From the IMG/VR virus record IMGVR_UViG_2934470325_000001, positions 32,001 through 96,000 of that record: a DNA stretch of 64,000 nucleotides; one strand, written 5' to 3'. Positions 1-64,000 of the stretch are shown piece by piece. The position numbers and the translations under genes are program-made. The number at the start of each line of letters is the position of its first letter. The first letter of the stretch is position 1. The notes under the pieces were generated by a model, which saw nothing but the letters and a program-made list of their open reading frames with translations, had not been told where the DNA came from and did not search any database. The DNA is from a virus. Its lineage: Duplodnaviria > Caudoviricetes.

Positions 1-2
1 CC

Positions 3-125
3 GCCCTCATGTGGGCGCTCGCCGCCGGCTGCGCCGTCTCCGTGATCGCGCTGATCGTGCTGCTCACCCTCACCGCCCGGGAGGGCCGCCGCTGGACCTA
101 CCCCACCGACCCCGACCAGCCGTGA
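3..125 (+). CDS. 3' end of a small membrane protein (partial)
   Basis: Frame reads ALMWALAAGCAVSVIALIVLLTLTAREGRRWTYPTDPDQP*; hydrophobic helix; not in the ORF track. Confidence 0.5.
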   Translation, partial: ALMWALAAGCAVSVIALIVLLTLTAREGRRWTYPTDPDQP

Positions 126-170
126 CCAGCGGAAACGCCCCCAACCCTGCGATGCGCGGAGGAAGCGAAG

Positions 171-293
171 ATGCCCAAGAAGACCCGGCACCCGGTCACC
201 GGCCTCCGCCTCATCCGGCGTATCTGCACCATCGCCGCCGTGGCGTGGCTGGCCGTTTTCGCCCTCGGCTTCTGCGCGGCGGTGACGTCGTGA
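171..293 (+). CDS. 40-aa membrane peptide
   Basis: GGAGGAAG RBS before ATG 171; MPKKTRHPVTGLRLIRRICTIAAVAWLAVFALGFCAAVTS*; stop overlaps next GTG (GTGA). Confidence 0.65.
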   Translation: MPKKTRHPVTGLRLIRRICTIAAVAWLAVFALGFCAAVTS

Positions 294-799
294 CCGTCAC
301 TGACAGTCGACGTAAGCCGGCCCCGTACCCGCGCCCCGACACCGCCCCGAATGTCACGGAGCGTGTAGCTGAAACCTGCAATGCAGCACCCATGGTGCCC
401 CCCGTTGAGCGCGAAACCGCCCCCGGGAAGCCGTCAACCCTGCACTCTGCAATCACCTTCGGTAGCCGCATCGTGGAGGGGGTGCGCCGCTACTGGACGC
501 TACCGCCGCTGCTCACCGATCAGCCGCCCACCATCGACCAGATGACCGAATACGCCCGCCGCGCCTCCTACACCAGCAAGACCGGTGTGCGCCGCGCCTG
601 CGGTGTCACCTGGTGCTACCTGGCGGCCATCCCCAACACGGTCGCCGCCCGCGTGTGGTCGGCCCTGTGGGAGCGGCCCGGCCGCATCGCCCTCATCCTC
701 GCCGTCGTCAAGCTCCTCAGCTTCACCCAGCCGGTCGGCTGGACCGTCGACCACCTGCTCGTCCCGGCCACGCGCGCCGCGCTGTGGCTGTTCCTCTAA
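290..799 (+). CDS. Membrane protein, Spd-like position in transfer operon
   Basis: GTG 290 within ORF 11..799 coupled to upstream stop; hydrophobic C-terminal segments. Confidence 0.7.
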   Translation: MTVTDSRRKPAPYPRPDTAPNVTERVAETCNAAPMVPPVERETAPGKPSTLHSAITFGSRIVEGVRRYWTLPPLLTDQPPTIDQMTEYARRASYTSKTGVRRACGVTWCYLAAIPNTVAARVWSALWERPGRIALILAVVKLLSFTQPVGWTVDHLLVPATRAALWLFL

Positions 800-819
800 C
801 CGCCGGAAGGAGAACCACC

Positions 820-1287
820 ATGGCGCGAAACATCAAGAGCACCATCCGCCCCAAGGGCGTCAAAGCCCTCGCCTGGACGTCGTTCGGCACCGCCTTCGTC
901 GGCGGCCCCCTCGTCGCCGGCATGTTCGTCGGTGACGCCATCAACACCGTCCTGGAGGCCATCCCGTGGGGGTGGATCCCCCCGGCGGTGCTGTTCCTCC
1001 TCGCCGTCATCTTCGTTCGGGACCTCGTCGTGGACTGGGAGCCGAACCGGCAGGCCATCTGGAGTCTCCTGCTCGCCCCGTCCGTCGCCCGCGCTGTCCC
1101 CGGCGAGCTGGGCGACCGCATCGACGAGTGGACCAGCGCAGCCCTCAACGTGATCTCCGGGCCGCTGCGGGAGTGGCTGGGCACCGGCTCCCCGATCGCC
1201 CTCGCCGTCGCCGTCGGCGGTGCGGCGATCCTGTTGGCGCAGCGGTCCATCAAGGCCAGCGGCGGCCAGCACGCGATGGGCATGTGA
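820..1287 (+). CDS. Multi-pass membrane protein
   Basis: AAGGAGA RBS, ATG 820; about four hydrophobic helices. Confidence 0.8.
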   Translation: MARNIKSTIRPKGVKALAWTSFGTAFVGGPLVAGMFVGDAINTVLEAIPWGWIPPAVLFLLAVIFVRDLVVDWEPNRQAIWSLLLAPSVARAVPGELGDRIDEWTSAALNVISGPLREWLGTGSPIALAVAVGGAAILLAQRSIKASGGQHAMGM

Positions 1288-1288
1288 C

Positions 1289-2677
1289 GTGGAACCGATC
1301 ACCGTCATGATCCTCGCCGCGCTCATCACGAAGGTGGTGACGACGCACCGGGAGGACATGGAGTACGCCCGCCACGGCCAAGAGTCACCCCGCTACAAGA
1401 TGAAGCTGGCGAAGCTCGCAGCCGCCCAGAAGGCAGGCGGGGCCGGCGGTAGGGCACCGGTCAAGCCCGGGGCGTCCGGCTACATGCAGGAGTTGTGGCG
1501 TGACGCGTGGGACGACCTCACCGAGCACCGCCGCCGGCAGAGGGAAACCCGCAACGCCGGCAAAAGGCAGCAGCATGAGGAGTCGCTGCGGGACTGGTCG
1601 AAGCGCAGCCTCAACACCCGCCCCGACGGACGACCGGTCGACGACATGATCGACGTGGCCGGCGTGCGACCCGGCAAGGCCGAGAAGGGCGGGCGGATCC
1701 CGCAGCCCCCTACACCCGAACCGTCGGCGGACGTCGTCCACGACGCCGAATGGCCGCCACCCGCCGACCCCGACGACGCGGGCGGGTTTCGCCGCGACAA
1801 GCGGCTCGTCGCCTGCGGCCACTGCGGCACCTCCGTCTCCGCCGGCTACCGGCGCACCCGCACCGTCAACGGCGACAGGCGGAAGGTGTGCGCCCCCTGC
1901 GCCGAACGCATCGACCACGGCGACCTGACCGTGCCAGCCGGCATCACGCAGCACAGCGACATCGGCTGCTCCGTGTGCGGGCAGCACCGCGACGACCCGT
2001 GGTGCGAGCATCGGAAGGCCGCCTACCAGCGGTTGCAGGAAGCCGTGCAAGGCGCGCTCAACGCCGAGAAGAACCCGCCCGCCGACGACGCCCCCGACAA
2101 GTGCAACCGCTGCCCCTACGGGCGGATCACCGGCACCCGACCGTGGCCCGGATCCGACGGGTCCAGCCCCGACGCCGACCAACTGTGCAACCGCTGCGGG
2201 TGGCTGTCCTCCCACATGTCCGGCAAGACGTGGGACCAGTGGAGCGCCGAACTGAACCAGACCGCCAACCCCTCACCGTGGCCTCCGCCGCAGCCCGACC
2301 CGAAACCCGCCGACCCCATCGACGTCGACCCCACCCCCAACAACGTGATTCCCCTGTTCCCCAACGCGAAGGAGACCGTCATGACCGCCAACGCTGAGGC
2401 CACCGGCCTTCCCACCGCCATCGCCTACGCCGAGGCCGCCGCGCAGGCCCACGACGCGTTCGCCACCGCAGGCAGTGAGGGCTACACCAGTGCCCTCGCC
2501 AGCTTCGAGGTCGGCTCGGAAGGGCTCGACTCCGCCCGCGCGGCGCAGGAGGCGTCCACCAACGCCGCCGCCGCGTGGCGGGTCCACCACGAGACGCTCG
2601 TCAAGCAGATGGCCGGGCGAGAGTTCTACCAGTCCAACCCGGACGCCGGCAACAAGGCGTTCCTGTCCGGCGAGTAA
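1289..2677 (+). CDS. Membrane-anchored protein with several CxxC Zn-finger motifs and an Ala-rich helical C-terminal domain
   Basis: GTG 1289 just after upstream stop; N-terminal hydrophobic stretch; CGHC/CAPC, CSVC, CNRC/CNRC; in-frame ATG 2381 with its own AAGGAGA RBS. Confidence 0.75.
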   Translation: MEPITVMILAALITKVVTTHREDMEYARHGQESPRYKMKLAKLAAAQKAGGAGGRAPVKPGASGYMQELWRDAWDDLTEHRRRQRETRNAGKRQQHEESLRDWSKRSLNTRPDGRPVDDMIDVAGVRPGKAEKGGRIPQPPTPEPSADVVHDAEWPPPADPDDAGGFRRDKRLVACGHCGTSVSAGYRRTRTVNGDRRKVCAPCAERIDHGDLTVPAGITQHSDIGCSVCGQHRDDPWCEHRKAAYQRLQEAVQGALNAEKNPPADDAPDKCNRCPYGRITGTRPWPGSDGSSPDADQLCNRCGWLSSHMSGKTWDQWSAELNQTANPSPWPPPQPDPKPADPIDVDPTPNNVIPLFPNAKETVMTANAEATGLPTAIAYAEAAAQAHDAFATAGSEGYTSALASFEVGSEGLDSARAAQEASTNAAAAWRVHHETLVKQMAGREFYQSNPDAGNKAFLSGE

Positions 2678-2760
2678 CCCCGGCTCCCGCCGTGCAGCGC
2701 AGGCCCTCCCGTGGTCTGCGCCGTGCGGTGGAAGCCGGGACACCCCGAAGGAGAACCAAC

Positions 2761-4773
2761 ATGATCGACGTTGCTGAGGTGTCCGCAGACGGCACCACCA
2801 CCGCCAGTAAGCCGGCCACCCCGCCGCCGGCACGCGACCTCACCCTGAAAGGCATACGCCGGGCCCGCCGCACCCCCCACGTCGCGGTCGGCCTCCTCGT
2901 CGTCTCCGCCGCCGCCACCAGCACCCTCGCCCACTACACCGGCGAGGAAGCGCAGGTAGCCGCCTGGACGGCCGTGGTCGCATTCGTCGCCGCCGTCGTG
3001 GTCGCCACGCAAGCCCGCCGCCGTGTCTTCGACAAGAAGGCCGTCCGCCGCGCCTACGCGTTCTGCGCGGTCGCTGTCGTGTGGTTGACCACCGTCACCG
3101 CGACCAGCCTCACCCTCGGCGCAGTCGGCATCCTCACCGCCGTCGGCTACAGCCTCGCCGTGCACTGGTGGCGCACCAACCCCCTACCCATCACCGGTGC
3201 CAGCACGACGTCCAGCAGCCTGTACGCCGACCTGTGGGCCGAGAACGTCGGATGCTCCGACGGTGCCCTACCCGGCACCACCCTCACCGACCCGCATGGC
3301 ATCAAAGCCGGCGTGCGGTACGCGCTGCGTCTGCGCCCCGGCAAGCAAACCCTCGACATGGTGATGGCGGCAGTCGGGAAGATTCGGGGCGGTCTGTTCC
3401 TGCGCCGCGACCAGGAACTCATCGTGGAACCCCACCCCACCCTCCCCGAACCGCACCTGCTCCTCACCGTCGTCACCCGCTCCCCGATCCGCGAATCCGT
3501 CGTCCACCCCGGCGCGTCCGCGTTCGATCCGGCCACCGGCCGTGTCGCCCTCGGCCCGTTCGCCGACGGTGAAGGCGTCGCCACATGGAAGGCGTACTCC
3601 GACAACCGGCTGTGGGGTGGTTTCATCCAGGGCGGCACCGGGTCCGGCAAGTCCCGCATGGTCGAATCCATCGCCCTCGCCCTCGCGGCGTCCACCACCC
3701 ACCCCACCGTCATCCTGTACGGCGACGGTCAGGGCGGCGCATCGTCGCCGCTGCTCATGAACCACGCCGACGTGAAAGCCCGCACCCACGACCAGATCCT
3801 CGCCGTCCTCGAAGGGCTGCACCTGGTGGTGCTGCTGCGGCAGGACGAAAACGCGGTCAACGGCGCGGAAGGGTTCACGCCCACCGAAGACCGGCCCGGC
3901 CTGCTGTTCGTCCTCGACGAATGCCACAAGCCGCTGTCGAAGCTGGAGAACCCCGCCAACTGGGAACGCATCCAATACCTGATCGCCACGATCGCCCGGG
4001 AAGGCGGCAAGGTCGGTGTGGCGGCGCTGCTGGCCTCCCAGCAGACCACCCTCGACGTGTTCGGCGGGGCGGGCAGCCCCAACGCTGAGGCGATCCGCAC
4101 GAACCTCCTCGCCGGCAACGGCGTCATGCTCCGCTCCAAAGACCCCAACGCCAAGACAATCTTCGGTGTGGAAGTCAACCCGAAGAAGTTCCCGCCGCTC
4201 GCCGGCTACGGCTTCCTCGTCGACTCCGACCCGTCCGCACGGTCCGCACCGTTTCGGGGCTACTACGTGACCGACCGGATCCGCGACGAGTGGCCCGGCC
4301 AGATCGTGTGGCGGTCCCTCGACCCGGGTGCCGCTGCCGCGTGGGGCCGCGACTACGAGCGCCGCGACGAGATCGCCGCCGAAGCGTTGGAGGCTGTCCG
4401 CCGCCGGCTCGCCGCACGCCGCGCAGGCCAGCACGCCACCCCCGCCCCCACCAAGCCGGCCAACGGCGATGTCGGCACCGGCCCCGTCGCCCCCTCGACT
4501 GGCCGGTTTCCATCGTGGAAGACGATGCTGGCCGCCGCCCAGCAGCAGGCCCAGCAAACGCAGAAGGCGAAGCCGCTGCACGACGGGCATCGGCGGGTCC
4601 TCGCCGCCATCCACGACGGGCACACCACCCCGAAAACCATCGTCGCCGCCACCGACTATTCGGAGCGGCAGGTGTACAACCTGCTCAACGACCTTGCCGA
4701 CAACCACGGCCTAATCCGTAAGCAGGGCCACGGACAGTATGTGCTCACCGACGGACGGCAGGTGGCTGCCTGA
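2761..4773 (+). CDS. traB: TraB-like FtsK/SpoIIIE-family DNA translocase
   Basis: GAAGGAGA RBS, ATG 2761; about four N-terminal TM helices; Walker A GGTGSGKS; Walker B LLFVLDECH; ASQ motif; C-terminal winged helix (TTPKTIVAATDYSERQVYNLLNDL...GQY). Confidence 0.8.
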   Translation: MIDVAEVSADGTTTASKPATPPPARDLTLKGIRRARRTPHVAVGLLVVSAAATSTLAHYTGEEAQVAAWTAVVAFVAAVVVATQARRRVFDKKAVRRAYAFCAVAVVWLTTVTATSLTLGAVGILTAVGYSLAVHWWRTNPLPITGASTTSSSLYADLWAENVGCSDGALPGTTLTDPHGIKAGVRYALRLRPGKQTLDMVMAAVGKIRGGLFLRRDQELIVEPHPTLPEPHLLLTVVTRSPIRESVVHPGASAFDPATGRVALGPFADGEGVATWKAYSDNRLWGGFIQGGTGSGKSRMVESIALALAASTTHPTVILYGDGQGGASSPLLMNHADVKARTHDQILAVLEGLHLVVLLRQDENAVNGAEGFTPTEDRPGLLFVLDECHKPLSKLENPANWERIQYLIATIAREGGKVGVAALLASQQTTLDVFGGAGSPNAEAIRTNLLAGNGVMLRSKDPNAKTIFGVEVNPKKFPPLAGYGFLVDSDPSARSAPFRGYYVTDRIRDEWPGQIVWRSLDPGAAAAWGRDYERRDEIAAEALEAVRRRLAARRAGQHATPAPTKPANGDVGTGPVAPSTGRFPSWKTMLAAAQQQAQQTQKAKPLHDGHRRVLAAIHDGHTTPKTIVAATDYSERQVYNLLNDLADNHGLIRKQGHGQYVLTDGRQVAA

Positions 4774-5498
4774 TGTCGACCCCGGTCCGCCGGATCCCAG
4801 GCCCGCGCCGCCCTACCAACCTCGCGCGACCAGGCCGCATCTACGTGATCCTCACCCGGCCCGTCGACCAGCAGGGTCAGGTGCTGCCCGGCCCGCCGAA
4901 GGTCGGCTACATCGGGCAGACCCGACAGCAGGTGTGGCAGCGCGCCGACCAGCACCTCGCCGAACAGCCATTCGGGGACCTGATCGTGGACGTGCTGCTA
5001 CTCGACCAAGGCACCTGGACGGACGCCCAGTTGGACGACCGGGAGGGGATGTGGATCCGCGCCGGTGTGTCCGTGGGTGGCAGGCCAGTCCAGCGGCCCC
5101 GCTACAACTATCTGTGCAACCTGGAGAACCCGGATCGGATCGAGATCTTCCGCGCCGTGCAGCACCGGCAGCACCGGGAGCCGGGCTGGCAGCCGCCGCC
5201 GAAGGGCGCGCGGATCCCCACCCAACGCAGGGCCGCGTCCACGGTCCGGCCGCGCCGGGTGTCGCCGCTGTCCCGCTGGTGGGGCCGCCACCGTTGGCAG
5301 GTGGTGTTGTGGGCGTCCGTGTGGGTGCTCCTGTTCGCGGGCGCGTGGTGGGCTGGCGCTGACACATGGTCCGGGTGGGCGGAGACCCGCAACGCTGCCG
5401 TAGCCGCCACCGTGGCCACCGCAGCCATCGGGTGGCGCAGGTGGAAGCTAGCCGGGACGAGACGCCGCCGGTCGAAGCGCCGGGGGCGTCGCCGGTGA
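4773..5498 (+). CDS. GIY-YIG-like nuclease domain with two C-terminal TM helices
   Basis: GRIYVI...VGYIGQT..QRADQH, E-x-x-W-I and P-R-Y-N elements of the GIY-YIG fold; hydrophobic C-terminus with Arg-rich tail; TGATG coupling to traB. Confidence 0.7.
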   Translation: MSTPVRRIPGPRRPTNLARPGRIYVILTRPVDQQGQVLPGPPKVGYIGQTRQQVWQRADQHLAEQPFGDLIVDVLLLDQGTWTDAQLDDREGMWIRAGVSVGGRPVQRPRYNYLCNLENPDRIEIFRAVQHRQHREPGWQPPPKGARIPTQRRAASTVRPRRVSPLSRWWGRHRWQVVLWASVWVLLFAGAWWAGADTWSGWAETRNAAVAATVATAAIGWRRWKLAGTRRRRSKRRGRRR

Positions 5499-5737
5499 AA
5501 TGGTGCTGGGAGGCATACGACAGGGCCGGTGTCCGCCGCATCGCCGGCACCCTCACCGACCCGTGGGCCGACACCCCGAGCGGGGCAGCCGAGCTGGGCA
5601 TGGCGCACCTGATGGTGAAGGTCCGGCCGGAGTTTCGGCGGCTGCGCGGGTGGCGTGTGCGCGCGTGGGATGACCTGGTGGGGGAGGCGTGGGTGGACGC
5701 CGATGAATGGTTGCACGCTCACACCGCAGGCAGGTAG
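5495..5737 (+). CDS. Small Trp-rich hypothetical protein
   Basis: GTGA overlap with upstream stop; VKWCWEAYDRAG... Confidence 0.65.
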   Translation: MKWCWEAYDRAGVRRIAGTLTDPWADTPSGAAELGMAHLMVKVRPEFRRLRGWRVRAWDDLVGEAWVDADEWLHAHTAGR

Positions 5738-5795
5738 ACGCGACGAAGCGGCCCCGCCCTCCACGATGGGGGAGCGGGGCCGCTTTGCGTCTACC
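5733..5795. terminator. Bidirectional intrinsic terminator between convergent genes
   Basis: GGTAGACGC..AAGCGGCCCCGC / GCGGGGCCGCTT..GCGTCTACC inverted repeat. Confidence 0.85.
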
Positions 5796-5797
5796 AG

Positions 5798-6997
5798 TCA
5801 GCCTGCCCGTGCGGCCAACTCCCGCACCATGCCGCGCCCACGCTCCACGACCGGCACCGCATCCACCACCCGCGCTGTCGTGAACCGCACCAGCTCGTTG
5901 TGGTGGGCCGCCGGCAGTGCGTCGAGCACGTCCCCGGCGTACTTGATCCCGCCCGACACATCCCCGCCCCGCACCATCCCGGCAGCCCTGTGCAACTGCA
6001 CCTGCGACCGCAACCGAATCTGCCGCTCCGGATACAACGCCATCGCCCGATCCTGCGCCGCCTCAGCCTCCCGCAGCCGGCCCGCGTGCGTGAACACCCA
6101 CGAGCGGGTGTGCTCCGTCCGCACCTCAGACCACCCCCACAACGATGTGCCGTCCGGGGTGCCCTCCGGCAACCGGTCAGCCATGCCCGTCAGCCGGTTG
6201 ACCGCCCCCACCGCCTCGGCGTGCCGGCCCGCCAGCGACAGCGCTTGTGCCTGCCCGGCCAGCAGTTGACAGCCGGCCACCGACGGGGCACCCACCGGCG
6301 GCAGACCATCCACCGACGCCGGCAAAGCTGCGACGGTCCGCCCGTCATAGCACCCGTTGACGGTGTCCCACGCCCTGACCCACCGCTGCACACCAGCATC
6401 CGCAGACAGGTCAGCCATGTTCCGCGCAGATGCCCACCATCTGCGGGCCGACACCTGCTCACCCGCAGACACCATCTCCAGAGCGACCAGCGTCGACAGC
6501 AGCCCGGCCACACCCAGCAGCCGCTGACGGTGCTGCCCGTCCGTGGCCGCGATCTGATGCCCGAGCACGTCCAGGTCAGCGCGCAGGCTCGCCATCAGCC
6601 TGTCGGCCGGCAGCCGGTAGTAGTCCACGCCGTATCCGGCGACGATGCTCGTCCACTCGTCGATGTCCGCCGCCGCGCCCAGGCCGTGCCGTAGCGCCTC
6701 CCACCCCGTCAGCCGGTCCACTGCCGGGACCGCCGCCAGCGCCCCCATGGCTTGCAAAACTCTGCGTCTGCGCATGTCTGTGTCGCCTGCCCGTCTACTC
6801 GCGTACGCCCCTGTCAGCGCCCCACCCGCCTCAAGCGCATTGTCGTATGCGGCAACGACTTCTGTCGATGCGGGCCGGTTGCCTCGCTCGACCTGACCGA
6901 GGTACCCGAAGTCGTAGCCGATCCGCTCGCCGAACTTCCGCAACGACCAGCCCGCCTGCGTGCGATGCCGCCTCAGTATGTGTCCGAAATCGTCCAT
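5798..6997 (-). CDS. XRE-family HTH regulator with helical (TPR-like) C-terminal domain
   Basis: FGHILRRHRTQAGWSLRKFGERIGYDFGYLGQVERGNR is an XRE HTH; GGGGGA RBS before ATG 6997. Confidence 0.85.
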   Translation of the reverse strand: MDDFGHILRRHRTQAGWSLRKFGERIGYDFGYLGQVERGNRPASTEVVAAYDNALEAGGALTGAYASRRAGDTDMRRRRVLQAMGALAAVPAVDRLTGWEALRHGLGAAADIDEWTSIVAGYGVDYYRLPADRLMASLRADLDVLGHQIAATDGQHRQRLLGVAGLLSTLVALEMVSAGEQVSARRWWASARNMADLSADAGVQRWVRAWDTVNGCYDGRTVAALPASVDGLPPVGAPSVAGCQLLAGQAQALSLAGRHAEAVGAVNRLTGMADRLPEGTPDGTSLWGWSEVRTEHTRSWVFTHAGRLREAEAAQDRAMALYPERQIRLRSQVQLHRAAGMVRGGDVSGGIKYAGDVLDALPAAHHNELVRFTTARVVDAVPVVERGRGMVRELAARAG

Positions 6998-7274
6998 GCT
7001 GTCCCCCCAGCGTGTGGGCAGTTCCGTGGGCCCACTGCTCACCCCTGCCGCACCCCGATTCTATCGATCAGGCTGGACGTGTCGGGACAAGCCCCCGACG
7101 CGTAGAGGCGCGGTAGACCGCAGGCCAGAGGCCGTTGTCTGCCGCTGCCGACGCATGGTGTGGTGGCCGACCGGGACCCCCAGCCCCCAAGGCCACCACA
7201 CCCCAGAATGTCGGGGGTGACCGGTGGGATACGGACAGTCAGGCAACACGCCCCGCGACCGTTTCGAGGACCCG

Positions 7275-7391
7275 ATGCCCGAGCCAGCCGACCCCGCCGA
7301 GGGCGAGCACCTGGACGACGCCCACCCGTTCGCCGCCGGGGTGTCCGGCCGTAGGCCCCGCAACCGCAGCAACCGGTGGCGGCAGCGGTGA
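7275..7391 (+). CDS. 38-aa hypothetical peptide
   Basis: GAGGA RBS, ATG 7275, MPEPADPAEGEHLDDAHPFAAG...; GTGA overlap with next gene. Confidence 0.4.
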   Translation: MPEPADPAEGEHLDDAHPFAAGVSGRRPRNRSNRWRQR

Positions 7392-7600
7392 GCATCAGCA
7401 AGCCCGACCCAGCAGTCATCGCCGGCTGGTGGGAGAGGTATCACGCCCATGCGCTACGCGATGGGCGCTGCCCCGTCTGCGACGTGCCGCGACGCTGCCG
7501 AGAGTGGGCCAACGCTCGCGGCGACCTGATCGCCCACGGGCTGCTCGCGGCCGACGGCGGACCCGTCGAGACGGGCGATGGGGAAGCGCCCCGCACCTGA
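7388..7600 (+). CDS. Small His/Cys metal-binding protein divergent from the XRE regulator
   Basis: H-x-H..GRCPVC..C motif; followed by a hairpin. Confidence 0.65.
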   Translation: MSISKPDPAVIAGWWERYHAHALRDGRCPVCDVPRRCREWANARGDLIAHGLLAADGGPVETGDGEAPRT

Positions 7601-7612
7601 CCTCGGGCATGC

Positions 7613-7652
7613 GAAAACGCCCCCGCCGGCCGAAGCCATGGCGGGGGCGTTC
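7613..7652. terminator. Hairpin terminator between convergent genes
   Basis: AACGCCCCCGCC...GGCGGGGGCGTT inverted repeat. Confidence 0.75.
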
Positions 7653-7678
7653 CTGTGTGGGGTCAGGAATGCGCGTTC

Positions 7679-7951
7679 CTAGTCGCTCGGTTCCGTCGCC
7701 TTGGTCTTGGTGCCGCCGGTGATCCCTCGGGCGATCTGGGAGGCGCGGGCCGGGTGCAGTTGGAGTAGTTCGCCGACCTGGTCCCAGGTGCGGCCCTCTT
7801 TGAGGGTGGTGACGGCTTCTGCGCGCGCGGCCCGCAGGTCGCTTTGGAGGGTGGGGATCGCGGCGAGGGCTGCGCCGAGGGCGATGGCGCGTTCTGCGGG
7901 GTCGTCGGGGAGGCCGTTGTGGAGGGCGGCGATGGCGGGCGGGAGTTTCAT
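7679..7951 (-). CDS. Small HTH DNA-binding protein (probable repressor of the adjacent divergent promoter)
   Basis: GRTWDQVGELLQLHPARASQIARG HTH; TAACCT -10 six nt upstream of ATG (leaderless). Confidence 0.8.
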   Translation of the reverse strand: MKLPPAIAALHNGLPDDPAERAIALGAALAAIPTLQSDLRAARAEAVTTLKEGRTWDQVGELLQLHPARASQIARGITGGTKTKATEPSD

Positions 7952-7957
7952 GGGCTC

Positions 7958-8027
7958 AGGTTAGTGGGTGCCCCTCGACTTCTCTAGTGGGCACCCCCTT
8001 GCGCCGTTAGTGGGTACCCACTATGCT
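7958..8027. promoter_or_regulatory. Divergent promoters with three operator repeats at 23-bp period
   Basis: TAGTGGGTGCCCCT (7962), TAGTGGGCACCCCCT (7985), perfect palindrome TAGTGGGTACCCACTA (8008-8023); + strand TTGCGC(7999)-17bp-TATGCT(8022). Confidence 0.85.
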
Positions 8028-8062
8028 TTAGGTGTAGGCAGGAACGAGCAGGGGAGACGGAC

Positions 8063-8362
8063 ATGGCGAACACGGTGACCATCGAGCGGCTGACCATCGA
8101 CGACATCACCAGCCGGATCCGCCGCGCCTACGGGGTGCACACCACCCAGACCTACCGGGGTGCGTGGATGAGCCTGAGCAACCTGGCCGAGCGCGTCGAC
8201 CTCACCTTCAACGAGATCAAGGCCGGCGTCCTCCACCTCGCCCAGACCGACCGCCAGTGCGTGATCGCCCCCGAGAGCAACCAGCGCACCCTCACCGGCC
8301 TGGACCGCGAGCTGGCGGTGCGGTACGGCGGCCAGGACAACCACCTCATCTGCTGGAGCTAG
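8063..8362 (+). CDS. Hypothetical protein, possible winged-helix fold
   Basis: GGGGAGA RBS; WMSLSNLAERVDLTFNEIKAGVLHL helix pattern; strong GC3 bias. Confidence 0.8.
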   Translation: MANTVTIERLTIDDITSRIRRAYGVHTTQTYRGAWMSLSNLAERVDLTFNEIKAGVLHLAQTDRQCVIAPESNQRTLTGLDRELAVRYGGQDNHLICWS

Positions 8363-8433
8363 CCGCCCCGGGGTCGGCCACCCGGCCGACCCCCGCCCTA
8401 CCCTCTGACCAGCCCACGACACCGGAGGACACC

Positions 8434-8757
8434 ATGACCAACACTGCCGCGCAGACCGACGCCCTCTACCGCGCCGCCATCGCCACCGACGCCGCCATCG
8501 CCGGCCCGCACTGCACCATCGACGTGTACGAGCTGGAGGTCACCGGCCACAGCGACGACGGCCCGGTCTACGAGCTGAGCGACCGCACCGCCATGGACAC
8601 GGCCGCCACCAGCGTGCGCACCGACGACCCCGACCGGGCCGCCGCCGCCCAGGACGAGGCCGACGAGATCCTGCGGGCCGCAGGCTGGGTCCGGGTGGAG
8701 GACTGGGACGCCGGCGACGGCGGCCTGTACGCCGACGTGGAGCCGGCCAACGGCTGA
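8434..8757 (+). CDS. Very acidic small hypothetical protein
   Basis: GGAGGA RBS, ATG 8434; 23 D/E versus 6 R and no K in 107 aa. Confidence 0.8.
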   Translation: MTNTAAQTDALYRAAIATDAAIAGPHCTIDVYELEVTGHSDDGPVYELSDRTAMDTAATSVRTDDPDRAAAAQDEADEILRAAGWVRVEDWDAGDGGLYADVEPANG

Positions 8758-8769
8758 CGCCGGACGCAG

Positions 8770-8805
8770 AGCAGCCCCGCTCCCACGAGGGGAGCGGGGC
8801 TGCTT
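8770..8805 (+). terminator. Intrinsic terminator
   Basis: AGCAGCCCCGCTCCC / GGGAGCGGGGCTGCT followed by T. Confidence 0.85.
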
Positions 8806-8831
8806 GCTGTGCGGCGATCGTTCACTAAGCC

Positions 8832-8872
8832 GTGTAGACACATCTACACATCACGTGTAGACTCATCTACAT
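8832..8872 (+). promoter_or_regulatory. Leaderless promoter overlapped by two palindromic operators
   Basis: GTGTAGACACATCTACAC (8832-8849) and GTGTAGACTCATCTACAT (8855-8872); -35 TAGACA(8835)-17bp--10 TAGACT(8858); ATG 7 nt downstream. Confidence 0.85.
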
Positions 8873-9209
8873 GAGCGAGCGGCAGATCACCCGGGACATC
8901 GCCCGATACAGCGACACCGACGAGCCGATGCACCGGTGGGCCCTCACCATCGACGGCGACACCGTCTCCGAGCTGTGGGTGGCTATCGAGACCGGCGAGA
9001 TCATGCAGGTCGAAACCCCCGCCGAGCACCAGGGCAACGGCTACGCCACCGCCCTCTACCGGCAGGCCGCCGCCGAGATCACCATCTACCACGCCCCCGA
9101 AGCCCACCGCACCTACGAGGGTGACCGCTTCGCCCGTTCCGTCGGCGGCGACTCCCTGCCCTGCCAGCACGGCTGCTGCGACAACGACAACGACGACGAG
9201 GAGTTCTGA
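8871..9209 (+). CDS. Small GNAT-family acetyltransferase with Cys/acidic tail
   Basis: Acetyl-CoA motif A: VETPAEHQGNGYATALY; ends CQHGCCDNDNDDEEF. Confidence 0.75.
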   Translation: MSERQITRDIARYSDTDEPMHRWALTIDGDTVSELWVAIETGEIMQVETPAEHQGNGYATALYRQAAAEITIYHAPEAHRTYEGDRFARSVGGDSLPCQHGCCDNDNDDEEF

Positions 9210-9568
9210 TGGCCACCGACGACCTGATGGCCTGGGCCGGCCCCGCCTGGGCCGAACTGACCGACGAGCAGCGCGACCAGCTCGCTGCCGCCGCCGCCGA
9301 CATTACCCAGCGGTACCCCGACCCCGACGACCAGGGCGACCGCGACGCCGCCTTGTCGGCCACCGTGCAGTACCTGCTCGGCGAGACCACCGCCGACGAC
9401 ACTGCCCGCGCCCTGCTCGCCGCCCGGCAGGCCGCCCGCGCCGCCTACGTGGCCGCCGTGCAGCACGCCGTGATGCTCCACCGAGTCGGCGGCAGCCAGA
9501 AGAAGGCCGCCGCCCTCGCCTGCGGCATCGACCGGATGACCCTCCTCAAAGCCCTGGGCGAGCGGTGA
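9209..9568 (+). CDS. Helical protein with C-terminal HTH (probable autoregulator)
   Basis: SQKKAAALACGIDRMTLLKALG HTH; TGATG coupling. Confidence 0.75.
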   Translation: MATDDLMAWAGPAWAELTDEQRDQLAAAAADITQRYPDPDDQGDRDAALSATVQYLLGETTADDTARALLAARQAARAAYVAAVQHAVMLHRVGGSQKKAAALACGIDRMTLLKALGER

Positions 9569-10341
9569 GTCAGGACGAGTGGCTGCGCCGCCTACGCCGC
9601 GCCGGAACGGCAGTCACCGCAGCCAGCGCGGCCAGCGACGAAGCGTTCGCGCACCTCGACGCCACGGTCCGCGCTGCACGCCAGGCAGGGCGTACCGTGG
9701 CGCACCTGGTGACCGTGACGGGCCTGAGCAAAGCTCGAATCGACGAGGCCATCGCGGCCGGCGGCCCCGAGGACGACCTGCCAAGCAGCGACACCGCCCT
9801 GCGGATCGCCGCATACACCGCCGCCGCCGCAGACGCCAACTACCTTGCCTGCCGTGGCCGCCGAGACGCGCTCATGCTCCAAGCTGGCATGGAAGGGCTG
9901 ACGTACTCGGCGATCGCCGCTGCGGCGGGCACCTCCCGCCGGTACGAGTGGCAGCTACGCACCGGCCGCCTCGACATCGACAGGCGGTCGCCACGGCAGT
10001 CCGTGTTCGAAGGGGCCGGCATGGAGGCATATCGGGCCACCGAAAACGCGCGGCTGCGATCCCGCAGGCAAGCGGTAGAAGCCGGGCTGCCGGTGCAGAT
10101 CACGCACGGACTGTACGGCTACCGCCACGGATGCCGGTGCGACGTGTGCGTGGAGGCGCGGCGCGGCGTCCAGGCGGGCGACGTGGCCGTCAGCCACGGG
10201 CTCGACGGCTACCGCCACGGCTGCCGATGTGAGGTGTGCACGGCCAAGAACGCCAGCTACCACCGTGACTGGCGTCGCCGCCGGTCAAGCACAGTGCGCG
10301 TACTCCCGCCGCAGAGAGGGGAACCGCGATGGGAGGGGTAG
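9565..10341 (+). CDS. Double-HTH protein with two HG-x-x-GYRHGCRC-x-x-C Zn-binding repeats
   Basis: GTG 9565 overlapping upstream stop; GRTVAHLVTVTGLSKARI and GLTYSAIAAAAGTSRR; HGLYGYRHGCRCDVC and HGLDGYRHGCRCEVC. Confidence 0.7.
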   Translation: MSQDEWLRRLRRAGTAVTAASAASDEAFAHLDATVRAARQAGRTVAHLVTVTGLSKARIDEAIAAGGPEDDLPSSDTALRIAAYTAAAADANYLACRGRRDALMLQAGMEGLTYSAIAAAAGTSRRYEWQLRTGRLDIDRRSPRQSVFEGAGMEAYRATENARLRSRRQAVEAGLPVQITHGLYGYRHGCRCDVCVEARRGVQAGDVAVSHGLDGYRHGCRCEVCTAKNASYHRDWRRRRSSTVRVLPPQRGEPRWEG

Positions 10342-10778
10342 CCACCCTAGAGCATGGGCAGCAGGAGTACGCCTGGATGCTCAACGCGATCCGGGCCGAC
10401 GCGTGGCTGGTGGGGCGCATGTGGGTGGACGCCGAATCCACCCCTGACGAGCTGGACCAGCCCGGCACGGTGTGGTCGGTCGTCCTGGTCGACGGTGCCC
10501 CGGCGGCGTGGTGTGCGGCCACCCCCGACGCGGGCGCACTCCGGGCGCACTCCAACTACGAGCACCCCCGGCATCGGGGGCGCGGCCTGTACGCGGCGGC
10601 GTACGCGCAGAGGCACCGCGACGTGATCCGCACGTCAGGGGTGCCAGCGGTGACGTACCTCTTCGCGCAGCCGATCCCGTTGCACGAGGCGGACGGCTGG
10701 CACCGCACCAGTGCCCAGGGGCCGGGTGAGGTGGACGGCCACTGGTGGTGGGAACTGCGCCGCATCCCCACGGATTGA
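10329..10778 (+). CDS. Second GNAT-family acetyltransferase
   Basis: NYEHPRHRGRGLYAAAY motif A; LHEADGW motif B-like. Confidence 0.7.
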   Translation: MGGVATLEHGQQEYAWMLNAIRADAWLVGRMWVDAESTPDELDQPGTVWSVVLVDGAPAAWCAATPDAGALRAHSNYEHPRHRGRGLYAAAYAQRHRDVIRTSGVPAVTYLFAQPIPLHEADGWHRTSAQGPGEVDGHWWWELRRIPTD

Positions 10779-10880
10779 CAGCCGGGAACACGCTTTCCCG
10801 TCCGCCTGGTGTTCGGCCCAAGGTGGGCCGCTGTCGCCTCTCGGACAGCCCCACCCCGACCCGGCCGCTACCGTGCCCGG

Positions 10881-11339
10881 ATGATCCGCCGCACCCTCCC
10901 CGCCGCCCTCGCCCTCACCGCCGCCCTCACCGGCTGCGGCAGCAACCCCGAACCAGCCGCCGCACCGCCACCCACAAAAAGCGCAGCACCCCTCCCGCTC
11001 CTCATCCGAGGCACCTTCAGCCTGGAACTCCCCAAGTTCATCTGGTCCGAGGAAACGCACACCTGCGCAGGCATGGGCGGATACGACGACATTGCAGGCG
11101 GAACCCAAGTCCTCGTCACCGACCCGGCAGGAGTGAACCTCGCCGTCGGGGCACTCGACGACGGCCAGCCCGTCATCGACCCCGACGACGACAGCCGCGC
11201 CACCTCCTGCCTCTTCGAATTCGAAGTCCCGAATGTGCCCAGCGGTAAGGGCATCTACGGGATAGAGGTGGGCCGTCGGGGCAAGGTCCAATACAAGGAG
11301 GCCGACCTGGGGGAGAAGCTCAGCCTCAGCCTCGGCTGA
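10881..11339 (+). CDS. Lipoprotein (moron; superinfection-exclusion-like position)
   Basis: Signal peptide MIRRTLPAALALTAALTG|C with lipobox LTGC; TACCGT -10 six nt upstream of ATG. Confidence 0.8.
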   Translation: MIRRTLPAALALTAALTGCGSNPEPAAAPPPTKSAAPLPLLIRGTFSLELPKFIWSEETHTCAGMGGYDDIAGGTQVLVTDPAGVNLAVGALDDGQPVIDPDDDSRATSCLFEFEVPNVPSGKGIYGIEVGRRGKVQYKEADLGEKLSLSLG

Positions 11340-11488
11340 TCCCGTCACGGCAGGCATGCGAAAGGGGGCCGCCCCACCCCCCGCCGGCTGCCCGCGTGGC
11401 GGCGAGGCAGCGACAGACAGGGATGGGGCGGCCCTGGGCAACACCGGCGCTGGGGAGCTAGACCGGGGCCCGTCCGTGATGCTGAGGA

Positions 11489-11989
11489 TCAGGCAGCCGC
11501 GTCGGGGCGCTGGTCTGCCGGCGAGTGGCAAAACGGGAACGGCTCGACCAACGGAACAGTGCGCACGGTCCGCTCCACGCCGTAGAAGCCGCTGCGGGCG
11601 ATGACGGAGTTACCGTCGTCGTCGCACACGACCACCTCGATGGTGAGCTGCCCGTCGTCGATCTCGAAGCCCGCACCGGTGGGAACATCGTGCGGGTCGA
11701 GGCCGTTCGCGCGGACCCACTCGCACAGCATCTCTTGCCCCGGACCGCTGAGGGCCGGAAGACGCCCCGCCGTGACCACGCCCGAGTGATCCATGCGGGC
11801 GATCGAGGATTGCAGGAAGTCGCGCTCCGTCCGGTTACGCACCGCCTCCGCCGCGCCAGTCCACGCCTGCTGGATGGTGTCGCCGAGGTCATCCCACACC
11901 GGCATCGGGTCGCCCCGATAGTTCTTGAACCCGACCGCCTCGCCGTACGCCTGATAGGCGACCTGGGCCAGCTCAACGCTGTCGGTCAC
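11489..11989 (-). CDS. Two-domain hypothetical phage protein at end of the late operon
   Basis: GTG 11989 adjacent to holin stop; AQVAYQAYGEAVGFKNYRGDPMPVWDDL; C-half resembles 42032..42340. Confidence 0.7.
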   Translation of the reverse strand: MTDSVELAQVAYQAYGEAVGFKNYRGDPMPVWDDLGDTIQQAWTGAAEAVRNRTERDFLQSSIARMDHSGVVTAGRLPALSGPGQEMLCEWVRANGLDPHDVPTGAGFEIDDGQLTIEVVVCDDDGNSVIARSGFYGVERTVRTVPLVEPFPFCHSPADQRPDAAA

Positions 11990-11990
11990 C

Positions 11991-12359
11991 TCAGGCCGTC
12001 CGCTCGGCGGCACCAGCCGGCTTGTCCTTCACGCCGGCTTCCTGCGCCGCATCCGACACGCCCGTCGGCTTGAACAGCCCGAAGTGCACCGCCACGGCGA
12101 TGCCGAAGTTGATGAGGGTGGAGTACACCACCGGGATCCACTCGAACACCGCCGACGTGTTCTCCGCCTGCAACCACGCCGACAGGATCGAGTTGACCGC
12201 CGACAGGGTCAGCAGCAGCACCGCCTTCACGCCAGGACTGGTGGAGCGGCGGGTGACGAGGCCGACGAGGATCGGCAAGAGGATGGTGATGGCCAGGGAC
12301 AGCAGCCCGCCAAGGTTGGGGGCGAAGCCGTACACGGGCAGTGCGGGGATGTCGCTCAT
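11991..12359 (-). CDS. Holin-like membrane protein
   Basis: GGAGGGG RBS; three TM helices, polar C-tail; within lysis cassette. Confidence 0.75.
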   Translation of the reverse strand: MSDIPALPVYGFAPNLGGLLSLAITILLPILVGLVTRRSTSPGVKAVLLLTLSAVNSILSAWLQAENTSAVFEWIPVVYSTLINFGIAVAVHFGLFKPTGVSDAAQEAGVKDKPAGAAERTA

Positions 12360-12436
12360 GTGACCCCTCCAGGGGTGATCTTGAAGGGCCTACCCGACAT
12401 GAGGGCAGGCAGAAGGAAACGCCTACGATCGGCGTT

Positions 12437-12790
12437 GTGGCAGGCCAACCGCAGGTACGCGAGTCAGCGTGGCTGCACGCGCCCGCAAACCCGTACGTGC
12501 CGCTCGCCCACATGCGGCTAGAGGAACGCATGGATGGCACGGGGTGGGACCTGTACGTGTCCGACCCGGCCTCCGCCCCCAGTCAGCACGTGTGCTGGCC
12601 CGACGAGGACGGGGCACGCGGTGAGATGGAGCGGCTCTACACCGCCGGGCGGGCAGACGGCGAATGGCGCATCACACAGACCGGCCGTTCACCGCAGGCG
12701 GCGACGGACGCCCCACCAGCCGACGCAACGCATGAATATCCGGCTCCGGCCGCCACACCTCCGCCTGCACCGACGTCAACGTGTCCGTGA
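12437..12790 (+). CDS. Antisense small hypothetical gene inserted in the lysis cassette
   Basis: TACGAT -10 seven nt upstream of GTG 12437; fills a 310-bp gap; protein-like sequence (GWDLYVSD...WPDEDGARGEMERL); 3' end overlaps the opposite-strand gene. Confidence 0.5.
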   Translation: MAGQPQVRESAWLHAPANPYVPLAHMRLEERMDGTGWDLYVSDPASAPSQHVCWPDEDGARGEMERLYTAGRADGEWRITQTGRSPQAATDAPPADATHEYPAPAATPPPAPTSTCP

Positions 12791-13121
12791 ACCGGCCAAC
12801 CTCCCTGGTCATCCGCTTCAAGCGGTCCTCCAGCTCGGTGATCTGCGCCCGCAGCCGGGCCACATCCGCGTCAGCCTCATCGCGGATCCGCTCAGCCCGA
12901 TCCTCCGACTCCCGCGCTTCTTTGCGGGCGGCCTGCTCACTGGCCTGCAACTGGGTCGCCCACTGCAACATCGCGTCCCTACGCGACGCCCTACCGGCAA
13001 CCCGGTTGGTGATGGCGCTGACGACGATCGCCGCAGCAGCCGAGATCAAACCGACGATGACGGTGGTCGCATCCAACCCTGACGAGGCGGCAGCGAACAT
13101 CAGTCCGTAGGTGGGGTCCAT
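12672..13121 (-). CDS. Membrane-anchored coiled-coil protein (lysis cassette)
   Basis: AAAGGA RBS, ATG 13121; one TM helix followed by heptad-rich segment. Confidence 0.75.
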   Translation of the reverse strand: MDPTYGLMFAAASSGLDATTVIVGLISAAAAIVVSAITNRVAGRASRRDAMLQWATQLQASEQAARKEARESEDRAERIRDEADADVARLRAQITELEDRLKRMTREVGRFTDTLTSVQAEVWRPEPDIHALRRLVGRPSPPAVNGRSV

Positions 13122-13531
13122 GCTGGTTGTCCTTTGCTGGTGACCGGCTCTGGCCAGCCCGCGATCAACCACACACACATCGCGAACGCACCCCACACCG
13201 CCGCCGACACCCAGCCATCCGGCACGTTGCCGAGGACCCAGCCGGACAGGTACAGGGAGAACCAGAGGACTTTGATTCCGATGGCCGCGCCGAACGCCAA
13301 CCTGTCGCAGTCCCGCACCGACCCCAGGGTGCAGGCGACAGCGATGGCGATCCACAGAGCAGCCCACGGCCACAACGGCATGATGCCGTGCAGCCAGGCG
13401 TAAAACGGCTGGGCGTCGGGCTGGGCGGTGGCGAGACGCAGCCCGTAGGCGACGTCGAGGCCGGCGAACACCAGTAGGGCTATGCCTCGCCGGCCGACCC
13501 GGTGCTGCAACCGTGCGACCGCCCTACCCAT
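13100..13531 (-). CDS. Four-TM membrane protein (lysis cassette)
   Basis: Four hydrophobic helices; TGATG-coupled to endolysin. Confidence 0.8.
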   Translation of the reverse strand: MGRAVARLQHRVGRRGIALLVFAGLDVAYGLRLATAQPDAQPFYAWLHGIMPLWPWAALWIAIAVACTLGSVRDCDRLAFGAAIGIKVLWFSLYLSGWVLGNVPDGWVSAAVWGAFAMCVWLIAGWPEPVTSKGQPAWTPPTD

Positions 13532-14472
13532 CAGGACATGCTGCCGTCGGAGACGCGGCCGGTGAACGTGAACGTCGCCGGCAGTTCCAGACGTCCCGCC
13601 GGCCCCTGCGGACCGGGGTCACCCTTCGGCCCCTGCGGACCCGCCGGACCCTGAGGTCCCTGCGGGCCGGCAGGACCGGGCTGGCCAGCACCGCCGTACC
13701 GCTTCGCCATGCACATCTGGAGTTGCACGTAGCCCCACGCATCGAACTTGTCGCCGGAGGTGGCGGTGCTGCCGACCGACTTGCGCATCCGCAGCACCGC
13801 CGCCGACGTGCCCGACCCGTAGACGCCATCCTCATCGCCGGCCTTGAAACCGAGATAGTTGAGGGCGACCTGGAGGGCCTGCACGTGCATGCCCTTGTCG
13901 CCGACCTGGCAGAACATCAGGAGTCCCCCTGTCGAAGTCGTCAACCCGATGTACGCCAGGTAGCGGCGGAACACCGGGGTCAGATCAGTGCCGGCCTTCG
14001 TGACATCCCGGAACACGCTGGCGTGCGTGTGGGACAGGTGCGAGGTGTCGCCGCTCGACCGACGCTTAAGCCGATCCCAGCGTTTGACCGTCACCCCGTC
14101 GGGCGAGTAGATGACCTCGCGGATCCACAAGGTGTCCGGAGCATTCGCCTCACACTCACCGACCAGCCACACGCTGAACGTGCGCAAGTTGTGCGTCCGC
14201 CCGTTGACGGTGACGCTGAACCAGCCGACGTCCAGGGCCGACGCGTAGTCGCTCAGCCCGGCCTTGTCCCGCGACGACTCGACCACCGAGTAGTCGCTGG
14301 TCACCACCCGGTCCTCGCCGCAGTGGTAGCCGCCCCGGTGGGCGCTGTCGGCGACGATACCGACCTCGTTCGGTTCGAGGTCCGCCGAGCGGGCCACACC
14401 CGGATCCATGTCCAGATGCGTGAGGAGCAGGGAACGGACCTGCATCAGGTTGGATGGTGCGCGGGTCACCAC
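13531..14472 (-). CDS. Endolysin: Zn-peptidase-like catalytic domain, peptidoglycan-binding domain, collagen-like tail
   Basis: GGYH...SALD...HLSHTHAS His/Asp pattern; GDKGMHVQALQVAL...DGVYGSGTSAAV PG-binding signature; position directly after tail genes. Confidence 0.8.
   Translation of the reverse strand: MVTRAPSNLMQVRSLLLTHLDMDPGVARSADLEPNEVGIVADSAHRGGYHCGEDRVVTSDYSVVESSRDKAGLSDYASALDVGWFSVTVNGRTHNLRTFSVWLVGECEANAPDTLWIREVIYSPDGVTVKRWDRLKRRSSGDTSHLSHTHASVFRDVTKAGTDLTPVFRRYLAYIGLTTSTGGLLMFCQVGDKGMHVQALQVALNYLGFKAGDEDGVYGSGTSAAVLRMRKSVGSTATSGDKFDAWGYVQLQMCMAKRYGGAGQPGPAGPQGPQGPAGPQGPKGDPGPQGPAGRLELPATFTFTGRVSDGSMS
13594..13686 (-). repeat. Collagen-like (G-X-Y)x10 coding repeat in endolysin
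   Basis: GQPGPAGPQGPQGPAGPQGPKGDPGPQGPAG. Confidence 0.9.
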
Positions 14473-14494
14473 ATCACCTCCGTGGGGTTGCCGG

Positions 14495-15967
14495 TCATGC
14501 GGTCATGTCCCAGGTGATGGAGTCCAGCCACACCGACTGGCCTGTGCTGAGGCTGTTGCCGAGGGTGATCTCACCGTTCGTGGCGATCTGCAACTGGGTG
14601 CCGCCGCCCGTGTACCGGGCGATCGTCGTCACCGCCGCGAGCGGCCTGTGCGCGGTCGTCGGGATGACTGCGACCACCGCCCCGGACGACACCGCCCCGG
14701 TCGCGGTCAGCGTGCCCCGCAGCCGGCCGTTGTCGCCGCCACGGTCCAGCCGCGATGCCGCCGCCTTCGCGCCCAGCGCCATGCCTGTGCCCGCCGTCAG
14801 GGCGACGAACGAGGTGGGAGCGGCAGTGCCACCCGCCGATCCGGTCGTCCACGTGCCCGGGGTCCCGCCAGCCGTGCACAGGTAGACGGCACCGGCAGAG
14901 TCGAGCACCACGTCACCAGTCGTCCACGTGCCCGACGTCGGTGCGCCCGTCGTGGCACGCTGGCCGCGAAAGTTGACGGCGGTCAGGCTGTTGTAGGAGC
15001 CGCCCGCGCGGACACCGAGCAGGCCGGCGAGGACGCGGGTGGCCACAATCCAGCCGGGCTGGGTGGAGTGGGCGGTGCCGTACGCACCCAGCAGCGGCTC
15101 ACGGTTCGCCGCGACGCTGGGGTTGGTGCTGAGTTCGAAGAACCGGCCGGTCGACGGCCCGCCCTGGTTCTCATAGAACTCGAAGAACCGGCCGCCAATC
15201 CGGTTGTTGGTCGACGGGGCCCCGCGTACCTCACCGTTGCCGTTCGCCCAGAACGTCTTGACCGCCTGGCCGCCCGACGTAGTGGAGAACAACTGGATCG
15301 TGTCCGGGTTGTTGTCGCCCGACGAGTACGCCATCTGCATCCGCAGCCAAGGGTTACCGGACTGGCCCTGCGTCGGATCCGGGGCCGTCGCCGTCTGCCC
15401 CACATACGCGCCGCCCACCTTCGGTGGGTTGAGCAGCAGCGCACCAGCCACCTGCGACGGCGACAGCAGCGTGAACTGCCCGCCCGACCAGCCGATCACC
15501 GTGCCATCCACGCGGGCACCCAACGCGCCAGCCGACACATCGGAGAGGTTGGCCAGACCAGTCGAGTGCGGGTTGAGGGACGCCGCATGCGCCGCCAAAG
15601 CAGCAGCGTTGTCGGCCGCCTGCTGGCCGACCTGCTGCAACCGGGGGCCCAACACGCCGACCAGCCGCACCCGAGGGCCACCACCAGCGGACGCCCACAG
15701 GTCCGTCACCTCATCGGGTGCCTGAAACGGCGGGATCTGACCCAGGCCGCGCGTGCCGGTTCCGTCAGCAGACGTGACCGTGGTGACAGGGTTGCCGGCC
15801 TCATCGAGCAGGTCGGTGTACTGGACACCGCCCGTTTCCGCACTCCACCCGGTGACCTGCTGCCCGCCCACCACCACCGACTGCGCGCCGGTGACCGTGC
15901 CGACCGTCACCTCGTCGCCTACGGTGATCGTGTAGTCGGCGGCCCCACCGCCAAACCAGTACCGCAC
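14495..15967 (-). CDS. Minor tail / tail fibre protein
   Basis: G/T/A-rich beta-type sequence, last tail gene; GAGGAG RBS. Confidence 0.8.
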   Translation of the reverse strand: MRYWFGGGAADYTITVGDEVTVGTVTGAQSVVVGGQQVTGWSAETGGVQYTDLLDEAGNPVTTVTSADGTGTRGLGQIPPFQAPDEVTDLWASAGGGPRVRLVGVLGPRLQQVGQQAADNAAALAAHAASLNPHSTGLANLSDVSAGALGARVDGTVIGWSGGQFTLLSPSQVAGALLLNPPKVGGAYVGQTATAPDPTQGQSGNPWLRMQMAYSSGDNNPDTIQLFSTTSGGQAVKTFWANGNGEVRGAPSTNNRIGGRFFEFYENQGGPSTGRFFELSTNPSVAANREPLLGAYGTAHSTQPGWIVATRVLAGLLGVRAGGSYNSLTAVNFRGQRATTGAPTSGTWTTGDVVLDSAGAVYLCTAGGTPGTWTTGSAGGTAAPTSFVALTAGTGMALGAKAAASRLDRGGDNGRLRGTLTATGAVSSGAVVAVIPTTAHRPLAAVTTIARYTGGGTQLQIATNGEITLGNSLSTGQSVWLDSITWDMTA

Positions 15968-15990
15968 TATGACTCCTCAAGGGGTGGTGG

Positions 15991-16923
15991 CTACAGGGGC
16001 CAGGACTTGCTGCCGCGTGCGATGACGCCGGCAGCCATCGGCTCGTCAGCGCGGAGCTGCATGGTTCCGGAAGGCGCGAAGTGCGCGACGGCCGTTGCGC
16101 CGCCGAGCAGGTCGCACGACTCGCTCATACCGACGGTCGTCCGGTACTCGGCGGGAACTAGGAACGCGGTGGACAGCGCACCGGCGGCGACCGTGCTGCC
16201 GACCCGGTGGGTGTCCCACCGGCACCACACGGTGCCGTTCTTGGCGCGAATCTTGATGCTTGTACTCGCACCCGTCCAACCGGCCTCGGCCGTCAGATCG
16301 AGCCAGCCGGTGTCGGCGAGCAGCAGCACCCATGTGGTGCCGTTCGACTCGTAGGAGCGGCCCGTGTCCAGTTCCCGGATCTTGCGACCCAGTTCATGCG
16401 GGGGCCGGGTGCTGGAGGTGCAGTTGATTTGCCCGTCGGAGCCCACATACCAGGCCAGCGGCACGCACTGGCCGGCGTCGGTCGCCGTGTCGTTGTAGGG
16501 CACGGTGACCTCGGCGAGCGGCAGTTCCCACACGCCCGTCGAGGTGTCCTCGCCGTAGGTGGGGGAGGGGGTGGTGGGGGTGGCGAGCGCCGAACCCTTC
16601 ACGACGGCGAGGCCGATCGTCCACGGGTTGCGGGACAGCCGCAGCACGATCAGGTCTTTGCGGGTGGTGCCCGGTGTCGTGTTGGCGTCCACTGTCAGGC
16701 TGACCTCGGTGTCGCCGGAGTCCCACCGCAGGCCCCGCAACAGCGCCGACCGCGACGCCCGCACCTTCACCCCGAGCAGGGTGCTGTCGGCGTACACCAG
16801 CGGTGTCAAAGCAGGCGATCCGATGAGCCCATCCGGGGCCATCGGGTGCATCAAGTCTTCGTACTCGCGGGGCGTCACAGCACGCGAGTTGTGGGCGGTG
16901 GTGGGGTACGCGTAGCCAGCCAT
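15991..16923 (-). CDS. Minor tail protein
   Basis: RKDLIVLRL...VVKGSA..P..P...WELPLAEVTVP motif common in actinophage minor tails. Confidence 0.8.
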   Translation of the reverse strand: MAGYAYPTTAHNSRAVTPREYEDLMHPMAPDGLIGSPALTPLVYADSTLLGVKVRASRSALLRGLRWDSGDTEVSLTVDANTTPGTTRKDLIVLRLSRNPWTIGLAVVKGSALATPTTPSPTYGEDTSTGVWELPLAEVTVPYNDTATDAGQCVPLAWYVGSDGQINCTSSTRPPHELGRKIRELDTGRSYESNGTTWVLLLADTGWLDLTAEAGWTGASTSIKIRAKNGTVWCRWDTHRVGSTVAAGALSTAFLVPAEYRTTVGMSESCDLLGGATAVAHFAPSGTMQLRADEPMAAGVIARGSKSWPL

Positions 16924-16941
16924 CCGCGCCTCCCCTCAGGG

Positions 16942-18138
16942 CTAGAGCGGAACTTCGACGGTCGCGCCACGACGGGCGAGCTGCCGGAGAATGTCGCGCT
17001 GCACAGCGGCAGCAGGGTTGAGCATCTGCGCGGAGCCGACGCCGATGACCGGCCGGATCGTCTCCCCGTCATCAGGGCTGGCCTCGATCTCGACCGCACT
17101 GATCACGTCGGGCACGTCCGGTAGGCCCGGATACGCCTCCACCGCCACCAGGTCGCCGAGCTGGTAGTTGACGCCGTACCGCTGGCCGTCGATGTCGGCG
17201 GCCACCACGGCGAGGCGTTGCACCTCAGCCGACCCGGCCAGCTCGTCATCGACGGCGGCCTCAAGCTCGGTCAAGTTGTCAGAGCCGGCCGCGTCTACGA
17301 ACGTTTCAAGCCGCCACCAGTCGCCCGGGTCGCCGCGTTCGACGATGATCCGGTTGACTCCGGCGTCTTTGCCGCCGCCGATGCCGACCGTCGCCGACGG
17401 CGCTTCCGGCTCATGTTTGATCGACAGGAGGTTGCCCATGCTGCGGGAGAACCAGATCCCGCCGGTCTTGTCCTCGGGGCCGTACACCTGGAACTCGATG
17501 GTCTGACCGACCTGCTGGGTGCGGAACCCGACCCTGCCACCGGCCAAGTTGACGATGCCACGCAGGTCGTCGGTCACCGGGGCGAACCGCGTCGACCACG
17601 ACACTGCCGCTCCGCCGAGCCCCGCCGGATCACCGAGAACCAGTTGCGGTATCCGCCTCGCAGGCAGCGCACCCGGCCCCGCGTTGAAGTTGACCAGGGC
17701 GCGCATCAGGTTCTCTGCTGTGTCCGTTGCGGTCCACTTGGCGACGTCCTGCGCGGTCGCTGCGAGCGCCGGATTGGGGTAGGACAGCCGTCCGGCGATC
17801 AGCGCCAGGTCGTCGGCGAACCTCACCGTCAGGTCGCCGTAGCCGTCGTCGCCGTGTGTGGCCGCCGACCAGTCCAGCGCCCCCGCGTACTCGATTGGTC
17901 CGGCCAGCAGGATGACCCCGTTGCGTTCGACGACCGCCCGAGCCTTGGGTGTGCGAACCGCCGTAACCACGTCCGGGTACGCGGGCACCGTGAACTCGCC
18001 GGAGCTGACCTCGTTGAACCGGAGCGTGACTGACAGGGACGTCCAGTCGTCTACCTGCTGCGAGATGACGTTGAGGTTGTGGTCGGTGATCCAGATGACG
18101 TACTCAGCAGGGGTAGGTGCGGGGCCGTGAACGCCCAC
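16942..18138 (-). CDS. Siphovirus Gp37-like minor tail (hub) protein
   Basis: LRFNEVSSGEFT, RLETFVDA, YGVNYQLGDLV motifs; follows Dit. Confidence 0.8.
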   Translation of the reverse strand: MGVHGPAPTPAEYVIWITDHNLNVISQQVDDWTSLSVTLRFNEVSSGEFTVPAYPDVVTAVRTPKARAVVERNGVILLAGPIEYAGALDWSAATHGDDGYGDLTVRFADDLALIAGRLSYPNPALAATAQDVAKWTATDTAENLMRALVNFNAGPGALPARRIPQLVLGDPAGLGGAAVSWSTRFAPVTDDLRGIVNLAGGRVGFRTQQVGQTIEFQVYGPEDKTGGIWFSRSMGNLLSIKHEPEAPSATVGIGGGKDAGVNRIIVERGDPGDWWRLETFVDAAGSDNLTELEAAVDDELAGSAEVQRLAVVAADIDGQRYGVNYQLGDLVAVEAYPGLPDVPDVISAVEIEASPDDGETIRPVIGVGSAQMLNPAAAVQRDILRQLARRGATVEVPL

Positions 18139-18148
18139 AAGCCACCCC

Positions 18149-19096
18149 CTACGCGGTGTTGTAGTGGGGGTAGAACTCGACGGTGATCGTGGTCCCCGGC
18201 CCCGAGCCGGCCACCGTGAACGTCAAGTCGTTGACGCCCGGCCTCAACCGCCACAACGTCGAACCCGGCCGTTGCAGCGCGCCGCCGAGCATCTCCCCGG
18301 ACGGGCCGAGAACTCGCCCCGGGTCGGTGGTGATGGTGATCGTCTGCCCGGACCCCAGCGCGTAGTTGATGGTGAACTGCTGGCCAAGGGTGTTGTTGGT
18401 TGCCACCAGTTGCGTAGCTGGCCCCGTCAACGTCCAGGTAGGCCACGCGGCAACCTTGCCCGGGTTGGTCATCTCGGTTGCGCCGAGCACGTCGCCGGAG
18501 CTGATGTTGGGGAACGGGTTGAGGTAGTCGACGGTTTCCCCGTAGGCGCGGGACAGGGTGATGGGCTGCGAGTCCCGCCACAACCCATCAGGGCAGAACA
18601 GCGACAGGACCGGGGAGTCCTCCGTCTGCCCCTGCCCGGGTTCGCCTTCCCACCCGGACTGGTAGTAGGCGATCACCTCACGGGCGGTGCCGTCCGGGCG
18701 GACCAGGCGGAACAGTCCCGGCCCGTCCCACATGGTCAGGGCGAACGACTCCGCTAAATCCCGCCACCTCCGTAGGAATTCGAGGTGTGTGCGGCCTCTG
18801 ATTCGCACCGGCCACGTCAGGTTGCGGGCCTGCCGGCGCACCCCCGTCACCTGGACCCCACCACGTGCGGCAGGACGCGACTGGATAGCGATGGGGGTGA
18901 GCCCGTAGCCGGTGACCGCGTTCAACGTGAACAGGTCCCGGCCGGGCGGGTTGAGAGGCCACTCCACCCCTGCCGGGTCGATCCACAACGGCACATACTC
19001 GCCCGGATCAAACCGGGGCAACGGAACCGGTAGCGGCCTCGGCGGGGGCGGCTCAACGGGTGGTGTGGTGGGGGCAGCCCCAATGATCAGCGGCAC
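18149..19096 (-). CDS. Distal tail (Dit-like) protein
   Basis: Directly after tape measure; NPGKVAAWPTWTLTGP, LWRLRPGVN motifs. Confidence 0.8.
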   Translation of the reverse strand: MPLIIGAAPTTPPVEPPPPRPLPVPLPRFDPGEYVPLWIDPAGVEWPLNPPGRDLFTLNAVTGYGLTPIAIQSRPAARGGVQVTGVRRQARNLTWPVRIRGRTHLEFLRRWRDLAESFALTMWDGPGLFRLVRPDGTAREVIAYYQSGWEGEPGQGQTEDSPVLSLFCPDGLWRDSQPITLSRAYGETVDYLNPFPNISSGDVLGATEMTNPGKVAAWPTWTLTGPATQLVATNNTLGQQFTINYALGSGQTITITTDPGRVLGPSGEMLGGALQRPGSTLWRLRPGVNDLTFTVAGSGPGTTITVEFYPHYNTA

Positions 19097-19117
19097 CAGC
19101 CACCCCCAACCACCTGA

Positions 19118-22100
19118 TTAGCCCTTGCGTCCGACGCGGGCGCGGGCATCCATCTGCCGCTGGAGTGCCGACATCTCCGACAGAGACGGCGGACCGCCCT
19201 GCGAGTTGACGGTCAGGTTGTTGGTGACCTGCGTCGACACACCCGACCCTTGGCCGCCGCGCACGAACCGGCCGCCGTACCAGCCTGCGCCGATGGACAG
19301 CAGATCCTCACCCCGCCGCCGGCTACCGAGACGTGGCAGGAACAGCTCACCGCCCGTCTCCGGCTCGGCGAACCCGTACAGGGTCTTGGCGCTGTCGAAC
19401 AGGCCGCCCTCCGACAGGCTGAGCAGCCCCGATGGGGAACCCATGTACACGCCGCCGACCGCGTTCGGGGTGAGCACGATCTTCCCGTACTGCTTGAGCA
19501 GCGAATCGATCTGCGACTTCGACATGCCCGACCCCGACAGGATCGTCCGTAGCTGGGCCACGTACGAGTCGTAGACGCCGGTCGCCTTCTTCTTGTCGCC
19601 GGTCTGCTCCAACACGGCCTGCGCCGCATCTTGCGCATCCTTCAAGAAGCGGAACAGGGCGGTCAAGTTCTCCCTGCCTGTTTCGTCCTTCACATCGAAG
19701 ATCGGCTTGTTCAAGCTGAACAGGTCCGTGATCGACGCCAAAGACCCCTCGGCGGAGATCGCCGCCTGCGCGGCAGCGATGTTCTTCTCCGACCCCACCG
19801 GACCCGGCGTGTCATAGGTTGGCCGGGCTGCCAGCTTCTTCATCAGCGAATCGATGGTCGAAGCCGACACCTTCTGCTGCTTGAGCGTCGCCCGCAGCTT
19901 CGCGATGTGGGCGTCGTACTCCTTGTTCGCCGCCTTCACCGACCCGGTCTCGCGGAACTTCGCCTGCGCGGCCTCCTCGGCAGCCTTCACCGACGAGATG
20001 ACGGCGCTGTAGTTCTCCCGGCCCTTCTTCGTCGACAGGGAGAAGCTGCGGCCGTTCTCCTTGAGGCTTTCGTTCAACCTCTGGATGGCGTCCCGGGCCT
20101 GGATGTACGCCTCCACCGACTCCAGCGGGCTACCCCGATCCGTGGACGTGGCAGACGCCGACGCGCCGTAGGCAACCAGCCCCGACGCCGCCGCAACCAT
20201 GCTGCCCCCGGCGATCACACCACCAGCAGCCATCGGCACCACCCGCGCGTTGTTCCACGACGCCGCCTCAGCCAGAATAGACAGGCTCCGGTTCCGGTCC
20301 CCCTTTCGGGGAATGTACGCCTCCCCGCCCGTCTCCGGCTCCGCGAACTTCACCAGCGGCGGGTTCGACGCCGGATAGATGCCGGCCTCCAACGTGCCAC
20401 CGGCAGCCATCGGAATCGGCCGGTCGATGCCACCCCACCGCTTGAGCTGCGTGCCACCCGGCACTTTCAGGTTGCCGCTGCTCGTCCACCGAACCTGCCC
20501 GGTGATCGTGAAATGCCGGTCCCGGAACGAGTTCAGCACAGCTTTCGCGGCACGCATGTCCGCCATCGCCTGCGCCGTTTTCGCCCCGATCAACACGACC
20601 TTGCCGTTCGGCAACTGGCGGATCTGGTAGAGCACCCCGCCGACCTGGCTGGCGGCGTTCGTCGCACCAGGGGCAGTCACCGGCGTGGTGACCGCAGGCG
20701 GCATCATCCCGTACCGTTCGATCAGTGCGTCGATCTGCTCGTCGGTGAGCTTCGCCCCGTGCAGGGTCTTTCGCAGCGCCTCAATGTACTTGTCGTACAC
20801 CCCGGCGGCCTGCTCCACCGACCCCGTTTCCTCGTACTTCTTCTGCGCAGCTTCCGCGCCGGCCTGAATGAGATCGAGGGTGAGTTGCTTGTTTTCCCGG
20901 CCCTTCTCGTTGGCGATGTCGAAGTCGGTGCCCTGCTTGTTGAGGGCCCGCCCGTTCTCCTTCAACGCCTCCGATAGCCGGTCGATGCTCTCCTCAGCTT
21001 TGATCTCCGCCTCAGCGGAGCCAATCGCCGCCCCGTTCAGCTCGTTGAACACGTCGATCAGGTCACGGCCCGATGTGACCGCGCCCTGCAAGCCCTCGCC
21101 GAGGGTCTTCGCCCGAGCCTCCAACGCAGCCAGCGACCCGGCACCGCTGTTCGCGGCCCCGTTCAGCCGCTCCATCTGGCCGACGGTCTGCGGCATGATC
21201 TTCGCAAGCTCACCCGCGTCCAGCCCCGAAGCCGACAAGATCCGATTCCAGGCGGCGTTGACACCCGCCGTGTTGTTGGTTGTCTTCGCATACTGGGCGA
21301 CCGCCGAATCCAGGGCTTGAATGCGCTCCTTACCGCCGGTGAAACTGTCCCCGTAGATCAGCTCATTCAGGGACTTCGCTGGTGGCAACAGCGACTCGAT
21401 CGACCGGCCCAAGTTCGGGAACCACTTGTCACCTGCCGTCTCAGCCGACAGGTTGAGCCCCTCCAGGCTGTCGCCGAACACCCGGGTTAGTTCACCTGTC
21501 GCCCGGCCAGTCTCGGCGAACTCCTGAACCGACTTGGTGAGCCGGTCCACGTCGGCGATCGGGTCTACGAACTGGTCGAGCACCGCACCGGCGAGCTGCA
21601 ACGCGATGAGCGCCGTCACAGCCTTGTTGGCTGCTGACGCGAACCCGGTCATTCCCTTAGCCGCCAACGTTCCGGCGGGACCCATCGCTGCAACCTTCAC
21701 CGCAGCGCCTTGGGCCGCAATACCTAGGGTGGCGACTGCGCCGCTGGTCTTCTTCGCTACCGCACCCAGCGCGAGCGCAGCGATGACGAACGACTGGAAC
21801 TCGTCACCGAGCGCGTTGAACAGGTCGAACACCACGCGCAGCGCGGCGGAGCCAGTGGCGAGGATGTCGAACATGGTGGCGAGGCCCTCGCGGGTGCCCG
21901 GATCCGCGAGCGCGTCGCGGGCGACACCGGCGAGGGGCCCCAGCACTTCCGCCATGCCCTCGTAGGCGGTGGTCAGGGTGTCGACGATGCCGGCGATGTC
22001 CTCCGCGCCCTGCCCTGACGCCATGTAGGCGTCGAGGGCCCGCGCCGTCCCGACGATCGCGCTGTTCTGGTTGTTGACGGCGCTGATGACGTTGCCGATG

Positions 22101-23347
22101 ATCGACGCCAAATCCCCGGTGATCGACAGCAGCGCGCTCGCCGACTCGGCACCCGCCGCGAAGAACTCAGCGAGGTCGCCGGTGGAGCGGGCACGAGCGA
22201 TGCCGGCGGTCATCGAGTCGATGGCACCCGCAAGCCGATCGCCGATGACCCGCACCAGCGGATCGGCGGCGACAGCAACCGACGACAGCGCCCGCGCCAC
22301 CGGCTGGATCCGCACCACCAGTTGGTCGAAGATCCGATCGGCGGTGGCGGTGACCTGCTGGAATCCGCCGAGGATCATCGGGTCGGTGGCGGCGTCGGTG
22401 ATCGCCGTCATCGCGAGCGACCAGTCGTGGGCGAGGATCTGCGCCTGACGGCTCACCGCCGGCAGCGTGTCGGTGGCGAGCCGGTCCAGGTTCCCTGCCG
22501 CCGACGCGTACGCCGCATCCTGGAGTGACTGCTGCAATCCGACCAGTTGCGGCTTGAGCCGGCCAACCTCCTGCACGAGGGCTTTCGCCGACGGGCTGAG
22601 CTGGGTAAACGGGTCGTCGACTTCGAACATGTCGTCGAGGGCGTCACTCAACCCGATGGAGGCCACCTTGACGGTGCCCATTGCGGCAGCGGCCCCACCG
22701 AGGATCCCCGGCAGGGTCCCGGCAGCAGCACCAGCAGCCACGGCAGCCGGGGCAATGTACTGGATTGCGCCACCCGCAGCCGCAGCGGCAGACGTTGTGA
22801 TCGTCAGCACCGTGCCTGCGCGCTTACCCAGCTCACTGAGGGCGTTACCGGCTTTGTCGGCGTCGCGGGCTACCTTCTCGACCCCGCCGCCGAACGACAC
22901 CGTGCCCAGCCGGCCAGCGGCAGCCTCGTGGGTGCGGGCGGCTTTAGCGAACTGCTCCGCCGACGCAACCCACCGGGCGGTGCCGGCCTCGTACCGCTTA
23001 GATGCCCGGTCGTGGCGGCCCGCCGACTGCTGCGCCGTCTTCGACGCAGCAGCCAGCTTGTCGGCTGCCTCGCCGGCCCGGCCCGCGTGCTGTTCCCACA
23101 GCGTCGTCGTCGACGCGAAACGCTGCGACGAACCTTCGTACATGGTTGCTGCGGCGTCGAACTTTTTGGCGGCGGCGGTGACCTTCCGGCCTGCCGCGTC
23201 GAGGTTCTTGCCGACCCCGGCCGCTTCCCGCTCTAGGCGGGCGAGCTGGTCGGCGAGCCGGTTGGTTGCCCTTGCTGCCTGCGCCGCACCTGAGGTGTAG
23301 TCGTGCACCTGCATGCGGAGACGCACCGACACAGTCCGGTCGGCCAT
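19118..23347 (-). CDS. Tape measure protein
   Basis: 1409 aa, Ala-rich helical, begins MADRTVSVRLR, follows tail chaperones; FAEPETGGEAYIP motif. Confidence 0.92.
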   Translation of the reverse strand: MADRTVSVRLRMQVHDYTSGAAQAARATNRLADQLARLEREAAGVGKNLDAAGRKVTAAAKKFDAAATMYEGSSQRFASTTTLWEQHAGRAGEAADKLAAASKTAQQSAGRHDRASKRYEAGTARWVASAEQFAKAARTHEAAAGRLGTVSFGGGVEKVARDADKAGNALSELGKRAGTVLTITTSAAAAAGGAIQYIAPAAVAAGAAAGTLPGILGGAAAAMGTVKVASIGLSDALDDMFEVDDPFTQLSPSAKALVQEVGRLKPQLVGLQQSLQDAAYASAAGNLDRLATDTLPAVSRQAQILAHDWSLAMTAITDAATDPMILGGFQQVTATADRIFDQLVVRIQPVARALSSVAVAADPLVRVIGDRLAGAIDSMTAGIARARSTGDLAEFFAAGAESASALLSITGDLASIIGNVISAVNNQNSAIVGTARALDAYMASGQGAEDIAGIVDTLTTAYEGMAEVLGPLAGVARDALADPGTREGLATMFDILATGSAALRVVFDLFNALGDEFQSFVIAALALGAVAKKTSGAVATLGIAAQGAAVKVAAMGPAGTLAAKGMTGFASAANKAVTALIALQLAGAVLDQFVDPIADVDRLTKSVQEFAETGRATGELTRVFGDSLEGLNLSAETAGDKWFPNLGRSIESLLPPAKSLNELIYGDSFTGGKERIQALDSAVAQYAKTTNNTAGVNAAWNRILSASGLDAGELAKIMPQTVGQMERLNGAANSGAGSLAALEARAKTLGEGLQGAVTSGRDLIDVFNELNGAAIGSAEAEIKAEESIDRLSEALKENGRALNKQGTDFDIANEKGRENKQLTLDLIQAGAEAAQKKYEETGSVEQAAGVYDKYIEALRKTLHGAKLTDEQIDALIERYGMMPPAVTTPVTAPGATNAASQVGGVLYQIRQLPNGKVVLIGAKTAQAMADMRAAKAVLNSFRDRHFTITGQVRWTSSGNLKVPGGTQLKRWGGIDRPIPMAAGGTLEAGIYPASNPPLVKFAEPETGGEAYIPRKGDRNRSLSILAEAASWNNARVVPMAAGGVIAGGSMVAAASGLVAYGASASATSTDRGSPLESVEAYIQARDAIQRLNESLKENGRSFSLSTKKGRENYSAVISSVKAAEEAAQAKFRETGSVKAANKEYDAHIAKLRATLKQQKVSASTIDSLMKKLAARPTYDTPGPVGSEKNIAAAQAAISAEGSLASITDLFSLNKPIFDVKDETGRENLTALFRFLKDAQDAAQAVLEQTGDKKKATGVYDSYVAQLRTILSGSGMSKSQIDSLLKQYGKIVLTPNAVGGVYMGSPSGLLSLSEGGLFDSAKTLYGFAEPETGGELFLPRLGSRRRGEDLLSIGAGWYGGRFVRGGQGSGVSTQVTNNLTVNSQGGPPSLSEMSALQRQMDARARVGRKG

Positions 23348-23817
23348 TATCGCCCCTTCCGTCTGCGTCGGGGCGGCTTAGCGACACGCACAACCGTGTG
23401 GATCATGTAGGGGGCCTGGTCAGGGTCGTTCTTCGACCACTTCTCTTCGCTGCGCACCAACGCCTTGCAGCTAAAACACTCGGTGGGGTCCTCGGCCACG
23501 TACTGGCTGGTGGCGTCAGGGTTGTCCGGGTCGTTGTCCGGGTCCGTGCACTCGGCGAGGGGCTGCCCGCACTTGCGACACAACGTGCCCTCGTACAGAT
23601 CGAGGGCGAGCATCCACGCCCGCTCCCGGCTATCCCACTCCACCTCGCGGGACGTCACCCACCGAGAAGGACGGCCCTGCTCATCCCACGCCGTGACCTG
23701 TGTAGCCTCGCGGGGCTCCCACCCGTCCAGCCGTTTCAAGCTGACACCGAGACTCCGGGCGACGCTCAGCTTCCGTCGGAGTTCCGGCGATCCGGCGAGC
23801 TGGTCAGCGAGAAAGGG
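23347..23817 (-). CDS. Tail assembly chaperone, -1 frameshift extension (gpT-like part)
   Basis: Frame of ORF 23347..23739 stays open up to the slippery site; no RBS-led ATG of its own. Confidence 0.75.
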   Translation of the reverse strand, partial: PFLADQLAGSPELRRKLSVARSLGVSLKRLDGWEPREATQVTAWDEQGRPSRWVTSREVEWDSRERAWMLALDLYEGTLCRKCGQPLAECTDPDNDPDNPDATSQYVAEDPTECFSCKALVRSEEKWSKNDPDQAPYMIHTVVRVAKPPRRRRKGR

Positions 23818-24329
23818 ATGTCATCATCCGCCCGGTTGAGGTTCCAGGCGGCCGTGGCCAGCTTGTCGAACTGGGCGTCGGAGATGCGGTCGTACAGCTT
23901 GGCCCACCGGTTGCCCGACAGTTCCGGCGACACGATCGACGCCCTCACCAGTTCCGGGAAGAACGTCGTCGAGTTGACGCCGAGTCCGTCTCGCGGGTCC
24001 CGCTTCCCGGTCTGACGGTCGGTGCGCGGCGAGTGGTCGGCGAACAGCTTCGTCCACTCCGGTCGGGGCAGCGCCCGCAGCGTGAACTCCACCGTGTGCC
24101 GGCGCATCTCTTCCGCGAGGCGGTCCAGTTCCGGCTGGTCCGGGTCCGGGGTGGGGCCCCGCGATGCGAGCCGGTCATCACCGGGAAGCCCGCCAGCCTC
24201 GGCCTGCGCGGAGCGCTCGTCGATCGCAGTCTTGAGCCGCTCGTACTCGGCGCGCAGCCGTCCGTTGAGGCATAGCGGCACGGTGGTTTCGGCGAGGGTC
24301 GCCTGATCGAGGATGCTGTCGAAATCCAT
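23766..24329 (-). CDS. Tail assembly chaperone (gpG-like)
   Basis: Between major tail and tape measure; GGGGAG RBS. Confidence 0.85.
   Translation of the reverse strand: MDFDSILDQATLAETTVPLCLNGRLRAEYERLKTAIDERSAQAEAGGLPGDDRLASRGPTPDPDQPELDRLAEEMRRHTVEFTLRALPRPEWTKLFADHSPRTDRQTGKRDPRDGLGVNSTTFFPELVRASIVSPELSGNRWAKLYDRISDAQFDKLATAAWNLNRADDDIPFSLTSSPDRRNSDGS
23811..23817 (-). other. Programmed -1 ribosomal frameshift heptamer C CCT TTC
   Basis: Minus-strand GAC ATC CCT TTC; -1 slip gives PFLADQLAGSPELRRKLSVARSLGVSLKRLDGWE, joining the downstream ORF. Confidence 0.8.
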
Positions 24330-24366
24330 GGTTGGTCGCTCCCCAGCGAATCAGTCGGGTGTGGGA

Positions 24367-24400
24367 GCGGGCCGCACCCGACAGTGGGATGCGGCCCGCG
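24367..24400 (-). terminator. Hairpin after major tail gene
   Basis: GCGGGCCGCA / TGCGGCCCGC inverted repeat. Confidence 0.6.
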
Positions 24401-24422
24401 AAGAAGAAGGGGCGAGCAGGGG

Positions 24423-24929
24423 TTACGGGCCGGCGACGACCGCCACGTCACGCTGCACCGAGCCGATGATGAAAGGCTTCTGCGTGATCTTGTGAACCGA
24501 GTTGCGGGCCGGCGTGTTCTTCCGCTGGATGCCCATCTCCACCGGGTACACGTCCACCAGGTCCCCGACGGCGATCGCGTCCTCGAAGTCCACCGCCCAG
24601 CGCAACACGATGTTGCCCTGGGTGCCCGGCGCGAGGGCGATACGCGCCTCGTCGTCGTCCGGGGACGCCGGGTTGAAGACGTAGGTCAACTCCATCGTGT
24701 CGGTGAAGTCGCCGCGCGCCTCGAAGATCTGCTTGCTGCACAGGCGCGGGTCGTCGATCGTGTTCTCCGACGTCTCCGTGGTCAGGCCGTCGCCGGTCAG
24801 GTAGCAGGACAGGTCGAGGACCGTGCCCGCGTTCAACTCCGTGACCTTCGGCGCGGCGGTGTTGGCGATGGCCGGCACCCACAGCGCCGTCATCGTCCCA
24901 TTTGTGTTGACTGCGATGGGCTGACTCAT
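24423..24929 (-). CDS. Major tail (tube) protein
   Basis: WVPAIANTAAPKVTELNAGTVLDLSCYLT..DPRLCS, typical actinophage tail tube; synteny. Confidence 0.85.
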   Translation of the reverse strand: MSQPIAVNTNGTMTALWVPAIANTAAPKVTELNAGTVLDLSCYLTGDGLTTETSENTIDDPRLCSKQIFEARGDFTDTMELTYVFNPASPDDDEARIALAPGTQGNIVLRWAVDFEDAIAVGDLVDVYPVEMGIQRKNTPARNSVHKITQKPFIIGSVQRDVAVVAGP

Positions 24930-25276
24930 CAGCGCCTACCGCCCTTCGTGCTGGTCGTGGACGTGCTGGGGGCGGTGGTGTCCTCGGTGGCGCTCGCGGT
25001 GTCGGTGCCGGTGGGCGTGTCGCCTCGGCCTTCACCGGCGGTGCCGTCGCCCTTCGGTGCGGCGTCGCTGCCGGCGAGGTCGGTGCGGTACTTCGCCGGT
25101 CGGGCGCGGCGGCCCCAGTTGAGTGGGTAGTCCGGCACGGGGGTCATGCCGTCACGGATCGCGGTCTGCGGCACGTCGTAGCGGTGACCGGTGTCGGCGT
25201 CCTCCACCCAGACGAACGGCACCTTGCCGGTCGTGTCGCGTGGCGTCCGCCGGCCGCCGAGGCGGTCGTCAGCCAT
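24929..25276 (-). CDS. Hypothetical protein preceding major tail
   Basis: GAGAGGA RBS; TGATG coupling. Confidence 0.7.
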   Translation of the reverse strand: MADDRLGGRRTPRDTTGKVPFVWVEDADTGHRYDVPQTAIRDGMTPVPDYPLNWGRRARPAKYRTDLAGSDAAPKGDGTAGEGRGDTPTGTDTASATEDTTAPSTSTTSTKGGRR

Positions 25277-25287
25277 TACTGGTCCTC

Positions 25288-25740
25288 TCAGGTCGTGCTT
25301 CGGTTAGGTGAGCTGTGCAGGGTGAAGAAGACCGGCGCGAAGTAGATGCGCCTGCCATCCGGGCTCTTGACGTTCGGATCGACGGAGGGCGGGCCGGGGA
25401 TGCCGGGCTCCTGCTCGATGTCGCCGCAGCGCCGGCCGGGGATAGTGGGCCGTTTGCGGTGCAGCACCCGCCGGGCGCGGTCGGCAGCACCGAGCACGTC
25501 CATGGGGGTCAGGCCGACACAGGTGATTTGGGTGCGGGTCCACACCTCGCCGCCGTCCCCGGCTATCCGCTCCACCACCGGACTGCCCACCGCACCCCAC
25601 ACCACGTAGTGCGGGAAGGTGAGTTCGGCGTCGGGCACGTTGACGTCGCCCTCATGCACCTGAAAGGCGGTACCGGTACGCAGCATCTCCGCGACGGCCT
25701 GGGCGTGATCGACGGACGGCTCAACCGAAGGGGCAGTCAC
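25288..25740 (-). CDS. Tail terminator-like protein
   Basis: FPHYVVW..TRTQITCVG..AADRARRVL pattern; synteny; GTG 25740. Confidence 0.7.
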   Translation of the reverse strand: MTAPSVEPSVDHAQAVAEMLRTGTAFQVHEGDVNVPDAELTFPHYVVWGAVGSPVVERIAGDGGEVWTRTQITCVGLTPMDVLGAADRARRVLHRKRPTIPGRRCGDIEQEPGIPGPPSVDPNVKSPDGRRIYFAPVFFTLHSSPNRSTT

Positions 25741-25756
25741 CGGCGGCCACCCCCGA

Positions 25757-26122
25757 TCAGTCGAACGGGTCGCCGATCGCCTCACATGCAGCGATGAAGC
25801 CCGGGGTGATGGCGTCGAGCGATGGGCCAACGAACGGCTGAGGGGCCATACGGGACGTGCCGCGCTCTACGAAATGGCTGTACGAAGCCTCCGGCCCCCA
25901 CTCGCCTTCCAGGCCGTCACCACTGAACTCGTGACTGACAGACGACCGCATGAACCCGGTGTCCACCGCCGCAAGGCTCTTGGCTATCGCCTCACCGGCG
26001 AGCGTTGACTTGCGCACCACCTGGGCACCCTTCGGCCCGATGTGTTTCTCGGCGGTGCGGAGCTGCACTTCGATGGTGGTCAGCTCTGCCCATCCGTCAA
26101 CGGAGATGGAGGCCACGGTCAC
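25757..26122 (-). CDS. HK97 gp10-family tail-completion protein
   Basis: AVDTGFMRSS...YSHFVERGTSRMAPQPFVGP signature. Confidence 0.88.
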   Translation of the reverse strand: MTVASISVDGWAELTTIEVQLRTAEKHIGPKGAQVVRKSTLAGEAIAKSLAAVDTGFMRSSVSHEFSGDGLEGEWGPEASYSHFVERGTSRMAPQPFVGPSLDAITPGFIAACEAIGDPFD

Positions 26123-26550
26123 CCCCGCCGGTTGATCGGCTCCTCAACGTCGCAGCCGACATTCCGCTGCCAACTGAGGCCGGAGCGGGGCACATCCACC
26201 ACCCGCAGCCGCACACCGAGCAGAGACGGGTCGCCGTCGCATCCATCGACCACCCACACATCCCGCACATGCGGCACAGGAGTGTCAGCGGGCAGGATCA
26301 GCAGGTAGCCGCCGACCGCCACAATCCGGTCGGCCTGCACGCCCTGCGCCCCGCTGTTCGCGCGTATCCGCGCCCGACCCGAGTAGATGAGCACCGGATT
26401 GGGAAACGTCGTGGTGCCGGTCCCCGGATCGCGGGTACCCGTCTCGGAGGGGCGCAGCAGACGACCGAACACGGTCATCGCCGCCTCAGACACCGGCCGG
26501 TGATGAGACTCGAAGCGTGGATGAATCAGGCGGTGGTTGGGCAGCGGCAT
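26119..26550 (-). CDS. Head-to-tail stopper (DUF6093-like)
   Basis: IYSGRARI, DGDPSLLGVRLRV motifs; synteny. Confidence 0.7.
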   Translation of the reverse strand: MPLPNHRLIHPRFESHHRPVSEAAMTVFGRLLRPSETGTRDPGTGTTTFPNPVLIYSGRARIRANSGAQGVQADRIVAVGGYLLILPADTPVPHVRDVWVVDGCDGDPSLLGVRLRVVDVPRSGLSWQRNVGCDVEEPINRRG

Positions 26551-26561
26551 TCCGGCACCCC

Positions 26562-27218
26562 CTACAGGTACGAGTCGCCCCAGCTGACAGGCTCGGGGAA
26601 CGCGTACAGCGGCAGCAATGCCTGACCGGGCGCGGTGCCGCCGTCCTGTTCCTCGTCGGCCGCCTGCTCCCGCAGCATCTTCGCCAACGCCCTCAGTTCG
26701 GCGGCAACGGCAGCGCCGTTCGTCGTCAAGTCTTGCGTGCTGATGACCTTGGATATCAACACCTCTGACCCGGCGATGATCTCCAACGCGGCGGCTGCAC
26801 CCCGCTTGACGCTGCCGCCCTCTGCCGTGATCAGTGCGGCAAGCTGGGCGTCCTCGAAAAGCGGGGCTGCCTCGTCGAGGTCGGAGATTCGCAGTCGCAC
26901 CATGCCAACAGGGGTGGCCGGGTCAACGGCGATGGGCGGGAGGCCAACCAAGTCGCGGGCGGCCACGAACTTGCCTTGCACCGCATCTTCGGCGGTGCCG
27001 GTCGCGGTGAGGCTGTACGTGTGGGTGCCGGCGGCTGCAACCTGGTAGACGGCCCGGTAGGTGCTGCCGTCAGCGGTGACCGTCATGGCAGCGGTCGTGC
27101 CGTCGGGGCGGGTCACGTCGCCCGCCACGGTCGCGCCCGTCACCGGGTCGCCGTCGACACCGCGCAGTGCCCATTCGGCGACGAACTGCTGCCCCTGCCA
27201 GTAGACGCGTGCGCTCAC
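26562..27218 (-). CDS. Head-to-tail adaptor with extra N-terminal Ig-like beta domain
   Basis: C-half TPVGMVRLRISD..LFEDAQL...AAAALEIIA..KVISTQDLTTNGAAVA; N-half beta-rich (VTRPDGT..TYRAVY..AGTHTY). Confidence 0.75.
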   Translation of the reverse strand: MSARVYWQGQQFVAEWALRGVDGDPVTGATVAGDVTRPDGTTAAMTVTADGSTYRAVYQVAAAGTHTYSLTATGTAEDAVQGKFVAARDLVGLPPIAVDPATPVGMVRLRISDLDEAAPLFEDAQLAALITAEGGSVKRGAAAALEIIAGSEVLISKVISTQDLTTNGAAVAAELRALAKMLREQAADEEQDGGTAPGQALLPLYAFPEPVSWGDSYL

Positions 27219-28549
27219 AGCAGGGTCACCTCCGACCGTTGAGGCGTGGAGACTGTGCTGCCAGCGGGGATACGAACCTCACCCCGGGCGGGCGGTGGGA
27301 GCGCGACGTCTGCAACCGACCATCCGGTGCTGGTAGCCCCGTCCACCGTGGCTGCTGTTGACCAGACTGCGGTCAGGGATCCGCCTGCGGGTGCGGTGAC
27401 CGACCAGCCGGTGGTGATCACACCCGACGTGAGGGCGGCAACATCCCACACGGTGGCGCTGCTACCAGTGGCCGTTGACCGCACCGACCAGGAGGTGCCC
27501 GCGTTGCCGCTGGCTGTGGCCGAGGTATCCCAGCCGGTGGAGACGCTGCCTGCCGCCGCAGCTAAAGCCGACCACGCGGTGCTGACGCTGCCGCCCGTCG
27601 GACTGGCCGTCGCCCAGCCTGTTGCCGTGCTGCCTGACACCTGCGCGGCCACATCCCACGAGGTGTTGACCGCGCCGCCGGCCGCAGCGTCAACCGCCCA
27701 GTCGGTGGCGACCGCACCCGACGCGGTGGATGCCACAGACCAGCCGGCTGCTGTCGACCCGGACGCCGTTGACGTGACCGACCATGCCGTGGCCGCCGCG
27801 CCGGACAGCGGGGAAGCCACCGACCACGTTGTACTTGCGCCACCCGTGACCGGAGCCGACACCGACCATGCGGTTCCAACCGTCCCCGACACCGGCGTGG
27901 TAGTCGCAGTCGGGGCAACCTCCACCAGCAGACCGATCATGGAGCTGCTGACATCGGAGGTGACAGTCTCCCCGCCGTAACTGCCCGTCGACCCGACCAG
28001 TACGTACCCGGCTGCCGCACGCACGTTCGCGTTCGTCGTCGCCCGAGACGTGCTGTGGTCGACGACCTCCGTGTAGGAGCCGTCGAGGTTGATGTTGGTG
28101 GGGATGGTGCCGGACCCGACGCGGCTGTGCGCGTCCACCAGCAGCGCCGCCCCGGCCGTCACCCCTGTCAAGGTGGGCAGGGTGACCGTCGTGCCGGTCG
28201 CGTTGGCGGCGGCGGCCTGCGCGATGCTGTCCGCCCCGCGCACCACCAGCAGTTCCCAACCGCCCGTCACGCTGCCGGAGTTCGTGATTGTCGGCGCGGT
28301 GTCCCCGGATTGCAGAACCCGATGCCAGGCGTACACCCGGGATGCGGACCCATCCGCGTACGGCCACGTCACCCCGGGCAGCAACGTCCACCCGGCAGGC
28401 GTCGACATGGTGAGGGATCCGCCGGACACGTGCCCGACGAGTAGGCCGATGTCGCCGGCCGCCCATCCGACAGGAAAGGTGGTGACAAAGCTGGTCGCGG
28501 TCGCCGAGCCAGGGTTGCCGGAGGCGACACCCACGTAGGAGACCGCCAC
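27215..28549 (-). CDS. Virion fibre-like protein with 14 x 14-aa Trp repeats
   Basis: Beta-sandwich-like N-half (TPAGWTLL); C-half xxGxxxTxWxVxxx repeats. Confidence 0.75.
   Translation of the reverse strand: MAVSYVGVASGNPGSATATSFVTTFPVGWAAGDIGLLVGHVSGGSLTMSTPAGWTLLPGVTWPYADGSASRVYAWHRVLQSGDTAPTITNSGSVTGGWELLVVRGADSIAQAAAANATGTTVTLPTLTGVTAGAALLVDAHSRVGSGTIPTNINLDGSYTEVVDHSTSRATTNANVRAAAGYVLVGSTGSYGGETVTSDVSSSMIGLLVEVAPTATTTPVSGTVGTAWSVSAPVTGGASTTWSVASPLSGAAATAWSVTSTASGSTAAGWSVASTASGAVATDWAVDAAAGGAVNTSWDVAAQVSGSTATGWATASPTGGSVSTAWSALAAAAGSVSTGWDTSATASGNAGTSWSVRSTATGSSATVWDVAALTSGVITTGWSVTAPAGGSLTAVWSTAATVDGATSTGWSVADVALPPPARGEVRIPAGSTVSTPQRSEVTLL
27305..27892 (-). repeat. 42-bp-period degenerate coding repeat (14 units)
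   Basis: VSGTVGTAWSVSAP, VTGGASTTWSVASP, LSGAAATAWSVTST ... VDGATSTGWSVADV; invariant Trp every 14 aa. Confidence 0.9.
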
Positions 28550-28565
28550 TGCGACCTCCTGCCCG

Positions 28566-29492
28566 TCAGCGCATCAGGTCGACGAACGCAGCCCGCTCGC
28601 GGTCCCGCACGTACGTCCGCCCGTCGGGGTAGGTCAGGGTCGCGTCGAGGTGGCAGTTGCCCCGGTAAAACCACGCGACGTACGGCACATCACCCTGCGC
28701 CCGCAGGTACGCCATGTTGTCCCGCATCGCCTGCGCGCAGACCGCCCCGTCAGGGTCGTAAGCAGCGCCGGACTTGAGCGCCGGTTTCCGCTGAATACCC
28801 CACTCGGGAACCACTAGCGGCTTGCTGACCTGGCGGGCCACAGACAGGGCGAAGTCGTTCCGCTCGACCGGGCTGCGATACCGCTCGTATCCGGTGTCGT
28901 AGATGTCGAACCCGACGGCGTCCACCCCAGCGAGCGCTGCCACCTGCCCGAAGTCCTGCCACCATGCGTTGTTGCGGCGCGCGGCGTACTCGGTGAACAC
29001 GGGCACCAACCACACCTCACGCCGTCGCGGATGGTCAGCGAGCGCTTCGATCAGCTCCTTCCATCCCTGCCGGTACTCGGCGGGGGTTGGGTCGCCAGAT
29101 TCCTGCTGCTCAGGCTCGTGGTCAAGGGTCAGCAGGTCCACCACGCCGCGTCGTACCACCGGCCGCGTCGACAACCAGTCCCGGATCAGCGCCGGGGAGG
29201 TGGCGCGAGACCAGTCCTTGAACGAGTAGTGCAGCACCGTGTCCGCTGGCACCTGGGCGAGCATCCCCGACGACCACGGCGCGACGCCCTTTCCCGGTGC
29301 ACTGTAGAGCCGCATCAGTCGGGGTTGCGGGTAGCGGGCCGCCATGCGCTGAATGTCTGTCACAGTGCTGTCCGGCGGGCACCAGCCGAGCAGGGTCGGC
29401 CGGTCCTGCACGGTAACCGTCGTCGCCGTGACGGTCGTGTGGCCGGCGGCGTCACGTACCCGCCCGGTCAACACGACCGTGCGGGCAGCCAT
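28566..29492 (-). CDS. Clan GH-A (GH26-like) glycoside hydrolase in the virion gene block
   Basis: DHEPE acid/base, DAVGFDIY, KPLVVPEWG nucleophile, YVAWF; ATG 29492 coupled to upstream stop. Confidence 0.7.
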   Translation of the reverse strand: MAARTVVLTGRVRDAAGHTTVTATTVTVQDRPTLLGWCPPDSTVTDIQRMAARYPQPRLMRLYSAPGKGVAPWSSGMLAQVPADTVLHYSFKDWSRATSPALIRDWLSTRPVVRRGVVDLLTLDHEPEQQESGDPTPAEYRQGWKELIEALADHPRRREVWLVPVFTEYAARRNNAWWQDFGQVAALAGVDAVGFDIYDTGYERYRSPVERNDFALSVARQVSKPLVVPEWGIQRKPALKSGAAYDPDGAVCAQAMRDNMAYLRAQGDVPYVAWFYRGNCHLDATLTYPDGRTYVRDRERAAFVDLMR

Positions 29493-29764
29493 CAGGCGAC
29501 CGAGACTGTGAACCGGCCGGGGGCCGACGGGTCCGCGACGATCGTCACGCCCGGGTCGTTTGCGGTCAGCTCGTAGGTGAGCGGATCCCCGACCGTGACC
29601 GTGGTCGTAGCGGATGCGGTGACACCGTTGGCGTCGGTGACACTGCCGGACAGGGTGATGGTGCGGGCGTCCGGGTCGAACGCGTCGATCCACACCTGCA
29701 CGGCCTGTCCGGGCTGCACCGTGTCCAGGGAAGCAGAGATGGAGCGGATGATCGGGGCGGCCAT
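29492..29764 (-). CDS. Small all-beta (Ig-like) virion protein
   Basis: AGGAA RBS, ATG 29764; Thr/Val-rich strands. Confidence 0.75.
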   Translation of the reverse strand: MAAPIIRSISASLDTVQPGQAVQVWIDAFDPDARTITLSGSVTDANGVTASATTTVTVGDPLTYELTANDPGVTIVADPSAPGRFTVSVA

Positions 29765-29784
29765 GCGGGTTCCTATCTGAATCA

Positions 29785-30321
29785 TCAGAGGGTGTCGCCG
29801 AGCCACGCGAACGTCGCGCCGTCGGCGGCGAGAGCGGCGGTGTTGGCGGCGGTGCGCCGCACCCAGAACGCCTTCACCTGTCCGGGGCCGATGTCGCCGA
29901 GACTGAGCGCGGCCCCGCTCGTGGTCGGGGTGGAGAACGTGACCCCAGCGGGGGCGGTCGTGTCGTTGGCGATCTGCACCGCCTGAGCCGACGACGACCC
30001 GACAGCGGACGCGGCGGTCGGATCCACGCCGATCGCCACCGACGCACCACCCGACACCTCGGCGGAGATGTACACCTTCGCTGACTGGAGCGTCAGGCTG
30101 CCATGAGTGTTGTGCACGAACACGCAGGCGTAGTCGACCTGCGATACAGCGTTCTCCGCACCCGTGATGTTGGGGAACAACCCGTTGGTGCTGCCGTCGG
30201 CGACGACGGTCATCGACACGTACTTACCGAGCGACGCCCCCACAACCCCGGCGGTGGTGTTACCCGCAGAACCCGAGACGACGGACAGTTTGAACACAAT
30301 GTCGGACGCGACGATCGCCAC
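29785..30321 (-). CDS. Virion-associated beta-rich protein
   Basis: AGGAGG RBS; LFPNITGAEN..DYACVFVHN..LGDIGPGQVKAFWVRR. Confidence 0.75.
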   Translation of the reverse strand: MAIVASDIVFKLSVVSGSAGNTTAGVVGASLGKYVSMTVVADGSTNGLFPNITGAENAVSQVDYACVFVHNTHGSLTLQSAKVYISAEVSGGASVAIGVDPTAASAVGSSSAQAVQIANDTTAPAGVTFSTPTTSGAALSLGDIGPGQVKAFWVRRTAANTAALAADGATFAWLGDTL

Positions 30322-30381
30322 GACACACCTCCTACGGGCGGGTTGCGATCACGAGAACCTGCGCTGCGTGTGACTGCTGGA

Positions 30382-30417
30382 CACCCCGGCCGCCCGGGGA
30401 GATGGGCGGCCGGGGTG
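30382..30417 (-). terminator. Hairpin after capsid operon
   Basis: CACCCCGGCCGCCC / GGGCGGCCGGGGTG. Confidence 0.75.
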
Positions 30418-30425
30418 AACGGGGG

Positions 30426-30923
30426 CTACTGCTGCCGCTGCTGGGCGAGCTTGACCAGGTCGGCCTTGTCCTGCTTGGCGAGGTCGTCGTAGTTGCCGCC
30501 CTGCGCGACATGCCACTCCACCCACACCGGCTGGCCGGCGTTCGGGTGCGGCGCGGACCCGTCCTTGGGCAGCTTCGCCTGCGCGGCGGCCCTCTTGGTG
30601 TCAGTCGAGTCAGCGCCGGACTGGTCACCGGTGGGCTGCTCACCCGACGAGTAGGTGGAGGTGAGCACGCCGTCGCTGTCGCGGCGCGGCGCGTCGCCGT
30701 CGAGGTCGTCCGCCTCCGTCGCGGTGAGTCCGTCGGCGTTCACCCCGCCCGTCTCGCCCCCGCCCACCTTGACGACGAGGCCGGAGTCGAGCAGGTGCTT
30801 CAGTTCGGGGGCGTTGCCCGGGACGAGCGCGCCCTTGTACATCAGGACGCGGGTGCGGCCGGACGGGGTGTCGGTGGACACGTAGGCGCATTCGCCAACG
30901 ATCTGGTAGGTCGTGTCACTCAT
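30426..30923 (-). CDS. Hypothetical protein after capsid with small C-terminal helix-extension-helix-like module
   Basis: AGGA RBS; acidic linker; WVEWHVAQG..DLAKQDKADLVKL. Confidence 0.7.
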   Translation of the reverse strand: MSDTTYQIVGECAYVSTDTPSGRTRVLMYKGALVPGNAPELKHLLDSGLVVKVGGGETGGVNADGLTATEADDLDGDAPRRDSDGVLTSTYSSGEQPTGDQSGADSTDTKRAAAQAKLPKDGSAPHPNAGQPVWVEWHVAQGGNYDDLAKQDKADLVKLAQQRQQ

Positions 30924-30938
30924 CGGTCATCCGTCCTG

Positions 30939-31874
30939 TCAGCCCAGCGCGCCAGTGCCGGTGATCTTGATGGCGGCACCCGGCTCCTGGATGACCGGCA
31001 CCGTGATGCGGCGGGCCCAGATGTCCCAGGCGTCCCGCTCGTCGATCCGCTTCGTCTTGTACTGGAGCCCGTTGTCGAGGGTCGCGTAGCCCGGGTCCAC
31101 GTCGGTCTCGTCGGCCATGCCGCCCAGCTCGTCCCGGTCGAACACCCACACATCGTCCGACGGGAGGTTCGCCACGGCGGTGGCGATGATCTCGTACTTG
31201 CCGAGACGGTCGATCTCGCCGCCGTAGATCGGGTTGTCGGAGGTTTCCCGACGCCGCAGCGCCGCGATCGCCGGATCGGTCACCAGCATCGCGTACTTGG
31301 TGGTGGACATGAGCACCGCGTTCGGGTTGTAGCCCTGGTTCAGGTCGACGATCTTCGCCGCCGCGACCTCCACGTCGCGGAACAGGGCCGGCGACGCGGC
31401 GTTCCACGCGGCAGCCGCCGCCGACGTGTTGGTGACCGCCGACGCCATCGCCGCCGTCGACAGCTTGTCGACCTTCGAGATGACCGTGTTCGCGGTCTTC
31501 CGCAGCGCCCGGTTCACCTCCTGGCCCATGTACACGCTGCGCTTCAGCTTCTCGTCGGTGAGTTGGACCGCCTGACCCCACTTGCTGACGGCAGCCAGCG
31601 CGGCGGTGCCCTCGGCGGGCGTGTCACGCGGGTACTCGGAGCCGGGGGCCACCGACTCGATGGCCCGGCTGTTCATGATCGGCTCGGACATCTCGTAGGC
31701 GACCGCGCCGCCCTGGGTGCGGATGCGGTTGGTGAGGATCCGGTCCGCGACGAACCGCAGTTCGTCGATGGTGCGCAGCCGACGCTGAAGGCGGGTCGGG
31801 TCCTGGAGGAGACGGTGGATGGTGAGCAGGTCGCCGGCCAGCGTGGGGGCGGCCGGAGGGTAAGCGCCCGGCAT
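30939..31874 (-). CDS. Major capsid protein
   Basis: 311 aa; ESVAPGSEYP, KWGQAV, GYNPNAVLM, PVIQEPGAAIKITG; GGAAGGA RBS; synteny. Confidence 0.88.
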   Translation of the reverse strand: MPGAYPPAAPTLAGDLLTIHRLLQDPTRLQRRLRTIDELRFVADRILTNRIRTQGGAVAYEMSEPIMNSRAIESVAPGSEYPRDTPAEGTAALAAVSKWGQAVQLTDEKLKRSVYMGQEVNRALRKTANTVISKVDKLSTAAMASAVTNTSAAAAAWNAASPALFRDVEVAAAKIVDLNQGYNPNAVLMSTTKYAMLVTDPAIAALRRRETSDNPIYGGEIDRLGKYEIIATAVANLPSDDVWVFDRDELGGMADETDVDPGYATLDNGLQYKTKRIDERDAWDIWARRITVPVIQEPGAAIKITGTGALG

Positions 31875-32013
31875 TCGGGGGTTCCTTCCATGGTTGCCCG
31901 GCTGGCGGGCACGACGAAGAGGCCCGGCACGCGGGTGCGCGTGGGGCCGTAGGTGTGTGCGGGTGTTCCGGTGGTGCCCGCCGCCGGTCAGGTCGGCGGG
32001 CTACCGGGGCGGG

Positions 32014-32373
32014 TCAGATTTCCATCCACTCCACGGCCGCGCCGTCGGCGGCGGTGGTCAGGGCGATCCCGACGTTCGTGACGGCGGCAGTACCGGACGC
32101 GACAGTCCCGGCGGCACCGGAGTCGACGCGGGCGGCGGCGGTGATCGCGCCCGAGGCGGTGGACACGTGGACCTTGCCGCGCGGGAAGTAGGACACGCGG
32201 GCCCCGGACGCGGCGTCGAACGCCGCGACACCGACGACAGCAGCCGACGCGGCACCAGCCGGGCCGACGGTGCCGTTGCCGGCCACGGCGAGCACCTGCC
32301 CGCCGGTGATCGCCGTGGCGGCCGTGCCGGTGATCTGGTCGCCGTACAGGAACTTCGGCTCGTAGGCACCCAT
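32014..32373 (-). CDS. Capsid decoration/cement protein (DUF2190-like)
   Basis: VVGVAAFDAASG, ASGAITAAARV, VGIALTTAADG motifs. Confidence 0.8.
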   Translation of the reverse strand: MGAYEPKFLYGDQITGTAATAITGGQVLAVAGNGTVGPAGAASAAVVGVAAFDAASGARVSYFPRGKVHVSTASGAITAAARVDSGAAGTVASGTAAVTNVGIALTTAADGAAVEWMEI

Positions 32374-32375
32374 GG

Positions 32376-33692
32376 TCAGTTACCCCCGGTCGTGGCGGTC
32401 GGGCCGTCGAGGGCGGCCATCTGGCGCTCCCACTCGGCGTCCAGGTCGACGGTGGTGTCCGCACTGCCCGTGTAGCCGGACACGCCGGTCGGAACGGCGG
32501 TGCCGTCGGCGATCGAGTTGAGGACGTCGGCGATCACGTCGGGGGCCTTGTCGTACCGGGTCTCCCACGACTTCCGGTCAGCCGGCTTGATCTTCCCGGC
32601 CTTGACGGCGGCGTCGAGGATCGCGTTCTTCTTGTTCGCGGCCTCCCGGGACCGGATCTCGGCGAGTTCCGCCGACACGCGGGCCAGCTCGGCGGCGAAC
32701 GGGTTGTCCGCCGGGGCGGCCGGCGTCTGCGGCGCGGCCGGGGCCGGGTTCGGCTGGGGGGTGGGCGACGGGACGGGGTTCGGCTCGGGGGCCGGCTCCT
32801 GCGTGGTCTCGTCGGGGTCGGGGTTCGGCTCATCGGACGGCAGACGCTCGTCGAGGGCCGCCAGGATGGCAGTCTCGTCGGCGGTGTCGTCCAGGCCGAG
32901 CCGGGAGCGGATCGCGCTCAGGTCGGACACAGGGTCCCCCTTCGGTTCGGGATTGGTTGCTTCCGGCTCGGCGGCCGGGAGTTCATCGGCGGTCGGCGTC
33001 TCGGTGACAGCAGCGACCGGGCGTGGCAGCCGGGGCGGGGGTGCGGCATCCCGACCGGCATAGTTGAAGATCGACAGATCCCAGCCGTTGCGGGCCGGCT
33101 CGGCGGGCTGCTTGTCGGTGTCCTGCTGCACCTCGTGCATCAGGCCGGCGGCGACCGCCTCAGCGGGGGAGTACCACGTTTCGGCGCGCATCGCGGCACG
33201 CCACTCGTCGACCTCACCCCCGGCGCGGGTGGCGTAGATGGAGGCGATGTTCGCCGACACGCGGTCGAGTTCGTCGACCATCTTGCCCATGTCGGCGGCG
33301 TTGCCGATGCACATCCCCCACGCCTCGTGGATCATCACCATGCCGTGGGGGGCGATGACCCGCTTGTCCCCGGCGAGGGCGATGAACGACGCCGACGACG
33401 CAGCCAGCGAATCCACGTACGTGGTGATGGACGCCTTGTGGTTCCGCAGCGCCTGGAAGATGGCGACGGCATCGAACACGTCTCCACCAGGGCTGCTGAT
33501 GTGCACGTCGAGCCGGTCTGCGGTGATGGCGTTCACGTCGCGGATGAAGTCTTGGGCGCTGACCCCGAACCAGCCGATCTCGTCGTAGATCCACACTTCG
33601 GCGGCCCCCGTGGAGGCCAAGTTGTTGATCCGGTACCAGTCGCGGCGCGACCCATCAGCGCGAGCCAACGGCCGCGCGGTTCTCGGCTTCAC
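32376..33692 (-). CDS. ClpP-type head maturation protease fused to scaffold domain
   Basis: IYDEIGWFG, HISSPGGDVF, DSLAASSAS (Ser), MIHEAW (His), ETWYSPAEAV; GGAGG RBS before GTG 33692; probable nested start GTG 32930. Confidence 0.9.
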   Translation of the reverse strand: MKPRTARPLARADGSRRDWYRINNLASTGAAEVWIYDEIGWFGVSAQDFIRDVNAITADRLDVHISSPGGDVFDAVAIFQALRNHKASITTYVDSLAASSASFIALAGDKRVIAPHGMVMIHEAWGMCIGNAADMGKMVDELDRVSANIASIYATRAGGEVDEWRAAMRAETWYSPAEAVAAGLMHEVQQDTDKQPAEPARNGWDLSIFNYAGRDAAPPPRLPRPVAAVTETPTADELPAAEPEATNPEPKGDPVSDLSAIRSRLGLDDTADETAILAALDERLPSDEPNPDPDETTQEPAPEPNPVPSPTPQPNPAPAAPQTPAAPADNPFAAELARVSAELAEIRSREAANKKNAILDAAVKAGKIKPADRKSWETRYDKAPDVIADVLNSIADGTAVPTGVSGYTGSADTTVDLDAEWERQMAALDGPTATTGGN

Positions 33693-33697
33693 AGCCG

Positions 33698-35764
33698 CTA
33701 CCTCCAAATCGGGAACACGTAGCCACGGCACCGCAACCCGCCCTCGCAGGCGTGGTAGCCGGCGACCGGGTAGGCGGCCTGCGCTTCGACGACGGTGGTG
33801 AACTCGGTGCCGTCGATGTCGCGGCACGGCCGGCAGGTGTTGGAGTCGAGTTCTTCGACAGCCCTGAACCCGGCAGGGCGCGGATCGGCGGCGTCGAGGG
33901 CGGCGAGCCGGCCCGCGTTCTGCGCTGCCGTCAGCAGGGCACCCACGTTGTCGGCCACCCAACCCCGCCTGGCGGTGGAAAGCCCGTCGAGGTGGGCGCG
34001 TACCGCGTCGGCGACCTGCCTGGGGTCGCTGCTCGGGCCTGCGTGCAGCAGCCCGGCACGTCCCGCCCCGGTCGCATATCCGGCGGCCAGAATGCCGGCC
34101 GTGGCGTGCGCGGCGGCCTCCGCCTGTTCGCGGCCCGCGCCGTCAGGAACATTGAGCGTGACACCCTGCGCGGCGGCCTCCGCTACGACCTGGGCGACCG
34201 CCCCGGCGGCGAGCGTGGAAGCCCACCCGGCCAGGAACACGCCAAGCGCCGCGACCACCGCAGCGGACACGGCCAGGGTGCCGAGCGCCCCCAGGTCGGA
34301 GTCCTCGGCCGCCACCTCAGCCTGCCCCGCCAACTCGTCCACCATCGGCTGCGCCTGCTCCGGCCATTCGGCAAGCACATCGGCGCGCGCCTGCTCCCAC
34401 GCCTCCTGAACAGCGGCCGGGTCAGGTTCCGGATCGGCAGCGTTGAACAGGGAAAGCTGACCGGTGCTCTGCCTGCGCCGAGCCCTGGACCGGGGACGCA
34501 CCGCTGACGGCGGTGGTGTAGCCGACGGCGGACTGGCTGGGGTCGGCGGAGGAGCCTGCTGCGTGCGCTCCGGCAGCCGATACTCGCGGCGCACCCACGC
34601 TTCCAACGCCGGATCCGCCGACAGGGCACCCGACGTCAACAGCAGTTGCAGCGACTCGGCAGTCACCTCACGCCGCGACCCGACGCCAGACACCACCACG
34701 CGGGGCACCGGCTCGGTCTCGCCCCAGTTCCAGTCCACGATTCGGGCGGCGATCTGCCGAGTAGCCGTATCCGCGATGGCTTCACCGATCGACTCCAAGG
34801 CCAGCGTCCAAGAGTCGATGAACGCGGACCCGAGAGCACGCGACCCGGAATCCGTCGACCCGAGGTCCATGTGCTGCATCAGCACACTGCGGCTCATCTC
34901 CTGATTCAGGAACTTGATGAACCCGAGCGTGTCCGGCACCGACCCCGACAGTCCGATGATCTTCGCGGTGAACCCCGGTGGTGTAACCAGCCCGGCTTGG
35001 TCGCCGGCCCGCGCCGCCGACATCATCTGCTGCGCTTCCTGCATCTGCGCAAACGATGGGACGGTGCCGGGCAGCGCCTCAGCCACCGGGACACCCGCAC
35101 CCCAACGCCGGTTCGAGATGGCGTTGACCCGCAACATCTCCCGCTTGATCAACCAAGCGGCGAAGGCAGGACGCAGCAGCGACGTGCCCTGCCACGACGC
35201 GCCCTCCCGGTCGTGGCAGTACCAGACAAGCCGGCTGGCCGGGATCTGCGGCGACTGGTCTCCCCGCATCACCAACTGGTCGATGCCCAGCAGGGCACCG
35301 GTCTTCGGGTCGGCGTGGATCTCAGCGATCGTGCCCGGGATACGTTCCGCGAGCGCGGCCAGCCGGGCACGACCATCCACGATCTCAGCGGCAACCTCGA
35401 AGCCGTAGTGGCCCCACACGAGGCACAACAGCGCCGACCGCAGATGCTCCGACCACGACAAGCCTTGCCTGCGGAACGCCGACGGCGAATCGTCGCCAGC
35501 CACATTCAAGCCCATGCAGTCCGCGACGAACCCGGTCACCTCAGGGCGGCATCCGGTGCCGTCGAGCTGCCACTGCGCCCGCCGCAGTTGGAGCGTGTAC
35601 CCGCCGTAAGCCCCGGAGAGTTGGGGATCACGGCGCATCTGCGCGTACATCTCTACCGATGCCGGATAGACCAGGTCGGGAACTGTCTCGTAGACGTCGT
35701 TGACCAGCGTCCCGTACTGGCGGTCATCGACCACGCCAAGCAGTCGGGTGGGGGGCGACGCCAC
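33698..35764 (-). CDS. Portal protein (DUF935-like) fused to a MuF/minor-capsid-like C-terminal domain
   Basis: After TerL; GTSLLRPAFAAW, GSRALG motifs; C-terminal ELDSNTCRPC..DG..CEGGLRCRG. Confidence 0.85.
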   Translation of the reverse strand: MASPPTRLLGVVDDRQYGTLVNDVYETVPDLVYPASVEMYAQMRRDPQLSGAYGGYTLQLRRAQWQLDGTGCRPEVTGFVADCMGLNVAGDDSPSAFRRQGLSWSEHLRSALLCLVWGHYGFEVAAEIVDGRARLAALAERIPGTIAEIHADPKTGALLGIDQLVMRGDQSPQIPASRLVWYCHDREGASWQGTSLLRPAFAAWLIKREMLRVNAISNRRWGAGVPVAEALPGTVPSFAQMQEAQQMMSAARAGDQAGLVTPPGFTAKIIGLSGSVPDTLGFIKFLNQEMSRSVLMQHMDLGSTDSGSRALGSAFIDSWTLALESIGEAIADTATRQIAARIVDWNWGETEPVPRVVVSGVGSRREVTAESLQLLLTSGALSADPALEAWVRREYRLPERTQQAPPPTPASPPSATPPPSAVRPRSRARRRQSTGQLSLFNAADPEPDPAAVQEAWEQARADVLAEWPEQAQPMVDELAGQAEVAAEDSDLGALGTLAVSAAVVAALGVFLAGWASTLAAGAVAQVVAEAAAQGVTLNVPDGAGREQAEAAAHATAGILAAGYATGAGRAGLLHAGPSSDPRQVADAVRAHLDGLSTARRGWVADNVGALLTAAQNAGRLAALDAADPRPAGFRAVEELDSNTCRPCRDIDGTEFTTVVEAQAAYPVAGYHACEGGLRCRGYVFPIWR

Positions 35765-35782
35765 GGCGACACCCCCGTCCAA

Positions 35783-37108
35783 TCACATCGCAACCGTGTT
35801 GAAGTCGATCCCGCTGTCGGTGCCGCGCGGACGCCACTGCAACGGGTCGACGGCGTTCGGCCGCCGCCACGTTCCCTCCGTCGTGTGGACCGCGTACCGC
35901 AGCGCGTCTAGCCCGTGGTCGTCAACCTTGATGGGGGCGTCCAAACCCTGCTGCGCCTTGGTCGCATCCCACGAATACGACGGGAACTCGTCCACCAGCG
36001 CTTTGCACGAACGGTGAACCTTCAACTTGCCCGCAGCCAGCAACGTCGACAACGTGCGGATCCCGTCAGCAACCGCGTTACTAGCCGGCGTAGGAGCCCA
36101 CCCGTCACGCCAAAGCTGCTGCATGAACGACGCCGCCGACGGATCCACCACCACCGCCTCGGGACGAACCCCCACCGGGCCAACTGCGTCACCGGGCGAG
36201 CGGTAGCCGCCGAGCCACTTCCCGAACTCCGCCGAATACTCGGCGTCGGTCAGCGAACGGCGGTGCAGCTTCGAGTCGTACCGGTACTCACTCGCCACGT
36301 ACAGGGTCTGCGACGCATCCATGCCGACCAGCAGCCCGTGGAACGGGTTGGTGGTGCCGTAGTCGATGCCGACGGCGATCCACTTCCAGATCGGCGGGAC
36401 GATGTCGATGACATGCTTGTCGGCGTCCCACATGTCGTAGATCGCGCCCTCGGCCATGCACCACTCGCCGAGCACGAACCGGCGGTAGAACAGGCCGACG
36501 TACTCGGCTTTGATGGCAGCCACATACTCGGGGTCAAGCGCCGGGTTGTCGTCGAGGGTGAAGTGGAAGTTCGCGATACCCAGCTCGGCGGCGCGGAGGA
36601 TGAAGTTCTTCCGCAGCCAGTGGCCCGGCCCATCCGGGTTCGTGGTGATCAAACACTTGGCACCCGGCACGGACAGGCGAGCCAGAAGCTGGTTGAAGAA
36701 CGCCTCCGGGACCAGCGTGCCCTCATCGAGCAACGCCAAGCATGCCGTCAACCCCCGAAGCCGACCCTCAGCGCGCGCATCCGAAGCACCAATCAGGTGC
36801 ACCGTCCGCCCAAGGATCGACGCCGTAGGCGCACCCCTGGTGTGATGCACCAAGTCGGCGACCGGCCCGAACAACGCCGGATCCTGCAACGGCTCCAGAA
36901 TGTTCCGCTCGATCGTCTGCAACGTCCGCCCGCAGATCAGCACCAGCCCCGACGGCGGTGCCTGCGCCACCTGAATGAGGAACGCGACCAGAGACGCAAT
37001 AGTCTTCCCCGACCGGACTGCCCCTGACCAGATCGTCACCCGAGCGTGGGATGAGCCAGCGATCGACAGCACCTGCTTGCGGGACAGCGGCAGCGCATCG
37101 AGGTTCAC
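35783..37108 (-). CDS. terL: Terminase large subunit
   Basis: Walker A GAVRSGKT, LLDEG, TTNPDGPGHW, GIDYGTTNP, VVDPSAASF, DDHGLDALRY. Confidence 0.95.
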   Translation of the reverse strand: MNLDALPLSRKQVLSIAGSSHARVTIWSGAVRSGKTIASLVAFLIQVAQAPPSGLVLICGRTLQTIERNILEPLQDPALFGPVADLVHHTRGAPTASILGRTVHLIGASDARAEGRLRGLTACLALLDEGTLVPEAFFNQLLARLSVPGAKCLITTNPDGPGHWLRKNFILRAAELGIANFHFTLDDNPALDPEYVAAIKAEYVGLFYRRFVLGEWCMAEGAIYDMWDADKHVIDIVPPIWKWIAVGIDYGTTNPFHGLLVGMDASQTLYVASEYRYDSKLHRRSLTDAEYSAEFGKWLGGYRSPGDAVGPVGVRPEAVVVDPSAASFMQQLWRDGWAPTPASNAVADGIRTLSTLLAAGKLKVHRSCKALVDEFPSYSWDATKAQQGLDAPIKVDDHGLDALRYAVHTTEGTWRRPNAVDPLQWRPRGTDSGIDFNTVAM

Positions 37109-37608
37109 GGCTGTTCGCCGACCGCACGGGCAGCGTCGTCTAGGGCCTGCGCGAGCTGACCGAGCATCGACTTCGCGCCCTCAGCGCCCCGGTCGGCGTC
37201 GAACTTCTCCAAGTCCAGATGGCGTTGGATGGAGATGCCGATGGCGACGTACGCCTCTTTGGCGTCCTTGAGCGGCGGCTGTTCGAGGGTGACCAACTCG
37301 GGTCCTTCGATGCCGCGCTCATAGTACTTGTACGTCGACCACGCCCGCTCGCGGAACCGCTCCGCATCGTCGAGTAGCGCGGCGGCAAGTTTGGCCCGAC
37401 GTGACCGGCTGTCCTCTACGACCGCGCGCGTAGCTTTTTCGGTTTGCGACCGGTCGAACGCATCGGTCGCACCGGCCGCTTTGGCGATGTTGGTGACGGT
37501 GCTGACGGACACTTGGTGGTCGCGGGCTATCTGGTTGCGGCCTTTGGTGCCGGCTTTGATGTCGGCGAGGATCGCGGCGCGTGTGGTGTCGGGGATGCGG
37601 GGTGGCAC
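37105..37608 (-). CDS. terS: Terminase small subunit (N-terminal HTH)
   Basis: GRNQIARDHQVSVSTVTNIA HTH; overlaps TerL start; GAGGA RBS. Confidence 0.75.
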   Translation of the reverse strand: MPPRIPDTTRAAILADIKAGTKGRNQIARDHQVSVSTVTNIAKAAGATDAFDRSQTEKATRAVVEDSRSRRAKLAAALLDDAERFRERAWSTYKYYERGIEGPELVTLEQPPLKDAKEAYVAIGISIQRHLDLEKFDADRGAEGAKSMLGQLAQALDDAARAVGEQP

Positions 37609-37698
37609 ACGTCCTCACCTCCGCTCGGCGGGTTGCGGGCGGTGTTCCCGGCCCGGGGCCACCCGCATGTCCGGGCCGGGAACGTCTGTGGGTGTCGG

Positions 37699-38031
37699 TC
37701 AGCGGAAGGTGTCGGTGTCCGGCTCAGTCGGCTCGGTGGGGGTGTCGGAGCCGTCGGCGTCGCCGACCTCCGTGTCGAAGGCGTCGAGCTTGGCGTTGGC
37801 GGCGTCGAGGGCGGCCTGGCCGTCGGGGGTGAGGTTTTCCCGTTCGGCGTTCATGGCGTCGCGGAAGGCGCGGAAGTCGGCGGCGATGTCGTCGACTTTG
37901 GCGGACAGGTTGTTGATCTGCTCGGCTGCGGTGGCCATGGCGGACTCCATTCGGTTGAGTTGGTTGTGTAGGTGGTGGTCGCGCAGGTTGGAGCGCAGCC
38001 AGTCCCAGAGGGTGAGGCGCGGGTGGGTCAC
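37699..38031 (-). CDS. Small acidic coiled-coil protein
   Basis: Heptad pattern; followed by hairpin 37645-37682; alternative start ATG 37938. Confidence 0.65.
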   Translation of the reverse strand: MTHPRLTLWDWLRSNLRDHHLHNQLNRMESAMATAAEQINNLSAKVDDIAADFRAFRDAMNAERENLTPDGQAALDAANAKLDAFDTEVGDADGSDTPTEPTEPDTDTFR

Positions 38032-38249
38032 TGGCTGCTCCTATCTGGGTCGTCGTGTTGGGCTTCGTGGACTTGGGAGGCGGTGAGCAGCGAGGCCGAC
38101 TCGATGATGATGGCTAGGAAGGAGAGGCCGAGTACGACGGGTGGTTCGTCGCGGGCGAGCCAGAACGCGCTGAGGGGCCAGCCGGTGAGGGAGCCGATTA
38201 GCAATGCCCAGGCGGTGATGGTGCGGGCGCGGCGCATGCGGGCGGCCAT
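38028..38249 (-). CDS. Small two-TM membrane protein, first late gene
   Basis: GGGAGG RBS; two hydrophobic helices. Confidence 0.7.
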   Translation of the reverse strand: MAARMRRARTITAWALLIGSLTGWPLSAFWLARDEPPVVLGLSFLAIIIESASLLTASQVHEAQHDDPDRSSQ

Positions 38250-38266
38250 GGGTGCCTCCCGGTATG

Positions 38267-38309
38267 CCGAAAGCCCGCCGAGCGGTGAGGCTCAAGGCGG
38301 GCTTGTCGG
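38267..38309 (-). terminator. Leader terminator upstream of late genes
   Basis: AAGCCCGCC-GAGC / GCTC-GGCGGGCTT stem, ends ...GGCGGGCTTTC on minus strand. Confidence 0.8.
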
Positions 38310-38351
38310 TGGGTCGAAGTTGACCGAAGAGACACTTCGGGTGCTGGCGGG

Positions 38352-38380
38352 AGCGTACATGTTGCGGTTCGCAAGAGCAA
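38352..38380 (-). promoter_or_regulatory. Candidate late promoter
   Basis: Minus strand TTGCTC-17bp-TACGCT; spacer contains inverted repeat TTGCG-AAC-CGCAA. Confidence 0.7.
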
Positions 38381-38815
38381 CTATGTGGTGGCGTGGGTGT
38401 CTTCTGTTTGCCGGTTGTGTTCGCGGGGGCGGCCGTTTTGGAGGTTGCGGAGGTCGCCGACTCGGTATTTCCAGCCGGCCCCGGTTTCGTGGCCGTTGAG
38501 TCTGCCGGCGAGGCGGAGTCGGCGAATGTTGGCGGTGGAGGTGCAGAGGAAGTCGGCGGCGTCGGCGGGGTCGAGTAGGTCGTCGTCTTCTGCGGTGACG
38601 ACTTTCGGGATGACCCAGGTTTCGCCGAACTGTTGGGCGGTGGCGTCGGCGTCGTCGCATGCGTTGGGGTTGAGGGCGCGGAGTCGGGCCCGGTACATCT
38701 GGGCGATTTTGCGGGCGCGGACCAAGGGGTTGTCGCCAGGGTGGGGCCACCGGTTACGTCCGGGCTGCCGGTCGAGTTCGGGGTTCACGCGGCGGCTCCG
38801 GCGCGTTGCGGCCAC
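38381..38815 (-). CDS. HTH DNA-binding protein (candidate late regulator)
   Basis: LLDPADAADFLCTSTANIRRLRLAGRL...WKYRVGDL MerR/Xis-like winged HTH. Confidence 0.75.
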   Translation of the reverse strand: MAATRRSRRVNPELDRQPGRNRWPHPGDNPLVRARKIAQMYRARLRALNPNACDDADATAQQFGETWVIPKVVTAEDDDLLDPADAADFLCTSTANIRRLRLAGRLNGHETGAGWKYRVGDLRNLQNGRPREHNRQTEDTHATT

Positions 38816-39525
38816 ACGAGGTTGGTGACGTACTGCTGGTAGTCGTCGTGGGGCCAGGTGGTGTGGCAGTTGTTGCAGTACACGTCGCAGGGGTCACCTT
38901 CGTGGCGGGGGTCGTCGCGGTGGAGTTCGTCGAGTCCGCAGCCGGAGCAGGTGCCGGGTAGGTGGGTGGTGCGGTGGGTGCGGCCGAGCATGCCGCGTGC
39001 GCGTTGGTGGAGGTGCTGTAGGTGGTGGATGGCTTCCCAGCCGGCGACGGCGGTGATGGTGTCTTCGCAGCCGGTGGGGTACACGTCGGTGTCTGCGAGG
39101 TTGGCGAGCTGGCGGAGGCGTGGGGTGAGGATGGTGATGGCTTGTTGGAGGGCGGCTCCGGGCCGTGGGGGGTGGTCGGGCTGCCAGGTGGAGAGGCCGC
39201 AGTGGTCGCGGATGACTTCTTCCCACGTGGTGGTGACGTGCACGATTTCTGCCTGTAGGGCTTCGGCGGCACCGTTCAACGGCATGGGGGGTGCGGCTTT
39301 GCCGGTGGGCTGCATGTGGATGGCCTGTGACAGGCTGGGGGCTTGGAGTTGTTCGAGGTCGACGTAGTCGTAGACGAGCGCCCGGATGTCGCGTTCAGCG
39401 GCGGTGAGGCAGGCGTCGCAGAGGGGCCCGCTGGTGGTGTCTGCGGGCAGGCGGGTGGTCGGCGTCCAGGCGCGGCACCGGGTGTCGGAGACGCAGTGTC
39501 CGGTGGTGGGGGTGGTGTCGTGCAT
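38785..39525 (-). CDS. Zn-finger protein (candidate late activator/antiterminator partner)
   Basis: GGAGA RBS; C..C..LCDAC at N-terminus, CSGC...CNNC at C-terminus. Confidence 0.75.
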   Translation of the reverse strand: MHDTTPTTGHCVSDTRCRAWTPTTRLPADTTSGPLCDACLTAAERDIRALVYDYVDLEQLQAPSLSQAIHMQPTGKAAPPMPLNGAAEALQAEIVHVTTTWEEVIRDHCGLSTWQPDHPPRPGAALQQAITILTPRLRQLANLADTDVYPTGCEDTITAVAGWEAIHHLQHLHQRARGMLGRTHRTTHLPGTCSGCGLDELHRDDPRHEGDPCDVYCNNCHTTWPHDDYQQYVTNLVWPQRAGAAA

Positions 39526-39627
39526 GTGGGTGGTCTCCGTTCACGTGGGTACGATCGCGGTGACCTTCACGCGGGGGCGTGGTGGCTTGTTGGCGGCGGT
39601 CGGGTGAGGGTCCGGCCGCCGTCGCCG

Positions 39628-40362
39628 TCAGGTGATGTTGAGGTCCCGGAAGATGCGCTGAGGATCGACGACGGTCCAGATCGGCGCGGTGAGAAGCCGT
39701 TGCACCTCGTTTTCCTGGCCTGTTGGCGGCTGTGGCGGCGTGGCCGGGGTGGCAAGTAGACGTGTCGGGTAGCCCATGACGTCGGCCCACGGGTCGTCGG
39801 GGTCGTTTCGGTCACCGATGCCGAGGATGCCGGCGATTTCGCTGGCGGACATGAGCTGTTCGTTGACCCATCGGTCCAATGCCTCGATCGGCAAGGTGCA
39901 GCGCGCCGGGTGGTCGTCTGGTTCGAGGTGGCGGGTGTTGCCGAGCTCCCGTTCGAGCCGCGCCCATCTGTCCCGCATCAGCGCCGTGAAGTCAGCGGCG
40001 TCGAATAGTTCGTCTTCGGTGATGTCGAGTCCGACGTAGCGGTGTCCGTCGTCGAGGCGGAGATGCCACATGCCGGGCCGGTCGCGGTGCTTGTACACGT
40101 TGGCGTTGTGGGGGCCGGTGTATCCGCCGTGTGGGTCGCCGAATGCGGTGGCGGGGATCAGGTGGCTGTCGTCGGTGGCGGTGACGAGGTCGGGTCGCCA
40201 GCGCATGGGTGTGGCGTAGTGGCCATTTGTGCTGGTGTCGGTGTCTTCGGCGATGTGTGTGGGTTCGCAGTCGGCCGAGCAGTAGGGAGAGCCGGTGCGG
40301 GGTGCCGCTCCGCACGGGCACAGGTTGTGGAGGGTGGCGTCGATGCGGTCGAGGATGCTCAT
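39628..40362 (-). CDS. Hypothetical protein with N-terminal CxC..CxxxC motif
   Basis: GGAGA RBS, ATG 40362; LCPCG..SPYCSADC. Confidence 0.7.
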   Translation of the reverse strand: MSILDRIDATLHNLCPCGAAPRTGSPYCSADCEPTHIAEDTDTSTNGHYATPMRWRPDLVTATDDSHLIPATAFGDPHGGYTGPHNANVYKHRDRPGMWHLRLDDGHRYVGLDITEDELFDAADFTALMRDRWARLERELGNTRHLEPDDHPARCTLPIEALDRWVNEQLMSASEIAGILGIGDRNDPDDPWADVMGYPTRLLATPATPPQPPTGQENEVQRLLTAPIWTVVDPQRIFRDLNIT

Positions 40363-40375
40363 GGTGTCTCCAGGG

Positions 40376-40570
40376 CTACCGGGGTGGCAGGCCAGACCTG
40401 ATGCGGGTAAGCCGTAGTTGATGTGCCGCCTCGTTGCGCGCTGTGTCTGCCTTGAAGTATGCAAACAGGGCGCAGAAGAGGAACCCCCACACCCCGAGGA
40501 ACAGCAGGGTGAAGACGGTGAGGGTGACGGCCAGCCAGATCGGCATTCCGGGCAGAACTTCCGCGTTCAC
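40376..40570 (-). CDS. Small single-TM protein
   Basis: GGAGG RBS, GTGA overlap; long hydrophobic run. Confidence 0.6.
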   Translation of the reverse strand: MNAEVLPGMPIWLAVTLTVFTLLFLGVWGFLFCALFAYFKADTARNEAAHQLRLTRIRSGLPPR

Positions 40571-40764
40571 TGCGCCTCCATGATTCGCCGCCAGGTGGTG
40601 TGGCTGTCGGCAGTGAGCTGTTCGGGGGTGGGCGGTGTGGTGGCGTGCTGGTGGTCGCCGGGCGGCCAGTTGTAGATGAGGTTGGGGTGTGGTTTGCCGA
40701 GCTGCCAGTCTTCGATTACCGCGTCGGGGGTGGCCCCGCACCACCAGCAGCGGGCCTCGGTCAC
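40567..40764 (-). CDS. Small hypothetical protein (CWWC)
   Basis: GTGA overlaps at both ends. Confidence 0.6.
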   Translation of the reverse strand: MTEARCWWCGATPDAVIEDWQLGKPHPNLIYNWPPGDHQHATTPPTPEQLTADSHTTWRRIMEAQ

Positions 40765-40997
40765 GGCGTCGAACCGCTGCGAGGTGCGCCTTGGGCCACC
40801 TGTCGGGCTCGGTTCCGCCGGTAGGCGTGATGGCCGAACAGGGCGGTAGCGACCGTGTAGGTGAGGACGATTGCCCACGTCGGGGGATGCACGATCCATG
40901 CCCACAGGGCCAGTAGGGTTGCCATGGCCAGGTACAGCACAGTGAGTGCCGCGATTCTTGGGCTGTTGTCTCGCAGCCAGAGGCGGGTGTTGGTCAC
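40761..40997 (-). CDS. Small two-TM protein
   Basis: GTGA overlap; two hydrophobic helices. Confidence 0.6.
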   Translation of the reverse strand: MTNTRLWLRDNSPRIAALTVLYLAMATLLALWAWIVHPPTWAIVLTYTVATALFGHHAYRRNRARQVAQGAPRSGSTP

Positions 40998-41440
40998 TGT
41001 GGGCTCCATTCGGGTCGGTATCCGGGCTCGGTCGAGAATGCGGCGGCGACAGTGCGGACGGTCGGGCAGGGCCACAGTCCGTCGACTGGGTCATCGCAGG
41101 CGAGGCCGCTATCCGAGTGGCACAGTTCGTCGCAGTGTTCGCACTGGGTCACGGCGGGCCGATACATGACTTTGTCGACCGCCGAGTATGCGGCGGGCAG
41201 GGCGCGAGGTGCGTGCAGTTCGAGGATGCGCCGCTGGGCGTCGAGTTCGGCGAGCCGTTCCCGGCAGACCCGTTCCACGGCGGGCCAGTCGTGCCAGCCG
41301 GGGATGTACTTGCCCAGCAGCTTCGGGTCTTTCAGGGTGAGGGTTGTCTGCTGCGCCCAGTAGAGGAGTTCCCGGGTGCGGGTTTCGGCCGCCGTGATCT
41401 GCTGGCCGAGCCACACGTGCAGTTCGTCGGTCGCGGTCAT
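40994..41440 (-). CDS. DUF6221-like protein (paralog 1)
   Basis: WLGQQI...LAELDAQRRILELH...WPCPTVRTVAAAF..PGYRPEW. Confidence 0.75.
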   Translation of the reverse strand: MTATDELHVWLGQQITAAETRTRELLYWAQQTTLTLKDPKLLGKYIPGWHDWPAVERVCRERLAELDAQRRILELHAPRALPAAYSAVDKVMYRPAVTQCEHCDELCHSDSGLACDDPVDGLWPCPTVRTVAAAFSTEPGYRPEWSPQ

Positions 41441-41631
41441 CGTCCGTCCATCCAGCGCATGAAACCGGCGATGCTGTAGAGCAGCGTGCCGCCGATTGCG
41501 GCACCGATGATGGCCGGTGTGACATCGAAGGCGACGCCGAAGAGTGCAATGGGCACGCTGGTGGCGGTGGCGACGATGGCGAGTTCCCCCGATGGGCTGA
41601 TACGGGACTGGTTCGGGGTGGGGTGGGTCAT
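41437..41631 (-). CDS. Small two-TM protein
   Basis: GAGGAG RBS, ATGA overlap; hydrophobic. Confidence 0.6.
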   Translation of the reverse strand: MTHPTPNQSRISPSGELAIVATATSVPIALFGVAFDVTPAIIGAAIGGTLLYSIAGFMRWMDGR

Positions 41632-42047
41632 GGTCGCCACTCCTCTCGGTAGCCCTCCCTGTCAGCGTGCGGCAGGGCGAGCGTTTTCAGCAGCAATTCC
41701 GAAGCGCTTGGGTTCGGGTAGTTGGAGAACTCCTGCCAGATCGTCTCTTCGAGCTTGACGGCCTCCGGGTACACGGTGTCAAGGATGCGCCGCGTGGCTT
41801 CCACCTCGGCCAGGGCGCTAGCCGGGTCGTTGTCGGCGATGTGTTCGGCGGTGGCTTCACCGAGGCTGCCCCATCCGGCGGCGTCTGCGACGGGGTTGCT
41901 GTCGATGGGGTTGGCTGGTCCGACGCTGCCGTGGCGTGCTTCCCAGTGGAGCCCGGTGTTGCCGGGGTATTCGGCGGCTGCGGCTCGGGCGCGTGCTTCG
42001 CGAGCGTCGAGCTGGGCGTGCAGCCAGACGATCAGTGCGTCGAGCAT
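41628..42047 (-). CDS. DUF6221-like protein (paralog 2)
   Basis: WLHAQLD..ARAA...HIADNDPASALAEVEATRRIL...LALPHADREGYREEWRP. Confidence 0.8.
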   Translation of the reverse strand: MLDALIVWLHAQLDAREARARAAAAEYPGNTGLHWEARHGSVGPANPIDSNPVADAAGWGSLGEATAEHIADNDPASALAEVEATRRILDTVYPEAVKLEETIWQEFSNYPNPSASELLLKTLALPHADREGYREEWRP

Positions 42048-42340
42048 CGCTCTGCCCTGCCCGTGAACGTCAGCCGGTGAGCGATCGTCTCTGGTGGGCG
42101 GACTGCCATCGGCACGGTCACCTTGTCGCACAGCACCGTGTCCCCGTCGACCACCATGTTGCTGTCGCGGCGTACGAAGCGGTCGGTGGTGATGGTGCCG
42201 GCGTTCTCGTCAACGGTGATGGTGGCGTCTACGGGGATGTCTTCGGGGTTGAGGTTGTTGGCGGTCAGCCAGTCGAGTAGGGCGGGGCGGAGCGGATAGT
42301 TGGGCTGCTCGAACAGCCACACCGCGTGGTCGTTGGTCAT
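42032..42340 (-). CDS. Hypothetical protein, paralogous to C-half of 11489..11989
   Basis: LLDWLTANNLNPEDIP; ATGA overlap. Confidence 0.7.
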   Translation of the reverse strand: MTNDHAVWLFEQPNYPLRPALLDWLTANNLNPEDIPVDATITVDENAGTITTDRFVRRDSNMVVDGDTVLCDKVTVPMAVRPPETIAHRLTFTGRAERCSTH

Positions 42341-42762
42341 GGCTGGCTCCACATTTCCTGGTAGCCGGGGCGGTCGTCGTACACGGCGGCTAGTGCGTGC
42401 CGTTCAGGGCAGTCGTTGACGTTCCCCACAACGGGGTCGTCGCAGTCGCCTTCGTAGCCGCAGCCGTGGCAGCAGTCATCGAACGTGCCGCCTGGCTGGC
42501 CGGTGATGTCGGCGCGTCGTCGGTGGATGGCGAGGATGCGCCGTTTGAGCCCAGCTTCACGCAGGGCGCGGTTCGGGTCGTTGAGGACCATGTGTTCGGC
42601 TGCACCTTCGATGTACACCCAGTCGACCACGTCGTCCGTCGAGCTGCCGGAGCGGATGGTGCCATCGAGGGTCCACGTGCGGTCTTTCTCAGGCACTCTG
42701 AGGGCGGTGCGTTCATCTTCGTCTATTTGCGCGTGAAGCCACGCCGCCTGCTCGTCGGTCAC
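42337..42762 (-). CDS. DUF6221-like protein (paralog 3)
   Basis: WLHAQIDEDERTA...HMVLNDPNRALRE..KRRILAIH...LAAVYDDRPGYQEMW. Confidence 0.8.
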   Translation of the reverse strand: MTDEQAAWLHAQIDEDERTALRVPEKDRTWTLDGTIRSGSSTDDVVDWVYIEGAAEHMVLNDPNRALREAGLKRRILAIHRRRADITGQPGGTFDDCCHGCGYEGDCDDPVVGNVNDCPERHALAAVYDDRPGYQEMWSQP

Positions 42763-43034
42763 TGCGCCTCCGATCGGGACGCGCCGATCACGGGTACGGG
42801 CTCCGGCACTTCCTCCGGTTCGCGGGTGGTGCCGTAGCCGCCCCAGCCGTATTCCATGCCCTCCGGTGGCGGGCCGGGGCAGGTCTGCTTCCAGCCGTCC
42901 GGCCAGCAGTGTTCGCAGAAGAAGAACCCGCACACGGTGCAGCAGGGCCCGTTGTGGCCTCGCCCTTCAAACTCAACATCGTGGGCGAAGTTGTCGGGGC
43001 GGCCCTTGGCGTCGGTCTGCCAGGTGTGGCTCAT
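42759..43034 (-). CDS. Small Cys-rich protein
   Basis: HNGPCCTVCGFFFCEHC; GAGGA RBS. Confidence 0.65.
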   Translation of the reverse strand: MSHTWQTDAKGRPDNFAHDVEFEGRGHNGPCCTVCGFFFCEHCWPDGWKQTCPGPPPEGMEYGWGGYGTTREPEEVPEPVPVIGASRSEAQ

Positions 43035-43219
43035 GGTCGCCATCCTCGTTTCCAGTGCCGCAGCGCGTATGCGAGCAGGATGCGGATCATCTCGGAGCGG
43101 TTGGGGTTGCCGTGGCGGTCGAGGACGCCTTCGTCGTGGGCGAGTTGTTCGAGTATGCCGATGGCGGGTTTCGACGCCCGGAAGTAGACGGGTTGGCGTT
43201 CTTTCCCGCCGGTGGACAT
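43031..43219 (-). CDS. Ribbon-helix-helix DNA-binding protein
   Basis: PVYFRA strand, ILEQLAHDEG, NRSEMIRILL; GGGAGG RBS. Confidence 0.7.
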   Translation of the reverse strand: MSTGGKERQPVYFRASKPAIGILEQLAHDEGVLDRHGNPNRSEMIRILLAYALRHWKRGWRP

Positions 43220-43231
43220 AGGGCACCTCCC

Positions 43232-43252
43232 GTTCACATTTTACCAGTTCAG
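43232..43252 (-). promoter_or_regulatory. Extended -10 promoter in front of the RHH gene
   Basis: Minus strand TGG-TAAAAT (43246-43238), flanked by a TGAAC direct repeat. Confidence 0.6.
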
Positions 43253-43258
43253 CACGCG

Positions 43259-43501
43259 TTACAGATCATGGTGGGGGCTGTTGTTGGGTGCCTTTTCTGG
43301 GCTGTTTTCGTGGGCGGCGTCGAACAGGTCGGGGCCGGTCTGTCCCGGCGTGCGGGGTCGGGGGATGCGGGGTGGGAGTACACCGCGCTGCCGGGCGCAC
43401 GTCTCCCCGAGGCCGTCGTGCAGCACACCGGTGGGGACTGGGCGGTGGCAGCATCGGCATCGGGCAGGCTGGGGTGCGCCCGGCAGCAGCGGCAAGGTCA
43501 T
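43259..43501 (-). CDS. Small Zn-binding protein
   Basis: CRCCHRP...GLGETCAR motif. Confidence 0.6.
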   Translation of the reverse strand: MTLPLLPGAPQPARCRCCHRPVPTGVLHDGLGETCARQRGVLPPRIPRPRTPGQTGPDLFDAAHENSPEKAPNNSPHHDL

Positions 43502-43505
43502 CGGT

Positions 43506-43991
43506 TCAGAGCGTCTGTGCGGGGTTGGGGGTGGCCTCGGGTGCCGGGGCGGCGCGTTCGGCCGCCACAGGCGCGCTCAGCGGGCCGGCGGTGGCGTCGA
43601 ACATGTTCACGACCCGCTGCCAGCGGGCAAAAGCCTCCTCATGGTCGTGAACGGTGACGGTCAACGGTGTCACCTCAAAGCGTTCGCCGCGCACGATCGC
43701 CGCGCGGCTGGGTATCCGCACGGTGTTGGTGGCGAGCCACTGGTTGTGCACGTCGGCAATGTGTTCGGCGATCTCCCGGGACCACACCATGTCCGCAGCG
43801 ATCACGCCACCGGATGCGAGTGTGCGACCGTCGGTGGTGACAGCCCAGCCGCCGATCTCGTTGTTGGGGACAGCCGTCCAGGCGGCGGCGAGCATGTGGG
43901 TGGTGCGGTCGTCTGTGTGCTGTGTCTGGGCGAGTCGGCAGCCGTCCCCGTTGAGGGGTAGGCAGATCGCGTGCGAACAGCCGTCGGTCAC
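43506..43991 (-). CDS. Hypothetical phage protein
   Basis: GGAGG RBS, GTGA overlap; AEHIADVHN motif. Confidence 0.65.
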   Translation of the reverse strand: MTDGCSHAICLPLNGDGCRLAQTQHTDDRTTHMLAAAWTAVPNNEIGGWAVTTDGRTLASGGVIAADMVWSREIAEHIADVHNQWLATNTVRIPSRAAIVRGERFEVTPLTVTVHDHEEAFARWQRVVNMFDATAGPLSAPVAAERAAPAPEATPNPAQTL

Positions 43992-44359
43992 GGGGTCACC
44001 TCCGGAATGGGTTCGATCTCGTGTTCGGGCACGCCGAGCATCGCGGCAACGTCCTCCCCGGCGGCTTCGAGCCCTCGCGCGAACGCCCGGTGCATGGCGG
44101 CTTGCCGCTTGTCGCGGGCGTCACCGGTCTTGGCGCGTTCCTGCGACCGCTGGTAGGTGTTGGCGGCCCGGTATTCGTCGGCGTGCCGCCGCAGATGCCA
44201 GTACAGGTGGGTGAGGGTGGCCGTGTAGGCGGCGTCGGCTGCCGCCCGGAAGCCTTCACCGGTGCCGAGCCCTTCGCGGTCGACGTACGCGTCATGAGTG
44301 GCGGCGTGGATCGCCTCGGGGGCGGTCGCGCGCAGCGGCGTGGTGGCGTTGTCGGTCAC
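43988..44359 (-). CDS. Hypothetical phage protein
   Basis: GTGA-coupled; helical. Confidence 0.6.
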   Translation of the reverse strand: MTDNATTPLRATAPEAIHAATHDAYVDREGLGTGEGFRAAADAAYTATLTHLYWHLRRHADEYRAANTYQRSQERAKTGDARDKRQAAMHRAFARGLEAAGEDVAAMLGVPEHEIEPIPEVTP

Positions 44360-44670
44360 GGCTGCACCTGCGCCGGCATCGCATCCGCCCCGAAGACCTC
44401 GCCGAGATGCGCAACCTGCTCGGCCCGGCTGCGCGGGTCGTTCTCGCAGTTCCACAACATGACGTGCTCGGGCCGCTCGGCGTGGATGTTGATGAGGGCA
44501 AAGAACCGGTAGCCGATCTCCTTGCCGAGCAGCCAGCAGGGAATGTGGATGTTGTCTCGGGCGAACGTGACCTGGTCGAAGTCAGTGGCGGGGATGATCA
44601 GGGTGATCGTGTTGTCGTCGATGGCGGCGAGGCGGACCACGGTGCGGTAGAGCGCGTTGGAGTCGGTCAT
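44356..44670 (-). CDS. Hypothetical phage protein
   Basis: GAGGAGA RBS. Confidence 0.65.
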   Translation of the reverse strand: MTDSNALYRTVVRLAAIDDNTITLIIPATDFDQVTFARDNIHIPCWLLGKEIGYRFFALINIHAERPEHVMLWNCENDPRSRAEQVAHLGEVFGADAMPAQVQP

Positions 44671-44680
44671 GGGTGTCTCC

Positions 44681-44944
44681 TCAGGCGGTGGGTCGGTTGA
44701 TCGGCGGAACGTACGAGGCGTCGAGGGCGGCAGACCGGCCCTCCTCGGTCAGCCACACCTGCACCGCACGCGGGGCGGGCGACGACTTCCACACGACCAG
44801 GCCGGCAACGTTGAGGGCGGCTACGGCGGTGCGGATGCTGGGCCGGGAGGGGAACGTCCAGCAGGGTTCGCCGAGGCGGTGGCGGGCGGCGAGGACTTCG
44901 AGGATCAGCCATTGGGTGGGTGGCAGGGTGTCGGTGTCGATCAC
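44681..44944 (-). CDS. Small winged-helix-like protein
   Basis: GAGGAGGA RBS; LPPTQWLILEVL...LNVAGLV...LTEEGR. Confidence 0.65.
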   Translation of the reverse strand: MIDTDTLPPTQWLILEVLAARHRLGEPCWTFPSRPSIRTAVAALNVAGLVVWKSSPAPRAVQVWLTEEGRSAALDASYVPPINRPTA

Positions 44945-44956
44945 GGGTGGTCCTCC

Positions 44957-45559
44957 TCAGGCGGGGATGAGTGGTTCGGGTGCGGTCGGACACAGCAGGC
45001 GTGCGAGGCCGGTGCGGGACGGCAGCGTGACCGTGCGGGCCTCCGGGTTGATGTGGATGACGGGCAGGCCGGCGCGGTGGGCTTTCGTCAGCGCCGAGTA
45101 GGTGCCGCCGTCGAGCTTCGACGGGCACCACACGGCCACCACGGCGTTGGAGGCGGCGAGCAGCCCGTCGTTGCGTTTGTGTAGCAGCCGCACCACCACC
45201 CGCTTCCGGGCGTGCTCGGCCAGTCCGGCGAGGTCCCCGTACACCACCTCACGGTCGGCGTGGGCGCGCAGCCGCTCCCATTCGGCGACAGCCTGCGGGT
45301 TGCTGCGCCGCCACGGGTCGGGCTGCTGCGGGAACGGAATGTGCGCGGCGTACGGCACTTCGGCCAGGTGCAGCGACTGCGCCCACCACATGTCCGCACC
45401 CAACGCCATGCCGGTGATGCCGGTGGTGAGGCCGTGGTGGTCGCGGAGTTTCACCGCGAGCCGGTCGAGTTCGCCGCGCACCCAGTCTTCGGTTCCGGCG
45501 GCCAGGTGTTGGGGGCGGTGGCCGGTCACCATCACCGACGGCCACACCGAGGCGGTCAC
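44957..45559 (-). CDS. SLOG-superfamily YspA/DUF1273-like protein
   Basis: VTGHRP, ITGMALGADMWWA, RNDGLL, VVAVW...GGTYSAL. Confidence 0.85.
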   Translation of the reverse strand: MTASVWPSVMVTGHRPQHLAAGTEDWVRGELDRLAVKLRDHHGLTTGITGMALGADMWWAQSLHLAEVPYAAHIPFPQQPDPWRRSNPQAVAEWERLRAHADREVVYGDLAGLAEHARKRVVVRLLHKRNDGLLAASNAVVAVWCPSKLDGGTYSALTKAHRAGLPVIHINPEARTVTLPSRTGLARLLCPTAPEPLIPA

Positions 45560-46599
45560 GGCAGGATCCCCCGCCGCCGCTGCTGCGCCTCCCACAGCAA
45601 GTCCCCGGCGACCGGAGAAAGCGATGTGCCCCCACCCGACAGGTCCCCGCCGATGCAGCCGCCCCCACGCCCCCGGTAGCCGCAGTCGAAACCCGGCCGC
45701 GCGTACGCGCCCTCGTTGCCGGCCAGTTCGACCCGGTTCCAGCAGGGCGTCTCCTGCCGGTACCCGGACGGCCCGTGCAGGCCAGTGCAGAACGGGCCGG
45801 CGGTGCATTCGATGCGCTGCTCGGCGGGCATGCCGTGCCGCTCGTGGATGAACGTGATCCCTGGACACGAGGCGATCCGGGGCACATCCGGGTTGTCGGC
45901 GAGCCTGCCGGCTCGCTCGTACTCTTCGGCCCCACCCCAGCAGGCGGCCCGACCGGCGTGGAACGTGGGCCCGGGCGCTCCCGGCACAAGCCGTGACTCC
46001 TCCGGGAAGGTCACCGTCTTCTGCCGGGTGGTGATCGGCTCAAGGCAGTGGGCGCACACCCCCGGCTGGGCGGTCGCCATCAGCCGGTCCATCTTCCTCA
46101 ACTGGTGTTGGGTGAGAACCGCCCGGTCGATCTCCTGGCACGGCCACGGATGCCCGTGGCACGAGCACGTTTGGTAGGGGTCCGGCAGGCGGTGCCACTG
46201 GTTGCGGTGCGGCCAAGACGTGAAGTGAATCTCGCGGGTGCCGTCGTGGAGCCTGATGAACCCGCGCTCCTCACCCGGCTTGATGATCAGCGGTCCGTTG
46301 TGGTGGCGCAGCACGAGGTGGAACGGCCGGTTACGGGCGTAGGCGAGGTCGCGCTTCTCGCCGGTCAGGGGGGCAACGGACGCATCGAGCTTCGCCTGCC
46401 GCTTGTCGGTCAGATCGACGTCGAGGTAGGGGCGGGTTTCGTGGACGAGCCACGCCGCGTATCGCCACGCCACCAAGTCGCCGACCTCGGGGCGGGTGCA
46501 GCCGTACGAGTCGCGGCGGTTGCTGCGCGCCGGGGCCCACTGGTCGGGGTCTTGTGCACCGTTGTTGTGCAGGCCGGGCAGGGGCAGTTCCTCGGTCAC
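45556..46599 (-). CDS. Cys/His-rich hypothetical protein
   Basis: CSCHGHPWPC, CAHC, several further Cys; GTGA overlaps. Confidence 0.7.
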   Translation of the reverse strand: MTEELPLPGLHNNGAQDPDQWAPARSNRRDSYGCTRPEVGDLVAWRYAAWLVHETRPYLDVDLTDKRQAKLDASVAPLTGEKRDLAYARNRPFHLVLRHHNGPLIIKPGEERGFIRLHDGTREIHFTSWPHRNQWHRLPDPYQTCSCHGHPWPCQEIDRAVLTQHQLRKMDRLMATAQPGVCAHCLEPITTRQKTVTFPEESRLVPGAPGPTFHAGRAACWGGAEEYERAGRLADNPDVPRIASCPGITFIHERHGMPAEQRIECTAGPFCTGLHGPSGYRQETPCWNRVELAGNEGAYARPGFDCGYRGRGGGCIGGDLSGGGTSLSPVAGDLLWEAQQRRRGILP

Positions 46600-46865
46600 G
46601 ACGTCGCCTCCCCGGCGTACCACTCCATCGCGCGGCGGGCGGCCTCGCCACGGCGTACCGCCCTTCCAAGCACCTGCCGCACAGCAGCCAGCAGTTCCCC
46701 GTACTCGGGGTCCGTGTCATCGGTGGGCACCAGCAGCGACCCGCGCAGCTCAGCCGAACCGGGCCAGCCCATCCGCGTGTAGCCGCGACCGTGGCCGGCA
46801 GTCGTGAACCCGGCGGCGGTCAGGGCGGCAACCAGGCGGGTGCCCTCGTTCTCCGGGGCGCTCAC
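46596..46865 (-). CDS. Small hypothetical protein
   Basis: GGAGGG RBS, GTGA overlap; LVAALTAAGF...SLLVP. Confidence 0.6.
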   Translation of the reverse strand: MSAPENEGTRLVAALTAAGFTTAGHGRGYTRMGWPGSAELRGSLLVPTDDTDPEYGELLAAVRQVLGRAVRRGEAARRAMEWYAGEATS

Positions 46866-47452
46866 GCGGCGGCCCTCCGCTCCGCCACGACACCCATGCC
46901 GACGGCACACGCCTCGCACCGGGGAACCCCGAACCGGTCCCGGCCGCCGCCCGACGGGCGCATGCACGACACGCACACCCCCAGCAGCGGCAGCGGCGAG
47001 AGAAACACGGCGTGCTCCCGCATCACCCACGCGAACGCCTCCGCGAAACTCATCCGGGACGGCAGCGGCGTGTACGGGGACCGCCACGGCGACGACGGCG
47101 TGCAGTACAACGGACGCCACCCGTACGCCATCAGGAACGCGCGCCGGCCCTCCCGTCGCACACCCCGGGCAACCAGGCTGGCAGGCGTGCCCTCGGTCAG
47201 CCGGGCGTGGACGGCGCGGGCCGCGTCGGCGGCGTGGTCGGCATCGGCGAGACGGGCGGCGCTGATCCGGGTGGCGTCGGCGACCCTGCGCGGGTGGGCG
47301 GAGACACTCCGCGCGCCGTCCAGGCACGACCGGCGGGATGCCGCCCCGCACGTCAGGCAGGAGATGTCGGAGGCGCGCACGGCGGGGTACGCGGTCAGGT
47401 GGAGGGTGCGCGTGTGATCGGCGTACTGGTCGGCGGTGATCGTGTCGCTCAT
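46862..47452 (-). CDS. Zn-finger hypothetical protein
   Basis: CLTCGA..RSC...HPRR and CVSC..CEAC; GGAGG RBS. Confidence 0.65.
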   Translation of the reverse strand: MSDTITADQYADHTRTLHLTAYPAVRASDISCLTCGAASRRSCLDGARSVSAHPRRVADATRISAARLADADHAADAARAVHARLTEGTPASLVARGVRREGRRAFLMAYGWRPLYCTPSSPWRSPYTPLPSRMSFAEAFAWVMREHAVFLSPLPLLGVCVSCMRPSGGGRDRFGVPRCEACAVGMGVVAERRAAA

Positions 47453-47649
47453 GCGGCAGCCTCCATCCGGACGGTCTGGGCAGGTGTCAGCGGCGGGCAA
47501 TCCTGCGGGTCGTGCCCGCACACACCCGGCACCAGGACGGTGATCCCGTCACGGGCAGCCGTCACACGGCCATCCGGGCGGAAGATCACCTCGTAGTCGT
47601 GGCGGGCCAGGAAGTCGCCCGCAAGCCACACTCCACATGCGGTGGTCAT
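47449..47649 (-). CDS. Small hypothetical protein
   Basis: Coupled at both ends. Confidence 0.55.
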   Translation of the reverse strand: MTTACGVWLAGDFLARHDYEVIFRPDGRVTAARDGITVLVPGVCGHDPQDCPPLTPAQTVRMEAAA

Positions 47650-48059
47650 CACGCGACCCCTGTCGCTTCCCGCGCCGACCCGTGCTCCTGCGCCACCCGG
47701 TGCAGAAGACCCATCCAGTTCGTCGCGTTGAACCAGTTCTTCTCGTACAGGTGGGCCGTCCACTTCACCAGTGCGTAGATCGTTTGGCACTGCCGCAGGT
47801 CAATCGAGTAGCAGCCGCAGCAGTTGTGCACGCAGCCGGCGCAATGCACCTGCCAGCGGGCCGGCTGCGGCATCAGCATCAGGCTCGCCAGGGACACCAT
47901 CTCGGCGTCCCGGCTGCGGCCCTGCTCGTAGTCGGAGAACGACTTCTCGGCGGCGCTCACCGTCTGCAAGTCGATGTGGATGCACCCGGTGGTGGTTACG
48001 GCGCGACAGGTGTCGCACCGCCACGTGATCCGTCCGGGCAGGTCGTCTGAGGGGTTCAT
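47649..48059 (-). CDS. Cys-rich hypothetical protein downstream of DnaB
   Basis: WRCDTC, WQVHCAGC, WTAHLYEKNW. Confidence 0.7.
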   Translation of the reverse strand: MNPSDDLPGRITWRCDTCRAVTTTGCIHIDLQTVSAAEKSFSDYEQGRSRDAEMVSLASLMLMPQPARWQVHCAGCVHNCCGCYSIDLRQCQTIYALVKWTAHLYEKNWFNATNWMGLLHRVAQEHGSAREATGVA

Positions 48060-48061
48060 GG

Positions 48062-49426
48062 TCACTTCCCGTCCCACTGGGCCATAGACACGAAACGGTT
48101 CAGGTGCAGTTGGGCGGCGACTTCGATGCTGCCGCGAGCCCCACCACGGTTCTTCTCGACGATCAGATCGGCCTCGCCGATCCGCTTCGTCTTGTCGAAC
48201 TGCTCCTCCCGGTGCACGAAGATCACCACGTCGGCGTGGGCTTCGATGCCGCCGGACTCCTTCAAGTCGGTGAGCACAGGCCGCTTGTCGGCGCGCTGCG
48301 CGTAGTTGCGGTTCATCTGTGCGAGCAGCACCACCGGCAGGTCCAGTTCACCGGCGAGGTTCTTCGCCGACCGGGCCAGCTCGTCGATCTGCTGGTTGCG
48401 GGGTGCCCCGCTGCGGGTTTCGATCAGCCCGACGTAGTCGATGACGACCAGGCCGAGGTCGTGCTGCTGCTTCAACCGGCGGGCACGCACCCGAATGTCG
48501 GCCATCGTGATCCCCTTGGTCTCGTCGATCCAGAGGGGGGCTTCGCCGGTGTCACCGACCATGCGTGCGATGGCCGTCCAGTCCCGGTCGTCGAGCGTCC
48601 CGTCGGCGATCTTGTCGGAGGGCACCTGCGCCTCCGCGCACACCAGCCGGTTGAACAGTTCCTGCTTCGTCATCTCCAGCGACCACACGCCGGTCGGAAC
48701 CTTGTGGTGGAACGCGGCCGACCGGACGAAATCTCCCGCGCCGAGCGTTGACTTGCCGCCGCCCGGGATGCCGGCCACCACGTACAGGCGCTGCTTCTGC
48801 AACCCGTGGATCAGCCTGTCCAGATCCGGGAGGCCGGTGGGGATGCCCGGGGGGCCGGCCCCTTCTTCGCAGGCCCGGTCGATGGCGTCGAGGGCCGGTT
48901 CGATGATGTCCTTCCACCGTTCCGGGCCGCCCTGCCCGACCACCCGCAACCCCAGGTCGGAGATCATGTTGCGGGCCCGCTCCAACAGGTCAGCGGGGGT
49001 GCCGCCGCCGCCGGAACGCATCGTCGACCGGATGTCCGCCAGCGACGTGTCCAAGTCCCGCAGCAGCGCCTTGTCGGCGACCGTACGCGCGTAGTGGACT
49101 GCCTGCGCGGTGGAGGCGATACCCCCGACCACAGCCACCAGCTTGTGCAGGTAAAGGGCCCCATCGGGGTCCGGCAGTTGGTGCAGCTTCCCTTCGTCGG
49201 CGAGATACCCGGCGACACTGATCGGGTCAGTCTTTCCGCCCGACTCCCGTAGGCGACTGATCGCCGAGAAGATCACCGGGTGGGCCGGCTTGTGAAACGA
49301 CCGCGCAGACAGGAACGCCTCCACCTCGCCGATGATCAGCGGGTCGAGCAGCATCGCCCCCAACACGGCCTGCTCGGCGGGGTGGTCGTAGAAGACGGTC
49401 ACCTCAGCGGCGCGATCGTCGGTCAC
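48062..49426 (-). CDS. dnaB: Replicative DNA helicase
   Basis: AEQAVLGAML, GIPTGLPDLD, Walker A GIPGGGKST, SLEM, VVIDY, LAQMNR, DLKESGGIE, KNRGG. Confidence 0.95.
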   Translation of the reverse strand: MTDDRAAEVTVFYDHPAEQAVLGAMLLDPLIIGEVEAFLSARSFHKPAHPVIFSAISRLRESGGKTDPISVAGYLADEGKLHQLPDPDGALYLHKLVAVVGGIASTAQAVHYARTVADKALLRDLDTSLADIRSTMRSGGGGTPADLLERARNMISDLGLRVVGQGGPERWKDIIEPALDAIDRACEEGAGPPGIPTGLPDLDRLIHGLQKQRLYVVAGIPGGGKSTLGAGDFVRSAAFHHKVPTGVWSLEMTKQELFNRLVCAEAQVPSDKIADGTLDDRDWTAIARMVGDTGEAPLWIDETKGITMADIRVRARRLKQQHDLGLVVIDYVGLIETRSGAPRNQQIDELARSAKNLAGELDLPVVLLAQMNRNYAQRADKRPVLTDLKESGGIEAHADVVIFVHREEQFDKTKRIGEADLIVEKNRGGARGSIEVAAQLHLNRFVSMAQWDGK

Positions 49427-50094
49427 TGCTGGCCTTCCTCACGACGCCGGTCGGTGCCCTTCAACGCCACCTGCACGTTCGTTGACAGGCGGGACACGAC
49501 CCGCTCGTCCGCGTTGGCGCGCAACGAGCCGGCGTCCAGGTTGGTGGTGGTGATCGTCGGTAACTGCCGTGCCCACCGGGTGTCCACCAGCCGATACAGG
49601 GTGTCCTCGGTCCAGTCCGACGACTTGCCTGCGCCCAGGTCGTCGAAGACGAGCAGATCAACGGTTTGGAAGTCCTCCAACGCGCGCAGGTGTCGGTCGT
49701 CCGGCTGGGGGCGCATGGCCGCGTTGAACTCGGGGTGGCTGGTCACCGCGTAGGTGATGCGCCGGCACCTCTTGGCGCACTCCAACGCCACCCGCCGCAG
49801 CGCCCCGAACGCCTGATGCGACTTGCCGGTGCCGACGGGGCCGAGCAGCAGCAGGCCGGGGCAGGTTTTCGGGTCGGCGAGGTAGCGGCCGATCCACTGC
49901 CGCACCTCCGGCACATCGGGTTCGGCGTGCCGGAACCGTGGCGGCAGGATCAGGTCGAGGGTGGCGTTGGCCTGGTCGGTGAGGTGGTCGGCGAGGTTGA
50001 ACGGTGCCGGTGGGGGCGCGATGGTCGGGTCGATGCCGCGTCGGGCGAGCACGTCGCGGGCGACGGCACCGAGGTCGGTGGTGCGGATGTCCAC
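49423..50094 (-). CDS. DnaC/IstB-like helicase loader ATPase
   Basis: GLLLLGPVGTGKSH, LLVFDDLGA, ITTTNL, RVVSRL; AAAGGAGG RBS. Confidence 0.9.
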   Translation of the reverse strand: MDIRTTDLGAVARDVLARRGIDPTIAPPPAPFNLADHLTDQANATLDLILPPRFRHAEPDVPEVRQWIGRYLADPKTCPGLLLLGPVGTGKSHQAFGALRRVALECAKRCRRITYAVTSHPEFNAAMRPQPDDRHLRALEDFQTVDLLVFDDLGAGKSSDWTEDTLYRLVDTRWARQLPTITTTNLDAGSLRANADERVVSRLSTNVQVALKGTDRRREEGQQ

Positions 50095-50105
50095 TGGCCC
50101 TCCTT

Positions 50106-51071
50106 TCACAGTTTCACGTCGTAGCGGTCTTGGTTTTCGTGGCTGTTGCGCAGGATGCGGGGGTTGCTGGCACGCATCCCGCCGTTGAGGCGGCCCTGCT
50201 GGTCGCGTTCTTCTTCGGCTTCCATGCGCAGCCGCAGTTGATCGAACTTCGCGCGGAGCTTGGGAATCGAGAGAACGTTTCCCCGCCAGAACGGGTTGGT
50301 CTGCGAGAAGCGGATGACCCGGCGAATGTCTTCGAGGCTGCGCCCGTCGAGGTCGATCATCCGTCGGGCTTCAGCGCGCCATTCGTCGTTGATGGTCGGC
50401 CGCTTGCACTTGTTTTTGACGATCCATTCGGCGAGGTAGTTGCAGACTCGGTCGACGTCTTCCCGGTACGGCTCGGCCTTCTTCGGCTTCGTTGCCCGCT
50501 TCTTCGGCTTGGTCGTTGCCTCCCCGTCGAGGGGAGGGGTGAAGGTTGGGTTGGTTGTAGAACTCTCCGTAGGAGAGTTCATAAAGAGGAGGGGCACGTC
50601 TGGCGTATCGCCTAGCGGCATGCTCCCGTATCGCCTAGCGGCATGCTCCGTATCGCCTAGCGGCATGACAGGCTCGGTCACCCGTGCCGCCTGGCGATAC
50701 GCTCCATCGCCGTCCATCGCTTCGCGGGGGGCGGGGATCAACGCCTCGGGGCTGTCCTTCACAGCTCGCTTGCGCGGCGCTCGACGCGCGTTCGGATCGC
50801 CCACGAAAAGCGCGTAACCCGTCTTCGACTCGCCCTCAACAATCAGCTTGCTGACCCAGCCCGCGTCAGTCAGAGCGCGCATCCATTCGACCAGCGTGGA
50901 TCGGGAGGCGCTCGTAATCTGCTCCAGCTCCGTGTAGGTCGGGGCGTGTTTTGGTGGAATCTCGGCGGTGCTGGTGTCGGTCAGCGACAGCAGCAGCATG
51001 AGGATGCCCTTGCCGGTGATGTCGATGCGCGACGCCCTCACGGCCTTCTCCACCTCCCACCGTGTGGTCAC
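50106..51071 (-). CDS. Phage replication initiator (N-terminal winged HTH)
   Basis: PTYTELEQITSASRSTL HTH; C-terminal FWRGNVLSIPKLRAKFDQL; upstream of loader and DnaB; AGGAGG RBS. Confidence 0.85.
   Translation of the reverse strand: MTTRWEVEKAVRASRIDITGKGILMLLLSLTDTSTAEIPPKHAPTYTELEQITSASRSTLVEWMRALTDAGWVSKLIVEGESKTGYALFVGDPNARRAPRKRAVKDSPEALIPAPREAMDGDGAYRQAARVTEPVMPLGDTEHAARRYGSMPLGDTPDVPLLFMNSPTESSTTNPTFTPPLDGEATTKPKKRATKPKKAEPYREDVDRVCNYLAEWIVKNKCKRPTINDEWRAEARRMIDLDGRSLEDIRRVIRFSQTNPFWRGNVLSIPKLRAKFDQLRLRMEAEEERDQQGRLNGGMRASNPRILRNSHENQDRYDVKL
50604..50701. repeat. Iterons: probable phage replication origin inside the initiator gene
   Basis: CGTATCGCCTAGCGGCATG exact at 50604, 50627, 50649; inverted near-copy at 50684-50701. 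Confidence 0.85.
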
Positions 51072-51104
51072 AGGGGTGCCTCCTGGTTGCCTCGCGTTCG
51101 GTGC

Positions 51105-51139
51105 TGTACACACTGTACACTCTGAGCAGAAGTTACCGT
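51105..51139. promoter_or_regulatory. Divergent control region with tandem TGTACA palindromes
   Basis: TGTACA at 51105 and 51114; TACCGT -10 at 51134 six nt before ATG 51146; TACAGT -10-like on minus strand. Confidence 0.65.
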
Positions 51140-51145
51140 AAGGGC

Positions 51146-51370
51146 ATGCAGGGGAGCGAGCGCATGGGAATCGTGGAGTTCCGAGAGAAGGTCGGGAAGC
51201 GGGTGGACGCTGCCCACTACCTGGAAGAAGTCACGTTCGTGACCAAGGGCAAGCCGGGTGAGCTGCGTGCCGTGCTGATCCCGCCGAAGTACTACGAGGC
51301 GTTGGAGCGGGCCCTTGCTGAGCAGGGGATCACCCTCCCGAGCGCCACCATGCAGGTAGGCGACGAGTGA
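51146..51370 (+). CDS. Orphan Phd/YefM-like DNA-binding protein
   Basis: MGIVEFREKVGKRVD...VTFVTK...AVLIPPKYYEAL fits the Phd/YefM N-terminal fold. Confidence 0.75.
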   Translation: MQGSERMGIVEFREKVGKRVDAAHYLEEVTFVTKGKPGELRAVLIPPKYYEALERALAEQGITLPSATMQVGDE

Positions 51371-51394
51371 GCCCGTAGCCATCGCCGAACCGCC

Positions 51395-51425
51395 GAGCCC
51401 GTCGCCCCCGCAGCGTCGGGCTTTC
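51395..51425. terminator. Hairpin between convergent genes
   Basis: AGCCCGTCGC / GCGTCGGGCT followed by TTC. Confidence 0.6.
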
Positions 51426-51438
51426 GTGCTGCCCGCCC

Positions 51439-51621
51439 TCACCGCACACCCCCGCGCCGCTTCACCACAGTCCGGTTGTGCCAATGCCCCGCACACAGGT
51501 ACGGCTCCAACCGGTCGAAGTCGTGGCGCAGGTTGCCGACCTTCCCGGCAGCCAGGGCAGCGGCGATGCGGTCCCGGTAGCGGATCTTCCGGGGTGTCGG
51601 GCACACCCGAGGGGCGCTCAC
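51439..51621 (-). CDS. Small C2H/His metal-binding protein
   Basis: CPTPRKIRY..PYLCAGHWH; GTGA overlap. Confidence 0.6.
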   Translation of the reverse strand: MSAPRVCPTPRKIRYRDRIAAALAAGKVGNLRHDFDRLEPYLCAGHWHNRTVVKRRGGVR

Positions 51622-52262
51622 GCCGCCACCCGCTTCGACCGTCCCCGCGCTGTGCCGTTGCGGCGACGAACCGCCTGCATGATCCGGTGTCCCTCCGTGC
51701 GGCTGCCGGCCCGCTCGTTCAACCACACCCGCGACGGGGTTTCACCCTCATGCCACAGGCGGAAAAATCGGCGGCGCACCTCTTTCATGCGGGAGGTGAC
51801 CGTCCGGTAGGGGACACCAAGAAGGTTGGCGGCGGCTTGAGGGCTGCGCCCGGCGGCCATCGCAGCCACGGTCGCCTGCTGCCGTGCGGTGAGGGCGGCG
51901 AGGATCTGTCGGGTGGCGTGCCGTTCCACCACGGACGTTTCGGGGCTTGGTGTGGTGCGGGCCGCCCACTGCCAGTACATGACGTAGCGGGGTGTCTGCG
52001 AGTGCTGTCCGATGTTCCGGTCGGGAAGCCCGTGGGAGCGTCGGATGGCTGCTTCTTCGCGGAGGATGGCGCTGCGGCCGGCGGTGACAAGGTCGTGGCG
52101 GGCGGGCGGGTTGGTGGTCGTGTAGAGGTGTTCGGCGATGGCGGACCAGGCGGTGTCGTAGCGTTCGTGGAAGTCGGCGGCGCGGGCTCCGACGCCGAGG
52201 GCTGCGTCTCGGGCTGCCGTGTTGATGTCGGCGAGGGTCCAGCCGTGGCGGAGGGCGGTCAT
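51618..52262 (-). CDS. Sigma-70 region 4 / LuxR-like HTH protein
   Basis: ALTARQQATV..GRSPQAAANLLGVPYRTVTSRM. Confidence 0.7.
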   Translation of the reverse strand: MTALRHGWTLADINTAARDAALGVGARAADFHERYDTAWSAIAEHLYTTTNPPARHDLVTAGRSAILREEAAIRRSHGLPDRNIGQHSQTPRYVMYWQWAARTTPSPETSVVERHATRQILAALTARQQATVAAMAAGRSPQAAANLLGVPYRTVTSRMKEVRRRFFRLWHEGETPSRVWLNERAGSRTEGHRIMQAVRRRNGTARGRSKRVAA

Positions 52263-53377
52263 GCTGCGATCCCGTCGAACAGGTCGAGCTGCTGCGGGGC
52301 GGCGAGGCAGAGCGCGGCCGGCGAGGCGGCTGTGGGCCGGGTGTGGTCCCAGTCGTCACCGGTGAAACTGGCCCCGGGCAGGTCGGCGAGGTGCGGGTGG
52401 GTGCTGGCGTAGGTGGCGCGGTCGACCTTGCCGAGGAGCAGACTGTCGGCCACCCCGACGCGGGGGATCAGGTCGCGGGGAATCGTGTCCAACCGCAGCG
52501 GGCCGGTGGCGTAGCCGGCTTGGTGGGCGAGATGGGCGGCATAGACGGTGCAGCGGAGGCGTGCGACGGCGGCGGTGAGCGGGTCGATCTCGATGCCGTC
52601 CACGGACGCGACGACCCGGGGTAGGGCGTGCTGCGGGTCGATGCGGGTGCCGCCGGTCGCGGCCGGGCCCCCGACGGCTTGCCGGGGCCGGAGGGTGCCG
52701 GTGGTGTACCACTCCCACAGGTAGTCCATGGCGCGGATGAGCATGTGGCCGGTGCCGGCGGTGGGGTCGATGGTGCGGATCAACCGCTGGGTGCGGAACT
52801 CGGCGCAGGCGGGGATGAGGGTCCGGTCGAGCAGGAAGTCGCAGATCCACCACGGCGTCTGGGCGAGCGCGAACCCTTTGCGCCGCTCGTCGGTGATCGT
52901 CTGAAGGAGGTCGCCGATGAGCCAGCCGCTGATCGACGGCGGCTCGGCTGTCACCTCGTAGGCGAGGCTGGGTGCGTCGGCGGCCCACCAGTCGGCGAGT
53001 GCCTGCACCGCGTCATCTGACGGTGTGCCCTCGTGGAGGTCCGTGTTGTAGGCGGGGTGCATCAGCCACTGGGTGGCCGGGTGCACGGTGAGGTTGCCCA
53101 TGGCCTGGGCGAGGGCGACGACGGGCCGGGCGGTGCCGGTGGTGTAGCGGGCGGGCACATCGCGCAGGCCGGCGTGGAGGGTCACGTCGATCAGGTGGTG
53201 GTCTTCGGCCCAGGCGACGATCGCGGACAGGTACACCCAGGCGGCGGCGATGCGCTGCCGGCGCTGGTGCCCGTCGTGGGTTCGAGGGCCGGGAATGCTG
53301 TCGGCGAGCCGGTCGGTGTGGCGGTGCAGCGCCTTGACGAGGGGGTTGACGAAGGTGCGGTCGTCGACTGGGTTCAT
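52259..53377 (-). CDS. PglX-like (BREX-2/Pgl) methyltransferase N-terminal half, lacking the NPPY motif
   Basis: IGDLLQ..RRKGFALAQTPWWICDFLLDRTL, IDPTAGTGHML (SAM motif I), VDGIEIDP..AVARLR, VADSL; ends QLDLF; GGAGG RBS. Confidence 0.7.
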   Translation of the reverse strand: MNPVDDRTFVNPLVKALHRHTDRLADSIPGPRTHDGHQRRQRIAAAWVYLSAIVAWAEDHHLIDVTLHAGLRDVPARYTTGTARPVVALAQAMGNLTVHPATQWLMHPAYNTDLHEGTPSDDAVQALADWWAADAPSLAYEVTAEPPSISGWLIGDLLQTITDERRKGFALAQTPWWICDFLLDRTLIPACAEFRTQRLIRTIDPTAGTGHMLIRAMDYLWEWYTTGTLRPRQAVGGPAATGGTRIDPQHALPRVVASVDGIEIDPLTAAVARLRCTVYAAHLAHQAGYATGPLRLDTIPRDLIPRVGVADSLLLGKVDRATYASTHPHLADLPGASFTGDDWDHTRPTAASPAALCLAAPQQLDLFDGIAA

Positions 53378-53405
53378 GGTGACCTCCGTCGGTGTAAGGG
53401 GTGGG

Positions 53406-53437
53406 GGTGCGGTCCGTCCACGACGGCGGACCGCACC
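53406..53437 (-). terminator. Hairpin upstream of PglX-like gene
   Basis: GGTGCGGTCCG / CGGACCGCACC. Confidence 0.55.
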
Positions 53438-53447
53438 CGTGACAAAG

Positions 53448-54293
53448 TCAGGCTGCGAGGCTGTAGGTGGGTAGCGGCCGGTGTGCCAGCTCGTTGACGT
53501 AGCTGCCGGACATGCGTAGGGCGCGTTGGATGGCGGCGAGGGTCATGCCGGCCTGCTGGCCCCGGTGTACGGCGTGGTGCCGCTCCAGGCGCGTCAGGTT
53601 GGCTGGCTCGCCGCTGAGGGCTCGGCGGATGGCCTCCCAGTCGACGATCCGGGCATCGCCGGCCGGGTCCGCGTCGTAGGGGGTGCCGTCTGGGTCGTCG
53701 AGGGCGGCGTCGTCCCACGCGAGAGGCGGTGCCCACCCGTTGCGGCGGCCGGTGTTGCGGGCACGCACGTTGGTACCGGGGGTGAGGGACCACCGGTCGT
53801 ACAGGTCGCAGACGGCACGATGCGTGTCGACGGTGACCATCTGCTGCTTCGCCCACGCCCACTCCCACACTGCCTGGAGTTGCTTGTCGAGTCCCCGGGC
53901 GACGGCGGTGAGGCTGTAGCCGGCGGCCACCAACGCGCGGATGCGGCGGGTGACGCCGACTGCGTGGACCATGCCGGCGGGCAGGGTGGCGGCAGGCTGC
54001 ACGGCGAGAACGAGAGCAGCAGTGGTGGCGCGGATGGTCTTGCGGCGTTCGTGAACGACCGAGTAGAGGGTGCGGGGAGCAACCCCGGCGGCTCTCGCGA
54101 CAGACGCGAGGGACATGCCGCTGTCGCGGAGCTGTTCGACGTGGGTGAGCACGTTCCCGACGGGTACCGGGTGCTGCCATTTGCCTTCGGCGATGAGGCG
54201 GCGTCGCCGCCGGTCGTAGTGGGAGTCGACGCGTTGGCAGCCTCGGCAGCCGGCGGTGTAGGTGCGGTGCTGTCCGCAGTTGAAGCCGGCCAT
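53448..54293 (-). CDS. Multi-HTH DNA-binding protein
   Basis: GMSLASVARAAGV, RRIRALVAAGYSL, GWAPPLAWDD..DDP, GMTLAAI motifs. Confidence 0.75.
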   Translation of the reverse strand: MAGFNCGQHRTYTAGCRGCQRVDSHYDRRRRRLIAEGKWQHPVPVGNVLTHVEQLRDSGMSLASVARAAGVAPRTLYSVVHERRKTIRATTAALVLAVQPAATLPAGMVHAVGVTRRIRALVAAGYSLTAVARGLDKQLQAVWEWAWAKQQMVTVDTHRAVCDLYDRWSLTPGTNVRARNTGRRNGWAPPLAWDDAALDDPDGTPYDADPAGDARIVDWEAIRRALSGEPANLTRLERHHAVHRGQQAGMTLAAIQRALRMSGSYVNELAHRPLPTYSLAA

Positions 54294-55432
54294 CAGCGGG
54301 AGACCCGGATCGGCATGATGAGGTACCGGTAGCCGGGGACGGGCTGCCCGTCGTCTCCGGCGGGGGTGATGACGGCCGGCTTGAACGCGTTCGTGGACGC
54401 GAAGTGGGCGTCACGGCTGCCGAGCTGCTGGAGTCCTTCGGTGAGGTACTGCGGGTTGAAGCCGATGGTGAGCGGGTCACCGGTGAACGTGGCCTCCATG
54501 GCCTCGGAGGCGCGGGCGTCTTCGGTGCCGCCAGCTTCCACGATGAGGCTGTCCGGGCTGAACGACAGCAGCACGGGGGTGGCGCGGTCGGCGACGAGGG
54601 CCACCCGCTTCACGACCTCAACCAGTGCGGCGACGGGGACGACTGCGGTGGCGGCGACCGCCTCCGGCTTCGGGAACAGCGACCGGACGGGCGGGTAGTT
54701 GGCCCCGTCGAGCAGCCGGGAGGTGGTGCGGCGGCCGTCCCGGGCGAAGCCGATCATCCCTTCGCCGGCGTTCTCCTGCGCCAACGCGATCGTGACCTCA
54801 CCGCCAAGCGGGCCGAGGGCCTTCGCCGTGTCATGGAGGGTGCGCGCGGGGACGAGGGCGTTGATGTTCACGTCGGGGTTGTCCGGCGTCCACCGCATCT
54901 CCCGCACGGCCAGCCGGTACCGGTCGGTGGCGAGCAGCGCCATCGTGTTGCCGGCGAGTTCGACGCGGACGCCGGTCATCATCGGCAGCGTCTCGTCCCG
55001 GCCGGCGGCCACGGCGACCTGGGCGACGGCGGTAGCGAACGCGGCGGCGTCCACCGTCCCCGCCGGTGCCGGCATCGCCGGTAGCGCCGGGTAGTCCTCC
55101 ACCGGCATCGTCGGCAGGGTGAACCGGGCCGAGCCGCACACCAACTCCAGGTGCGCGCCGACGCTGGCGAGGCTTACCGGCTTGTGCGGTAGCGCCTTGG
55201 TGATCTCGGCGAGCAGCCGGCCCGACACGAGCACGCCGCCGGGGTCGGTGACGGTGCCGCGAACGTGCACCTCGGTCGACACCTCGTAGTCGAACGAGCT
55301 GACAGTCACCCCGTTGTCGTCGGCGATCAGTCGTACCCCGGCGAGGACGGGCACGGACGGGCGGTTCGGTAGGGCCTTCGCGGCGTCGTGAACGGCGTCG
55401 GCGAACGCGCCGCGCTCAACGGTCAGCTTCAC
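54293..55432 (-). CDS. dnaN: DNA polymerase III beta sliding clamp (phage copy)
   Basis: RPSVPVLAGV, FDYEVS, LVSGRLLAEI, LPTMPVEDYP, ATDRYRLA, IGFNPQYL, YRYLIMPIR. Confidence 0.95.
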   Translation of the reverse strand: MKLTVERGAFADAVHDAAKALPNRPSVPVLAGVRLIADDNGVTVSSFDYEVSTEVHVRGTVTDPGGVLVSGRLLAEITKALPHKPVSLASVGAHLELVCGSARFTLPTMPVEDYPALPAMPAPAGTVDAAAFATAVAQVAVAAGRDETLPMMTGVRVELAGNTMALLATDRYRLAVREMRWTPDNPDVNINALVPARTLHDTAKALGPLGGEVTIALAQENAGEGMIGFARDGRRTTSRLLDGANYPPVRSLFPKPEAVAATAVVPVAALVEVVKRVALVADRATPVLLSFSPDSLIVEAGGTEDARASEAMEATFTGDPLTIGFNPQYLTEGLQQLGSRDAHFASTNAFKPAVITPAGDDGQPVPGYRYLIMPIRVSR

Positions 55433-56049
55433 GGGGCGACTCCTTCGCTAGTGGTGGTCGGGGTGGTGGGCCAGGTGCGCCAGCCGATGTGGCTGCGGGA
55501 TGCGACAGGGCCTCGCGGCTGCTGCTGGTAGTGGGACGCCAACCCATCCGACCCGTACGGGCGACTGGAGGCGCTGGTGAGCTGGAACAGGCAAAGCTGA
55601 CCGATGCGCATGCCCGGGTGCAGCAGGATCGGCCGGGGAGCGTGGTTGACCAGCTCCAACGTGATGTGCCCGGAGAAGCCGGGATCGATGAAACCGGCCG
55701 TGATGTGTGTTGCCAGCCCGAGACGGCCCATGCTGCTGCGGCCTTCCACGCGGGCGGCGAGGGTGGCGTCGAGGGTGATGTGCTCGACGGTGGAAGCCAG
55801 CACCATCTGGCCAGGCGCGATGAGCGCTCCCCTGTCGCTGATCTCGACGGGCATCATCGGGTTCTCGGCGGCCGGGTCGATGTAGTCGTCGACATACCAG
55901 ATGTCGGGGTGACGCTCTGGCCACATCAGCAGGTGCTGGTCGAGTCGCACGTCAATGGATGACGGCTGGATCAGGGACGGCTCGTGTGGGGTGATGCGGA
56001 GCCGGCCGGAGTCGATGGCGCTGGCAATGTCGGTGTCGGAGAGCAGCAT
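55429..56049 (-). CDS. dcd: dCTP deaminase
   Basis: MLLSD, IQPSSIDVRL, EGRSSMGRLGL, TAGFIDPGFSGHITLEL, PGMRIGQL. Confidence 0.95.
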   Translation of the reverse strand: MLLSDTDIASAIDSGRLRITPHEPSLIQPSSIDVRLDQHLLMWPERHPDIWYVDDYIDPAAENPMMPVEISDRGALIAPGQMVLASTVEHITLDATLAARVEGRSSMGRLGLATHITAGFIDPGFSGHITLELVNHAPRPILLHPGMRIGQLCLFQLTSASSRPYGSDGLASHYQQQPRGPVASRSHIGWRTWPTTPTTTSEGVAP

Positions 56050-56183
56050 CACGACTCCTCCGATCTGGTGGGGGTGGGCGTCTCGCTGGAGTCGCAGACG
56101 GGGCAGGTCTGCCCGTGGGCGGCGTGCCGGCGGCGGGCACTGTCGGTGCCGCACGGCAGGACGGCGTTGGGGTGCAGGCTCAC
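56049..56183 (-). CDS. 44-aa Zn-binding peptide
   Basis: PCGTDSARRRHAAHGQTCPVC; coupled at both ends; not in ORF track. Confidence 0.6.
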   Translation of the reverse strand: MSLHPNAVLPCGTDSARRRHAAHGQTCPVCDSSETPTPTRSEES

Positions 56184-56716
56184 GCGGCCACCGCCCCAAC
56201 CGGTCGAAGGCTCTCCACCCCGAGCCACAACCAGCCGCCCAACGGCCGGCAGTACCGCTGCACCGACCCGAACAACGGCACATGCGGGCTGCGCTCAAAC
56301 TCACCCAGCGCGTTCTCCGTCGTGCCCAGCAGCCGGGCGAGGCTGGCCTGTGTGTGTCCGCACGCCCGGCGTGCCGTCACCAGACCGGACATGAGGTGCT
56401 GCTGGTCCCAGACGGACGCCGCCGTGAACTCGGCGGGACGGAAGGCGAGCATCGCCGGGTCGTCGTACGGTCCGCCGGGTACACCGTCAGGGAACATGAC
56501 GATGCGTAGCCCGAGGTGGTGGGCAATGCGTCGGGCCGGGTTGATGCGCTGAAACTCGCCCAGCTCGTAGCGAGCTACAGCGGTTTGGGTGCATCCGAGG
56601 ATCGCGGCGAGTGACGCTTGGCTGTGCCCTGCCTCCTTTCGGGCTGTGATGAGGAGTGCCCGTAGGGCGAGGCGTGCTTCCCGGTCGTCGGGGTGCAGGT
56701 CGGTGGGGGCGCGCAT
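56180..56716 (-). CDS. Tandem XRE-HTH protein
   Basis: ARKEAGHSQASLAAILGCTQTAVARYE and ARRACGHTQASLARLLGTTENALGEFE. Confidence 0.8.
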   Translation of the reverse strand: MRAPTDLHPDDREARLALRALLITARKEAGHSQASLAAILGCTQTAVARYELGEFQRINPARRIAHHLGLRIVMFPDGVPGGPYDDPAMLAFRPAEFTAASVWDQQHLMSGLVTARRACGHTQASLARLLGTTENALGEFERSPHVPLFGSVQRYCRPLGGWLWLGVESLRPVGAVAA

Positions 56717-57036
56717 CAGGCGGCCTCGGCGTGGAACAGGGCGGCCGGGTGGGCGCGGTCGGGGCGCGGGGTGACCGCCTGCCACCGCCGGGCGGTCATG
56801 GTGGCGTGTACGTGGCTGCCGGCGAGGTCAACCATGCCGAGGTCGTCGGCGGCGTACACGAGGTCGTCGAGGCTGGCCCCGGTCATGGTGTCGATGTAGC
56901 CGTGGCGGGTGGTGTGGTGGACTCGGCCGGTGTCGGCGAGGTTGAGCAGGTGGTGCAGGTCGGTGTCGTTCATGGCGGTCCTGTCGGGGTGGGGGCCCGC
57001 CCCGGTGGTGGGGCGGGCCGTCGTACGGGAGGTCAT
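56716..57036 (-). CDS. Hypothetical protein
   Basis: Coupled at both ends; alternative start ATG 56973. Confidence 0.55.
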   Translation of the reverse strand: MTSRTTARPTTGAGPHPDRTAMNDTDLHHLLNLADTGRVHHTTRHGYIDTMTGASLDDLVYAADDLGMVDLAGSHVHATMTARRWQAVTPRPDRAHPAALFHAEAA

Positions 57037-57623
57037 GCGGCGTCGGCCCGCAGCACGCGGAGCCCGCCACGGCGCTTGACGGCGCGGCGCTCGTCCTCGG
57101 ACATGCCACCCCAAACGCCGTCGTCAACCCCACCGCTAAGCGCCCACTGCAAGCACTGGTCAACGACAGGGCAGCGGCGGCAGACGGCCTTGGCCTGCTC
57201 GATCTGAGTGAGAGCCGGGCCGGACGTGCCGACGGCAAAGAACAACTCCGGGTCCTCGTCGCGGCAGATGCCACGGCTGTGGAAGTCGTCTTCGGCGGCG
57301 GGCCGGCGGATGCTCACGACGACGCGGGGCTGTCCGGTCGGGTTGGCGGCAGGGGCCGTCGGGGCGGGCCGCACCGTCTCCGTGTTGCCGAGCGTGCCGC
57401 TGCCGCCCGGAGGGAGCCCCAGCATGTCCAGCACCTCAGCCCATGCGTGTGCGGCGGCGTGCTCGGCGTTGGGGTCGCCGTCGCGTGCCCCGAACTTGTC
57501 GGCGGCGATACCGGAGAGGACGTTGCGGGCGGCTTCCTGCTTGCGCTTCTGGTCGGCGGCGTCGGTGCCGGTGCCGCTGAGGCGGGTGGTGGCGAGCCCG
57601 CCGTCGATGCCGAGCGCGGCCAT
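57033..57623 (-). CDS. whiB: WhiB-family (WhiB1/WblE-like) Fe-S regulator with long N-terminal extension
   Basis: CRDEDPELFF..AKAVCRRCPV..QCLQWAL..GVWGGMSEDERR. Confidence 0.9.
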   Translation of the reverse strand: MAALGIDGGLATTRLSGTGTDAADQKRKQEAARNVLSGIAADKFGARDGDPNAEHAAAHAWAEVLDMLGLPPGGSGTLGNTETVRPAPTAPAANPTGQPRVVVSIRRPAAEDDFHSRGICRDEDPELFFAVGTSGPALTQIEQAKAVCRRCPVVDQCLQWALSGGVDDGVWGGMSEDERRAVKRRGGLRVLRADAA

Positions 57624-58003
57624 CAGGCGTCCCGGCCGTTGGCGAGGTGGAGCAGGTGATCGGCGTGGCACGGCTGGCCGTCCGGGCACCAGCACGCGAG
57701 GTCCCGACCCGCAAGGTCACGGCGCAACTCGGCGAGGGTGTCGGCGTCGTACTCGTAGTTGCCCATCGGGCCGGTGTGCAGAATGAACAGTTCGACGGCG
57801 CGGCGGCGACCCCACGTCGGGTCGGTGGACTGGCCGATGAACCGGTCGCCTTCCCACACCTCCGACTTGGTGGCGGTAGCGACGGCGGTGAACGGGTTAC
57901 CCCAGCGGGTGGGCCGTCCGACGTACTTTGCGTTCTCGGGCATCCGCCATCCGACGGAACGCTTGCGCTGGATGCGCTTCGGCAGGGTGGTCGCGGCGGT
58001 CAC
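57623..58003 (-). CDS. DUF4326 protein
   Basis: RIQRKR..GWRMP..YVGRPTRWGNPF...LAGRDLACWC...CHADHL. Confidence 0.85.
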   Translation of the reverse strand: MTAATTLPKRIQRKRSVGWRMPENAKYVGRPTRWGNPFTAVATATKSEVWEGDRFIGQSTDPTWGRRRAVELFILHTGPMGNYEYDADTLAELRRDLAGRDLACWCPDGQPCHADHLLHLANGRDA

Positions 58004-58962
58004 GCGGTCACCGCCACACGCTCGGCCGGGTACTCGCGGATCCGCAGATCAGCAGGCCAGTTGTCCCAGTTGCCGCCCTTCGGATCGGTACGGGCGACCG
58101 CCTGCCCACCCACATGCCAGTCCTGCGCCCACACCGAGCCGAGCTGCTTCACAAACACGGCCGTTCCTGCATTCTGAGCCTTGACGATCAGGTCGCGCAC
58201 CCAGCCGAGGTTGAGCGGCCTGGAGCCGGAGCCGGACTCGCCGCCGAGGATCAGCCAGTCGATGCCGGTCAGGTCGAGCGACGGGAGCGGACCGATCAGC
58301 GGCTCGGCGGAGATGAACCGGACGGCGGCGGGGGTGTTGCGGAGGGCGTCGGCGCGGCTGGCGTACTTGTCCAGCTCGATGGACGTGCCCAGCCACACGT
58401 TCGGCAGGGGCAGCAGTTCGTCTTTCCAACTCTCGGCGAGGCGGCCCGTCTTGGGCGTGAGGCCGGGCACGTACGTCGGGCTGTGCGAGGTCGCCGCCCA
58501 CTCCATCGACGACTTGAGGTGGACGCCGGGCCGGTGTCCACCGCCGCAGTCGCACAGGTCCGTCAGCATCCGAGCCATTCGCTCCGGCCGCTTGGTGAGG
58601 ATCTGGTAGGTGTGCTGCGGGGTGGCGGCCATGACGGCGAAGACGCGGGCGACGAACTCGCGGGGCACCCGGGCGTGGAACAGGTCCGACATCGAGTTGA
58701 CGAACACCGTTCGGGGCTTGCGCCAGGCGAGCGGCAGCCGCAGCGCGTCGGCGTGCACGGCCAGCCCGAAGCCGGGGCCGGAGGTGCGCGGGTCGCCGTC
58801 GGTCTGGTACTTCGCCGACCCCATGCCCTTGAGCCGCTTGGCGAGGGTGAGGGCGTAGCAGTTGTCGCAGCCGGCGGAGATCTTGTCGCATCCGGTAGTG
58901 GGATTCCAGACAGCGCCGGTGGTGCCGGGGCGCTGCGTCCACTCGATGTTGGTGTCAGCCAT
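58000..58962 (-). CDS. Phage Gp37/Gp68 (DUF5131) radical-SAM-like protein
   Basis: TNIEWT, WNPTTGCDKISAGCDNCYA, FVNSMSDLFH, LTKRP, SAEPL, GGESG, FVKQLG. Confidence 0.9.
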   Translation of the reverse strand: MADTNIEWTQRPGTTGAVWNPTTGCDKISAGCDNCYALTLAKRLKGMGSAKYQTDGDPRTSGPGFGLAVHADALRLPLAWRKPRTVFVNSMSDLFHARVPREFVARVFAVMAATPQHTYQILTKRPERMARMLTDLCDCGGGHRPGVHLKSSMEWAATSHSPTYVPGLTPKTGRLAESWKDELLPLPNVWLGTSIELDKYASRADALRNTPAAVRFISAEPLIGPLPSLDLTGIDWLILGGESGSGSRPLNLGWVRDLIVKAQNAGTAVFVKQLGSVWAQDWHVGGQAVARTDPKGGNWDNWPADLRIREYPAERVAVTA

Positions 58963-59158
58963 GGTGGGCCTCCTGCGGGGTGGTGTGGTTGAGGGTGGTG
59001 ATCTGGACGGCGACAGCGAGGGCAGCCGACAGATCCAAGGCGTCCAGCGGGTCGAAGCGGCGACCGTTGAGGTAGACCCAGCCGTCGGTGACGGTGACGG
59101 TGTCTCCGCGCTGGCCGACGAACGGCAGGCGTGTGCGGGTCAGAGTCCGCTCAGCCAC
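58955..59158 (-). CDS. Small hypothetical protein
   Basis: Overlaps neighbours by 8 nt at both ends. Confidence 0.55.
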   Translation of the reverse strand: MAERTLTRTRLPFVGQRGDTVTVTDGWVYLNGRRFDPLDALDLSAALAVAVQITTLNHTTPQEAHHG

Positions 59159-59663
59159 GCCGCACCGCAGACAGGTCAGTGATCGTCACCGTCAGGCCGC
59201 CGTACTTCGAGTCCAGCCGTCGGGCAGTCAGCAGATCCACACCGGCGATCACGTCACGCCACAGCGGGCCGATCGCCAGAGACGTGGACTCCAAGAACTC
59301 GGGGGTGTCGTTGGGAATCAACGTCCAGCCGGGGGCCGCCGCACCCTTCGGCTTCTTCGCAGTGGGTGCCTGCACGAACGGCGGCCCGAACGCGTCGATG
59401 ACGGGCTTGGCGGTGTCGGCGTAGTTGAGGGCGTCCCGGTGGTGGTTGGTTTGGAAGTGGAAGACAAATCCGAGGCGGATGCGGGCGAGGTTGCGGGGGA
59501 GCCGGTGGAGTTGCGCGGCTTCGTAGCCGGCTTTCCGCCATGCGGCGCGGTTGGCGGAGCTGGCGCGGGGGCCGTGCCGGTGGGAGTCGTTGGCGGACCA
59601 CAGGGCGACGGGGGCGGGGATGAGTAGCGTCCACGTGCGGACGTCGGTCGCGGTCATGGTCAT
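59151..59663 (-). CDS. RusA-like Holliday junction resolvase
   Basis: SAND, HRDALNY..TAKPVIDA, LIPNDT motifs. Confidence 0.65.
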   Translation of the reverse strand: MTMTATDVRTWTLLIPAPVALWSANDSHRHGPRASSANRAAWRKAGYEAAQLHRLPRNLARIRLGFVFHFQTNHHRDALNYADTAKPVIDAFGPPFVQAPTAKKPKGAAAPGWTLIPNDTPEFLESTSLAIGPLWRDVIAGVDLLTARRLDSKYGGLTVTITDLSAVRRG

Positions 59664-60160
59664 CGGGCCGCCGCCTCGGCCATCTCGTAGCGGACCCGCT
59701 CGACCGTGGAATCGGTCGGCGTCCACAACCCGAGGGCACCCCGGGCGGGAACCGGATTCCGCAACCGTCGCACGTTCGCCAACACCAGGTGCTTCGCCGT
59801 GCGGATCCCGTGGAGACGCTGCCCCCACGGTTCGCAGCAGGTGCCCGGCTCCCCGGTGAGGGTGGGGATGGTGTCGGCGTCGTGCACATCCACCAGGTCG
59901 GCGACCGCGATGATGACGCCGAGGGTGAAGTCGGCGGCTATGTAGTCGATGACCTTGTCGGTGAAGTCGGTGCGACCCCACAGGGCCTGGCGGACGAGGT
60001 TGTTGTTGCAGGCGGGCAGGTCGACCCGCTGGCTGGTGTGGATGAAGACCGGGCCTCGGTAGGCGGTACCGGACGCGCGATTCTCAACGGTCTTCGCGCC
60101 GGTGGCGATCGCCGATGCCCAGGGCTCGCGGATGGTGATGGCGCGGACGACGGCGGTCAT
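59660..60160 (-). CDS. ASCH domain protein
   Basis: AITIREPWASAIATGAKTVENR..YRGPVFIH...PVPARGALGLW. Confidence 0.88.
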   Translation of the reverse strand: MTAVVRAITIREPWASAIATGAKTVENRASGTAYRGPVFIHTSQRVDLPACNNNLVRQALWGRTDFTDKVIDYIAADFTLGVIIAVADLVDVHDADTIPTLTGEPGTCCEPWGQRLHGIRTAKHLVLANVRRLRNPVPARGALGLWTPTDSTVERVRYEMAEAAAR

Positions 60161-60414
60161 CGCGGGCTTCCCTTCAGGATTCGCCGCTGGGCGCGGTTCG
60201 TGTGGGTGACGGTTCCCCTCCGGGCCTGCCGGTTGGGCGGCTGCCCGTGGTCGAATCCAGCGGTGCAGTTGGTCGGGCCGTCGGCGTCCCAGGCGAGATG
60301 CTTGCGGGTGTCGCAGTGGTGTCCGTCGTGGCCGTTGCGGCGGGTGCACTCGGCGAGGGTGGGGAAGTCCTCGTCGTTGGAGGCGAGGCAGAAGACGGCG
60401 ATCGTGTCGGTCAT
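60157..60414 (-). CDS. Small Cys/His protein
   Basis: CTRRNGHDGHH; GGGAGG RBS. Confidence 0.6.
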   Translation of the reverse strand: MTDTIAVFCLASNDEDFPTLAECTRRNGHDGHHCDTRKHLAWDADGPTNCTAGFDHGQPPNRQARRGTVTHTNRAQRRILKGSPR

Positions 60415-60641
60415 CGGCCCGCCTCCCGAACGTCGAAGCGCAACACAACCTCGCCGTCGCCCGCGTACACCCGCAGCCAGCCACCGTCGTTCGGGGCCGC
60501 ATCCTCGGGCAGGCCGTGCACCCGCCGGTACGTGGCGAGCGCAGCAGCCCATGCCTTGTCGAACTCGTCGGCGACGCAGCCGTTGGGGACGGCCCATTCG
60601 TAGGTGCGGGTGGTGTACTCGCGGGCGTCGTAGATGGCCAT
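60411..60641 (-). CDS. Small hypothetical protein
   Basis: Coupled at both ends. Confidence 0.6.
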   Translation of the reverse strand: MAIYDAREYTTRTYEWAVPNGCVADEFDKAWAAALATYRRVHGLPEDAAPNDGGWLRVYAGDGEVVLRFDVREAGR

Positions 60642-60964
60642 CAGGCGTCCACCGCCGCCGGCTGTCCGGTCTCGTCCATGTACGCCTGAGCGAGGCTGCG
60701 CAGGGCGTTGCGGGCTGCCGCGCACTGCTCGTACAGGCGGTCACGCTGGGCGGCAACCTCGGCGACCTCGCCACCGAGAAACGCAACCACCTGGGCGGTG
60801 TCGGCGTCGTCGAGCACGACGGAAACGCCGTCGTTGCCGCCGGGTGGGGCGATCCACGCCGACAGGCTGCCGGTGTCGGTGCGCTCCACGTTGAGGGTCG
60901 CCCCGGCCTTGTCGGCGATGGTGAGGGCGGTGAACGTGTCACCGTTCACGAGGTGGGCGGTCAC
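60641..60964 (-). CDS. Hypothetical protein
   Basis: GGAGG RBS, GTGA overlap. Confidence 0.6.
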   Translation of the reverse strand: MTAHLVNGDTFTALTIADKAGATLNVERTDTGSLSAWIAPPGGNDGVSVVLDDADTAQVVAFLGGEVAEVAAQRDRLYEQCAAARNALRSLAQAYMDETGQPAAVDA

Positions 60965-61380
60965 GCCGCCACCTCCGCCCGGTAGACGCCGTCGGCCGGC
61001 ACGCCCTGCTTGATCTGCTCCCAGTCGACCGCCGGCATCCCGGCGCGCTCCGCAAGGCCAGTGGCGAAGATGCGGATCATCTCCGCCCGGCCGTTGTTCT
61101 TCGCGTAGTCGACGTCGCTGCCCGCCGCGCGTGCGGCCACGATCGCCTGCCGGTACTCGTCGGGGGCGAGCGCCAGCATGTGAAGCACCGCCGTCTCGAT
61201 CAAGGCGAGCCGGTCCCGGTCGGCGAGGATGCGCTGTGCGTTGCGGAGCGCGTTCTCGCCGTAGGTGGCACGCCACTGCTCCAGCTCGGCGCGCATCTCG
61301 TCCGCGTCGAAGTTGTGGAGTCCCTGCGCGGTGGGGTGGATGGTGCAGTCGCCGCCGTGGGTGCAGTTGCTGGTGGTCAC
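60961..61380 (-). CDS. Hypothetical protein
   Basis: CTHGGDCTIH..HNF; GTGA overlap. Confidence 0.6.
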   Translation of the reverse strand: MTTSNCTHGGDCTIHPTAQGLHNFDADEMRAELEQWRATYGENALRNAQRILADRDRLALIETAVLHMLALAPDEYRQAIVAARAAGSDVDYAKNNGRAEMIRIFATGLAERAGMPAVDWEQIKQGVPADGVYRAEVAA

Positions 61381-61742
61381 GCGGTCACCCCCGCCGCGTC
61401 GGACCCGGTGATCCGCGCCGCATCGTTGAACTCGGCAGCCCCACCAAACCGGACACCGATCCACTGGTCGTGCGTCGAACCGTCCTCGTACCGCTGGTCG
61501 AACAGGGCAACGAACCGGGCCCGATAGTCGTCGCCGTCGTCGCTGGTGTCCCATCCCTCCTTTGATCCGTCGGGCAGAAAGACGTACGACAGGTAGCCGT
61601 TCGTGATGGACCGCACCGGGCCGATGACAAGTGGCTGAAACTCGGGCGGCAGAGACGCCCGGAACGCGTCAATGTCGGGGAGCCCGCCGGGACGGCAGTC
61701 CGAGGTGGTGACGATGATGGCGTCGTGCGCGATGTAGCCCAT
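61377..61742 (-). CDS. Hypothetical phage protein
   Basis: MGYIAHDAIIVT...PDGSKEGWDTSD conserved-looking motif. Confidence 0.7.
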   Translation of the reverse strand: MGYIAHDAIIVTTSDCRPGGLPDIDAFRASLPPEFQPLVIGPVRSITNGYLSYVFLPDGSKEGWDTSDDGDDYRARFVALFDQRYEDGSTHDQWIGVRFGGAAEFNDAARITGSDAAGVTA

Positions 61743-61744
61743 GG

Positions 61745-62302
61745 TCAGATCGCCTCCTGGTAGGTGAGGTCACGGTTGGGGGTGTGGTTGTTGAATGCGC
61801 CGTCGACGGTGAGCAGCACCCAGCCGTGAGCGGCGTGAAGAACAGGCATCGCAGCCGGGTCGTCGGCCTGGCGGATCGCCCACCCGAACTCGCGAGCCTC
61901 CGCCCGGTGCCGCTCGACGTGGTGGTGGCAGCCGGTCGTTGCGGACCCGCACAGCACGATCAGGTTGTGGGCTTGGTTCGTGTCCGAGCGCGTGGTTCCG
62001 CCAGCGCCACGGGCACGCCGGTGCTGCACCGAGAAGTCCAGGCCGCGAACGCCGGTGAGGACGCCCCCGCAGCGCACGCACCGGCCGCCGTCCCGCTGCC
62101 ACGCCAGGGCGACCGTCGCCGCAGTCGGGCCGGTGTCGCCGGGCCGGCGCTTGGGTGCGGGTGCCGCCAGGCGCGGCGACATGCCACGCCCGACGGCGGC
62201 CCCGTTGGTGAGGGTTGAGAACGGGTTCGGGTTGCCCTGCTCGGCGAACGCGGCGCGGCGCTTAGCCGACATCCGGGCGATGGGGGTGCGGCGCTCCATC
62301 AC
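61745..62302 (-). CDS. HNH endonuclease-like protein
   Basis: RDGGRCVRCG..VQHRRARGAGG..NLIVLCGSATTGCHHHVE. Confidence 0.8.
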   Translation of the reverse strand: MMERRTPIARMSAKRRAAFAEQGNPNPFSTLTNGAAVGRGMSPRLAAPAPKRRPGDTGPTAATVALAWQRDGGRCVRCGGVLTGVRGLDFSVQHRRARGAGGTTRSDTNQAHNLIVLCGSATTGCHHHVERHRAEAREFGWAIRQADDPAAMPVLHAAHGWVLLTVDGAFNNHTPNRDLTYQEAI

Positions 62303-62652
62303 CGCTCCCCAACCCCAGCCACCGCGAACATCGCCCGCATCGACGCCCCCACCGACTGGAGCGCACGCAGCTCGTTCTCCAACGCCTTTGCCTGACGGTC
62401 CGCGTAGCGGTAGGCGGCGTCCGCGACATCCCGCGCCTCACGCTCGGCACCCGTCGCCAACTCCGCCGCGTACTTACGTTCGTGGGCAGCCCCTGGGTAC
62501 GCCATGTAGGCGCGGGCAAACGCGGCGTCGTAGGCGCGGTCAGCGGCGAGGAACAGCCGGTACCGCTCGTCGCACACAGCGACGCCCTTGCCGATCCGGT
62601 TGGACACCTCACGGATCGCGTCTTCCACAGCGACCGGGTTTACGACAGTCAC
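62299..62652 (-). CDS. Coiled-coil protein in recombination block
   Basis: Ala/Tyr-rich helices; GTGA overlaps. Confidence 0.65.
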   Translation of the reverse strand: MTVVNPVAVEDAIREVSNRIGKGVAVCDERYRLFLAADRAYDAAFARAYMAYPGAAHERKYAAELATGAEREARDVADAAYRYADRQAKALENELRALQSVGASMRAMFAVAGVGER

Positions 62653-63530
62653 CGGGCACCACCGAACGGGCGGATCGGCCACTCGACGCTCACACCGTCG
62701 GCGCGCGCACGCAGGTCGGCGGCGTCCTGCGTGAGCGTGGCCCGCTCCGCGTCGTCCCCGGCACGCCCAGCCCGGTACTCCAGCTCGTTGGCCTGCCGCA
62801 GCCAGTAGGCAGCCAGCCCTTTCGCCTGCTCCGCATACCAGCCCACCTGGGCGTCGTGCAGCTCAGCGAGCGTCAGCTTCCCGAACTCCTGAAACCCGCG
62901 CACGATCCGCTCCGGGTACCGGCGGTCCCGGTAGATGTCGGCCACGCTCATGGCGTGCGACGTGGCCTGCTGGGCGCGCTGACCCAACCGGTACGCCACC
63001 CGGGCCGCAGCCAACGCGTCAGCCGTGCAGTCGTGGGCGTTGTCGATCAGCGCCCCGTAGGTGGCGCACAGGTCGGTCAGCTTCCGCTTGCCCGGCCGGT
63101 ACCGGTCGAGAGCCTTGTCGATGACCATCGGATCGATGACCGGGCTGAGCGTGGCACCGTTCAGACGGTCGGTGACGGTCGGCAGGCCGTGCCGGCGGGC
63201 TTCCCGGTCCAGCAGCGTCAGGTCGTAGGGGGCGTTCGCCACGACCAGCGGCACGCCGGCCGTGACCGCTCCGGCCAGGGCGTTGACGATCCACGCCACC
63301 TCGGCGGCCGGCGGCTTACCTTCGGCCTGCACCCGTTCGGTCGTCCAGCCGTGCACCTCGGCGGCGGCGTCGGGCACGTCCACGCCGGGGTTGATGACCG
63401 TGGAACGGATCTGCGGCGCGGCACCCGGTTCGATCATGACGACGGCGGCGGTGACGATCCGGTCCGCCTCGACGTCCACGCCGGTCGTCTCGCAGTCGTA
63501 GGCCAGCATCGGGCCGAGATGCCAACTCAT
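62649..63530 (-). CDS. DEDDh 3'-5' exonuclease (DnaQ-like)
   Basis: AYDCETTG, VHG, NAPYDL, VIDP, NAHDCTADA. Confidence 0.9.
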   Translation of the reverse strand: MSWHLGPMLAYDCETTGVDVEADRIVTAAVVMIEPGAAPQIRSTVINPGVDVPDAAAEVHGWTTERVQAEGKPPAAEVAWIVNALAGAVTAGVPLVVANAPYDLTLLDREARRHGLPTVTDRLNGATLSPVIDPMVIDKALDRYRPGKRKLTDLCATYGALIDNAHDCTADALAAARVAYRLGQRAQQATSHAMSVADIYRDRRYPERIVRGFQEFGKLTLAELHDAQVGWYAEQAKGLAAYWLRQANELEYRAGRAGDDAERATLTQDAADLRARADGVSVEWPIRPFGGAR

Positions 63531-64000
63531 GCGATGGATCCCTTCTCGACCTCGACGAGGAACGCCTCCATGTCGAAGCCGTTCATCTCGTCGGACACCT
63601 TCTTGAACCGGCTGTAGATGCGCTCCTCAAGAGCCGCTGAGTTCCACTTCCGCTTCCCGGCGGCACCCTGGATTTGCACCCACAGGGCGTCCTTGTCCGG
63701 CTCGATCTCCGCGTCAACCGGCTCGCCCTGCGAGTCCGACGCGGAGACAGTCGGCGCGGCAGGATTCGCGGGATCCGACTGGGCGGCAGGGGCAAGATCC
63801 TTTGCCCGCCCCTCCAACACCTTCTTCGTCGCGTCGGTCAACGCACCGTCCCGAGCGGCGTCCTTCCAGAGGGCCTGCAACTGGGGAATGGTCTTGACCA
63901 TGCCGGCCAGCCGCACCACCTCCGACTCGGTCAGCTTCTCCGAGTCCTGCGGCGTCTCCGGCGCGGCACCGATCGCGGCAAGATGCTGGGCGACCATCGC
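63527..64000 (-). CDS. C-terminal part of a recombination-region protein (partial)
   Basis: Open to window edge; ATGA-coupled to exonuclease. Confidence 0.65.
   Translation of the reverse strand, partial: AMVAQHLAAIGAAPETPQDSEKLTESEVVRLAGMVKTIPQLQALWKDAARDGALTDATKKVLEGRAKDLAPAAQSDPANPAAPTVSASDSQGEPVDAEIEPDKDALWVQIQGAAGKRKWNSAALEERIYSRFKKVSDEMNGFDMEAFLVEVEKGSIA

What the first reader, a model, noticed from the sequence alone, without database searches (positions are those of the whole stretch)
52259..53377. Truncated PglX homolog with C-terminal QLDLF: candidate anti-BREX/Pgl decoy
Seen: an intact 372-aa ORF with RBS, coupled to the next gene, containing AAAWV..V.WAED..LI, GDLLQ...RKGFALAQTP..CDFLLDRTL, IDPTAGTGHML, GIEIDP..AVARLR and VADSL. 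It stops before any NPPY motif or target-recognition domain and ends QLDLF (52277-52291). Known, from recall: these blocks match the N-terminal half of PglX, the methyltransferase of the Streptomyces Pgl/BREX type 2 system, and QL[SD]LF binds the beta clamp; dnaN is two genes upstream. Inference: a host defence subunit captured and cut down to a SAM-binding, non-catalytic mimic that poisons the Pgl complex, possibly delivered to replicating phage DNA on the clamp.
Basis: partly seen in the sequence, partly recalled or inferred. Interest (0 to 1): 0.8.

Follow-up and report, generated by a model that had tools for sequence, protein, structure and literature searches.

The report
Clamp-tailed half-PglX prophage protein
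A prophage gene encodes only the front third of the PglX defence methyltransferase, without its catalytic and DNA-reading parts but with a tail that looks like a sliding-clamp anchor; it belongs to a conserved, unstudied family of mobile-element proteins that may disarm Pgl/BREX-2 defence, which nobody has tested.

Summary
Window 52259-53377 (-) is an intact 372-aa ORF with an RBS, coupled to the next gene by an ATGA overlap. dnaN lies two genes upstream.

The protein is homologous to residues ~59-325 of BREX-2 PglX: the helical N-terminal domain plus methyltransferase motifs X, I, II and III. It has no NPPY, no recognition domain and no second half anywhere in the 108.6-kb provirus.

It is not a recent capture or a wreck:
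- At least 208 relatives of about 300-440 aa exist in actinomycetes.
- They form their own lineage, outside the full-length PglX clade.
- dN/dS is 0.22-0.33 in the five closest pairs, and the SAM-pocket residues are invariant.

The tail is predicted disordered. A Q[LFM]xL[FWL] motif sits near the C-terminus in 44 of 120 relatives, against 0.36 expected from shuffles.

Phage-borne members mostly keep the motif. A nested clade in non-phage islands lacks it. Sister forms still carry NPPY.

The anti-Pgl decoy reading stays plausible but unsupported by anything beyond homology. Co-occurrence with BREX-2 PglX is mixed, and clamp binding could not be modelled.

This scan reached the same reading four times before on other genomes.

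The parts
52259..53377 (-). half-PglX gene, 372 aa
   Evidence: ORF; third-position GC 0.92; PglX models E 1.7e-31 and 8.2e-30; AlphaFold2 mean pLDDT 85.8, pTM 0.85
53383..53387 (-). Shine-Dalgarno GGAGG, 5 nt before the ATG
   Evidence: read directly
52928..53266 (-). residues 38-150: helical domain homologous to the N-terminal domain of BREX-2 PglX (WAEDH and DWW blocks)
   Evidence: hhalign alignment starts at residue 38 against PglX residue 59; helices in the model
52418..52927 (-). residues 151-320: first half of a gamma-class N6-adenine methyltransferase domain (motifs X, I, II, III) with only three beta strands
   Evidence: D204, G208, G210 and D311 are identical in 40 of 40 aligned relatives, and position 263 is E or D in 40 of 40
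52748..52768 (-). motif I, DPTAGTG (residues 204-210), the SAM-binding glycine loop
52262..52369 (-). residues 337-372: predicted disordered tail
   Evidence: pLDDT below 50 for residues 337-342 and 346-372; length and sequence vary across relatives
52277..52291 (-). QLDLF, a beta-clamp-binding-type pentapeptide five residues from the C-terminus
   Evidence: 44 of 120 relatives strict, 63 of 120 loose; shuffles give 0.36 and 5.28
54293..55432 (-). phage-borne dnaN (beta clamp), two genes upstream
   Evidence: three Pfam clamp domains, E 1.7e-40 to 1.4e-25
53448..54293 (-). 281-aa multi-HTH protein between dnaN and the half-PglX gene
   Evidence: phrog_1590 E 2.7e-53; HTH_35, HTH_38 and HTH_7 above their cut-offs
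51618..52262 (-). 214-aa protein with a sigma-70 region-4-like HTH, translationally coupled downstream; a recurrent neighbour of half-PglX genes
   Evidence: Weak hits for the window copy. Sigma70_r4_2 in 4 of 11 homologues, best E 9.1e-06. ECF sigma CnrH E 0.004. Adjacent to the half-PglX gene in 7 of 29 distinct family loci
53406..53437 (-). perfect 11-bp inverted repeat (10-nt loop) between the stop of the HTH gene and the RBS of the half-PglX gene
   Evidence: read directly; not folded or tested

Best explanation
The gene encodes a non-catalytic 'half-PglX'. It comprises the helical N-terminal domain and the SAM-binding first half (motifs X, I, II, III) of a BREX-2/Pgl-type adenine methyltransferase, followed by a disordered tail that ends in a beta-clamp-binding-type peptide.

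Proposed mechanism:
1. It is made from the prophage's early/replication operon.
2. The tail docks it on a sliding clamp, either the phage's own DnaN or the host's, at replicating phage DNA.
3. There the PglX-like front part acts by mimicry. It occupies or traps the Pgl/BREX-2 partners that normally engage PglX's front half, so that phage DNA is neither marked nor restricted.

What is shown: the architecture, the family, its conservation, and the missing catalytic parts.

What is inferred: SAM binding (from invariant residues), clamp binding (from the motif) and the anti-Pgl action (from homology alone).
For: Homology:
- The match to the front of BREX-2 PglX includes its N-terminal domain, not just a generic methyltransferase core.
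- The nearest longer relatives tested are true BREX-2 PglX: 3 of 3 score 1244-1582 bits against a cut-off of 400.
- Pfam's generic methyltransferase models do not match the protein (0 families at E <= 0.1).

No catalysis and no partner half:
- No NPPY and only three beta strands in the model.
- tblastn with nine C-terminal halves against the 108.6-kb provirus found nothing below E 0.017.
- Eco57I, N6_Mtase and N6_N4_Mtase give no match at E <= 1.

Maintained, not decaying:
- 208 relatives of similar length.
- dN/dS is 0.22-0.33 in the five closest pairs.
- SAM-pocket residues are identical in 40 of 40 relatives.

Tail motif: far above chance and always within 14 residues of the C-terminus.

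Loss of catalysis without loss of the gene: on the tree, NPPY-keeping short forms are sister to the NPPY-less forms. The retained function therefore does not need catalysis.

Carriers are mobile elements:
- Phage early/replication/recombination modules: RecT 3, SSB 3, WhiB 3, DnaN 2, YqaJ 2 of 149 ORFs.
- Non-phage islands: DUF4192 6, DprA 4, M23 peptidase 4, integrase 2 of 95 ORFs.

The proposed target exists in the host range: BREX-2 PglX scores over the cut-off in 45 of 201 genomes of the family sampled. 5 of 9 half-PglX carriers there also have it, against 40 of 192 others (naive Fisher p 0.028).

Literature:
- PglX and PglZ interact genetically, and Pgl marks progeny phage (PMC4365076, passages read).
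- The N-terminal domain of BrxX is proposed to contact BrxZ and BrxC (PMC11842806, passages read).
Against: - No experiment or model links this protein to any Pgl/BREX protein.
- The co-occurrence signal is weak. Without the seeded centre genome it is 4 of 8 against 40 of 192 (p 0.072). It is not corrected for phylogeny or genome size, and one of the co-occurring pglX genes is broken into four frames.
- In the second family searched, 0 of 4 carriers have a BREX-2 PglX. One further carrier from a third family also has none. Three of these five carry the tail motif at loci read; the other two were not read for it.
- The family is not nested in PglX, so mimicry of a present-day host protein is not demonstrated.
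- Invariant SAM-pocket residues are not required by a pure protein decoy.
- A sigma-like gene recurs beside half-PglX genes, which suggests another role.
- 2 of 29 family loci look broken (L012, L022), and one genome copy holds a TGA.
Confidence: 0.35

Rival explanations
1. It is a clamp-tethered factor of the phage's own replication or late-transcription programme and has nothing to do with defence. Riding the clamp on replicating DNA, it would work with the adjacent sigma-70 region-4-like protein. The analogy is T4 gp33/gp55 with the gp45 clamp, or Mu MuC with the beta clamp. Its PglX ancestry would supply only a fold.
For: - A homologue of the 214-aa sigma-like gene lies directly beside the half-PglX gene in 7 of 29 distinct family loci, and beside two more distant mid-size relatives (L029, L058). 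This holds across lineages only 30-45% identical.
- In the window the two genes overlap by ATGA.
- The gene sits inside the replication module dnaN-HTH-X-sigma-like-...-DnaC-like-DnaB.
- Mu late transcription uses the beta clamp (PMC12867686 and its preprint; search listing and abstract only).
Against: - 22 of 29 loci show no such neighbour at E < 1e-8.
- None of the nine non-phage-island loci scanned shows the sigma-like neighbour, and none has a clamp motif; the family is conserved there all the same.
- It does not explain the invariant SAM pocket.
- The sigma-like assignment is itself weak: the window copy is below all Pfam cut-offs.
Confidence: 0.25
2. It is one half of a methyltransferase completed in trans. 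The SAM-binding half would pair with a separately encoded catalytic/recognition half from the host or another element, to methylate phage DNA at the fork and protect it.
For: - The break falls at a natural module boundary. Two viral contigs (L078, L079) carry a circularly permuted form with NPPY before motif I that ends right after motif III.
- Mid-size relatives with a complete catalytic domain also end in clamp-type motifs in 5 of 10 loci.
- The SAM-pocket residues are invariant.
Against: - No second half is present in the provirus.
- No conserved neighbour of that kind appears in 29 loci.
- The model folds confidently on its own.
Confidence: 0.12
3. It is a SAM-binding sensor or sink. It would bind S-adenosylmethionine at the fork and affect SAM-dependent host systems (restriction-modification, BREX) or phage processes, without contacting Pgl proteins.
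For: - Motifs X, I, II and III are invariant.
- SAM depletion is a known anti-BREX and anti-restriction route (SAM lyase, named in 10.1101/2025.06.06.658234, passage read).
Against: - A stoichiometric binder cannot lower cellular SAM much.
- Half of the pocket (motif IV) is missing.
- It does not explain why the PglX-specific N-terminal domain is conserved.
Confidence: 0.1
4. It is a decaying remnant of a clamp-tethered phage methyltransferase and has no function of its own.
For: - It lacks catalytic parts.
- A few copies look broken (L012, L022, and one TGA).
Against: - The same truncation point is shared by at least 208 proteins down to 47% identity.
- dN/dS is 0.22-0.33.
- There are 36 invariant columns.
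- The gene has an RBS, translational coupling and a third-position GC of 0.92.
Confidence: 0.04

Closest known systems
PglX of BREX type 2 / Pgl (NCBIfam NF033451, PADLOC PDLC02529; the Streptomyces coelicolor enzyme studied in PMC4365076)
   Same: The N-terminal helical domain and methyltransferase motifs X, I, II and III align over residues 38-319 to PglX 59-325. Both occur in actinomycetes.
   Different: - 372 aa against about 1150-1250 aa.
- No NPPY, no motifs V-VIII, no recognition or C-terminal domain.
- Scores 103 bits against a cut-off of 400.
- Forms a separate lineage on the tree.
- Sits in a prophage replication module, not a pgl operon.
- Has a clamp-type tail; none was found in the last 40 residues of the 3 full-length PglX checked.
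BREX-1 PglX/BrxX structures (8C45, 8Q56, 9EWZ) and relatives such as PacII M, MmeI, DrdV and type I HsdM
   Same: The fold of the model matches their N-terminal helical part plus the start of the methyltransferase domain: VIA-align Z 11.7-13.6 with 238-317 residues aligned. Foldseek ranks the same set first.
   Different: - Sequence identity is 10-15%, rmsd 4.4-6.1 A, and Foldseek E-values only reach 2.3e-03.
- All of these are complete enzymes with a full beta sheet.
Known anti-BREX factors: T7 Ocr (DNA mimic binding PglX) and T3 SAM lyase (PMC7261183 listing; PMC11341690 and 10.1101/2025.06.06.658234 passages)
   Same: Carried by a phage, and a candidate to interfere with the PglX step of BREX.
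   Different: There is no sequence or fold relation. The proposed route, mimicry of PglX itself by a truncated homologue, has not been described in the papers found.
Clamp-coupled phage transcription: T4 gp33/gp55-gp45 (recalled) and Mu MuC with the beta clamp (PMC12867686, abstract only)
   Same: A phage protein with a terminal clamp-binding peptide, encoded next to a sigma-like gene.
   Different: No homology. A role in transcription is only a rival hypothesis here.
Mid-size PglX-like methyltransferase-domain proteins of actinomycete mobile elements (loci L023, L026, L058, L075, L077 and others)
   Same: Related core, about 29-37% identity. 5 of 10 loci end in a Q..L[FL] motif. Some have the same sigma-like neighbour.
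   Different: They keep NPPY and about 160-250 residues after it (185-198 in the five motif-bearing loci). PglX residues to about 510 align, so they may be active. They are uncharacterised as well.

Membership tests
BREX-2 PglX (NF033451 equivalog) | whole-protein score at or above the curated cut-off (400 bits) | tested here: not met
   103.3 bits, E 8.2e-30; 101.6 bits in the six-frame search
BREX-2 PglX (NF033451 equivalog) | homology of the N-terminal domain and motifs X-III | tested here: met
   hhalign probability 100%, E 7.8e-42, 255 columns, residues 38-319 against PglX 59-325
BREX-2 PglX (NF033451 equivalog) | catalytic motif IV (NPPY), required for Pgl (Y381A mutant, PMC4365076 figure legend) | tested here: not met
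   no [NDS]PP[YFW] in the protein; the alignment ends 40-50 residues before the PglX NPPY
BREX-2 PglX (NF033451 equivalog) | recognition and C-terminal domains (about 800 further residues) | tested here: not met
   the ORF ends at residue 372; the 120 relatives listed are 303-439 aa; the word-based search among 652-2000-aa proteins found none (weak evidence)
BREX-2 PglX (NF033451 equivalog) | location in an operon with pglW/pglY/pglZ-type genes | tested here: not met
   the neighbours are DnaN, HTH proteins, a sigma-like protein, a DnaC-like protein, DnaB, a dCTP deaminase-like protein and WhiB; PglZ was not searched for by name
active gamma-class N6-adenine DNA methyltransferase | SAM-binding motifs X, I, II, III | tested here: met
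   QTP 173-175, DPxxGxG 204-210, E263/D265, D311; invariant or nearly invariant in 40 relatives
active gamma-class N6-adenine DNA methyltransferase | motifs IV-VIII and a complete Rossmann-type sheet | tested here: not met
   no NPPY; the model has three strands, at 202-204, 259-263 and 306-309; Pfam N6_Mtase and Eco57I models do not match
beta-clamp-binding proteins (QL[SD]LF-type motif; consensus recalled) | consensus pentapeptide in a disordered terminus | tested here: met
   QLDLF at residues 363-367 of 372; tail pLDDT below 50
beta-clamp-binding proteins (QL[SD]LF-type motif; consensus recalled) | motif conserved among homologues beyond chance | tested here: met
   44 of 120 strict against 0.36 in shuffles; 63 of 120 loose against 5.28; also present in NPPY-keeping sisters and mid-size relatives
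beta-clamp-binding proteins (QL[SD]LF-type motif; consensus recalled) | physical binding to DnaN | not testable with these tools
anti-defence protein (anti-BREX) | relieves BREX/Pgl restriction, or binds one of its components | not testable with these tools
   needs an experiment; the genome co-occurrence counts are mixed

The most novel reading that the evidence does not exclude
Half-PglX proteins would be the first inhibitors of BREX-2/Pgl. They would also be the first case of a defence-enzyme look-alike that a mobile element anchors on the sliding clamp, so that it meets the defence complex exactly where new phage DNA appears. The clamp-less clade would do the same job for conjugative or integrative islands. 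The related mid-size forms would be clamp-tethered bacterial DNA methyltransferases, a bacterial parallel to PCNA-bound DNMT1.
Probability: 0.3. Interest if true: 0.85.

Novelty: new variant of a known kind. Interest (0 to 1): 0.6.

Why it matters
How BREX and Pgl stop phages is still unknown, and no phage countermeasure to the type 2 (Pgl) system has been described in the papers I could search.

A conserved, catalytically empty copy of PglX's front half on phages and islands of the very taxa that carry BREX-2 is a ready-made probe. Whatever it binds should be what the front of PglX binds.

The clamp-type tail would also place the contest at the replication fork. That is testable with a peptide deletion.

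If the rival reading is right instead, the family would be a new clamp-dependent regulator in actinophages. Either result is reachable with routine laboratory-strain experiments.

Tried and rejected
Recent capture from the host Pgl system: rejected. The short family is one side of a branch with 100% support and lies outside the full-length clade. Identity to full-length PglX is 30% in the one pairwise BLASTP run and 31-36% in the phmmer rows.

Split gene within the prophage: rejected.
- tblastn with nine C-terminal halves gave a best E of 0.017 and nothing coherent. Repeated weak hits at provirus position about 100.9 kb proved to be noise on reading the frame.
- The three Pfam amino-methyltransferase models gave no match at E <= 1.

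Isolated phages: tblastn against 50,697 phage records found no match at E <= 1e-5.

BFVD viral structures: only generic long adenine methyltransferases, best E 3.5e-05.

Foldseek against PDB: no hit at E <= 0.001. The expected enzyme class ranks first at E 2.3e-03 to 1e-01.

ESM Atlas: the protein's own unnamed cluster of 92 members, then generic N6_Mtase and MmeI clusters.

Longer relatives by word search: none. The exhaustive search did find full-length PglX.

Co-occurrence with BREX-2: mixed, as set out under evidence. The tallies include one unpublished genome (G201). It counts there as having neither an over-cut-off PglX nor a half-PglX.

Literature: searches, and passages, gave no description of a truncated phage PglX or a clamp-bound bacterial methyltransferase. 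Supplements were not opened.

Choices made before counts:
- ORFs in loci were called with my own crude third-position-GC filter, taking the longest start, so lengths are inflated.
- L066 and L067 duplicate L006 and L015.
- L012, L022, L066 and L067 were dropped before the dN/dS run.
- One of 96 ORFs and 4 of 153 ORFs were dropped to fit the caps.
- The 76 rows of the tree were hand-picked from about 270 proteins and 79 loci.
- Six of the nine 'island' loci were assigned to the clamp-less clade by their shared tail pattern, not by the tree.
Full report
THE OBSERVATION

Window 52259-53377 (-) is an intact 372-aa ORF. Its third-position GC is 0.92, typical of real genes in this 70% GC DNA. GGAGG lies 5 nt before the ATG. 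The stop overlaps the start of the next ORF (51618-52262) in an ATGA. QLDLF is encoded at 52277-52291, five residues from the end. The record is an IMG/VR provirus of 108,622 bases.

The gene lies in a minus-strand replication module. The genes run in this order:
- DUF5131
- DUF4326
- WhiB-like
- HTH_3
- dCTP deaminase-like
- DnaN (54293-55432)
- a 281-aa multi-HTH protein (phrog_1590)
- the gene in question
- a 214-aa sigma-region-4-like protein
- a 335-aa unknown
- a DnaC/IstB-like ATPase
- DnaB

WHAT THE PROTEIN IS

Pfam finds nothing at E <= 0.1. The PADLOC PglX model (E 1.7e-31, residues 38-320 on profile positions 59-326 of 1189) and NCBIfam BREX_2_MTaseX (E 8.2e-30, 103 bits, cut-off 400) match the front third only.

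An exhaustive phmmer search found 462 proteins at E <= 0.001. After a handful of short relatives, the next hits include 1150-1250-aa proteins at 31-36% identity, aligned from their residue ~60 to ~320. Three of three tested are bona fide BREX-2 PglX, scoring 1244-1582 bits.

A profile-profile comparison of 40 family members with 29 full-length PglX gives probability 100% and E 7.8e-42 over residues 38-319 against PglX 59-325. Homology therefore covers the PglX-specific helical N-terminal domain as well as methyltransferase motifs X (QTP), I (DPTAGTG), II (GIEIDP) and III (VADSL).

In the three full-length proteins checked, NPPY follows motif III by some 40-50 residues, at positions 364, 368 and 407. 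Here there is no NPPY-type motif at all.

AlphaFold2 with the family alignment gives mean pLDDT 85.8 and pTM 0.85. The model is a helical domain plus only three beta strands, and residues 337-372 are predicted disordered.

VIA-align places it on PacII M, Salmonella and E. coli PglX/BrxX, BsaXI, MmeI, DrdV and type I HsdM, with Z 10.8-13.6. Foldseek ranks the same class first but weakly.

The provirus holds no second half. C-terminal-half queries and three Pfam amino-methyltransferase models find nothing.

THE FAMILY

The word-indexed search found 208 relatives at E <= 0.001. The 120 listed are 303-439 aa long and 47-82% identical to the query. The nearest named ones come from Micromonospora; others come from Streptosporangium, Glycomyces, Spongiactinospora, Phytohabitans and Dactylosporangium.

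Forty aligned members share 36 invariant columns. D204, G208, G210 and D311 are identical in 40 of 40, and position 263 is acidic in 40 of 40.

Pairwise dN/dS (NG86) for the five closest pairs of loci (dS 0.16-0.36) is 0.22-0.33.

Some copies look damaged: 2 of 29 distinct loci look broken (L012, L022), and one genome copy contains a TGA.

I built a quick maximum-likelihood tree of 76 hand-picked rows. It separates three groups:
- the short family (support 100);
- full-length BREX-2 PglX (support 100);
- a group of mid-size, about 430-520-aa, proteins (support 89).

Within the short family:
- Forms that still carry NPPY but stop about 60 residues later (P0124, L021, L073, L074) are sister to the NPPY-less forms (support 99).
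- A clade of eight without a clamp motif is nested among motif-bearing members (support 99).

The tree is unrooted. The direction from complete to truncated is an inference.

THE TAIL

A strict Q[LFM]xL[FWL] motif occurs after motif III in 44 of 120 relatives, always within 14 residues of the C-terminus. Shuffled tails give a mean of 0.36 and a maximum of 3 in 1000 shuffles. The motif occurs in none of the protein bodies. A loose version occurs in 63 of 120, against 5.28 in shuffles.

The motif sits at the end of a variable, proline-rich linker. It also ends the NPPY-keeping sisters and 5 of 10 mid-size relatives. It matches the beta-clamp-binding consensus QL[SD]LF, which I recall rather than derive from a call.

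A DnaN homologue lies within 8 kb in only 2 of 29 family loci. The usual partner, if any, would therefore be the host clamp.

WHERE THE FAMILY LIVES

Around 13 motif-clade loci, 149 ORFs include RecT 3, SSB 3, WhiB 3, DnaN 2, YqaJ 2, D12 methylase 2, sigma-70 regions 2 and 4 in 2, and DnaB, DUF5131 and DpdA once each. These are phage early, replication and recombination modules, and 11 loci come from IMG/VR viral contigs.

Around nine loci of the clamp-less type, 95 ORFs include DUF4192 6, DprA-like 4, M23 peptidase 4, prepilin peptidase 3, integrase 2 and DUF932 1. None of the phage replication or recombination families seen in the other set appears among the 25 families listed. These look like non-phage integrated islands.

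The motif is present in 14 of 29 distinct loci and in 0 of 10 of the island type.

A homologue of the 214-aa sigma-like gene lies directly beside the half-PglX gene in 7 of 29 loci, and beside two mid-size relatives. Its family matches Sigma70_r4_2 in 4 of 11 members (best E 9.1e-06), and the ECF sigma factor CnrH at E 0.004.

DOES IT TRACK BREX-2?

In a sample of 201 genomes of the family of one carrier, BREX-2 PglX scores over the cut-off in 45. Half-PglX, at 470-572 bits and cleanly separated from PglX N-termini at 80-136 bits, occurs in 9.

Five of those 9 also have PglX, against 40 of the other 192 (odds ratio 4.75, naive p 0.028). Without the seeded centre genome the count is 4 of 8 (p 0.072). 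One of the five pglX genes is split over four frames.

In a second family, 4 of 201 genomes carry half-PglX and none of the 4 has a BREX-2 PglX. Of two further carriers from outside the samples, one has it and one does not.

Both tallies for the first family include one unpublished genome (G201), which is negative for both. I regard this evidence as inconclusive.

MECHANISM

Three things are shown:
- a conserved, stand-alone, non-catalytic PglX front half;
- an intact-looking SAM pocket;
- a conserved clamp-type terminal peptide, on mobile elements of taxa in which BREX-2 is common.

The rest is inferred. The lineage kept the gene while losing first motifs VI-VIII and then motif IV, so its function does not need methyl transfer. 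What remains is a PglX-like surface and a tether.

In Pgl, PglX is toxic without PglZ, and progeny phage are thought to be marked in the first round and restricted in the second (PMC4365076, passages). For BREX-1, the BrxX N-terminal domain is proposed to contact BrxZ and BrxC (PMC11842806, passages).

A clamp-borne look-alike could therefore compete for those partners at the fork. I put this at 0.35. The rivals are:
- a clamp-dependent role with the sigma-like neighbour (0.25);
- a trans-completed methyltransferase (0.12);
- a SAM sensor or sink (0.10);
- a remnant (0.04).

NOVELTY

My literature searches found no description of such a protein. This scan, however, reached the same reading on other genomes in four earlier follow-ups. 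I consulted them after forming my own reading. What is added here:
- the three-lineage tree with NPPY-keeping sisters;
- the clamp-less island clade;
- the absence of a second half in the provirus;
- the dN/dS values;
- the mixed BREX-2 co-occurrence counts.

Noticed in passing
window 53406-53437 (-): A perfect 11-bp inverted repeat with a 10-nt loop lies between the stop of the 281-aa HTH gene (53448) and the RBS of the half-PglX gene. No T-run follows it. It could be a terminator/attenuator or an operator.
   Followed up: no
L078:7068-8597 and L079:7068-8597 (IMG/VR viral contigs): A 509-aa open frame holds a circularly permuted relative. The NPPY half (residue 72) comes before motif I (residue 383), and the frame ends right after motif III. 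This is the same boundary at which the half-PglX family is cut.
   Followed up: partly
L023, L026, L058, L075, L077: Mid-size (about 450-520 aa) PglX-like proteins have a complete catalytic domain, no recognition domain and a C-terminal Q..L[FL] motif. They are possible clamp-tethered DNA methyltransferases of actinomycete mobile elements.
   Followed up: partly
L025-L061 (Streptomyces genomes), e.g. L044:1-16435: A strongly syntenic same-strand island carries two tandem PglX-like 436- and 453-aa paralogues, a further N6_Mtase-like gene, a GNAT, DUF4007 and an ADP-ribosylglycohydrolase. No clamp motif is present and the function is unknown.
   Followed up: partly
G195:C5:3003123-3006656: In a genome that also carries a half-PglX, the full-length BREX-2 pglX is split over four reading frames. 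It may be a pseudogene or a phase-variable gene.
   Followed up: no
window 55429-56304 (-) and 56180-56785 (-): The dCTP deaminase-like ORF, as called from its first start, has an arginine/proline-rich 85-residue extension that overlaps the upstream HTH_3 gene. The true start is probably further in.
   Followed up: no
G000:C1 about 24436 (+), outside the window: An NPPYQRG..W block sits in an open frame of the provirus. It resembles the DUF262/GmrSD N-terminal motif (recalled), not a methyltransferase.
   Followed up: no
L021:7234-7773 and L021:9465-10013: Two copies of the sigma-region-4-like gene flank an NPPY-keeping half-PglX gene in one locus.
   Followed up: no
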